The notes: generated by a model from the sequence alone, not told the origin. DNA of 32,599 nucleotides from a virus (IMGVR_UViG_3300017912_001466:1-32599); one strand, 5' to 3'. Positions 1-32,599 are shown, counted from the first letter of the stretch. Program-made: numbers and translations.

Positions 1-1
1 C

Positions 2-394
2 GTCGTGTACGAGATGCTCGACAAGTTGTCGGCCAACCGACCCGTCGTGGACGAGATTGTCTACCGGGATCGATCAGGCCCGCACTTGCGAACTCAGATC
101 ACCGTCGGCACCTCCTTCGCCCGCCTTGAGGTCGTTGACCTCGGCCGTCGCTGGTACATCCGAGTGGTCGCCAGCGAGCACGACGTGCTCATGGATAGTC
201 CCGCCAAGGTTGCCCGAGATGATATCAAGTACCTTAGTACGATACTTTCACGGCTGTGGGAGGAGCAGGTGCTCCAGTACCCGGCCCAAGACAGATACAC
301 GTGGGAGGATGAGGCCCACTACCCGGTTCGTCGCACGATTGAGCGCGATCTTCTACGATACGAGAGGTGGTGTCGAAGAATTAAGTTGAATTAA
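2..394 (+). CDS. Hypothetical protein, probably 5'-truncated by the window edge
   Basis: Frame open from position 2 with GC3-rich codons like neighbouring genes; stop lies inside the left arm of the inverted repeat. Confidence 0.6.
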   Translation, partial: VVYEMLDKLSANRPVVDEIVYRDRSGPHLRTQITVGTSFARLEVVDLGRRWYIRVVASEHDVLMDSPAKVARDDIKYLSTILSRLWEEQVLQYPAQDRYTWEDEAHYPVRRTIERDLLRYERWCRRIKLN

Positions 395-586
395 TTCTCA
401 CGACCAGACGTATTAGATTCGACGTACTGCGCCTCGATCACTACCAATTACGTTAATTCCCTATGAGGTTTCTAAGAATAGTCTTAACCTCTTAGAACTC
501 TTATAGACAATTGACGCAATTCAGGGTGGTGGCTCGCAGTGCATCGAAACAATACTTCTGAGCCCGAGAAGTAATTCGACACAATT
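379..586. repeat. Long degenerate inverted repeat (arms ~379-477 and ~490-586, 12-nt spacer); candidate replication origin
   Basis: Left arm matches the reverse complement of the right arm in blocks GAATTA.TTCTC, CAGA.GTATT, TTCGA.G.ACTGCG, AATT.CGT.AATT, CTAT.AG..TTCTAAGA; AT-rich; the largest intergenic gap in the window. Confidence 0.8.
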
Positions 587-614
587 AATACCAGCCTCCC
601 CCGGAAGTGAAACC

Positions 615-734
615 ATGAGCCCAATACCGTTCTTTGTCGGAGCCGTTGCCTTCATCCTGTACGTTGTTCTCTACAGCCTATGGGCGACCCGCTATGAATA
701 CCTCAGCGAGCAAGGCCGGAGGTGGTGGAAGTGA
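615..734 (+). CDS. Small membrane protein (39 aa, MSPIPFFVGAVAFILYVVLYSLWATRYEYLSEQGRRWWK)
   Basis: ATG after GAAGTGA, one hydrophobic helix, TGA overlaps the helicase ATG (TGATG); below the ORF-track cutoff. Confidence 0.6.
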   Translation: MSPIPFFVGAVAFILYVVLYSLWATRYEYLSEQGRRWWK

Positions 735-2032
735 TGGAAGACAACATCTTCGATATGGTCCTTGACTTCACCAAGGGCAACCACTACGTCGATGTCGAGG
801 ACAAGGTACCGATCTTCGTGTGCTCTATCGGCACCCACATCATCAACGCCGCCAACAAGTGCAACTACTGTCCTCACGAGCCCAAGGAAGACGACGAGAC
901 CGCATGGTGCATCCCTGAGTGCATGCTCCGCCACGACAACCCGTCCTTCTACACCCCGATGTCCCACGTGGCCGACACCCGCCTTCACATCCTGATGCGA
1001 GGTGCCAAGGGATCGGGCAAGTCGGCCCTGATTCAGATGTTCCTGAGCACCGGCACTGGCCTTCTGTATTCTCCCGATGCCGAGGATCTCGGCATGGGGT
1101 TCCGGACCGACATCGGCCCCGGCTCCATCACGGAGGCGGGTATGTTCGGTTCCGTGAACGAAGAAGGCCAAGTCACAGGTCGCCCCCTTGCTCGTGAGAT
1201 GTGTGGAGGCTTCCTTGGTTTCGAGGAGTTTTCCTCACTGGTCGATGCCGCCAAGAAGGATCACAGCACCGACATGACCAACCAGATGCTGACCAGCACG
1301 GACAACGGTCGTGTCAAGAAGGTCATGCGTTCTGGACGTGTCACCTACCTGACCCGCTACACCATCTGGGCTGGCACTCAGCCCGGCCGTTTCGAGATGG
1401 AGTCCGGTATGGATCGGCGTTTCTTCATCATCGACATCGAGATGTCCGCCGAGAAGGAGTTGCTCTACAAGCAAGCGCAGGCCAAGCAAGCCTCGATGAC
1501 CGCCGAACAGCGGGCCGAACTCATCTTCTTGGGCGACAGCATCCGTGACTTCTTCACTCAGCGAGCCATGGAGGTCATCGCTGAACCTCCGACCAGTCTC
1601 TGGTTCTCCGAGGAGTTCAACGAGTGGCTCCTGTCCCCGAATGTCCGTGGTCACGAGGCTGACCTGTTCCGACGACTCGGCATCGGCTACGCCGTCATGA
1701 GTGGCGACTGGAAGGGCGGCAGGCCCCTTGAGATCCACATGACCAACCAACTGCGCGACATCCTCGACCGGGCCCTGTCCATGCGCCGCAACGTCATGGA
1801 CGCCGATCTCGACCTCATCCGCACCACGTTCTGGAACACCGTGCTACCACGATCCCAACTGGTCAAGGAGGTGCAACGCATGGTCACCGGCGACTACCAA
1901 GCCGCCAAGCGATGGATCGCTGACAACCTCATGGACCAGCCGTGGTACACTGAGCACAAGCCCCGTACCAATCGCCGTGGTCCGAAGGGCATCGCCTGCT
2001 ACATCGGAGTTTCCCCGGAGGACATCGAATGA
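734..2032 (+). CDS. mcm: MCM-family AAA+ helicase lacking the N-terminal domain
   Basis: HILMRGAKGSGKS (Walker A), GSITEAGMFGSV, GGFLGFEEF (Walker B), TIWAGTQP (sensor 1), MDRRF (Arg finger), C-terminal wHTH-like segment; RBS GGAGGTG before ATG 734. Confidence 0.8.
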   Translation: MEDNIFDMVLDFTKGNHYVDVEDKVPIFVCSIGTHIINAANKCNYCPHEPKEDDETAWCIPECMLRHDNPSFYTPMSHVADTRLHILMRGAKGSGKSALIQMFLSTGTGLLYSPDAEDLGMGFRTDIGPGSITEAGMFGSVNEEGQVTGRPLAREMCGGFLGFEEFSSLVDAAKKDHSTDMTNQMLTSTDNGRVKKVMRSGRVTYLTRYTIWAGTQPGRFEMESGMDRRFFIIDIEMSAEKELLYKQAQAKQASMTAEQRAELIFLGDSIRDFFTQRAMEVIAEPPTSLWFSEEFNEWLLSPNVRGHEADLFRRLGIGYAVMSGDWKGGRPLEIHMTNQLRDILDRALSMRRNVMDADLDLIRTTFWNTVLPRSQLVKEVQRMVTGDYQAAKRWIADNLMDQPWYTEHKPRTNRRGPKGIACYIGVSPEDIE

Positions 2033-2289
2033 AACTCAAGTACGTCAAGTGGCGCAACGCCGCTCTCGCCTACCTTCAGGAGCACGGTCCCACCAACACT
2101 CGTGATCTGTACGATCTCGTGACCAACAGCGAGGGTGGACAGTTCAAGCACGGGCCGCGTTCGGTGCACGTCGCCGCACAACTGCTCCGCCTCGACAGCA
2201 GGTTTATCTACAGCAGACAGAGTGGTTTGACTGCTAACATGATGGGCACGGGCTACCGTGCATCCAGCATTTGGGAGGCAGGACAATGA
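2029..2289 (+). CDS. Winged-helix DNA-binding protein (paralog 1)
   Basis: AYLQEHGPTNTRDLYD wHTH-like pattern; ATGA overlap; clearly similar to the next ORF. Confidence 0.7.
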   Translation: MKLKYVKWRNAALAYLQEHGPTNTRDLYDLVTNSEGGQFKHGPRSVHVAAQLLRLDSRFIYSRQSGLTANMMGTGYRASSIWEAGQ

Positions 2290-2549
2290 AGTTGAAACTG
2301 AAGCGATGGCGAGACAAGGCGTATGAGTATCTGATAGAGCAAGGCGAGGCAACGACCACCGACCTGCTCAAGAACATGACCAACAGTGAAGGTCGTCCCC
2401 TGAAAATCAACCCCAAGAACAAGAATCAGGCCACACAACTTCTCTTGCGAGATGACCGCTTCATGGTCGTCAGCAACTACATGGCCGAGTCCGGTGCTAA
2501 CGCATCCTTCGCACGCGAGAGCGTCACCGTATGGAGGTGCATCGTTTGA
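2286..2549 (+). CDS. Winged-helix DNA-binding protein (paralog 2)
   Basis: MKLK..WR..A..YL.E.G...T.DL....TNSEG and QLL..D.RF shared with the previous ORF. Confidence 0.7.
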   Translation: MKLKLKRWRDKAYEYLIEQGEATTTDLLKNMTNSEGRPLKINPKNKNQATQLLLRDDRFMVVSNYMAESGANASFARESVTVWRCIV

Positions 2550-2671
2550 AGATTCACGGTTGGATCACGCAGTACGTGTGCGATCATTGCGGCTACAAGG
2601 CCAAGACCGAGGCCGCTCTGCGTAGCCACGTCTGGTACTGGCACGAGTTTCTACAGGAGGCTGACACATGA
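2546..2671 (+). CDS. C2H2 zinc-finger protein (41 aa)
   Basis: TTG start after GGAGGTG; YVCDHCGYKAKTEAALRSHVWYWH fits Y-x-C-x2-C-x9-L-x2-H-x4-H; overlaps both neighbours by 4 nt. Confidence 0.75.
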   Translation: MKIHGWITQYVCDHCGYKAKTEAALRSHVWYWHEFLQEADT

Positions 2672-3294
2672 AGTCCCGATGGCTCATCGAGCAACGGCTT
2701 GAAAACGAGGCCGACCCCGTGTTCCGTGCCGCCCTTGAGTGGGTGCTCGTGTCCCCGGAGTGTCCGCTCTGCAATCATCCCGACCGACGCAACATCGAGA
2801 TGAAGATCCACCGTGACGAGATGACGGCTTCGTTCATCGAGTCGAAGCACAGGTGGCCCCTCGGTCTCGTGCAGGAGCACCTCGATCACCACGTTGACTT
2901 CAACCCCGCCGAAGCCATGCAAATCGAGGCTATGCGCGAGGACAGCATCAGCACGTTGAACGTGGCTGAGGACCTCGTGCAACGGCTTGTTTCATGGCTT
3001 GATGAGTTAGAGGTCCGTAAAATCAACGATGGTCTGACCTCCGAGTGGATCGCAGATGCGACCAAGTTGTTGGGTCAGGGTCAAGGCTTCCTGAAGTTGG
3101 TCGGCCAACTCAAGAAGGAGATCGGTGTGGACTCGCAACTCCTGCTCGCTGACCGTAAGGTCGAGCACGTGATGGGCGTCCTTGTGGATGTCCTGCGCCA
3201 TGAGCCCCACTATCTGGACCAGATTCAACTGCAACTTGCCGCCCTCAAGCCACCCAAGCAGGTCGTTGACGCTGACTTTGAGGTGATGAACTGA
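2668..3294 (+). CDS. Hypothetical protein with CxxCxH motif and helical C-terminus (possibly terminase small subunit-like)
   Basis: ECPLCNHPDRRNIE followed by long amphipathic helices; function is a guess. Confidence 0.5.
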   Translation: MKSRWLIEQRLENEADPVFRAALEWVLVSPECPLCNHPDRRNIEMKIHRDEMTASFIESKHRWPLGLVQEHLDHHVDFNPAEAMQIEAMREDSISTLNVAEDLVQRLVSWLDELEVRKINDGLTSEWIADATKLLGQGQGFLKLVGQLKKEIGVDSQLLLADRKVEHVMGVLVDVLRHEPHYLDQIQLQLAALKPPKQVVDADFEVMN

Positions 3295-3557
3295 GGCAGT
3301 GGCGATCCGGTCCCCAACGGTACCTGAACACGCGACCCATCCTGTCGCGCGAGATGCCCATGTTAGCCAAGGCGATGTATGAAGATGGCGTGCGCCTTCT
3401 GCCAGAATTGCGCAACAACGGTTATGTGTGGTATGTTGGTGACTATCAGGTGCACTCGTTTTCGATCCGTGAAGTCTGGGGAATCACCAGAGCCCAGCAG
3501 AAGCGACTCGTCGAGTGGTTGATCGACAACAACAGCGAGGTTATCACATGGGAGTAG
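3291..3557 (+). CDS. Hypothetical protein (start CTG 3291 or ATG 3354)
   Basis: Frame open from 3282; RBS GAGGTGA precedes CTG 3291, which overlaps the upstream stop (CTGA). Confidence 0.55.
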   Translation: MRQWRSGPQRYLNTRPILSREMPMLAKAMYEDGVRLLPELRNNGYVWYVGDYQVHSFSIREVWGITRAQQKRLVEWLIDNNSEVITWE

Positions 3558-4147
3558 TCATCTTCACGGCCGACGACAGCCGCTACCGCATTGGACACTA
3601 CCTCAAGATGTTCGGCACGATGAGCATGGCACCTGTTGCCGCCGACACAACCTACATCCTTTACGATGCACCCTTCGACGAGAAGGATGCGCTCTACTGG
3701 GCTCCCCTGATCCAGCACCGCCTCGTCGTGGTTACCGAGAAGCCTCCCAAGTTGAGCAAGCGTAGTGAAGACTGCGTGATCGTAGATCAGTCCTTCAAGG
3801 CCAACCAGCCTGATCATGGTCGCATGATGAAGGCCGCTATGACATGGCAGGACCGGGACCGGGCGCTCACAGCCATGGAGCACGTCCCCCTACCTCTTGC
3901 CAACGCTTTCATCCGTGCCAACAACACCGACATCGACATGGGTCGCCTCCTTGCGGCGATCCGCTTCACACTCCACGACGACTATGCCCGAGCCGCCATG
4001 GCATACGGGCACAAGCCGAACGGGTTCTCGTGGCCCAAGCGTAGCCGGAACAAGGACTATATCCAGCATCCAGACCTACGTAAATCAGACAACTACCACG
4101 AGTACCTTCTCGTGGAACCAGATAAGGAAGTGACAGAATGGATATGA
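3548..4147 (+). CDS. Putative degenerate clamp-loader large subunit
   Basis: alpha/beta N-part without Walker A (TTYILYD, RLVVVTE), helical collar-like part (VPLPLANAFIRANN), C-terminal VTEWI; near the RFC small subunit. Confidence 0.4.
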   Translation: MGVVIFTADDSRYRIGHYLKMFGTMSMAPVAADTTYILYDAPFDEKDALYWAPLIQHRLVVVTEKPPKLSKRSEDCVIVDQSFKANQPDHGRMMKAAMTWQDRDRALTAMEHVPLPLANAFIRANNTDIDMGRLLAAIRFTLHDDYARAAMAYGHKPNGFSWPKRSRNKDYIQHPDLRKSDNYHEYLLVEPDKEVTEWI

Positions 4148-4512
4148 ATACAGTGTTTGTGTACGGCACCCTCAAGCGAGGGCAGTCCCGCAACAACGTG
4201 ATGATGGGTGGCGAATACTTGGGCAAGGGCAAGACAGACAACATGTTTGCTCTTGTGGATCTTGGTCCTTTCCCGGCACTCTGCTACGGGCACGGACCCG
4301 CACGTGGCGAGGTCTACAATGTCAGCGACGACACCCTGCGCCGACTCGATATCATCGAGGGCGTACCTCACCTCTACGAGCGCGACAAGATCAACATCAC
4401 GCTGGAGAGCGGTGAGACGATCTCCTGCTGGACGTACCTGAAGATGGACGTGGACAACACCTACACCATTCAGGAATGGAACGGTCCCTCCAAGCAGGAG
4501 TGGTACTGTTGA
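4144..4512 (+). CDS. Gamma-glutamylcyclotransferase (AIG2-like) family protein
   Basis: VFVYGTLKRG signature, GEVY, LD..EG...LYER. Confidence 0.9.
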   Translation: MNTVFVYGTLKRGQSRNNVMMGGEYLGKGKTDNMFALVDLGPFPALCYGHGPARGEVYNVSDDTLRRLDIIEGVPHLYERDKINITLESGETISCWTYLKMDVDNTYTIQEWNGPSKQEWYC

Positions 4513-4718
4513 GCGGCGAAGGTTTGGCAATCTGCTTCACCTACGTGGCGCTAATATGCTACTTGTACTACTTGCACTGGCGACAGCACGGGCACACCGC
4601 GTACCTCAGTGCGGCATGTGCCATCGACAGCAAACTTCGCTATGCCCAACCCGAGCCAGACTACGATGATGACGGGTTCGCAAGGGCGATGTATATGTCC
4701 ATGCACGACGACGCTTAA
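4509..4718 (+). CDS. Small membrane protein
   Basis: TTG start overlapping the upstream stop; hydrophobic LAICFTYVALICYLYYL and acidic tail. Confidence 0.55.
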   Translation: MSGEGLAICFTYVALICYLYYLHWRQHGHTAYLSAACAIDSKLRYAQPEPDYDDDGFARAMYMSMHDDA

Positions 4719-4722
4719 AGTA
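4715..4722 (+). promoter_or_regulatory. Archaeal TATA box TTAAAGTA
   Basis: 22 nt before GTG 4745; the same octamer precedes the tail tube gene on the - strand. Confidence 0.55.
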
Positions 4723-4744
4723 GCACCTTCTACAATTAAGTGTC

Positions 4745-5158
4745 GTGGGAGCGGCCACCAACAACAACAAGCGGGTCAAGCGAGCAATCGCAGAAGTCCT
4801 CTTCGATCACGGTCCGTGTACTCGTGAAGAGGTCGCGGAGCATCTCTCCAAGATGCGATCTGTCCGGACTCTGCCAAGCCCCAACTCGCTGTCTGCTCTG
4901 CTATCCAAGAACCCACAGGTCGTCTGTGTCGGCGTTGTCAAAACGAGGACGGACACCAACGTGACCACGAAGCACCAGCAGTTTGACATCAATCGTGAGA
5001 TTGTGTGGGATCGTGAGGATCTGATCCACACCCGACCCCCGTCCTTTATGACACCGGCCGAACGTGACAAGGCTCTTGTCTGTCCCTCCTGTGCTCGCAA
5101 GCGGATCATGCCTGCTGGTCAGACGACCTGTCTCGACTGCCTACGTGCCATAGAGTGA
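4745..5158 (+). CDS. wHTH protein with C-terminal Zn ribbon
   Basis: EVLFDHGPCTREEV..SLSALLSKNPQ resembles the 2029/2286 paralogs; CPSC...CLDC. Confidence 0.7.
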   Translation: MGAATNNNKRVKRAIAEVLFDHGPCTREEVAEHLSKMRSVRTLPSPNSLSALLSKNPQVVCVGVVKTRTDTNVTTKHQQFDINREIVWDREDLIHTRPPSFMTPAERDKALVCPSCARKRIMPAGQTTCLDCLRAIE

Positions 5159-5161
5159 GTC

Positions 5162-5167
5162 TATATA
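5162..5167 (+). promoter_or_regulatory. TATA box (leaderless promoter of rfcS)
   Basis: TATATA 22 nt before ATG 5190. Confidence 0.6.
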
Positions 5168-5189
5168 CTGGCGACACTCAGTGCCCAAT

Positions 5190-6083
5190 ATGATTTGGGC
5201 TACGAAGTATCGACCCACCAGCCTTGACTCCTTTTACGGACAATCCTCCATCAAGAAGGAGATGATGAACATCATCAGGGGTGAGGCCCCCATGCAACAC
5301 TTCATCTTCCACAGTCCCGAACCGGGGACTGGTAAGACCACGATGGCGTACCTCCTCGCTGAGAACCTCGGGTACTCCCTACACAAGTACAACGCATCCT
5401 CCAAGCGACAACGAGGAATCGAGTTCGTCGAGGACGACCTTGCGCCCCGGACTCGCATCGGACAGTGGGAGACGATCTTCTTTCTGGACGAGGCGGACCA
5501 ACTGACACCTGCCGCACAGTCTGCACTCAAGGGCGTCATCGAAGATGCCCAAGGCTACTTCATCCTGACCTGCAATGACTTGTCCAAGGTGAGCCCGTGG
5601 CTCCAGTCCCGGTGCACTGTCCGCCGCTTCATGCCTGTCGGCAACGACTTCGCTGGGATCCGCCTCAGCGAGATCGCTCAGTCCGAGGGCATCGACATCA
5701 GCGATGAACATCTTGCCGAGATGGTGCAGGCTCACACCGGCGATCTCCGCAACCAGATCAATGCACTGCAAGCCTACTCGTCCCTCAGCAGTGAAGACCG
5801 TGCCGTCTTCATCGTGAACCTCAAGACACCCGTGCTCGACACTGCTCGCTTCTTGCGCCTGTGTTTCAGGGAGTCGGCAGTCGAAGACGCCGTGCTCATG
5901 CTCGATGAGAATGACCTGCGCCGACAGATCGACGCCATCTTCCGAGATGGTGTTGGGTCCAAGGCATCCCCCTCCGGCAAACTACGTCTCGTAGAGGCGT
6001 CAACCCAAGCCCACCGTGATCTGATCTCGGGGGTCGAGGCCCACTATGTCAAGTGGGATTTCGTCCGCAGGCTATGTGGATAA
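5190..6083 (+). CDS. rfcS: Replication factor C small subunit (clamp loader)
   Basis: WATKYRP, PGTGKTT, NAS, LDEAD.LT..AQ.AL, SRC motif, GDLR..IN.LQ. Confidence 0.95.
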   Translation: MIWATKYRPTSLDSFYGQSSIKKEMMNIIRGEAPMQHFIFHSPEPGTGKTTMAYLLAENLGYSLHKYNASSKRQRGIEFVEDDLAPRTRIGQWETIFFLDEADQLTPAAQSALKGVIEDAQGYFILTCNDLSKVSPWLQSRCTVRRFMPVGNDFAGIRLSEIAQSEGIDISDEHLAEMVQAHTGDLRNQINALQAYSSLSSEDRAVFIVNLKTPVLDTARFLRLCFRESAVEDAVLMLDENDLRRQIDAIFRDGVGSKASPSGKLRLVEASTQAHRDLISGVEAHYVKWDFVRRLCG

Positions 6084-6086
6084 GGG

Positions 6087-6122
6087 TTATATGCAGGAGA
6101 CAACAACACACAGAACAGGTGA
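6087..6122 (+). promoter_or_regulatory. TATA box (TTATAT) and RBS (AGGTGA) of the SSB gene
   Basis: TTATAT 6087-6092 and AGGTGA 6117-6122 before ATG 6129. Confidence 0.6.
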
Positions 6123-6128
6123 AAACCA

Positions 6129-7328
6129 ATGAATACGACAGATATGATGGAACGCATTGCCAAGAACGTCGGTGTCAGCATCGAAGCCCTACAGGCCAAG
6201 ATGAATGCTGTGCTGGCGGATAACCAAGCCACTTGGGAGGCCCAAGGTAAGGATGCAAAGACCTGTGAGGTCAACGCACTCCGCATCGCCGGTCGCCAAC
6301 TCAAGTCAGAAGCAGACAAGTTGTCCCGCTCAGGTGCAACGCTCTACGAAGGTATGTTCATTTACGTGCCACGACCCAAGGACTGGGCTGACATGGCTTA
6401 CAAGAAGGCCGCTACTACTGTGTCCTCTGCACCCGACACTGTGATCGAGCAGATGGTCGAGTCAGGTAAGATCACTCTCTACCTCGACAACAACGACGGC
6501 ACGTTCACCAAGCGGTACAACCCCAGCCTCGCACAGAAGGCTGACTTCTCCCCCGGCACTGCCGAGGTCGAGTTGAGTGCTCTGCCCAAGGACACCTACG
6601 ATGCAGGTATGGGTATGCACTTCCACTTGATCTGGGACTCGGCCAACCCCAAGTACCCCAGCGGCGACGCCAACTGGAAGTACGGTAAGGCACGACCCCT
6701 CAACGAGCCGGAGCGCACCTGTTTGTTCCTCGGCCGCAAGCGTGGTGACACTGAGGTCACGGCCTTCTCGTTCCGACTCAGCGGCTCTCTGGCCAACGAG
6801 CAGTTCCCCACCTTCGTCACCGGCACCATCGCCATGAAGCCTGCACGCAACGGCGACGTTGCTTACGGCAAGGCTGGTGTAACGGCGTTCTCCCGTGACG
6901 ACTCCGTGCAGTCGATCTTCAGCGCACCGCCTCAGCAACTCGTTGGCGATCACCTCAAGTTGCTCTCTGGTCTCTCCGAGGTCGAGGGCTTCATGGCTAC
7001 GCTCGATGACAAGACCAAGTGGGATGCCAAGGTCGCCATCAACACCGAGGTCGTTCACATCGACCCACGTGACAACGGTGGCTTCATCGTCACGGTCGGT
7101 GACCTCGACATCTTCTCGTCGGCTCCGACTGTGGATGTCTATGTCCCTGCCGAGCAGGAGGATCTCGTGACCTTCGGTGTCGGCTCCAACCTACTCATCG
7201 TCGGTGCCCCATGGATGTCTCGTGAGGGTGAAGCCCGTCTCTCCGTTGCGGGCTTCTTCTGCCCTGACGAGCCAATGCCCGTCGTGTCGGAATCGTCGTC
7301 CGACGAGGGTGACATGGGGTGGGACTGA
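6129..7328 (+). CDS. Putative ssDNA-binding protein (RPA-like, OB folds)
   Basis: N-terminal helical domain, beta-rich body, acidic tail SSSDEGDMGWD; between RFC and the ATPase; strong expression signals. Confidence 0.6.
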   Translation: MNTTDMMERIAKNVGVSIEALQAKMNAVLADNQATWEAQGKDAKTCEVNALRIAGRQLKSEADKLSRSGATLYEGMFIYVPRPKDWADMAYKKAATTVSSAPDTVIEQMVESGKITLYLDNNDGTFTKRYNPSLAQKADFSPGTAEVELSALPKDTYDAGMGMHFHLIWDSANPKYPSGDANWKYGKARPLNEPERTCLFLGRKRGDTEVTAFSFRLSGSLANEQFPTFVTGTIAMKPARNGDVAYGKAGVTAFSRDDSVQSIFSAPPQQLVGDHLKLLSGLSEVEGFMATLDDKTKWDAKVAINTEVVHIDPRDNGGFIVTVGDLDIFSSAPTVDVYVPAEQEDLVTFGVGSNLLIVGAPWMSREGEARLSVAGFFCPDEPMPVVSESSSDEGDMGWD

Positions 7329-8257
7329 TGGGGTGGGGGGCACAGCCCTCCGCTCCGTCGGCCTCCGCTGAGACGGCTACCTACGGCGTGGACTACTACC
7401 GGGACTTGTTCAACCGCAAGCGGGAGAACCTCGCCCCGATCCGCATGGCGCTCGTTGGCAAGGAGAACACCGGCAAGACCGGCTCCGCCATCGACATCGC
7501 CTTGGCACACACTGACCTTCCCATCTGTGTCATCGACATCGACGGGTCTGCTGACAACACCGTGGACTACCTGCGTAGCACGGGCAAGGGTGACAATATC
7601 TTCGTGGTCCCCCTCATCGACGAAGCAGACGAGTCCATCTGGAACGAGGACAACACCACCAACTGGTTGGCGTTGCTTGACAAACTCCAGTGGTTCTTGC
7701 CTATCCTCAGCGAGAAGGCGGCTTCCGGTGAGTTGGGCGCAGTCGTGCTCGACGGATGTTCGACCCTGCTCAAGTGGTGCGAGTTCGTCATGACCGACTC
7801 CTTGCTTCGCCGTGGCGTCATCAAGGAAGAGGGTGACTCCTTCAACCAGAAGGAGTGGCGTGAGCGCAACCGTCTGTTCAAGGACGTGCTCCAGCGTGTG
7901 ACCAGCCTACCCATCCCTTACGTGTTCTTCACGTTCCACCTCAAGGATCAGAAGCAATACATGGATGTAGGCGACGGTACCAAGGCCCTGATGACCGTGG
8001 GTACTCGACCCGACTGGGTTGACGGTACGCAACGGTTCGTGAGTCAGCAGGTGTTCTTGCGACGATACACACAGAAGGGTGATCGCGCCGCTGGTGTCGA
8101 GGCTGACAAGAGCCTCGGTGCTGATGAGTTCGTCATCCGTGCCGCTATCGAGGAGATGAAGGGGCGCAACATGGAGCACCTCGGCAAGACCTACGACATC
8201 CTCCGTGTCAACTCTGGCAACGTGCACTGGTCGGGCCTACCTCTGAGGTGGGACTGA
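7328..8257 (+). CDS. RecA/RadA-superfamily P-loop ATPase (Sak4/AAA_24-like recombinase)
   Basis: LVGKENTGKT (Walker A), VIDIDG, AVVLDG (Walker B), FFTFH; coupled to the SSB gene. Confidence 0.75.
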   Translation: MGWGAQPSAPSASAETATYGVDYYRDLFNRKRENLAPIRMALVGKENTGKTGSAIDIALAHTDLPICVIDIDGSADNTVDYLRSTGKGDNIFVVPLIDEADESIWNEDNTTNWLALLDKLQWFLPILSEKAASGELGAVVLDGCSTLLKWCEFVMTDSLLRRGVIKEEGDSFNQKEWRERNRLFKDVLQRVTSLPIPYVFFTFHLKDQKQYMDVGDGTKALMTVGTRPDWVDGTQRFVSQQVFLRRYTQKGDRAAGVEADKSLGADEFVIRAAIEEMKGRNMEHLGKTYDILRVNSGNVHWSGLPLRWD

Positions 8258-8454
8258 TGAGTGCGGTTGAGCAACGCGTGATCGGCAAAATCATGTGGCG
8301 TGCTCAGGAGGGCTGGAAGAAGTACGGCACCACCATGGAGCGTCAGGATCTTGACCTGATGCAGTGGATGTTGCACCTGCAAGAAGAGTTGTTGGACGGT
8401 GCTATCTATCTCCAGAGGATTATCGACGACACAATGCTGGTGGAAGAAGAATGA
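8257..8454 (+). CDS. Small all-alpha NTP pyrophosphatase-like (MazG-related) protein
   Basis: G.KKYGTT..R.DL...W..HLQEELLDGAIY with an EExxD metal-binding pattern. Confidence 0.6.
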   Translation: MSAVEQRVIGKIMWRAQEGWKKYGTTMERQDLDLMQWMLHLQEELLDGAIYLQRIIDDTMLVEEE

Positions 8455-9272
8455 AAATCAACCGACTACTATTGGAACACATGCTCGCTATCGTCTGCCG
8501 TGTGCAACACATCAATGCTAAGGCACAGCCGCAGGTCGAGTCCTGCATCATCGAGGCTGGTGACAACATGGCTCGCATCTACTACTTGGTGAAGGACGGC
8601 AAGACCAGTGTCGGACACGTGTCCGCTCCCTGCGAGACGACCGAGGCTGAGAGCATCCCCATCGTGGACATTGAGCGACTGCTTGGTATTCTCAAGTACC
8701 ACGGCAAGACGATCACCATCTTCCACGAAGAGGAATCTGGCAAGGTCCGCATCCGCTCCGGCAAGAAGCGCACCACGATGCTCGGAACCTTTGAGGCGAA
8801 GGCTTACGCCAACTCCCAATCCACCATCAGTGAGTGGAACGCCAAGGCACGCGACCTTACCGGTAGCATCACGGAAGAGAACACATATGTGACACAGAAG
8901 GGGCAGATCATCAACCCGGTGTATCGCTTCACTGTGAACTCCAACGAACTGTACGAGGCACTGCGCTGTGACGGCATCAACGGTCAGAAGTTGAATCTCT
9001 ACAACTTCATCAGCGACGACCACAATGTGCGTGTAAATGTCGGTGACTACCTCAAGGGCAAGACGAGTACGATCCTGTTCCAACACGAGGATGATGACGC
9101 GCCGAGGTTCGACGTGCACTTCAGTGGCGGTCTGGAGAACGTGCTCAAGCACTACAGCGAAGACGTGGACATCGCACTGTTTGACTTCAGTGAGTATGGT
9201 CAGGGCTACCGCATGGTGATGCGCTTCAGCAATCAGGACCTACTGTTTCAGGCGGGTGTGCCCGGTGTCTGA
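8451..9272 (+). CDS. Divergent PCNA-like sliding clamp
   Basis: 273 aa, two repeated alpha/beta halves (VDIERLLGILK; VNSNELYEAL; GLENVLK..SEDVDI); encoded with RFC and PolB. Confidence 0.6.
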   Translation: MKINRLLLEHMLAIVCRVQHINAKAQPQVESCIIEAGDNMARIYYLVKDGKTSVGHVSAPCETTEAESIPIVDIERLLGILKYHGKTITIFHEEESGKVRIRSGKKRTTMLGTFEAKAYANSQSTISEWNAKARDLTGSITEENTYVTQKGQIINPVYRFTVNSNELYEALRCDGINGQKLNLYNFISDDHNVRVNVGDYLKGKTSTILFQHEDDDAPRFDVHFSGGLENVLKHYSEDVDIALFDFSEYGQGYRMVMRFSNQDLLFQAGVPGV

Positions 9273-9543
9273 GCGCAACGTCAGTGAAGAACTGATGGAG
9301 TGGGTCCATCGGCCGGGACGAGGCATCATGACCCGTCGCTGTACGGCATACCTCTACGGCATGATGGACGACGATCAGTGGTACTCTGCCTTTGATCTCT
9401 TCCACAAGATGCCTGAGGATGGACCGTTCAGAACGATCTACCTCAGCCAACAGAAGGTTGTCGGCATGCTTAGGAAACTGCGTTCCATGGGATTGATTGA
9501 GAATCAGGTCCGTGGTAATCACCGATACTGGAGGAAACTTTGA
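9256..9543 (+). CDS. Winged-helix DNA-binding protein
   Basis: WYSAFDLF...SQQKVVGMLRKLRSMGLIE...RYWR wHTH pattern; start may be GTG 9265. Confidence 0.6.
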   Translation: MCPVSERNVSEELMEWVHRPGRGIMTRRCTAYLYGMMDDDQWYSAFDLFHKMPEDGPFRTIYLSQQKVVGMLRKLRSMGLIENQVRGNHRYWRKL

Positions 9544-9860
9544 TGATGTACGTATGCCCTAACTGCGATAGCCACAACGAGTACGACTTTCACCCGTACC
9601 AGACCAACCACCAGAAGCCATACCCTTGGAAGGTCAAGCATCTGTGTCCCACCTGCGGGATCACCAACGTCTTCAGTTTCTCCGTCTACACGGACGGGGG
9701 CAGGAAGTACAGGGATGCTGAGTGGCTCAAGGAGAAGTACCACACAGAGGGTCTGTCGATGAAAGCGATCTCTGAGATGTGCGATGTGTCCCCGATGACC
9801 ATCCATCACTGGCTCAACAGGCACGGGATCGAGACTCGTGCCCGTGGGCAACAACGCTGA
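9540..9860 (+). CDS. Zn-ribbon plus HTH protein
   Basis: CPNC...CPTC then YRDAEWLKEKY..EGLSMKAISEMCDVSPMTIHHWL.RHGIETR. Confidence 0.8.
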   Translation: MMMYVCPNCDSHNEYDFHPYQTNHQKPYPWKVKHLCPTCGITNVFSFSVYTDGGRKYRDAEWLKEKYHTEGLSMKAISEMCDVSPMTIHHWLNRHGIETRARGQQR

Positions 9861-9886
9861 TATACAGCCTACTCTGACTGCTCAGT

Positions 9887-12124
9887 ATGATTGTAACTGA
9901 GCGCAGTGGGCGCAAGATCAGTGTCAGGCGGCGTGACCCCGACACGCTGGAGCGTATCGAAGACACCCTTGAAGCATACCCCTACTTCTTCGTAGAGGCA
10001 GGGCAACATGTCCCCGGCGCAGTGCGCTATGAGGGCGACTACGAGGGTGTCTTCGGTACCGTCTTGCAGAAGGTGTTCTTCCGTACTGAGTACGAGCGTC
10101 GTGACGCTACACGTGGCTATCCCACGTGGGAGAAGACCGTACCCTTCGTCAATCAGGTCCTCAACGACCGCCTCCTTCGTGGCAACGAACCGTTCCCCAA
10201 CTACCGCCACCGCATCTGGTATCTTGATGGTGAGTGGAAGGCGGAGTCTGAGGAGATCACCATGCTCTCTGTGTGGGACAACTACACCGAGCGTATGTTC
10301 ACTTGGGTTCAGCACCCAGAGGTCGAACCGGGAATGGTCCGTAGTATGCCCTGCAAGGACCACCCAGAGGGTTTGACCGAGGTGACCTTCGATACCCCAG
10401 CCATGGCATTCAAGGACGAGAAATCGCTACTCCAGCACTTCGTTCAGCACATGGCCAAACACGATCCCGATATCATCACCGGCTGGTACGTTGTCGATGC
10501 TGACATCTCGACCATCAGTCACCGTATGCGCAGGCTCGGCCTTGATCCCAAGGCGATGAGTCCGTACCGTCAGCACACGTGGAAGTACAGTGTGACTGAC
10601 AAGAAGTGGACTCAGCCGATCCCCGGTCGTCTCTGCATCGACCTCATGGTTGCGTTCAAGAAGTTGTGGACAATCAAGAACGGGCAGTTGGCTGGTCAGA
10701 AGTTGGACGATGTGGCCGAGTTGGTGCTGGGCGAGCGCAAGGTCGAACTCAAGGATGGGCACGACACATACTACTCGGACATCGGGACATACACAGACTA
10801 CAACCGGCAAGACGTGCGCCTGCTCCCACGGCTCGACGAGGCGCTCAACGTCATCAACTACTACACCAGTCTGCAACACCTGATTCAATGCAACATGCAA
10901 ACCACACCGATGGTCACGGCGTGTGCCACCAGTCTGTTCATCCAAGATCCCGACTTCACTCGCCGGATCCCCGACCGACCACAGCACAGCAAGGTGGACT
11001 ACCAAGGCGCTGACGTGCAGGAGCCCGAGCCGGGCATCTACAACAACATGGCGATCATGGACATCAAGGCCATGTACCACAGCAACGTCAACTTGCACAA
11101 CATCTCGTGGGACACGCTCGATGCATCGGGCAAGGACTGCGGCAACGGCGTCTGCTTCTCACAGGACACGCGTGGTCTGCTTGGTCGCACCATGGACAAA
11201 CTCACCGTCCAGCGTAACGAGTACAAGCGCAAGATGCGGGAGGATCCTGACAACAGTGCCAAGTGGGACGCCATGCAGTTTGCTACCAAGTCGATGGTGG
11301 CATCCCTGTACGGTGTCTGTGGTGACAGCAAGTATGGCATGTACCACCCCGACATCGCTTCTGCTATCACGTTCACATCTCGCCAGACCCTGTTTCGTTT
11401 GCGGGACGAGTGCAATGACCGGGGCTACCCGGTTCGATACGGACACACAGACTCCATCTTCTGCGAAGTCCCCTCACCCGAGGAGGGCCTTCGTTTGCTC
11501 GCTGACATCAACAAGTCCATGGCTCCCATCGAGACTGAGTTTGAGAAGTGGTGCGAGTCGATGATCCTCAAGGCCAAGAACCGCTACGCCGGTAAGGTCG
11601 TGTGGACCGATGGCGAGTATCACGAACCTGATTACTACTACAAGGGTCTGGAACTCAAGCAAACACGCATGCCCAAGGCCATGAAGACGACCATGGATCA
11701 GGTGCTACGCAACATCCTCGATGGGACCAGCAAGGACGACACCGATGCCATGCTGACAGACCTGATCGAGCGTGGCAAGTCTGGTGAACTCGGCAACGAC
11801 CTACTACCCAAGGGCAAACTCAGTCAGCCCCTCCATGCCTACAAGTCAGTGGCAGGTGCGGCCGCAGGTGCGGCGTGGGCTTCCCGTGCTCTGGGACGTG
11901 AGTACCAGCCCGGTGAGTCGTTCCTGTACGCAATCGACATGCACGGTGACTTCATCGCCTTCGACAGCGTGGAGGACATCAGGGACATCGCTCACGTGGA
12001 CTGGCCCGAGATGACCATGCGCTTCATCGTCAAGAAGGCGACAGACCTGTACGATTTGGTTGGCTGGTCCCCACAAGAACTGGTCAATGCGCACCGTGGT
12101 CTCGGCCTACTGCAATGGTTATAG
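9887..12124 (+). CDS. polB: Family B DNA polymerase with 3'-5' exonuclease
   Basis: ExoI LDGE, ExoII DPDIITGW, ExoIII YNRQD, motif A DIKAMYHS, motif B K...ASLYG, motif C YGHTDS, KNRYAG, KGLE; ATATAC 21 nt upstream. Confidence 0.95.
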   Translation: MIVTERSGRKISVRRRDPDTLERIEDTLEAYPYFFVEAGQHVPGAVRYEGDYEGVFGTVLQKVFFRTEYERRDATRGYPTWEKTVPFVNQVLNDRLLRGNEPFPNYRHRIWYLDGEWKAESEEITMLSVWDNYTERMFTWVQHPEVEPGMVRSMPCKDHPEGLTEVTFDTPAMAFKDEKSLLQHFVQHMAKHDPDIITGWYVVDADISTISHRMRRLGLDPKAMSPYRQHTWKYSVTDKKWTQPIPGRLCIDLMVAFKKLWTIKNGQLAGQKLDDVAELVLGERKVELKDGHDTYYSDIGTYTDYNRQDVRLLPRLDEALNVINYYTSLQHLIQCNMQTTPMVTACATSLFIQDPDFTRRIPDRPQHSKVDYQGADVQEPEPGIYNNMAIMDIKAMYHSNVNLHNISWDTLDASGKDCGNGVCFSQDTRGLLGRTMDKLTVQRNEYKRKMREDPDNSAKWDAMQFATKSMVASLYGVCGDSKYGMYHPDIASAITFTSRQTLFRLRDECNDRGYPVRYGHTDSIFCEVPSPEEGLRLLADINKSMAPIETEFEKWCESMILKAKNRYAGKVVWTDGEYHEPDYYYKGLELKQTRMPKAMKTTMDQVLRNILDGTSKDDTDAMLTDLIERGKSGELGNDLLPKGKLSQPLHAYKSVAGAAAGAAWASRALGREYQPGESFLYAIDMHGDFIAFDSVEDIRDIAHVDWPEMTMRFIVKKATDLYDLVGWSPQELVNAHRGLGLLQWL

Positions 12125-12147
12125 GCAGGCGACGCAAGGTGTAAGGT

Positions 12148-12438
12148 ATGAGTCGAAACAGACCTAAGATGACACAAGCCCAACTGACGCAGGCCATCGG
12201 AGACATCCGATTTGGCATGACAAACATGGGCAACGCTATCAGCAATGACATGAATCAACTTGCCACGATTATCGAGGGTGTTCTGATCCACCTCGGGTTG
12301 ACAAAGGACATCAACTGCACACACTGCGGCTGGTCTACGATTGGGGTCGATCTTGTGACCGTGGAGGATCCCGACACCTGCCCTCAGTGCGGAAAGGATC
12401 TGCTGGGTCAGACCACACTCCCTCTTGAAGAGGAGTGA
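12148..12438 (+). CDS. Coiled-coil plus Zn-ribbon protein
   Basis: CTHCG...CPQCG; C-terminal QTTL; TTATAG 23 nt upstream. Confidence 0.7.
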   Translation: MSRNRPKMTQAQLTQAIGDIRFGMTNMGNAISNDMNQLATIIEGVLIHLGLTKDINCTHCGWSTIGVDLVTVEDPDTCPQCGKDLLGQTTLPLEEE

Positions 12439-12486
12439 AGTATTAAGTGTCAAGCCGAGCCTGCAACATCACATAGGTGATTCACC

Positions 12487-12888
12487 ATGGCACGTAACAA
12501 CACTGTTTCCGCAACCTTCAACATGGCGGCTGGCGATGGAGCAACCGGCTTCACCGAGAGCATGAGCGCGGCCTTCACCTCTGGTGATTCGGTTCTGGTT
12601 CAAGGCACTGTCGGTACCGCAGAGCGGTTTTTCGCCGCTGAAGACTACGGTATGGCACAGTTCGACGGCATCTATGTTGAGAACCGAGATACTACGAGCC
12701 ACCTTGAGGTGGATCTGTTCACCACTCAAGACAACACGACCACTCTTTTCGCAACGGGCAAGCACCTTGAGGTTGCTCCCGGTGGTTGCTTCTTGATTCG
12801 CTTCGATGCGGCTATGGATGCAATTCTTTGTGTCGGTCTTCTCGGAGAGGCCGCTGATGTTGAGTTCGTTCTGTGTCTTGCGGAGTGA
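12487..12888 (+). CDS. Beta-rich acidic protein, possibly virion decoration
   Basis: Own TATTAAG box (12441) and GGTGA RBS; GIYVEN...LEVAPGG beta-sandwich-like pattern. Confidence 0.55.
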   Translation: MARNNTVSATFNMAAGDGATGFTESMSAAFTSGDSVLVQGTVGTAERFFAAEDYGMAQFDGIYVENRDTTSHLEVDLFTTQDNTTTLFATGKHLEVAPGGCFLIRFDAAMDAILCVGLLGEAADVEFVLCLAE

Positions 12889-12893
12889 GACTT

Positions 12894-13124
12894 ATGGCTC
12901 GTCAAAATCTTGAGCGGCTCCAGTGGATGTGCGAACAAGCCGGTAAGGTCTCTCCTTCTGAATGGCCTGAAGGTCTGATCGGTGTCGGTCCTGACATGCG
13001 GAGATTCGTTAAAGCGCAAGAAGATGCTCCTGCGCCTGCTCCTAAGAAGACTCGATCACCCAAGAAGAAGGCTGATAAGCAGGCTACAACAAAGGTTGAG
13101 TCTGATGAGTCTACACAAGAATAG
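12894..13124 (+). CDS. Small protein with Pro/Lys-rich tail
   Basis: RBS GGAGTGA; APAPAPKKTRSPKKKADK. Confidence 0.6.
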   Translation: MARQNLERLQWMCEQAGKVSPSEWPEGLIGVGPDMRRFVKAQEDAPAPAPKKTRSPKKKADKQATTKVESDESTQE

Positions 13125-13986
13125 TACCTATAACCCTGCTGAGGCTTTGGCCAAAGGCATTCCCCTACGGGTATCGAAGTCGTCTTTCATCGGCTACGAT
13201 GGCTGTCCCCGCCGCTACTGGTGGGAGAAGGTTGCTGGTCTCAGAGGACCACCCACAGAGCACATGGTCCACGGCACACAGGCGCACGAGACCTTGGAGA
13301 ATCTATACAACTCTGTGATGGAAGCGAAGGAAGTACCAGACATTGAGGGGATCCGTCCTCTGATGACGGGGTACGATCACGAGGCCGTAGACAATCTTGC
13401 ATCCATCGAAGGCGAACGCCTACGACGCTGGGGACCAGAACACTTCATCCCTGTCGAGGCTGAGGTCAAGCACGAGGTCAAGCATCCTCTCTACAACGCC
13501 GTGCTCGTCGGTGCAATCGACGGCGTACTGCGACATCCCGATGGCGGGCTGATCGTGGCCGAGTTGAAGACCGGCAAGGTATCGAAGTTCAAGCACAACA
13601 AGACACGGCGTGAACTATGCTACTACCGATTCATGCTGGAGTTGCTGGGCTACGGCTCTGCGATCTACTTTTACTACATGTACCCCGAGTGCGACAACAT
13701 GTCGCTGTATCAGGAGTTGGAGAGTAAGCGCAACAACGAGGTCTGGTTGGGAGACTTTGGTGGCATGGCTGTGCTGGAGAAGGTCAACAAACGCTCGGTC
13801 ACTGCGATGCACAAGAAACTCAACGCCACCATCGAGGGGCTGTTTGCCCAAGAGTGGCCCATGAAGTGGAACGATTACTTCTGCTCCAACTACTGCGACT
13901 ACCACATGGCTTGTGAGAGTGAGCAGTTGGGTCTTGATCCTGACCCAACACAATCATATACCGGCGACACGGAGGGTTGGGCATGA
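13105..13986 (+). CDS. Cas4/AddB-like PD-(D/E)XK exonuclease with Fe-S cysteines
   Basis: SKSS...CPRRY, GT..H, GAIDG...ELKTG, C-terminal FCSNYCDYHMAC. Confidence 0.85.
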   Translation: MSLHKNSTYNPAEALAKGIPLRVSKSSFIGYDGCPRRYWWEKVAGLRGPPTEHMVHGTQAHETLENLYNSVMEAKEVPDIEGIRPLMTGYDHEAVDNLASIEGERLRRWGPEHFIPVEAEVKHEVKHPLYNAVLVGAIDGVLRHPDGGLIVAELKTGKVSKFKHNKTRRELCYYRFMLELLGYGSAIYFYYMYPECDNMSLYQELESKRNNEVWLGDFGGMAVLEKVNKRSVTAMHKKLNATIEGLFAQEWPMKWNDYFCSNYCDYHMACESEQLGLDPDPTQSYTGDTEGWA

Positions 13987-14138
13987 ACTGTCCTAAGTGC
14001 CATAGCCATGACGTTGCCATCGAGGTGTACTACAACCTCCTCGGGCAAGAAGGTAAAGAACCGGAGCAACTCGACGTTGCCATCTGCAAGACCTGTCATC
14101 ACCGGTGGGACTTCCGTGACACCAACTCTACCTCGTGA
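13983..14138 (+). CDS. TFIIS/TFS-like Zn-ribbon protein (51 aa)
   Basis: MNCPKCHSHDVAIEVYYNLLGQEGKEPEQLDVAICKTCHHRW; ATGA overlap with the nuclease; RBS GGAGG; below the ORF-track cutoff. Confidence 0.65.
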   Translation: MNCPKCHSHDVAIEVYYNLLGQEGKEPEQLDVAICKTCHHRWDFRDTNSTS

Positions 14139-15111
14139 GATTGGTCTCAAGCGGGCGATGTGTGACAAGGCCAACGCTTACATCAAGTACGTCAAGGTCC
14201 TTGGCTCTCGCTCATCTTGCTACACCAGCCTGTACTCTTTCGAGAGGATTGTTGACGGCAAGCCTGACTACGGCACTGCCATCCTCGACCGTGCGTGGTG
14301 GGACTTCGATGCCGGTGACCGTGGTGGTATTGAGCAGGTCAAGCGTGACGTGGCTACACTCATCAATCGCCTGAGTGGTGACATCCGTGTCGTCGCTACG
14401 GGCAGGGGTTTCCACATCCACCAGTTGTTCTCTGAGCCAGTCATCGGACAGGGCTGGCGCATCCCGCTTGAGCACTACCAGCGCCGCAAGGCCCGTGGTC
14501 TCGCCACGCTCGACGGTGTAGGTTTCCCCGAGAAACTCACTCGCATCCCCGACACCTACAACCCCAAGCGGGGACGATGGTGTGTGGTGATCGACGGTCG
14601 GGCCTTTGCTGAGGATCCCGACAACTACCACATCCCAGAGACACCCAAAGGTTCCCATGGACTACACCCCTTTGCGCCGGTCGAACACGGGTTCGACTTC
14701 AAGTCGTGGACCAACGGCTACGAGCCAGAGCAGGAGGACTACACACCCACCGATGTCGTGCTCGACGCCGAGGTCATGGACACACCAGTCCCTCTGATGC
14801 CCTGCTTAGAGAACGCTATCTCAGTGCGCAAGCCCAACCACCACGTGCGTGTCGCACTGGTACAGCACATGGCAGACATGCTACGAGAGCACGCTGACCC
14901 GAGGGACTTGAGCCCAGATCAGCGCAGGCTGATCGAGGACACGATCTACGAGTTCATCAAGCGGCAGGGCTGGTCCAACTTCAACCCCAGCCTGAGTCGT
15001 AAGGGTATTCGCACCAATCTCAACTACCGGAACACACCGACATGCGCTTGGTTCGCTAACCGTGGGATGTGTCCGGGCAAGTGCTGGCGACATGACGGAA
15101 CCACCCCTTGA
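14116..15111 (+). CDS. Archaeo-eukaryotic primase, PriS catalytic domain fused to PriL-type Fe-S C-terminal domain
   Basis: WWDFD, TGRGFH, RIPDTYN; C-terminal MPCL..NHHVR..PTC......GMCPGKC; GTG 14116 follows GGTGG. Confidence 0.85.
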   Translation: MTPTLPREIGLKRAMCDKANAYIKYVKVLGSRSSCYTSLYSFERIVDGKPDYGTAILDRAWWDFDAGDRGGIEQVKRDVATLINRLSGDIRVVATGRGFHIHQLFSEPVIGQGWRIPLEHYQRRKARGLATLDGVGFPEKLTRIPDTYNPKRGRWCVVIDGRAFAEDPDNYHIPETPKGSHGLHPFAPVEHGFDFKSWTNGYEPEQEDYTPTDVVLDAEVMDTPVPLMPCLENAISVRKPNHHVRVALVQHMADMLREHADPRDLSPDQRRLIEDTIYEFIKRQGWSNFNPSLSRKGIRTNLNYRNTPTCAWFANRGMCPGKCWRHDGTTP

Positions 15112-15138
15112 TATAACGCAGGTGCTTACAGATGTCTG

Positions 15139-15864
15139 ATGCTTGTCATTGATGATCGTGAGAACGACATCCTGAAACATAAAATCCTCGCTCGGATGGG
15201 GGAACTGTCAAAGGTCAAGCGCCTTGCATCCGCAGACTACATCATCGGTGAAGTCGGAATCGAAGCCAAGGAAATCAACGACCTGTACCACAGTGTGCTG
15301 GGGCACGGCCGCAAGCGGACGATTGTCGGACAACTCATGGATCTTGAGCGCAATTTCGAGAGGCCGATGCTTGTCGTCTACGGTAGTCAACTGAAACCGT
15401 TCATCCCCGGCAACCGCAGACCCAACCGCCAAGACTTGGCGCGTGAAATCAGCAAGATGCAACGCATCAATAGGAAGTTCAAAATGGATTTTCCAATTAG
15501 GTTTCCCAAAATTCAATTCATGCAATTGGACACCATGGATGACTTTGTGGAGTTCCTTGTCAACATGCACCAGCAGATGCGCATCCGCCCCGGAACGACG
15601 GTGGCAGAGCCAGAGGAATCCAGCCGAATCAAGAGCAGGAGTGGCGTAGATCCCCGTGTTGCGGCGCTGTCCAGTATCGAAGGTATAACAGACAGAGTTG
15701 CTCACGATCTGCTCACTCACTTCGGCTCCTTGCCCCGCATCCTACGGGCTCGCACAAGTCAGCGTGCACTGATGGAAGTCGGTGGCATCGGCCGTGTCAA
15801 AGCCAAGCGTATCTTGACGCTGAGGGACAGATACCCGGATCAGCCCGACCGTCAGGCCGAGTAG
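15139..15864 (+). CDS. ERCC4/XPF (Hef-like) structure-specific nuclease with HhH motifs
   Basis: VIDDRE, ADYII, IEAKEINDL..S, LSSIEGI, LMEVGGIGRVKA; ATATAA 22 nt upstream. Confidence 0.9.
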   Translation: MLVIDDRENDILKHKILARMGELSKVKRLASADYIIGEVGIEAKEINDLYHSVLGHGRKRTIVGQLMDLERNFERPMLVVYGSQLKPFIPGNRRPNRQDLAREISKMQRINRKFKMDFPIRFPKIQFMQLDTMDDFVEFLVNMHQQMRIRPGTTVAEPEESSRIKSRSGVDPRVAALSSIEGITDRVAHDLLTHFGSLPRILRARTSQRALMEVGGIGRVKAKRILTLRDRYPDQPDRQAE

Positions 15865-18800
15865 GTGAATGAGTCAGTCGCTTTTGATCCTGCCACACTG
15901 TTGCGGGTCACACGCACCTCGTAGCCGGTCAACGTGACACCAGAGTACGTCGCTGTGTCAGTGTCATAACCAGCATCTCGGGCAATCTTCACGACAATCG
16001 TGTTGCCCTTTGTGCTGGCACCCTTGATGATCCCGCTGAACAGATTTGTGCTCTTGTCCGTGGTACCTGCGGCGATGGTGGTAGGCACTGTGACTCTGTG
16101 ACCCGTCTCTGGGCAGGTGACCTCGGTGTAGAGCACAGCGTTGCCAGAGGAGCCACCCACCGTCACACGTGCACTCACAAGCACGACACCAGCGATGGCG
16201 GCGGACTCTCTGACGCTACTGCGAGAAGTGGCGGACGAGGAGGTCACTCCGTTGTCCGTGGAACCGGGGAAAGTCATCCCATCGTTTCCGGCCGTTGCGG
16301 CACCGTCTGACGGCACGAATTGTGTGTCAAGACCTCCACCCGTAGGTTGGGACGATCCGGGCGTAGGAGAGGGCTTCTTTTGCCCAAGAACGGCAAAGTT
16401 GTCACCCACTAAGTCTGGTAGTTGGTTCGCACCCTTGACCGCGTTGAACAGGCCGCTACCGACGTTGCTGAGGTTGATAGAGTTCTGACCGTTAGTGGTG
16501 CTGGCCGTACCATCGCCGTAGCGGTAGTCTTTGGTCTGCTTGTCCTCGACCTTATCCTCGAAATCATCAGTGTCCTTGTAGTTGGGAGTCGTGTCACCAC
16601 TGCTTCGACCACCAGTGGTTCGACCCGTACCGGCACCAGTACCCCTGCCGTAGTCCGGCTTGGTTGTCCCGCTCTGTGGGTCGGTCGGGTGTTGCACACC
16701 CTTGCTGACTCGGGGCTTGATGTAGGAGGCAAAGGTTGCGGCCGCTCTGGAAGCATCTCTCTCCAGCGTCAGGTTGACATCCTCGTGTTCGGCGGCATTG
16801 ATGTTCCACGAAACTTTCTGGATCGCCATCTCTTCTGCTGACAGATTCAACCGAGCATCGGTATAGTCAAGTGTCGTACCGGGCATAAAGTTCAGGTCGT
16901 CGGTAATCAGGAGTCGAGGTGCGTAGTACCAACCCCGGTGATTACCGGGCAACTCTGAGTAGGTGCGGAAGCCGAGAGGGAACACACTGTCGCTGTTGGT
17001 CGTGACACTGCTCGTAATCCCGGTGATGTCGTTGGCATCGTGGTGGTTCGAGTTGTCGTTGTTGCATCGGTTGCGCACCAGTGCACGGAGGTAGTCTACG
17101 TTAACAGAGAAAGTGATCTTCTTGCCCGAGCCACCGCTCCAGTAGGAACTGGGGATGTCAACTTCGTAGAACCCGTTGTTGGTCAAGTTGGTGCTCGTGT
17201 AGAACGTCCCCGCTTGTATGTTACCGCTCAGACTCTTGTCGTCATCGAAGTATGGGACCGCAAGGTACAGAGTGAACTCAGCATCCTCTGGGCTTGTGAT
17301 CGTCCCAGATTGAGATTGTCGCACACCGATGACGGTACGCAAGTTGCCGTCTGACCACCCTGATGCTGGCGCAGTCTCTGCTGTCTTCGGCATGTCCTTG
17401 GGGATGTGAACGACCTGCAAGGCGTAGCCTACACTGTTGCTACCGTACCAATAGTAGTTGCTCGTGTAGACGTTATCGGTACCCTTACTGGCCGGTCCAC
17501 TGCCGTCACCACGCCCATCCAAAGCACTGACCATGCCGGGGTGGAACGTCCCACCATGACGTGACATCCAGTAGAAAGCGTAGGTGTCGATGAACGTGGA
17601 CTGGGAATCGTAATCGTTACCTCGGAACATCGTGACGTAGGGATCAGCGATATAACCGTACCTTGCCCCGTCCAGCATGGTGTCGTTGGTGCCACCGAAG
17701 TTATGGCCGTCGTCGTGCCGCACGATTCTGGCACTGACCGACAACGGTGCCTGCTTGAACTTCTCGTACTCTTGTCGAGCCACGGCTTCTGCCTCATCCT
17801 TGCTGAACACTTGCGGCAAGTGAATCACCTGCCAGCGTGGTTGCGATCCCAGCGTGGCCGCAGGGTAGTCTACGAACGAAGCATCGCCTGCGTAGAACAC
17901 ACGCACGTTGCTGATCTGGCGCTGGTTGTTCGTGGCGATGTTGCTGATGTTCAGGTTGTCTCTGGTGAAAGCGAAACCACTACCGTAGGTGGGGCGCAAC
18001 TCGAATCTCCCATCTCTACCGATGCGGTAGATGAACTGGGAGTAGAGACCACTGGTCTCGCTCACTGTGATACCGTCCTTGGTGCTGGACACGATACCGG
18101 CAAAGGACTGCGAGCGAGCGTCATTGACGCTACCGTAGGAATCGGTGCTTGCCCCGATTTTCATGTTGCGGGTGACGGGGACGTTGTTGATGTCGAACAG
18201 CGCGTTAGTAGATCCCTGTGTCAACCATGTCTTGGTGATGAGGTCCAGTGTAGTCACACGCATCTTGTCGTGCTCGTAGTATGTCCCGCTGTTTTCGTTC
18301 TTGACAAAGCCCGTGACTTCCATGATGAGCCGCATGGGGAAGATTGCTGACACGGTAGCGTACACCGTGTAGTCGGTCAGGTTATCGTTGTCATCCTTGA
18401 TTTCTATGGTGTTACTGGCCAGAGAACCAACGTCACCTTCTGCATCGAGCAAGTCCTTGGCACGCTGTACCGTACCATCCCACTGACCCGGAGCGGCACT
18501 CTGGCCTGTTCTCAAATCGACCTTCTCATACAAGTTGAGGGCGAGTAGTTTTTTCGTGGTGCTTGGTACAGAGATAGTGGCGTTACCAGTCTGAATGCTA
18601 CCGGGAGCAGTGAGATCAGGATAGACCTTGTACTCGATGTGGTTTAGGAGCGTCACAGCACGACTCCCCACGTAGTATGTGCCATCAACATCTGTCGTCG
18701 TTGTACTGCTGGCGATAACCAACTCGTCCCCAACCTCAAGGCGAGCGATGTCTTGCGTGTCGGGGATCTGTAGAGTAAGTGTGCCGTCAGTACCGAATGT

Positions 18801-21800
18801 CATTGTACCAGAACTACCGTGTACCAAACTGAAGTCGTCTACATCATCGTACTTGAAGTGGTAGACCTGCTTGTTCTCGAACGACACGATCTGACCATAC
18901 CTTACTCCAGTAGGGAACTCAGATACATCAGTCAACTCGATAATCTTGTCACCGTTTTCAATCTCTCTCTTCAGCGTTGTTGCAGGGTTGAGTAGGTACT
19001 CTTCGTTAGAGTGGACGCTGACACTACTGCTACCTACGTTGTCCCAAGTAGCGGGTACACGGGACCAGTAGTTGTCAATCAGCACAGGGAATCCCTCGGT
19101 CTCGACCAAGAAGTCACCAATCTCTTTGTTGGCCGCACCAATCTGACCGGTCTTACCGTTGTTGACATGATTGTTCAGATTGAAGAATGGGCTTGTGTCG
19201 ATCAGGATGAATGAACCTGCCTTGTCTTCCCAGTTCTTGTATTTGTTACTGTCAGTAGTCTCGTTGTCGGAACCGCCGGTTGGGTTACCCCAATCAGCGT
19301 TGGTAATTGGGTCGTGACTACCAAGACTGAAGATGTTGACATCCTGCCCGATAGCAAGATCAACGAACTTCGTTCTGTCACTGAGGTTGTCATTGTTATC
19401 TGCGAAATATAGGCTGACATTATAGTTGTCAACCAGTGGATTCATCAGACCAAAGTCCTCCTTACGCAGACCACCGTCGGCATCGGCCGTGCCATCGTTT
19501 CTCATGTCTGCCCAGAGCACCCACACATGCTTGAAGTCACTCGTGTTGACATTCCTTACGTTGACAGTCTCCCCGGCGCTGTGAGCGCGCTGGAGGAAGT
19601 TGGTAGATGGCAGGGTCAGCGTGGTGTTGCCGAAGTAAGCAGTGCCGGTTCGGTTACCAGCGTAATACGCATCTGTTCCTACCTTGCCAACATGGAGAAA
19701 GCCTTGACCCATAGAGACATCACTGTCACTGCTGTGCTTGTCCGTCAATATCTTGCCAGAATCATCTATCAGGTAGTATATTCTGTAACTCGTCGTCGAT
19801 CCACGCGCTGTCACATCTTTACGGGTCAGATATCGAATACGGTAGGATCCTTCGGGCCACCCCGTCAGATATATCCTTGACCCACTTGCCGCGGCAATCG
19901 TGGTCTTGATGAACAGCAAAACACGAGTGCGGTTAGAGCCACTGCTGTCAACACTGTGTACCGCAGATGAAAGCGGCATGCCTGTACCACTGTACGAAAC
20001 TCCGTAGTTCGATAGAAGCGAGAGAGTCTCTTCATCTCCAATCATAACATCGTTCCCGAAACTCCCGGCCCCAGCAGCAAAGTGCCATGTTCTGGTGACA
20101 GCCACAGAGGAAGATGTCACTACGGCGCTGTCAACCAGACCGTTGCTGTCAACGAACTCAACGTGTCCGCCGTTGATGAGGTGACCGTGAACGCTTGCAC
20201 CAGTCACCGTAACCGAAGTTGCATCTTGAGCAAAGTCTGTGGTTACTGTGGTCGTTGCGAGCGGCTCTTTGGAGATACGACCGAACATGTGCTGGAACCA
20301 CTGGCTCAGGGGGAAGTCTCGCACCCAGCGAGCGTGTAGACCCCTGTACTGAGGTGTCTCGCCATCCCAATCGTCCTCGGCATCGTTGGGTCCCTTGGTG
20401 TCCTCGTTGTTGTAAATCTGGATCGGGTGCGCAGAGCGCAGGCGCATCCTGCTGTCCTTGTAGTTGACCCACGCAGAGTCGCGTGTGTAGTTGAACCCAA
20501 GCGTTGGGTTGGCTGGCTCAAGCGGTGTGGCACCGAAGTAGTAGAGATCCAGACCACCCTGTGCTTCGTCTCTACGGAATGCCAGCGTACTGGTACTACC
20601 ACTGTTGTCCCCTTGACCCAACTCCCACGTGGGCAGAGTATAGTCCATCTGGCGGAACACATCTGCCGCCCTGATCTGTAGTGTCGGTGTGCGGTTGATC
20701 GCACTCTGGCTGTAGTTGATACCCTCGACGAACCCACGCCATAGGGGACGGTAGTCCGCATCCCTGAACATCAGCAACTCCCAGCCCGAGAAGGATGAGC
20801 CACTCATCAGGGGGATGAGGTCATGCGTACCATCGTCGTCGATGATGTCAATCGAAACGGTGCTGACCCCGTTGACCACACTGTTGTACGCCATCTTCTC
20901 GACCGGAGGCATGTCAGTGCCGTCAGGGTGATCGGTCAGGGGACGAATAAGCCCAACACGGTCCAACAAGATGTAAGCCTTGTGAGGCTGAGTAGAGATG
21001 GTGTGCTTGAAGTCAATCTCCCAGCCGTTCATAGTAGCCGGTGTGACATCCACAGAACCGTTCAACTGGTTGAAGGCTTGATTGGTAGCGACACTGGTGC
21101 CATTCTTGTAGACATCGAACCGAAGGTTGGTGTAGTCGAGGACGAACTCGTAATCGTCCCACAACTGATCCTGAGTGAACGACTGACGAGTTGACCCGTC
21201 ATACAGGTAGAAGTCATCGACGTTTCGGGTGTTACCGATGTTGGCGATCTCGTAGTCAATAGCCCAAGTGTTACCACCGGCTTCGTCTGGGCTTTGGTTT
21301 GTCCCGATGCGGAATCTGATGTTGCTGTTGCCGTGTGTGAAAAACGAGCACATACGGAATGCTACGATGTCTCCGTCACCTACACTATTAAGTGACCCAT
21401 CATACGTAATCAGTGGCTTGCGCGTGTTTCGCGATGCGGCCGCTTGTAGAACAAGGAACGGTTTGCCAGCAGGACTGGTGACGGGATGGATGTAGTTGAA
21501 CGCTGTGTCACTGGTGTTGCTGTCACTTTCATCGAAGGGGATCTCTCCCTGAAATACACCAGCCAGATGCGCCATCGACTTGAAGTTCGGCGCGCTACCA
21601 CCCAACTCGGTCGGAGCACCGTTGCTGACCTTGAACTTACCAGCACCGCCAGATACCTCAAGCAGACCCTCGGTGTTCGAGCGACCGAAGGTAGCGTCGT
21701 TGTCCCCGGTCCAAGCGTAGTATGTGCCGGTGGTGTCGTAGCCGTTGGTGAACAGCAGGTAACCTTCGACCGTATCTCCGGACTGGTACGCATCACCGAT

Positions 21801-22181
21801 GATACCAGTGCCGCCATCATACTTCTGCCGGTTGGCGTTAGCCAGACCATCGGGGTATAAGAGTTGGGGACGACCTTCGTAGTGCTCTGGATTACGACGG
21901 TTCAGATCGAAACCGAGCCAGCGATGGTAGCCCAGCGTGTGCGCCTTGCGGTTGGTGATTGTAATGTCCTTGCGGTTCAGATAGTCAGAGCGATCTACCC
22001 AAGCGTAGGTGTAGCGGGGATTGAGTGTGGCGTACCCGTTCATCGGGTTGCCGTGGTGCGTCTTGCTTGACTTGTAGTCAGAGCCCGGACTGTTGTCGTC
22101 ATCAGGAATGGCACGAGCCGAGTTGAAATCATCATAATACCCGGCAAGCCACCAAGTAAATCGCCTACTTACATCCCTCAT
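15852..22181 (-). CDS. Large tail-tip/baseplate hub protein with inserted domains (2109 aa)
   Basis: Directly downstream of the tape measure; hub-like segments LWRGFVEGI..LQIRAAD, GRDGRFELRP, ISNVRV, EAEAVARQ, PGT...IQKVSW; T/S/D/G-rich. Confidence 0.7.
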   Translation of the reverse strand: MRDVSRRFTWWLAGYYDDFNSARAIPDDDNSPGSDYKSSKTHHGNPMNGYATLNPRYTYAWVDRSDYLNRKDITITNRKAHTLGYHRWLGFDLNRRNPEHYEGRPQLLYPDGLANANRQKYDGGTGIIGDAYQSGDTVEGYLLFTNGYDTTGTYYAWTGDNDATFGRSNTEGLLEVSGGAGKFKVSNGAPTELGGSAPNFKSMAHLAGVFQGEIPFDESDSNTSDTAFNYIHPVTSPAGKPFLVLQAAASRNTRKPLITYDGSLNSVGDGDIVAFRMCSFFTHGNSNIRFRIGTNQSPDEAGGNTWAIDYEIANIGNTRNVDDFYLYDGSTRQSFTQDQLWDDYEFVLDYTNLRFDVYKNGTSVATNQAFNQLNGSVDVTPATMNGWEIDFKHTISTQPHKAYILLDRVGLIRPLTDHPDGTDMPPVEKMAYNSVVNGVSTVSIDIIDDDGTHDLIPLMSGSSFSGWELLMFRDADYRPLWRGFVEGINYSQSAINRTPTLQIRAADVFRQMDYTLPTWELGQGDNSGSTSTLAFRRDEAQGGLDLYYFGATPLEPANPTLGFNYTRDSAWVNYKDSRMRLRSAHPIQIYNNEDTKGPNDAEDDWDGETPQYRGLHARWVRDFPLSQWFQHMFGRISKEPLATTTVTTDFAQDATSVTVTGASVHGHLINGGHVEFVDSNGLVDSAVVTSSSVAVTRTWHFAAGAGSFGNDVMIGDEETLSLLSNYGVSYSGTGMPLSSAVHSVDSSGSNRTRVLLFIKTTIAAASGSRIYLTGWPEGSYRIRYLTRKDVTARGSTTSYRIYYLIDDSGKILTDKHSSDSDVSMGQGFLHVGKVGTDAYYAGNRTGTAYFGNTTLTLPSTNFLQRAHSAGETVNVRNVNTSDFKHVWVLWADMRNDGTADADGGLRKEDFGLMNPLVDNYNVSLYFADNNDNLSDRTKFVDLAIGQDVNIFSLGSHDPITNADWGNPTGGSDNETTDSNKYKNWEDKAGSFILIDTSPFFNLNNHVNNGKTGQIGAANKEIGDFLVETEGFPVLIDNYWSRVPATWDNVGSSSVSVHSNEEYLLNPATTLKREIENGDKIIELTDVSEFPTGVRYGQIVSFENKQVYHFKYDDVDDFSLVHGSSGTMTFGTDGTLTLQIPDTQDIARLEVGDELVIASSTTTTDVDGTYYVGSRAVTLLNHIEYKVYPDLTAPGSIQTGNATISVPSTTKKLLALNLYEKVDLRTGQSAAPGQWDGTVQRAKDLLDAEGDVGSLASNTIEIKDDNDNLTDYTVYATVSAIFPMRLIMEVTGFVKNENSGTYYEHDKMRVTTLDLITKTWLTQGSTNALFDINNVPVTRNMKIGASTDSYGSVNDARSQSFAGIVSSTKDGITVSETSGLYSQFIYRIGRDGRFELRPTYGSGFAFTRDNLNISNIATNNQRQISNVRVFYAGDASFVDYPAATLGSQPRWQVIHLPQVFSKDEAEAVARQEYEKFKQAPLSVSARIVRHDDGHNFGGTNDTMLDGARYGYIADPYVTMFRGNDYDSQSTFIDTYAFYWMSRHGGTFHPGMVSALDGRGDGSGPASKGTDNVYTSNYYWYGSNSVGYALQVVHIPKDMPKTAETAPASGWSDGNLRTVIGVRQSQSGTITSPEDAEFTLYLAVPYFDDDKSLSGNIQAGTFYTSTNLTNNGFYEVDIPSSYWSGGSGKKITFSVNVDYLRALVRNRCNNDNSNHHDANDITGITSSVTTNSDSVFPLGFRTYSELPGNHRGWYYAPRLLITDDLNFMPGTTLDYTDARLNLSAEEMAIQKVSWNINAAEHEDVNLTLERDASRAAATFASYIKPRVSKGVQHPTDPQSGTTKPDYGRGTGAGTGRTTGGRSSGDTTPNYKDTDDFEDKVEDKQTKDYRYGDGTASTTNGQNSINLSNVGSGLFNAVKGANQLPDLVGDNFAVLGQKKPSPTPGSSQPTGGGLDTQFVPSDGAATAGNDGMTFPGSTDNGVTSSSATSRSSVRESAAIAGVVLVSARVTVGGSSGNAVLYTEVTCPETGHRVTVPTTIAAGTTDKSTNLFSGIIKGASTKGNTIVVKIARDAGYDTDTATYSGVTLTGYEVRVTRNSVAGSKATDSFTYSA

Positions 22182-25100
22182 CCTGTCACCTGCTCCGCTA
22201 ACACTTGCTGTACTATGGCCGAGATTCTCGCCGCGGCCTCTCTCTCATTGAAGAATCCTTGGAACACATTGCTCACAATGACTTCCTGCTTGTTGTATAG
22301 GGTTCCGACTCCCTGTTGCACGACTGTGCGGTACAGGGATCCTGTGACGTTGCCGTACTTGCCACCGAAGAATAACTCTTCCATGTTGCTACCGAACTCG
22401 TATGACACGTCGTTGAAGTTCTGCATGTCATCAGTGAGTTGGGCAACACCGGCCGATGCCTCTTCTGATGATTCGTTAATCTTCAAGATTCCGTCAGCGA
22501 GTAGAGTCGCATCTCCAGCAAGTTGCGTGTTGGCTCTCTGCAAGTCCTCGAATTGATCTGCCAAACCGGATTCTTTCAAGATAACACCAAGAGCCTCTAT
22601 TTCGTTAGCCGACAATGCGATTCCGTTTCTAAGTCTGTCAGTTGTGCTATTGACGAAATTTTGTATGTTGTTCCCTCTGTCGAGGACTGTGCCTCGGAAC
22701 ATCCCAAGCAACACTTGGTTACCCAGTTCTTCTCCTTCCCTTTGTATATTGCCCTGATATTTGTTGATACCAAGAAACCCCGGTTTAAACTCATTGAGAC
22801 CCAGAAATCCCCGTCCGAAATATTTGTCTATTTCTAAAGCCGAGGCTTCCATCGCCAACTCGGTTGCCTTGAACATTTTGTTAGCACCAATTTCATGAGC
22901 CTGAACAATCGTCTCGATAGTGTTGATTGCGGACTCAGCCTCCAATCTCTGATTGTCTGTCATCTCTAATCTATACTCTTCGTAGTGATTTTTATAATCA
23001 TCGAGAGCCGACTTTGCGAGATTCCTGTTAGCCTTAAGATTGTTAACATCGTAGTCGCTGAAGCCGAGAGCACGCAGTCCAACAGATCCTACCTCCCCAG
23101 TTGTACCACCCACCAAATCTTCCAGAATAAGACCCATGTCAGTAGACTCTTGCCGCAACTCTTCTACTTCTTCTCGCGCTTCCCTCGACCTCTTTGTCAG
23201 CGTCGCAACAACAGCCGTAAAAGCGGCGACACCGCCGATAGCGGCACCGAGAGAGCCGACGCTAAGAACACCATTTAGCATCGCGGCTCTGGCGGTAGTA
23301 GCGGCCATCTGTCCTGCCGCTGTAGCCATCTGCACGGTGAATAGTGACATCGCAACCGTGGATGACTGCACACTGTTTCCAAACATCCCGATAACCATAC
23401 CGGCGGTATTCGCTACACCGTTTGCCGCGGACAATGTGTTTGTCATACTCATGGTAGCCTGAGCCGTCTGCCTTTGTTCAAGATTCAGTCTCTTAAGTGT
23501 GGCACCCAATTCATCATGTTCATTTTCCAACATGTTGATAATCTTTCTGAGTTTATCGGCTTCGGCACCTTCTTCCGCCATGATTGCGGATAATTGTTGA
23601 TGTAGGTATGAAGCCGCATCCAAGTTCTGATTCAGCATTTCCATAACGGAATTCAAGGCTTTAGTAGTATTCTTTTCCTCCCTCCTGATTGCGGTAGTCC
23701 CGTTGATCGAAACCTCCAGTTCTTTGTGAGCGTTTGATAGTGCTTGGGTGAAGAACTCTGCCTTGAACAACTGAGATTCTGTTTGCATAAGTTCGCCGTT
23801 GGTTCTGCGAAGTGCATCCTTTAGGAATTTGAACATGTTTCCGGAGAACTTACCGCTAAGAGCAAGCGTATCGCTACCGTTTTCGACTGCCTTCAAAGCG
23901 CCTCTCAATGTGGTCAACTCTGTCTCTAGTCTCTCAGTTGCTTCTGCGCCAAGATTTGATGATGTCTTAAATCGTGCAAGAGCCTCATCACTTAGCACAC
24001 GCAATGCTTCGGACGCTCTATCAGCATCCATTCTGAGTCCATCCATCCCTCTACCCTTATGACTCACTCCTTGGAGTTGGTTGTGTTGCTGAAGTTGCTC
24101 TGTGATATCAGAAACAGCCAACGCCGACAAATTGAGATCGTTCCTCCTGATGCGCATCAGCCTGATATTTTGCTGAGTCATGTTATTCTCAGAGATTTGT
24201 GCGTGGAGGATGTTGTCCTGAACAGTTCTGCGTTGTGTAGTCAGCCCCTCAATCTGCTTATGGATATTCACTAACTCGTGTCCCTGTTGGATTGCTCTGT
24301 TTGCCGTGAGCATGATTTGGATGCTGTCATTCAAATCTCGACTTCTTAGGGATTGTAGGATAGCAGTTTGTTCTGTGTGAGCGCGTTCGATGCCCAGCCT
24401 CTTTTCTGCAAGCCCACTAAGCCTCTCTTCCAAAGCCTGCTTTACGCCGAGCAGTTGTTTCTCTCGCTCCTGTAGTGGAGCCATCTCCAACTGGATGAAT
24501 CGCTGTTGTTCCTTGTGCCGATTGATTCTCTGGTTGAGGTAGCGGATAGCCTTCATCGCGTTGTGCTGGTCTTCAGTAGCCTTCTTTCCAAACTGGAGAT
24601 ACGACGCTTGCTTGCTGTGCAGATTCTCGTTAGCGATGAGGATGCTGTTGAGAGATCTCTGAATCGACAGATACGCACTACCTGCAACCGACAGACCTCG
24701 CATAGCGATGGCACTGCGAATGAATCCACCAGCGAACTCGTAGGTAGCCTTAGCACGACCCAGCACTCCGCCGGGACCACCAAGGACGTTAATCAGATCG
24801 ATGGATGCTTGGGTGAAGTTGTTAGTGGCTTCTTGCCCAGCAATGAACGTGGGCATCAACTTTTCACCCATTTCACTGCGCAGATTCTCGTGCTCGATCC
24901 TCAGTCGCTCAAGCACTGCATGCTGTTCTGCCAAAGCCTCTGCGGCCTGAACTGACGCACTATCGAGACCTTCCATCCCCTGCCCGGTGACTTCTACAGC
25001 CCTGTCAAGACCATCCATCAACTTCAGAAACCGCACGTAGTGTCGGTTACCAGAAACGATCTGAGCGATGTTCTGACGCTGTTGCTCATTCATGTCAGCA

Positions 25101-25996
25101 AAGCCTGCATCAGACAGTTGTGTCAACACGTTTTGCATGCTGTTGAGGTTGCCGTTGGCGTCAACGACCTCGACACCCAAGTCTTCCAAAGCATCGGCCG
25201 CACCGTTGATGTTACCACCAAGTCGAGCGTACATCATACGCAAGGCTCGACCTGATGTCCCCTGATCTTCACCAGCCTCAATCAAGACGGCCGACATCGA
25301 GGCCATGAACTCAAAGGAGTCACCAATCATGTGACCCTGTGAGGCGAAGTTAGACAGCGCCTTGACAATCTGACCCTCAGTAGCCAGTGTGCGGTTAGCA
25401 ATGGTGTTGAGTGCGTCGAGGGCTTGGTTACCGTTCTCCACAATCATGTTCCGCTGTTGTGCGGCGCTCGCAAGACGGAACTCCTCGGTGGACAAGTCGT
25501 ACAGAACACCAGCCTGCTGTTGTAACTGGATGATCGCTTTCTGCGCTTCCTCGGCACTCAAGTCCGAAATCTCAGCCAAGGTGTTGGAGAGGCGCACCAA
25601 CTCAGGGATGTTTTGCCTACCGACCAAAGCACCCATCTGAGAAGCACGGGCTCCAGCAAGCAACGCCTGTTCCCCGGTCACACGGAACTCGGCACCGAGA
25701 TCTTTCAGCGTATCTTCCATCGCGTCTAAGTTACTGTTACCGAACTCGACTTCACCGAAGAACTTGCGGAACTCGATAGCCGCATCTTCGATAGCGAAGG
25801 TGATCTGTGTCAGTTCATTTTCCAACTCATTGAACCGATTGACCATATCGTCTAACGGTTTCAACACACCCTCGAACGAGTCGAGAAGCACAGCCTCCAT
25901 GACTGTGGCCGATGTCGCCGCATCGGCAATCAACTTCTCCGCATTCCAATGGGCAATGACGTTGAAGAAGACTTGGGAGCCACCTACACGTGTCAT
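22178..25996 (-). CDS. Tail tape measure protein
   Basis: 1272 aa, helical; TP901-like core (GTSGRALRMMYARL, ALEDLGVEVVDANGNL); hydrophobic segment; follows the chaperone pair. Confidence 0.9.
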   Translation of the reverse strand: MTRVGGSQVFFNVIAHWNAEKLIADAATSATVMEAVLLDSFEGVLKPLDDMVNRFNELENELTQITFAIEDAAIEFRKFFGEVEFGNSNLDAMEDTLKDLGAEFRVTGEQALLAGARASQMGALVGRQNIPELVRLSNTLAEISDLSAEEAQKAIIQLQQQAGVLYDLSTEEFRLASAAQQRNMIVENGNQALDALNTIANRTLATEGQIVKALSNFASQGHMIGDSFEFMASMSAVLIEAGEDQGTSGRALRMMYARLGGNINGAADALEDLGVEVVDANGNLNSMQNVLTQLSDAGFADMNEQQRQNIAQIVSGNRHYVRFLKLMDGLDRAVEVTGQGMEGLDSASVQAAEALAEQHAVLERLRIEHENLRSEMGEKLMPTFIAGQEATNNFTQASIDLINVLGGPGGVLGRAKATYEFAGGFIRSAIAMRGLSVAGSAYLSIQRSLNSILIANENLHSKQASYLQFGKKATEDQHNAMKAIRYLNQRINRHKEQQRFIQLEMAPLQEREKQLLGVKQALEERLSGLAEKRLGIERAHTEQTAILQSLRSRDLNDSIQIMLTANRAIQQGHELVNIHKQIEGLTTQRRTVQDNILHAQISENNMTQQNIRLMRIRRNDLNLSALAVSDITEQLQQHNQLQGVSHKGRGMDGLRMDADRASEALRVLSDEALARFKTSSNLGAEATERLETELTTLRGALKAVENGSDTLALSGKFSGNMFKFLKDALRRTNGELMQTESQLFKAEFFTQALSNAHKELEVSINGTTAIRREEKNTTKALNSVMEMLNQNLDAASYLHQQLSAIMAEEGAEADKLRKIINMLENEHDELGATLKRLNLEQRQTAQATMSMTNTLSAANGVANTAGMVIGMFGNSVQSSTVAMSLFTVQMATAAGQMAATTARAAMLNGVLSVGSLGAAIGGVAAFTAVVATLTKRSREAREEVEELRQESTDMGLILEDLVGGTTGEVGSVGLRALGFSDYDVNNLKANRNLAKSALDDYKNHYEEYRLEMTDNQRLEAESAINTIETIVQAHEIGANKMFKATELAMEASALEIDKYFGRGFLGLNEFKPGFLGINKYQGNIQREGEELGNQVLLGMFRGTVLDRGNNIQNFVNSTTDRLRNGIALSANEIEALGVILKESGLADQFEDLQRANTQLAGDATLLADGILKINESSEEASAGVAQLTDDMQNFNDVSYEFGSNMEELFFGGKYGNVTGSLYRTVVQQGVGTLYNKQEVIVSNVFQGFFNEREAAARISAIVQQVLAEQVTG

Positions 25997-26015
25997 GTTG
26001 CCACCCCCTCAATAT

Positions 26016-26279
26016 TCAAATAAAGCCGCCTTGCTTCAACATGTCGAGAGCGTCACCATCGCTCATCTCTTCACGCCGTGATCGACGCTGGTCAAGACGA
26101 GCCTTGGCGGCGTTCCCGTCTTTCTTGCTGTCGCCTTGTGCAGTCTTCACCTGATCGTGTATCTCATTGAGAACGGCGAGGTCATATTCAAGGCGCTTCA
26201 TCCCTCCTTCATCTGTGTATTTCAGTAGTAGGTCGCTTGGAAGAACACCTTTGAATGATGAACACATCGCTGGTGCCAC
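26016..26279 (-). CDS. Tail assembly chaperone, frameshift extension (gpT-like)
   Basis: In the -1 frame relative to the upstream ORF, open from the slippery site; immediately before the tape measure. Confidence 0.75.
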   Translation of the reverse strand: MAPAMCSSFKGVLPSDLLLKYTDEGGMKRLEYDLAVLNEIHDQVKTAQGDSKKDGNAAKARLDQRRSRREEMSDGDALDMLKQGGFI

Positions 26280-26287
26280 TTTGGCGA

Positions 26288-26638
26288 TCAGGCCAAAGGG
26301 ACAGCGCCTTCCTGTTCTTCTCCTCGAACGAAATTGTAGATCGTCATCAGTTCCCCGCTGTCAAGCAGGTTGATATCGAAACCCTTGGGCTCTACGATGC
26401 ACGGGGGGACCATGCGTCGAATCTGGTCGTCCATGCCGCCGCCCTGTTCTTCGACGTGGGCAAGGAACTCTTCCTGCTGTTGCTCGGTCCACTTGGACTG
26501 ATCGGGACCGAAGTGTCGGAACTTACGGAACGCTTTCGCAAGTAGGGTCTCAAAATGTAGCCTTTCCATACCCGACGCTTGTCGGACGGTCAGGGTCGTA
26601 GTCTCGCTGATTTCAAAATCACGCTTCATTACCGGCAT
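26288..26638 (-). CDS. Tail assembly chaperone (gpG-like)
   Basis: Between tail tube and tape measure; ends at a slippery site. Confidence 0.75.
   Translation of the reverse strand: MPVMKRDFEISETTTLTVRQASGMERLHFETLLAKAFRKFRHFGPDQSKWTEQQQEEFLAHVEEQGGGMDDQIRRMVPPCIVEPKGFDINLLDSGELMTIYNFVRGEEQEGAVPLA
26294..26300 (-). other. Programmed -1 frameshift heptamer C CCU UUG
   Basis: GTC CCT TTG GCC TGA fits X XXY YYZ just before the stop; the -1 frame reads PFGLIAKVAPAM into the next ORF. Confidence 0.75.
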
Positions 26639-26777
26639 TGTCTTCACTTCTCTTTCTATGGCTACGGCTACTTCTCTTGGCCGCTGGCTTCGCTGGTTCT
26701 ACGAGTGACGCGCGGGTCACTCCGGGGGACGGGTGTGAGACTACCCACAAGCCCATGTCGTCTTCACGGATGGTCAA
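26619..26777 (-). CDS. Small basic hypothetical protein (52 aa, TTG start)
   Basis: Fills the gap between two genes; K/R/S-rich tail. Confidence 0.4.
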   Translation of the reverse strand: MTIREDDMGLWVVSHPSPGVTRASLVEPAKPAAKRSSRSHRKRSEDNAGNEA

Positions 26778-26782
26778 GCGGC

Positions 26783-26980
26783 TCACTGGTCCTCGAATGT
26801 AATGTAGACCACAACGTCGTTGCCGTTGCGCTCTCTCACGTAGGTAATATCCACAATCTTGTCGCCGTTGGCGAAGTCTGCGCCTCGGAGTTTCGCCTGA
26901 ACTGCGGCGGCGGCTCCAGCCAGATCGGTGAGCACAGCAAGTGTTGTCAACTTGCTCTTGTCCGTGATGGTGTGACTCAT
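26783..26980 (-). CDS. Small hypothetical virion-associated protein (65 aa)
   Basis: GGTGA RBS, typical codon usage, directly after the tail tube. Confidence 0.65.
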   Translation of the reverse strand: MSHTITDKSKLTTLAVLTDLAGAAAAVQAKLRGADFANGDKIVDITYVRERNGNDVVVYITFEDQ

Positions 26981-26992
26981 CGAGAATCACCA

Positions 26993-28081
26993 TCAGGGGT
27001 TGTCGTAGGCTCCTGCGCTACCTTGGTTGTCGATGCTCAAGGTGACCTTGGACATGATTTCGTCAGCAGTGTCAACGAGCCCGACAAAGCCTAGGGTCAT
27101 CGTGGATGAGTCGCGGCCGCTCACGTTGTTGGTGGGGGCTTCCCATCGAACCTTGCGGATTTCGATTTGGATGAAGGTGTCCGTCTCTGCGTCGTCAACG
27201 AACTTCAACTTGATCGCCGGGTTGGAGGACGTACCATCGTACAGCAGACCGTCGGTCACGGCCACATCGTTATAGTCGGGGACCGTGTTGTTGGCTCCCG
27301 TACCGGTGCTGTTGTCGAACTGGGGTCGGGAGAACTCGATGGTCCCGGTGAGTTCACGCATCTGCATGGCTGGCTGGCGGACGTAGGTCTTGTCCCCGAG
27401 GGAGCAGGCGTTGTCTGTGTCGAGGTTCAGGTTGAACTCAAGACTGACGCTCTTGACGACGTTCGTCGTAGCGGCGTTGGTGCCGTCGAAGAATGTGATC
27501 TCTGCGTCAGCGAAGTGCAGTCCGTTGTGTCCGTCGCCAGAGAAGGTCACGTCTGCCAGCGAGGTGACCGAGGACTCTGCCTTACCGGTGAAGTCTGCGC
27601 TCATCATGACGTACTCGCCATGTGCGGCCGACATCGAGAGGCGGGTCAGGCACATACCGGTGTAGGTGTGTTCCTTGTCTTCTCGACCGATTTCGAGAGT
27701 GTACGAGGGGAGCACGTTGGACTTGTGCTCGGTCATCGTGTGCACATCGGGATCAGTGGCGCTTGCACCACCACTGAAGGTGTAACCGTCAATCCCACCA
27801 GAGGACAGGGAACCGTATGCTCCGAAGAGAAGCAGGCCACAGAAGTCATCGCCCTGAGCGACGAGGTTGACGCCACCCTCCGAGTATTCCTTGCCCGTCA
27901 CGGACTTAGCCGCACCGTAGCGAGACATGTCGCCACGAGTCATCAGGTCAAACATGAATTGCACAGACTCATCATCGACTTCGCCAGCGATACCAGTACC
28001 GCTGTTGAACGTGGAGCCTGCCGTGCCGTAGGAGGATTCCAGCATAATCCTGACATATCGCTCTTGGAACAAACTTGGCAT
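26993..28081 (-). CDS. Major tail tube protein
   Basis: ESSYGT start, LPSYTLEIG, YTGM..T.LSM, RELTGTIEF; own promoter; upstream of chaperones and tape measure. Confidence 0.85.
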   Translation of the reverse strand: MPSLFQERYVRIMLESSYGTAGSTFNSGTGIAGEVDDESVQFMFDLMTRGDMSRYGAAKSVTGKEYSEGGVNLVAQGDDFCGLLLFGAYGSLSSGGIDGYTFSGGASATDPDVHTMTEHKSNVLPSYTLEIGREDKEHTYTGMCLTRLSMSAAHGEYVMMSADFTGKAESSVTSLADVTFSGDGHNGLHFADAEITFFDGTNAATTNVVKSVSLEFNLNLDTDNACSLGDKTYVRQPAMQMRELTGTIEFSRPQFDNSTGTGANNTVPDYNDVAVTDGLLYDGTSSNPAIKLKFVDDAETDTFIQIEIRKVRWEAPTNNVSGRDSSTMTLGFVGLVDTADEIMSKVTLSIDNQGSAGAYDNP

Positions 28082-28116
28082 AACTATCGCCTCACTCTCT
28101 CAGACGCTCGGTGCGA

Positions 28117-28124
28117 TACTTTAA
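28117..28124 (-). promoter_or_regulatory. TATA box TTAAAGTA of the tail tube gene
   Basis: In a short intergenic gap, followed by RBS-like GAGGCGA; identical to 4715-4722. Confidence 0.55.
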
Positions 28125-28126
28125 CC

Positions 28127-29209
28127 TCACCGATGGTTCATATTGAGCCGTCGCATGTATGTGAGGGTGAGAACGTGGGAGCACACGACTTCATCGTTGT
28201 CTCTTTTGGTGTCCAGAGCGACGTTGTAGGACACCAAACTGTCGGTGGTACCTTTGAGACCCGTAGTCGTGTAGAGTTCGTCAAACACTTCCCCAGTGAT
28301 GTCCATGCCCATGCGGTACGCATTCTCGTAGTTCGTCCCCCGCGTTGTGATGAACAGGATCACGTCATACATCTGTTCAATGCGAGTCCCGCCGAGAGTG
28401 GTGAAGTTCGGGCTGTTGACATTCTGGAGAATGACGTGGATGGCCGGGGGACGGAGCCGTGACACCATCTGTGACGAGATGTCGTAACCATAGACAATTG
28501 ATGAGTCGTCAACGTGCGTCTTGAGGTACATTCTGGTGCTGGCCTTCAACCGCTCCACAATGGACAGGCCAAGGCGCAAGAGTGTGTCAGTCACGAAGTC
28601 ACTGGGTGCCATCTCGTCGGGACTGTAAGCCCCGTCCTTGGTAGCGTACACGTTGTTCCAGTTCACAACTCCCGAGTTGTTGCCCCAGAGGATTTGCTTG
28701 GTTGTCGAGGCACTACCAGTCACCGAGATGTAGTGAGTCTCGGCGTCATCGTCCTCGATAATCTCACGCATGTAGAGACGACCGTTGCCGGAGGCATCGA
28801 GAGTCAATCTCAGGATTACGGGGACAGGATCGTCGTTGAGCATCTTGATGTCAAGGTACTCGGTTTGCACGGTGGTTGTCCCCACGAGTTTGAGCGTCTG
28901 GATGTTGCCGGTTGCCTGAACCTCAACCCTGTTGGTCCCGTTGTCAAGCGCCATCAGAACTTCGCCGTTGTCGGGATCAGTGGCACCGTAGGAGATGCAC
29001 GCGACCATGGTGTACGCATCACCTGTCGCCGGGACATACGACCACTTCTGACCGGTGCCAGAGCCGTCAATAACCCACACACCATTAGACGCCGAGCCAT
29101 CGCCTGACGATCCGGTGAGCGTGAACGAGTCACTGGTACCCGGTAGGTTAGCAGGATCTTCTCCGTTCATACGGAGGTCCCAAAATACATTCGTAAGTGC
29201 TACGCTCAC
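28127..29209 (-). CDS. Tail terminator-like protein with extra N-terminal beta-sandwich domain
   Basis: C-terminal ~150 aa (PPAIHV, YDVILFI, GEVFDEL) and position before the tube fit a terminator; GTG 29209 follows GGTGGAGG. Confidence 0.6.
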   Translation of the reverse strand: MSVALTNVFWDLRMNGEDPANLPGTSDSFTLTGSSGDGSASNGVWVIDGSGTGQKWSYVPATGDAYTMVACISYGATDPDNGEVLMALDNGTNRVEVQATGNIQTLKLVGTTTVQTEYLDIKMLNDDPVPVILRLTLDASGNGRLYMREIIEDDDAETHYISVTGSASTTKQILWGNNSGVVNWNNVYATKDGAYSPDEMAPSDFVTDTLLRLGLSIVERLKASTRMYLKTHVDDSSIVYGYDISSQMVSRLRPPAIHVILQNVNSPNFTTLGGTRIEQMYDVILFITTRGTNYENAYRMGMDITGEVFDELYTTTGLKGTTDSLVSYNVALDTKRDNDEVVCSHVLTLTYMRRLNMNHR

Positions 29210-29805
29210 GGTCCTCCACCACCCCACGCCTTGTCCAACGCTTCAATGAGCGCATCAGGTATCTGTGGTACGATACGATCATACGCTTCTGTGAGCCAAC
29301 CTCTGCCTCCGAATGCCGCCTTGAAACCGGGATGCATCGGTGTTGCTTTGGCATTGATGTAACCAATCGGTGTGCTGTTGACCCACGATTTGCTGTGTTC
29401 GATAGTCTTACCCTCAAACTGGTACTTGAAAGTTGTAACGCCGTACTCAAGATACTGTGCGGGCTTACCTCCACGAGTCAGTGTTGGACCATTATCGTCA
29501 ATAGGGTCAGCACCGAACCTAACGACAGGCCCATCAGTATCGAAACCCTCTTCGATAACCAGTGAGTCTGCTACAATCTGTGTAATGGAAGACAGCGGAC
29601 CCATGCTTTCCTTGATACCACGCTTGATGTGACCAATCTCTTTTTTCATCACACCAGCGATTGCCTCGGACATAACCTCGGTTGCTGTCTGCTCCATGAT
29701 CTGCATACCACGATGCATGCCGCTCCAGTCCCACTTGGTACTGTACCCAACGCCAAACCGCGCACCTTTGTTGGCGTAGACGTTTATCCTACCGCCCGGT
29801 AGCAT
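29206..29805 (-). CDS. Neck/tail completion protein (HK97 gp10-like)
   Basis: AQYLEYG and MHPGF motifs; position between adaptor and terminator. Confidence 0.6.
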   Translation of the reverse strand: MLPGGRINVYANKGARFGVGYSTKWDWSGMHRGMQIMEQTATEVMSEAIAGVMKKEIGHIKRGIKESMGPLSSITQIVADSLVIEEGFDTDGPVVRFGADPIDDNGPTLTRGGKPAQYLEYGVTTFKYQFEGKTIEHSKSWVNSTPIGYINAKATPMHPGFKAAFGGRGWLTEAYDRIVPQIPDALIEALDKAWGGGGP

Positions 29806-30338
29806 CAGTCCACCGTCCCGAGGTGAGCGAGCCTGACGAGGTGCATGCGACCACGCTGGCCCAGCACGTTCGACCGGACGCTATCCGCCGGGTTCTGATG
29901 GAAGACTGCTTCATCTTCAAGATAGATAGATGCGGCCAGATCGGCGCAAATCTCACGAAGCACATGAGCGAACTCACCTTCCTGCACGGTCACACCACTG
30001 GCATGGTCGGCACTGACACCGGTGACGCCGTTCAGTGTGTTGCTCGACTTGCTGGTCCAAGCGAACGAATCCCCGTCGATGTCACCGTTTCCGGCAGATG
30101 AAAATGAGGATGCATCAGATAGCGTGATACTCGTAGCCCCGGCTGAAATGGCACCACTAAGCGTAGTGCTGGCAACCTCACGGGATGGTGTGTTCCTTCC
30201 GTAGTCTCGGAACATCTGGTCGATGTCGATGGTAGCGCGGCGGATGCAGGAGGTCAAACGGCTGGATGCACGAGTGCGCTGTGCCGAGTCAAGGCCAAGT
30301 CTTTGGCCAACGTCGCTTGTCGTACAGTAGTATGTCAC
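29805..30338 (-). CDS. Head-tail adaptor with inserted beta domain
   Basis: YCTTSDV start, I.RA...ID, LREICADLAA; insertion TTLSGAISAGATSITLSDASSF. Confidence 0.75.
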   Translation of the reverse strand: MTYYCTTSDVGQRLGLDSAQRTRASSRLTSCIRRATIDIDQMFRDYGRNTPSREVASTTLSGAISAGATSITLSDASSFSSAGNGDIDGDSFAWTSKSSNTLNGVTGVSADHASGVTVQEGEFAHVLREICADLAASIYLEDEAVFHQNPADSVRSNVLGQRGRMHLVRLAHLGTVD

Positions 30339-30620
30339 TCACATCACCCCCATCATTCCGACGATAGCCGCAACCATCGTTGATCCAATACCCATCATCC
30401 ACTTGACGATGGACTTGCCGATCCCGTTAATCATCTCTTGAGTAGCATTCTGGTTGTGAGCCAGTGCCTCAACAGATTGTGACAGGCCGCTCATCTGCTC
30501 CTCTGCACGGACTTGGGACTCGACCAACTTACTGAGCATCTCATCGTGCTTGTCGAGCCTGCGCTCGATGCTATCGAGCCGGTGATTCTGAACAGCGTCA
30601 GCACTATTCTTCGTCGTCAA
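30339..30620 (-). CDS. Coiled-coil protein with C-terminal membrane anchor (possible lysis/holin-like)
   Basis: RLDSIERRLDKHD heptads then KWMMGIGSTMVAAIVG; TTG start after GGTGA. Confidence 0.6.
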   Translation of the reverse strand: MTTKNSADAVQNHRLDSIERRLDKHDEMLSKLVESQVRAEEQMSGLSQSVEALAHNQNATQEMINGIGKSIVKWMMGIGSTMVAAIVGMMGVM

Positions 30621-30792
30621 GCATATCACCCACGGTTTCCATAACAATAGAACCGGAGGACTTGATGCTCTCAAGGACCTCATCAAGAGAGACCTTGCCG
30701 TCATCAGCGATCCATTTCTTGTATTCGTTGTAGACAACGTAGGCGAGGAAGCCAAGCACGTTGACGTAGGTGATGATGGTCTCGATCTCCAT
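30604..30792 (-). CDS. Small membrane protein with acidic loop (holin-like candidate)
   Basis: N-terminal hydrophobic helix, then ADDGKVSLDE. Confidence 0.6.
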   Translation of the reverse strand: MEIETIITYVNVLGFLAYVVYNEYKKWIADDGKVSLDEVLESIKSSGSIVMETVGDMLDDEE

Positions 30793-30793
30793 G

Positions 30794-30958
30794 TTAGTCT
30801 CTCCGGTATTCGATTTGCTTTACTGCGCTGAAGGGGATGAACGTAAAGGCCCTGCTCTCGCCATCCCTATACAGTGCGTAGCCGTGGTCCGTCTCTTCAA
30901 TGTTAATGTTAGCGTAGCACCGCTCTGGCGGCAGGTACACAATCTTGCCTTTTCTCAT
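30794..30958 (-). CDS. Small beta protein, Sm/LSm-like candidate (54 aa)
   Basis: MRKGKIVYLPPERCYANINIEETDHGYALYRDGESRAFTFIPFSAVKQIEYRRD; ATGA overlap; below the ORF-track cutoff. Confidence 0.6.
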   Translation of the reverse strand: MRKGKIVYLPPERCYANINIEETDHGYALYRDGESRAFTFIPFSAVKQIEYRRD

Positions 30959-31083
30959 CTAATCTTCTCCCAGATAATCGTTAGTAGAATGAATGGTGAC
31001 AGAACGAGGATGACAGCGTATGCGATGATGTAGTCGAGGACGGCGTTGATCTTCTCCTCTAAGTACGGATCCCAAGGGGTCAT
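30955..31083 (-). CDS. Small membrane protein (42 aa)
   Basis: ATGA overlap; YIIAYAVILVLSPFILLTIIW hydrophobic helix. Confidence 0.55.
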   Translation of the reverse strand: MTPWDPYLEEKINAVLDYIIAYAVILVLSPFILLTIIWEKIR

Positions 31084-31274
31084 CCCTCGACAATCCCCCA
31101 TGTCGTCAGTTGCTCTGCGGTCGGGACAGTCAAGCCCTTGGCTTCCCATGCGGCTCGGTTGTACCAGACGGTCGTGCCGTCGCCCTTGAACACGAACTCG
31201 TCCATCACCCAATCATCTTCCCGGTCGATTCCGGCCCAGTCCAACATCGCTTGTGTATCTGCCATGGTCATCAC
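31080..31274 (-). CDS. XkdW-like tail fibre-associated protein
   Basis: W......PTAEQL pattern directly after a fibre gene. Confidence 0.55.
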   Translation of the reverse strand: MMTMADTQAMLDWAGIDREDDWVMDEFVFKGDGTTVWYNRAAWEAKGLTVPTAEQLTTWGIVEG

Positions 31275-32599
31275 GTCTTATCGCCAACATAGTGAATACC
31301 GAATTGGTTAGAGTCATGCAACTTTTGCAGGTAAGCATCGCTGAAGCCAGAGTTCTGGTAGACGATGAGATGGATTACGTCATCTCTCTCAAGATACAGC
31401 ATTGTGGAAAGAATGTTTGACATTCCGTGGTCTTGATTGCTGGTGTGACGACGAAGGTTTCGTGCAAGCAGTGTGCCAGTTCCACTGACGTTGTTGCCAG
31501 AGAATGTCACGCCTTTGCGAATCTCAATCAGTTGGGAATGGTTGCGCTTCAGGTCAGAAGAAGGGTTCCCAAGAATACCGACGATGACGCTGATTTGGTA
31601 GAATCCATCTCGCTCTACCGTGTAAGAATGGTCAGTATTATCCCATCCATATCCGGTGTCATGTGTTGATTGATGCTGAACTTCAAAGTCAGTCCGCATT
31701 CTTGTTCCTGTTGTCAGCGTGTAGTTGCTACCTGACGTTGGTGTGGCCGCAAAGCAGGCATACTTTCTGACGTAGACGTTGCCTGTTGTGGAGTCCAGTC
31801 CATCTGAAGTGATAACCCCATTTACATCCAGAGCAGTTGCAGGAGTTCCTTCCCCAATTCCTACGTTACCACCACGATTGACAACAAATACGTTTTCGCC
31901 ATCTGTGACATACCCTCCACCGCTATCGGTCATGGATTGAATTTTCAAATTCTGATCGTAGTAGGCAATTGCTACTACTTTGTCATCAGTACCAAGTTCA
32001 CCTGTATCTTCAAAATAGAGCCTTGGGACACCGCCGTCTGTGATGGCGATTGACACGTCAGTTGCCGCAGAAAGACCACTCGTCGAGCCGTCTGAGATGT
32101 GAAGGTGGGCTTTGGGGTCACTTGTCCCAATACCGATGTCCCCGGTGTCTCCTTCCATGCGTAGGACTTCTTTTGGGGTCCCCCCATCATTGACCTTGAA
32201 GATAATGTCCTTATCCTGTGTGGTGTTTTCGATAATCGCATCGTTCGATGAGGTCGAAAAGTCCAACCCTGCTTCTCCTTCGACGGCGGCAATAGCATCT
32301 GCATCAGCGTATGCGGTAGCACCGTCAGCGACATTCAATGCGGTTCGGACTTCGGATGCCGTTAAACCTTCAACCGATGTTCCGTCAATTCTTAGAAAAT
32401 CATCATCTGCTACGTTGGCGTTTGCAGTCAAGTAGTTGCCGTTGGATATTCCCGCCGTGATGCCGTCAAGTTTGGTCTTGTCAGCGGAGGACATCGACCC
32501 TGCGGCGCTGGTGGTGGCCGCACTAATGCCCACAGTCACGTCACCCGAAGCACCGCCACCTGTGATGGGTGCGCTGACGTTTACGGCTGTAATGTCGCC
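31271..32599 (-). CDS. Fibre/receptor-binding protein with C-terminal C1q/TNF-like domain (5'-truncated)
   Basis: Frame open to the window edge (GDITAV...); AGSMSSADKTKLDGI, two G.(I/V)GIG...P repeats, YTV..DG.YQI and LYL...D.I.L.VYQ. Confidence 0.8.
   Translation of the reverse strand, partial: GDITAVNVSAPITGGGASGDVTVGISAATTSAAGSMSSADKTKLDGITAGISNGNYLTANANVADDDFLRIDGTSVEGLTASEVRTALNVADGATAYADADAIAAVEGEAGLDFSTSSNDAIIENTTQDKDIIFKVNDGGTPKEVLRMEGDTGDIGIGTSDPKAHLHISDGSTSGLSAATDVSIAITDGGVPRLYFEDTGELGTDDKVVAIAYYDQNLKIQSMTDSGGGYVTDGENVFVVNRGGNVGIGEGTPATALDVNGVITSDGLDSTTGNVYVRKYACFAATPTSGSNYTLTTGTRMRTDFEVQHQSTHDTGYGWDNTDHSYTVERDGFYQISVIVGILGNPSSDLKRNHSQLIEIRKGVTFSGNNVSGTGTLLARNLRRHTSNQDHGMSNILSTMLYLERDDVIHLIVYQNSGFSDAYLQKLHDSNQFGIHYVGDKT

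What the first reader, a model, noticed from the sequence alone, without database searches (positions are those of the whole stretch)
10481..11455. PolB with coordinated substitutions in all three polymerase motifs and ExoII
Seen: motif A DIKAMYHS (consensus DFxSLYPS), motif B KSMVASLYG (KxxxNSxYG), motif C YGHTDS (YGDTDS) and ExoII GWYVVDAD (GxNxxxFD). The two essential Asp residues, the steric-gate Tyr and the motif B Lys remain, so the enzyme looks active rather than decayed. Known: the LYP residues and the motif B Asn line the dNTP pocket, and LYP changes are used to engineer analogue-accepting archaeal polymerases. Inference: a naturally remodelled nucleotide pocket with altered selectivity, fidelity or metal use.
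Basis: partly seen in the sequence, partly recalled or inferred. Interest (0 to 1): 0.7.

Follow-up and report, generated by a model that had tools for sequence, protein, structure and literature searches.

The report
Ocean-virus DNA polymerase, rewired DNA grip
This family B DNA polymerase, likely the genome-copying enzyme of an uncultured ocean virus of marine archaea, keeps its metal-binding and proofreading residues but has replaced both partners of an Asp-Lys pair that grips new DNA in other such enzymes, which likely makes it a compensated working design rather than a specialist for modified nucleotides.

Summary
The motifs are exactly as reported, in a 745-aa PolB (9887-12124) within a replisome block that fits group C magroviruses. 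They are fixed in its clade (120 of 120 homologues) but are nested, not one coordinated set. Motif C Asp->His spans all magrovirus-like PolBs, including ones with canonical motifs A and B. Motif B Asn->Ala recurs in several lineages. Only Pro->His is unique to this clade. In Pfu that Lys is oriented by a salt bridge to the first motif C Asp, and losing it cripples RB69 and Pol epsilon. Among 124 scorable distant representatives, Asp went with Lys in 101 of 104 and His went with Lys in 0 of 20. PolB2 lacks both residues too, but too few origins exist for a significant test. A second groove sensor (Pfu Arg613/Asp615) reads Gln592/Arg594. Steric gate, metal ligands and exonuclease carboxylates are intact. 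No PurZ or thymidylate-synthase-family gene was found in related genomes. Most likely a working replicase for ordinary dNTPs; lowered fidelity is the open rival. The scan reported this lineage twice before on other genomes.

The parts
9887..12124 (+). Family B DNA polymerase (745 aa) with N-terminal, exonuclease, palm, fingers and thumb domains
   Evidence: Pfam and PHROG hits; AlphaFold2 mean pLDDT 93.9; Foldseek TM about 0.8 to KOD, Tgo and E. coli Pol II
10226..10237 (+). ExoI D114-G-E116-W117; catalytic D and E kept; Trp after Glu is shared with the split-PolB clade
   Evidence: 118 of 120, 2 gaps
10481..10504 (+). ExoII GWYVVDAD: catalytic D206 kept, Asn replaced by Tyr201, Phe replaced by Ala205
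   Evidence: D206 and A205 119 of 120; position 201 is Y 77, F 26, A 9, N 7, gap 1
10799..10813 (+). ExoIII Y305-x3-D309, canonical
   Evidence: 120 of 120
11060..11086 (+). Motif A DIKAMYHSN: catalytic D392, steric gate Y397, clade-specific His398 in place of Pro, Asn400
   Evidence: D392, M396, Y397, H398, N400 each 120 of 120; His at this site in only 6 of 139 scorable representatives, all of this clade
11276..11314 (+). Motif B Q464..K468..A472 S473 L Y475 G476: Asn replaced by Ala
   Evidence: 120 of 120; Ala also in 64 of 68 shorter relatives that keep Pro
11438..11455 (+). Motif C YGHTDS: first Asp replaced by His520; T521 and catalytic D522 kept
   Evidence: 120 of 120; 52 of 52 full-length sister-clade proteins; YAHTDS in split PolB second halves
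11537..11545 (+). E551/E553, aligned to the KOD E578/E580 third-metal site
   Evidence: E553 120 of 120, E551 110 of 120; KOD role from PMC5718519; correspondence read from the Pfu alignment
11576..11587 (+).
   Evidence: 120 of 120, 52 of 52; alignment to Pfu; PMC3733885; PMC4333401
11660..11668 (+). Gln592/Arg594 in place of the second minor-groove pair (Pfu Arg613/Asp615); specific to this clade among those compared
   Evidence: Q 120 of 120, R 119 of 120; outgroups R 7 of 8, D 7 of 8; sister clade K/N 51 of 51
722..2032 (+). P-loop ATPase, probably the MCM-type helicase (label from motif reading, recalled)
   Evidence: Family in 12 of 12 clade genomes; no Pfam or PDB hit
5181..6083 (+). 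Clamp loader ATPase (RFC-like)
   Evidence: phrog_168 E 6.6e-42; 12 of 12
7319..8257 (+). AAA_24 / Sak4-like ATPase
   Evidence: 11 of 12
8364..9272 (+). Probable sliding clamp (lead only)
   Evidence: 12 of 12; nearest named ESM Atlas cluster is gp45 sliding clamp at 0.92, with recognition below the threshold; no PDB profile hit
12982..13986 (+). PD-(D/E)XK nuclease
   Evidence: PF12705 E 4.4e-16
14008..15111 (+). Probable archaeo-eukaryotic primase (label from motif reading, recalled)
   Evidence: 12 of 12 clade genomes and all 5 sister genomes; no Pfam or PDB hit
15139..15864 (+). ERCC4 nuclease with HhH
   Evidence: PF02732 E 1.6e-09

Best explanation
This is a family B polymerase, likely the working replicase of a group C magrovirus using ordinary dNTPs, in which both partners of the Asp-Lys pair that grips the primer's minor groove are replaced (His520, Asn565), likely as a compensated neutral pair. 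SHOWN: the residues, their fixation, their nested distribution, and retention of D392, D522, E551/E553, Y397, R443, K447, Q464, K468, Y475, T521, Y567 and all four exonuclease carboxylates. FROM LITERATURE: the first motif C Asp is not the metal ligand; in Pfu it orients the KKRY Lys, which hydrogen-bonds the n-2 primer base. INFERRED: once one charge is lost the other is released, and His-Asn forms an uncharged hydrogen-bond network that still holds the primer end. This swap came first, on the stem of a wide viral clade. Loss of the motif B Asn (beta-phosphate and 3'-OH contact) came separately and more than once. His398, next to the steric gate, arose last and may restore a polar contact where the Asn was lost. 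Gln592/Arg594 would be a second re-pairing further along the groove. Two-metal chemistry and rNTP exclusion are predicted to be ordinary.
For: Fixation in 120 of 120 with synonymous codon variation. Sister clade with canonical motifs A and B still has His plus Asn, 52 of 52; split PolBs too. Tree (I,(II,III)) with support 99. Among 124 scorable of 150 representatives: D+K 101, H+N 18, H+A 1, H+G 1, D+N 1, D+E 2, H+K 0. His needs 2 changes on the tree, and the lone second case (P0410) has also lost the Lys. A PolB2 set lacking the Asp has N 118, T 2, K 0 of 120. Nanobdellota PolBs are D+K in 31 of 31. Salt bridge Asp541-Lys593 stated in PMC3733885; K706A and K967A nearly abolish activity, PMC4333401; PolB2 is active without the first Asp, PMC8764526. 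His398 occurs only with Ala472 (6 of 6), while Ala also occurs with Pro (8). PolB family in 12 of 12 near-complete relatives, beside clamp loader, primase-like and helicase-like genes. PF00709 0 of 34, PF00303 0 of 21, DpdA 1 of 21 records.
Against: No activity, fidelity or substrate data exist here. Only 2 independent pairs on the tree; the sign test cannot reach significance (p 0.5). Three representatives keep Asp without Lys, so the pairing is not absolute. The AU test did not reject a common origin of PolB2 and magrovirus PolBs (p 0.199 and 0.115), although the best tree separates them by starred branches. Losing two groove sensors could well lower fidelity, which this reading treats as largely compensated. 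Several core genes have no annotation, so an unknown nucleotide pathway is not excluded. Host and group assignment rest on gene content, not on a direct comparison with the published reference contigs.
Confidence: 0.62

Rival explanations
1. A relaxed-fidelity, damage-tolerant replicase: losing both minor-groove sensors and the motif B Asn would let it extend mismatches and lesions, as PolB2 does, which could suit sunlit surface water.
For: Both Pfu groove sensors (K593, R613; PMC3733885) are replaced here. PolB2, a mismatch and lesion extender (PMC8764526), also lacks the Asp and has Asn at the Lys site. Leu->Met at the 396 position raises mutation rates in other PolBs (PMC3799440, abstract start). 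ExoII Asn and Phe are changed. This clade has the longer stem (1.31 against 0.75), and Philosof et al. infer rapid evolution of group C.
Against: Exonuclease carboxylates are intact, unlike PolB2. Met is native at this site in high-fidelity Pol epsilon (PMC1888828, abstract start). The His/Asn pair is shared by 88-96 kb genomes with otherwise canonical motifs A and B. A second, DP1-like exonuclease is in 10 of 12 genomes. Branch length does not measure polymerase error rate.
Confidence: 0.22
2. A specialist for a modified dNTP made by the virus before replication.
For: His398 and Ala472 lie at pocket positions (PMC5703726, PMC5718519) and are fixed in the clade. A few core genes are unannotated.
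Against: PF00709 (PurZ/PurA) 0 of 34 records and PF00303 0 of 21, with controls positive. Pfam scans of two complete clade genomes show only patchy post-replicative enzymes: methylases, Mom, DpdA; DpdA 1 of 21. The steric-gate Tyr is kept. His was not among the nine position-410 residues that improved modified-dATP use in KOD, on an L408A/Y409A background.
Confidence: 0.07
3. Changed metal use: His520 or His398 would serve as a soft-metal ligand, favouring Mn, Co or Zn.
For: [quoted passage not shown]
Against: In KOD the metals are bound by D404, D542, the F405 backbone, E578 and E580; the equivalents D392, D522, E551 and E553 are kept. The first Asp points away from the active centre, and its loss tracks the Lys.
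Confidence: 0.05
4. A decayed or non-catalytic polymerase kept as a scaffold.
For: Single substitutions at the Lys or first Asp cripple model enzymes.
Against: All catalytic carboxylates are conserved across 47-100% identity. It is the only PolB family found in 12 of 12 genomes. PolB2, once called inactive on like grounds (PMC2527604), proved active.
Confidence: 0.02

Closest known systems
Magrovirus DNA polymerase B: Philosof et al. 2017 (PMC5434244), group C; 'Magro' group of the PolII-like clade in Kazlauskas et al. 2020 (PMC7544198)
   Same: Tailed virus with PolB, clamp loader, primase-like, helicase-like and nuclease genes; relatives 60-74 kb, no ATP-dependent ligase (0 of 15), DP1-like phosphoesterase (10 of 12), GroEL in 4 of 12; sister clades have ligases (6 of 6) and split PolBs; halovirus and T4-like PolBs are the nearest named relatives. 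One sequence with this clade's motif A is in Kazlauskas Table S2.
   Different: The passages read use the protein as a phylogenetic marker and do not discuss these substitutions. The Figure 4 logos, which I could not see, may display them. No biochemistry was found.
Archaeal PolB2 / bacterial G2 (Dpo2)
   Same: Lacks the first motif C Asp; the Bathyarchaeia-like set examined also has Asn at the KKRY Lys (118 of 120), no motif B Asn, and Met before the steric gate.
   Different: PolB2 has His at the Tyr position (HxxxD) and Ile at the Asp position, lacks exonuclease motifs and is a repair extender. This enzyme has His at the Asp position, keeps Tyr518 and all Exo carboxylates, and sits in a replisome block.
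RB69 gp43, Pfu, KOD, Pol epsilon
   Same: Fold (TM about 0.8), catalytic Asp pair, steric gate, finger Arg/Lys residues, proofreading carboxylates.
   Different: About 18-24% identity. The Asp-Lys and Arg-Asp groove pairs, the motif B Asn, the motif A Pro and the ExoII Asn/Phe are replaced.
Engineered LYP variants of KOD and 9N
   Same: Positions 408 and 410 are changed.
   Different: The variants described in the paper read replace Y409 with Ala or Val and inactivate the exonuclease; here Tyr and the exonuclease residues are kept and Pro is replaced by a larger residue.

Membership tests
RNA/DNA-primed family B DNA polymerase | PolB fold with Exo and Pol domains | tested here: met
RNA/DNA-primed family B DNA polymerase | Catalytic Asp in motifs A and C, steric-gate Tyr, motif B Lys, ExoI-III carboxylates | tested here: met
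RNA/DNA-primed family B DNA polymerase | Consensus LYP, motif B Asn, DTD and KKRY (typical; not universal, since PolB2 and piPolB lack the first Asp) | tested here: not met
RNA/DNA-primed family B DNA polymerase | Polymerase and 3'-5' exonuclease activity | not testable with these tools
   needs purified protein
PolII-like clade (Kazlauskas 2020) | ExoII 'GWN' with conserved Trp | tested here: inconclusive
   G199 and W200 kept; Asn in only 7 of 120
Magro PolB group | Groups with halovirus and T4-like PolBs | tested here: met
   support 99 (85, open); best named hits are haloviruses and cyanophages
Magrovirus group C | No ATP-dependent ligase, unlike groups A and B | tested here: met
   0 of 15 clade records, 6 of 6 sister records; the window itself is a fragment
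Magrovirus group C | DP1-like exonuclease in the structural module | tested here: met
   10 of 12 relatives, next to the terminase in the two genomes mapped; outside the window
Magrovirus group C | Replisome block: PolB, clamp, RFC, AEP, MCM, RadA-like ATPase, SSB, nucleases | tested here: inconclusive
   PolB, RFC, AAA_24 and nucleases by profile; clamp is a lead; MCM, AEP and SSB labels rest on motif reading, no profile hit
Magrovirus group C | Placement with the published reference contigs by capsid and PolB trees | not tested
   reference contigs not held under names
Magrovirus group C | Host is Poseidoniales (MG-II) | not testable with these tools
   inferred from PMC5434244
PolB2 | HxxxD motif C with His at the Tyr position; ExoI not conserved, ExoIII missing | tested here: not met
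   Y518, ExoI and ExoIII intact; definitions
Viruses with pre-replicative base replacement | PurZ or thymidylate-synthase-family gene in the genome | tested here: not met
   0 of 34 and 0 of 21 records

The most novel reading that the evidence does not exclude
A natural replicative PolB that has given up both minor-groove Watson-Crick sensors and the beta-phosphate Asn, converging on the translesion extender PolB2: one enzyme that replicates the genome, proofreads, and also extends mismatches and UV lesions, with His398 as a new ligand for the incoming nucleotide.
Probability: 0.22. Interest if true: 0.72.

Novelty: new variant of a known kind. Interest (0 to 1): 0.42.

Why it matters
The KKRY Lys is treated as essential in family B polymerases: the alanine mutant nearly kills RB69 gp43 and is lethal in yeast Pol epsilon. 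A large group of abundant marine viruses appears to replicate without it and without its Asp partner. That offers a natural test of whether the first DTD Asp matters through metal or through the Lys, and the nested clades form a ready series (His/Asn only; plus Ala; plus His398 and Gln/Arg). It may also help explain how PolB2 works without that Asp. The virus group and its PolB are already published and no function has been measured, so interest is moderate.

Tried and rejected
All-or-none coordination of the four motifs: rejected. Sequencing error or decay: rejected. Z-DNA or modified-pyrimidine pathway: no gene found; DpdA, Mom and methylases are patchy. Cellular origin: the two close hits in GTDB genomes (L070, L071) and L072 lie in bacterial MAG contigs, and I read them as mis-binned viral contigs (L071's contig is 61 kb; L072's protein is 100% identical to one on an 88 kb virus record). 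PDB profile searches for the clamp-like, helicase-like and primase-like families found nothing credible. The motif scan for PolB2 in viral contigs gave 6 loci; 2 held the motif in a reading frame and 1 was a PolB. AU tests did not reject one origin for PolB2 and magrovirus PolBs. Contact distances could not be measured because model coordinates were not returned. No Foldseek result against viral structures was obtained. No complex prediction was run.

Full report
OBSERVATION. The window is a 32,599-base virus record. ORF 9887-12124 encodes a 745-aa family B polymerase (PF00136 E 4.4e-30, PF03104 E 1.1e-10, phrog_262 E 1.1e-85). An AlphaFold2 model from a 117-sequence alignment has mean pLDDT 93.9 and matches KOD, Tgo, E. 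coli Pol II and RB69 with TM about 0.8. Of 458 homologues the best 120 were stored. In these, H398, N400, A472, H520 and M396 are each 120 of 120; ExoII A205 is 119 of 120 with one gap; the ExoII Asn position is Y 77, F 26, A 9, N 7. In 109 distinct locus ORFs, both His codons, both Asn codons and all four Ala codons occur at these sites with no amino-acid exception among the scorable ones (104-107 per site). The residues are selected, not errors.

WHAT IS KEPT. D392, D522, T521, Y397, R443, K447, Q464, K468, S473, Y475, G476, Y567 and E553 are 120 of 120; E551 is 110 of 120; ExoI D114/E116 118 of 120 (2 gaps), ExoII D206 119 of 120, ExoIII Y305/D309 120 of 120. In KOD ternary complexes the metals are bound by D404, D542, F405, E578 and E580, and N491 contacts the beta-phosphate and 3'-OH (PMC5718519, passages). 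In RB69 N564 reaches the beta-phosphate through water (PMC3564110, passages). So the metal ligands are kept and one phosphate contact is lost. Within motif A, Ala at 395 is also in the Pfu sequence of 3a2f, and Met at 396 is native to Pol epsilon (PMC1888828, search listing only). Only Pro->His (and Asn400) is distinctive.

THE VIRUS. The PolB lies among a clamp loader, an AAA_24 ATPase, PD-(D/E)XK and ERCC4 nucleases, opposite tape-measure and tail-tube genes. Twelve near-complete relatives (60-74 kb) all carry the PolB family and families matching window ORFs 722-2032, 6129-7328, 8364-9272 and 14008-15111. I read these as MCM, SSB, clamp and primase from recalled motifs and the published gene list; profile searches against PDB for three of them found nothing credible, and the clamp has only an ESM Atlas lead below the recognition threshold. 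Ligase was found in 0 of 15 clade records and 6 of 6 sister records. A DP1-like phosphoesterase is in 10 of 12 and GroEL in 4 of 12. Philosof et al. describe group C magroviruses by these traits: no ligase, a PolD small-subunit homologue in the structural module, GroEL; and split PolBs in group B (PMC5434244, passages). I did not compare with their contigs directly, and the MG-II host is inherited from that paper.

NESTED, NOT ALL AT ONCE. A 29%-identical PolB (L072) has canonical motif A, Asn in motif B, yet YGHTDS. Among its 120 stored relatives (of 218), the 52 longer than 750 aa have His in motif C 52 of 52, Pro in motif A 52 of 52 and Asn in motif B 51 of 52. The 68 shorter ones, mostly first halves of split enzymes, have Pro 68 of 68 and Ala in motif B 64 of 68 (2 gaps, 1 Asn, 1 Ser). 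None of the 120 has the ExoII Asn. Second halves of three split enzymes read YAHTDS. The tree groups the three clades (support 99) as (this clade,(unsplit,split)). In the wider set motif B Ala needs 4 changes; gain and reversal cannot be told apart.

THE MISSED PARTNER. KKRY reads KNRY: N565 is 120 of 120 and 52 of 52, and Asn stands at that site in the three split second halves. By alignment to Pfu, H520 is Asp541 and N565 is Lys593. [quoted passage not shown] RB69 K706A and Pol epsilon K967A almost abolish synthesis, and K967A spores are inviable (PMC4333401, passages). A profile search of 1.84 billion representatives returned 150 best hits; 124 were scorable at both sites and 26 were dropped (fragments, motif C cut or interrupted, or failing the alignment filter, among them P0374, which reads His and Asn). 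Result: D+K 101, H+N 18, H+A 1, H+G 1, D+N 1, D+E 2, H+K 0. On a FastTree of 122 rows with trait columns blanked, His needs 2 changes: one large group of 18, and P0410, which has Ala for the Lys. That gives only 2 independent pairs, both concordant, sign test p 0.5. A PolB2-type protein found by motif led to 120 close relatives (72-94% identical, the best of 6047): motif C has Ile for the Asp in 120 of 120, and the Lys site is Asn 118, Thr 2. This is one narrow slice of PolB2. Thirty-one Nanobdellota PolBs are all D+K. The best tree separates PolB2 from the magrovirus group by starred branches, as Kazlauskas et al. do (PMC7544198, passages and section 16), but AU tests did not reject a joint clade (p 0.199; p 0.115). 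The second groove pair is also changed in this clade: Q592 120 of 120 and R594 119 of 120, where 8 outgroups have Arg 7 and Asp 7, and the sister clade has Lys and Asn 51 of 51.

MECHANISM. Most likely (0.62) a working replicase for ordinary dNTPs whose primer grip has been rebuilt from charged pairs into neutral hydrogen bonds. The salt bridge is from literature, the paired loss is shown, and the His-Asn contact is inferred, since no coordinates were available. His398 occurs only with Ala472 (6 of 6) while Ala also occurs with Pro (8), which fits a late compensation but does not show it. Relaxed fidelity or lesion tolerance (0.22) is the serious rival, because PolB2 enzymes are active mismatch and lesion extenders (PMC8764526, passages). 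A modified-dNTP specialist (0.07) lacks a pathway: PF00709 0 of 34 records, 18 of them at least 90% complete; PF00303 0 of 21; DpdA 1 of 21; Pfam scans of 136 ORFs from two complete clade genomes show methylases, Mom and DpdA, none clade-wide. Some core genes stay unannotated. In a KOD saturation screen at position 410, on an L408A/Y409A background, nine residues helped modified-dATP use and His was not among them (bioRxiv 10.1101/2023.03.20.533374, passages; its supplements are closed).

WHAT IS IN PRINT. 'YGHTDS' anywhere: 0 papers. 'magrovirus' with 'polymerase': 14 papers. Passages read in PMC5434244, PMC11706807, PMC10160649 and PMC7544198 do not discuss these substitutions; I did not read these papers whole. 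A search adding 'active site' and 'substitution' listed only PMC7544198 with the word magrovirus among the 20 shown. That paper's Table S2 holds one sequence with this clade's motif A and two with GHTDS (the file was cut when stored), and its Figure 4 gives motif logos per group, which I could not see. The residues may therefore be displayed there without comment. The library lacks most subscription journals. Also consulted: PMC2527604 (first of two parts); PMC3792054, PMC4142720, PMC5703726 (passages); PMC3799440 (listing only). Two earlier notes of this scan describe the same lineage and the same paired swap on other genomes; my reading was noted before I saw them, and they are not independent evidence.

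VERDICT. Observation confirmed; interpretation partly supported. A new variant of a known kind: a published virus group's PolB with an apparently undiscussed, testable active-site rewiring. Interest 0.42.

Noticed in passing
window 12113-12121 and 3515-4147: The PolB ends in QWL; all 12 clade PolBs from near-complete genomes end in W-[LIV] and the sister-clade ones in WW or WF; ORF 3515-4147 ends in EWI. Possibly a clamp-docking tail; binding not tested.
   Followed up: partly
P0410: A PolB outside the main His group with YGHTDS and Ala at the KKRY Lys site: a probable second origin of the paired loss.
   Followed up: partly
L258 3293-6046, L260, L262: Split PolBs broken between motifs B and C; second halves also replace the KKRY Tyr with Asn.
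   Followed up: partly
L272 4511-5915 and L271 13111-17395 (G003): One clade genome carries DpdA, Mom and three methyltransferases inside the replication block; DpdA in 1 of 21 records.
   Followed up: partly
window 4138-4512; L267 13910-16429: Gamma-glutamyl cyclotransferase in the window; a fused amidoligase-glutamine amidotransferase in 6 of 12 relatives.
   Followed up: no
L268 4226-4795: Pyrimidine-dimer glycosylase-like gene in 10 of 12 clade genomes and 4 of 4 unsplit sister genomes.
   Followed up: no
L070, L071, L072: Magrovirus-like PolBs inside bacterial MAGs labelled Rhodobiaceae, Opitutales and Altibacter; probably mis-binned viral contigs.
   Followed up: partly
window 10235-10237: Trp directly after the ExoI Glu is shared by this clade and the split-PolB clade, many of which also have Ala for the ExoII Phe; it might replace the lost aromatic contact.
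   Followed up: no
window 2668-3294, 4745-5158; L268 5721-6518, 6802-7623: Core genes of the clade (9 to 12 of 12 genomes) with no Pfam or PHROG hit.
   Followed up: partly
window 30339-30755 (-): 138-aa ORF with a weak, below-cut-off match to the XhlA family; likely a coiled-coil or holin-like protein.
   Followed up: no
L277 17546-18583 (G004): A sister-clade genome has an IMPDH/GMP reductase gene just before its PolB.
   Followed up: no
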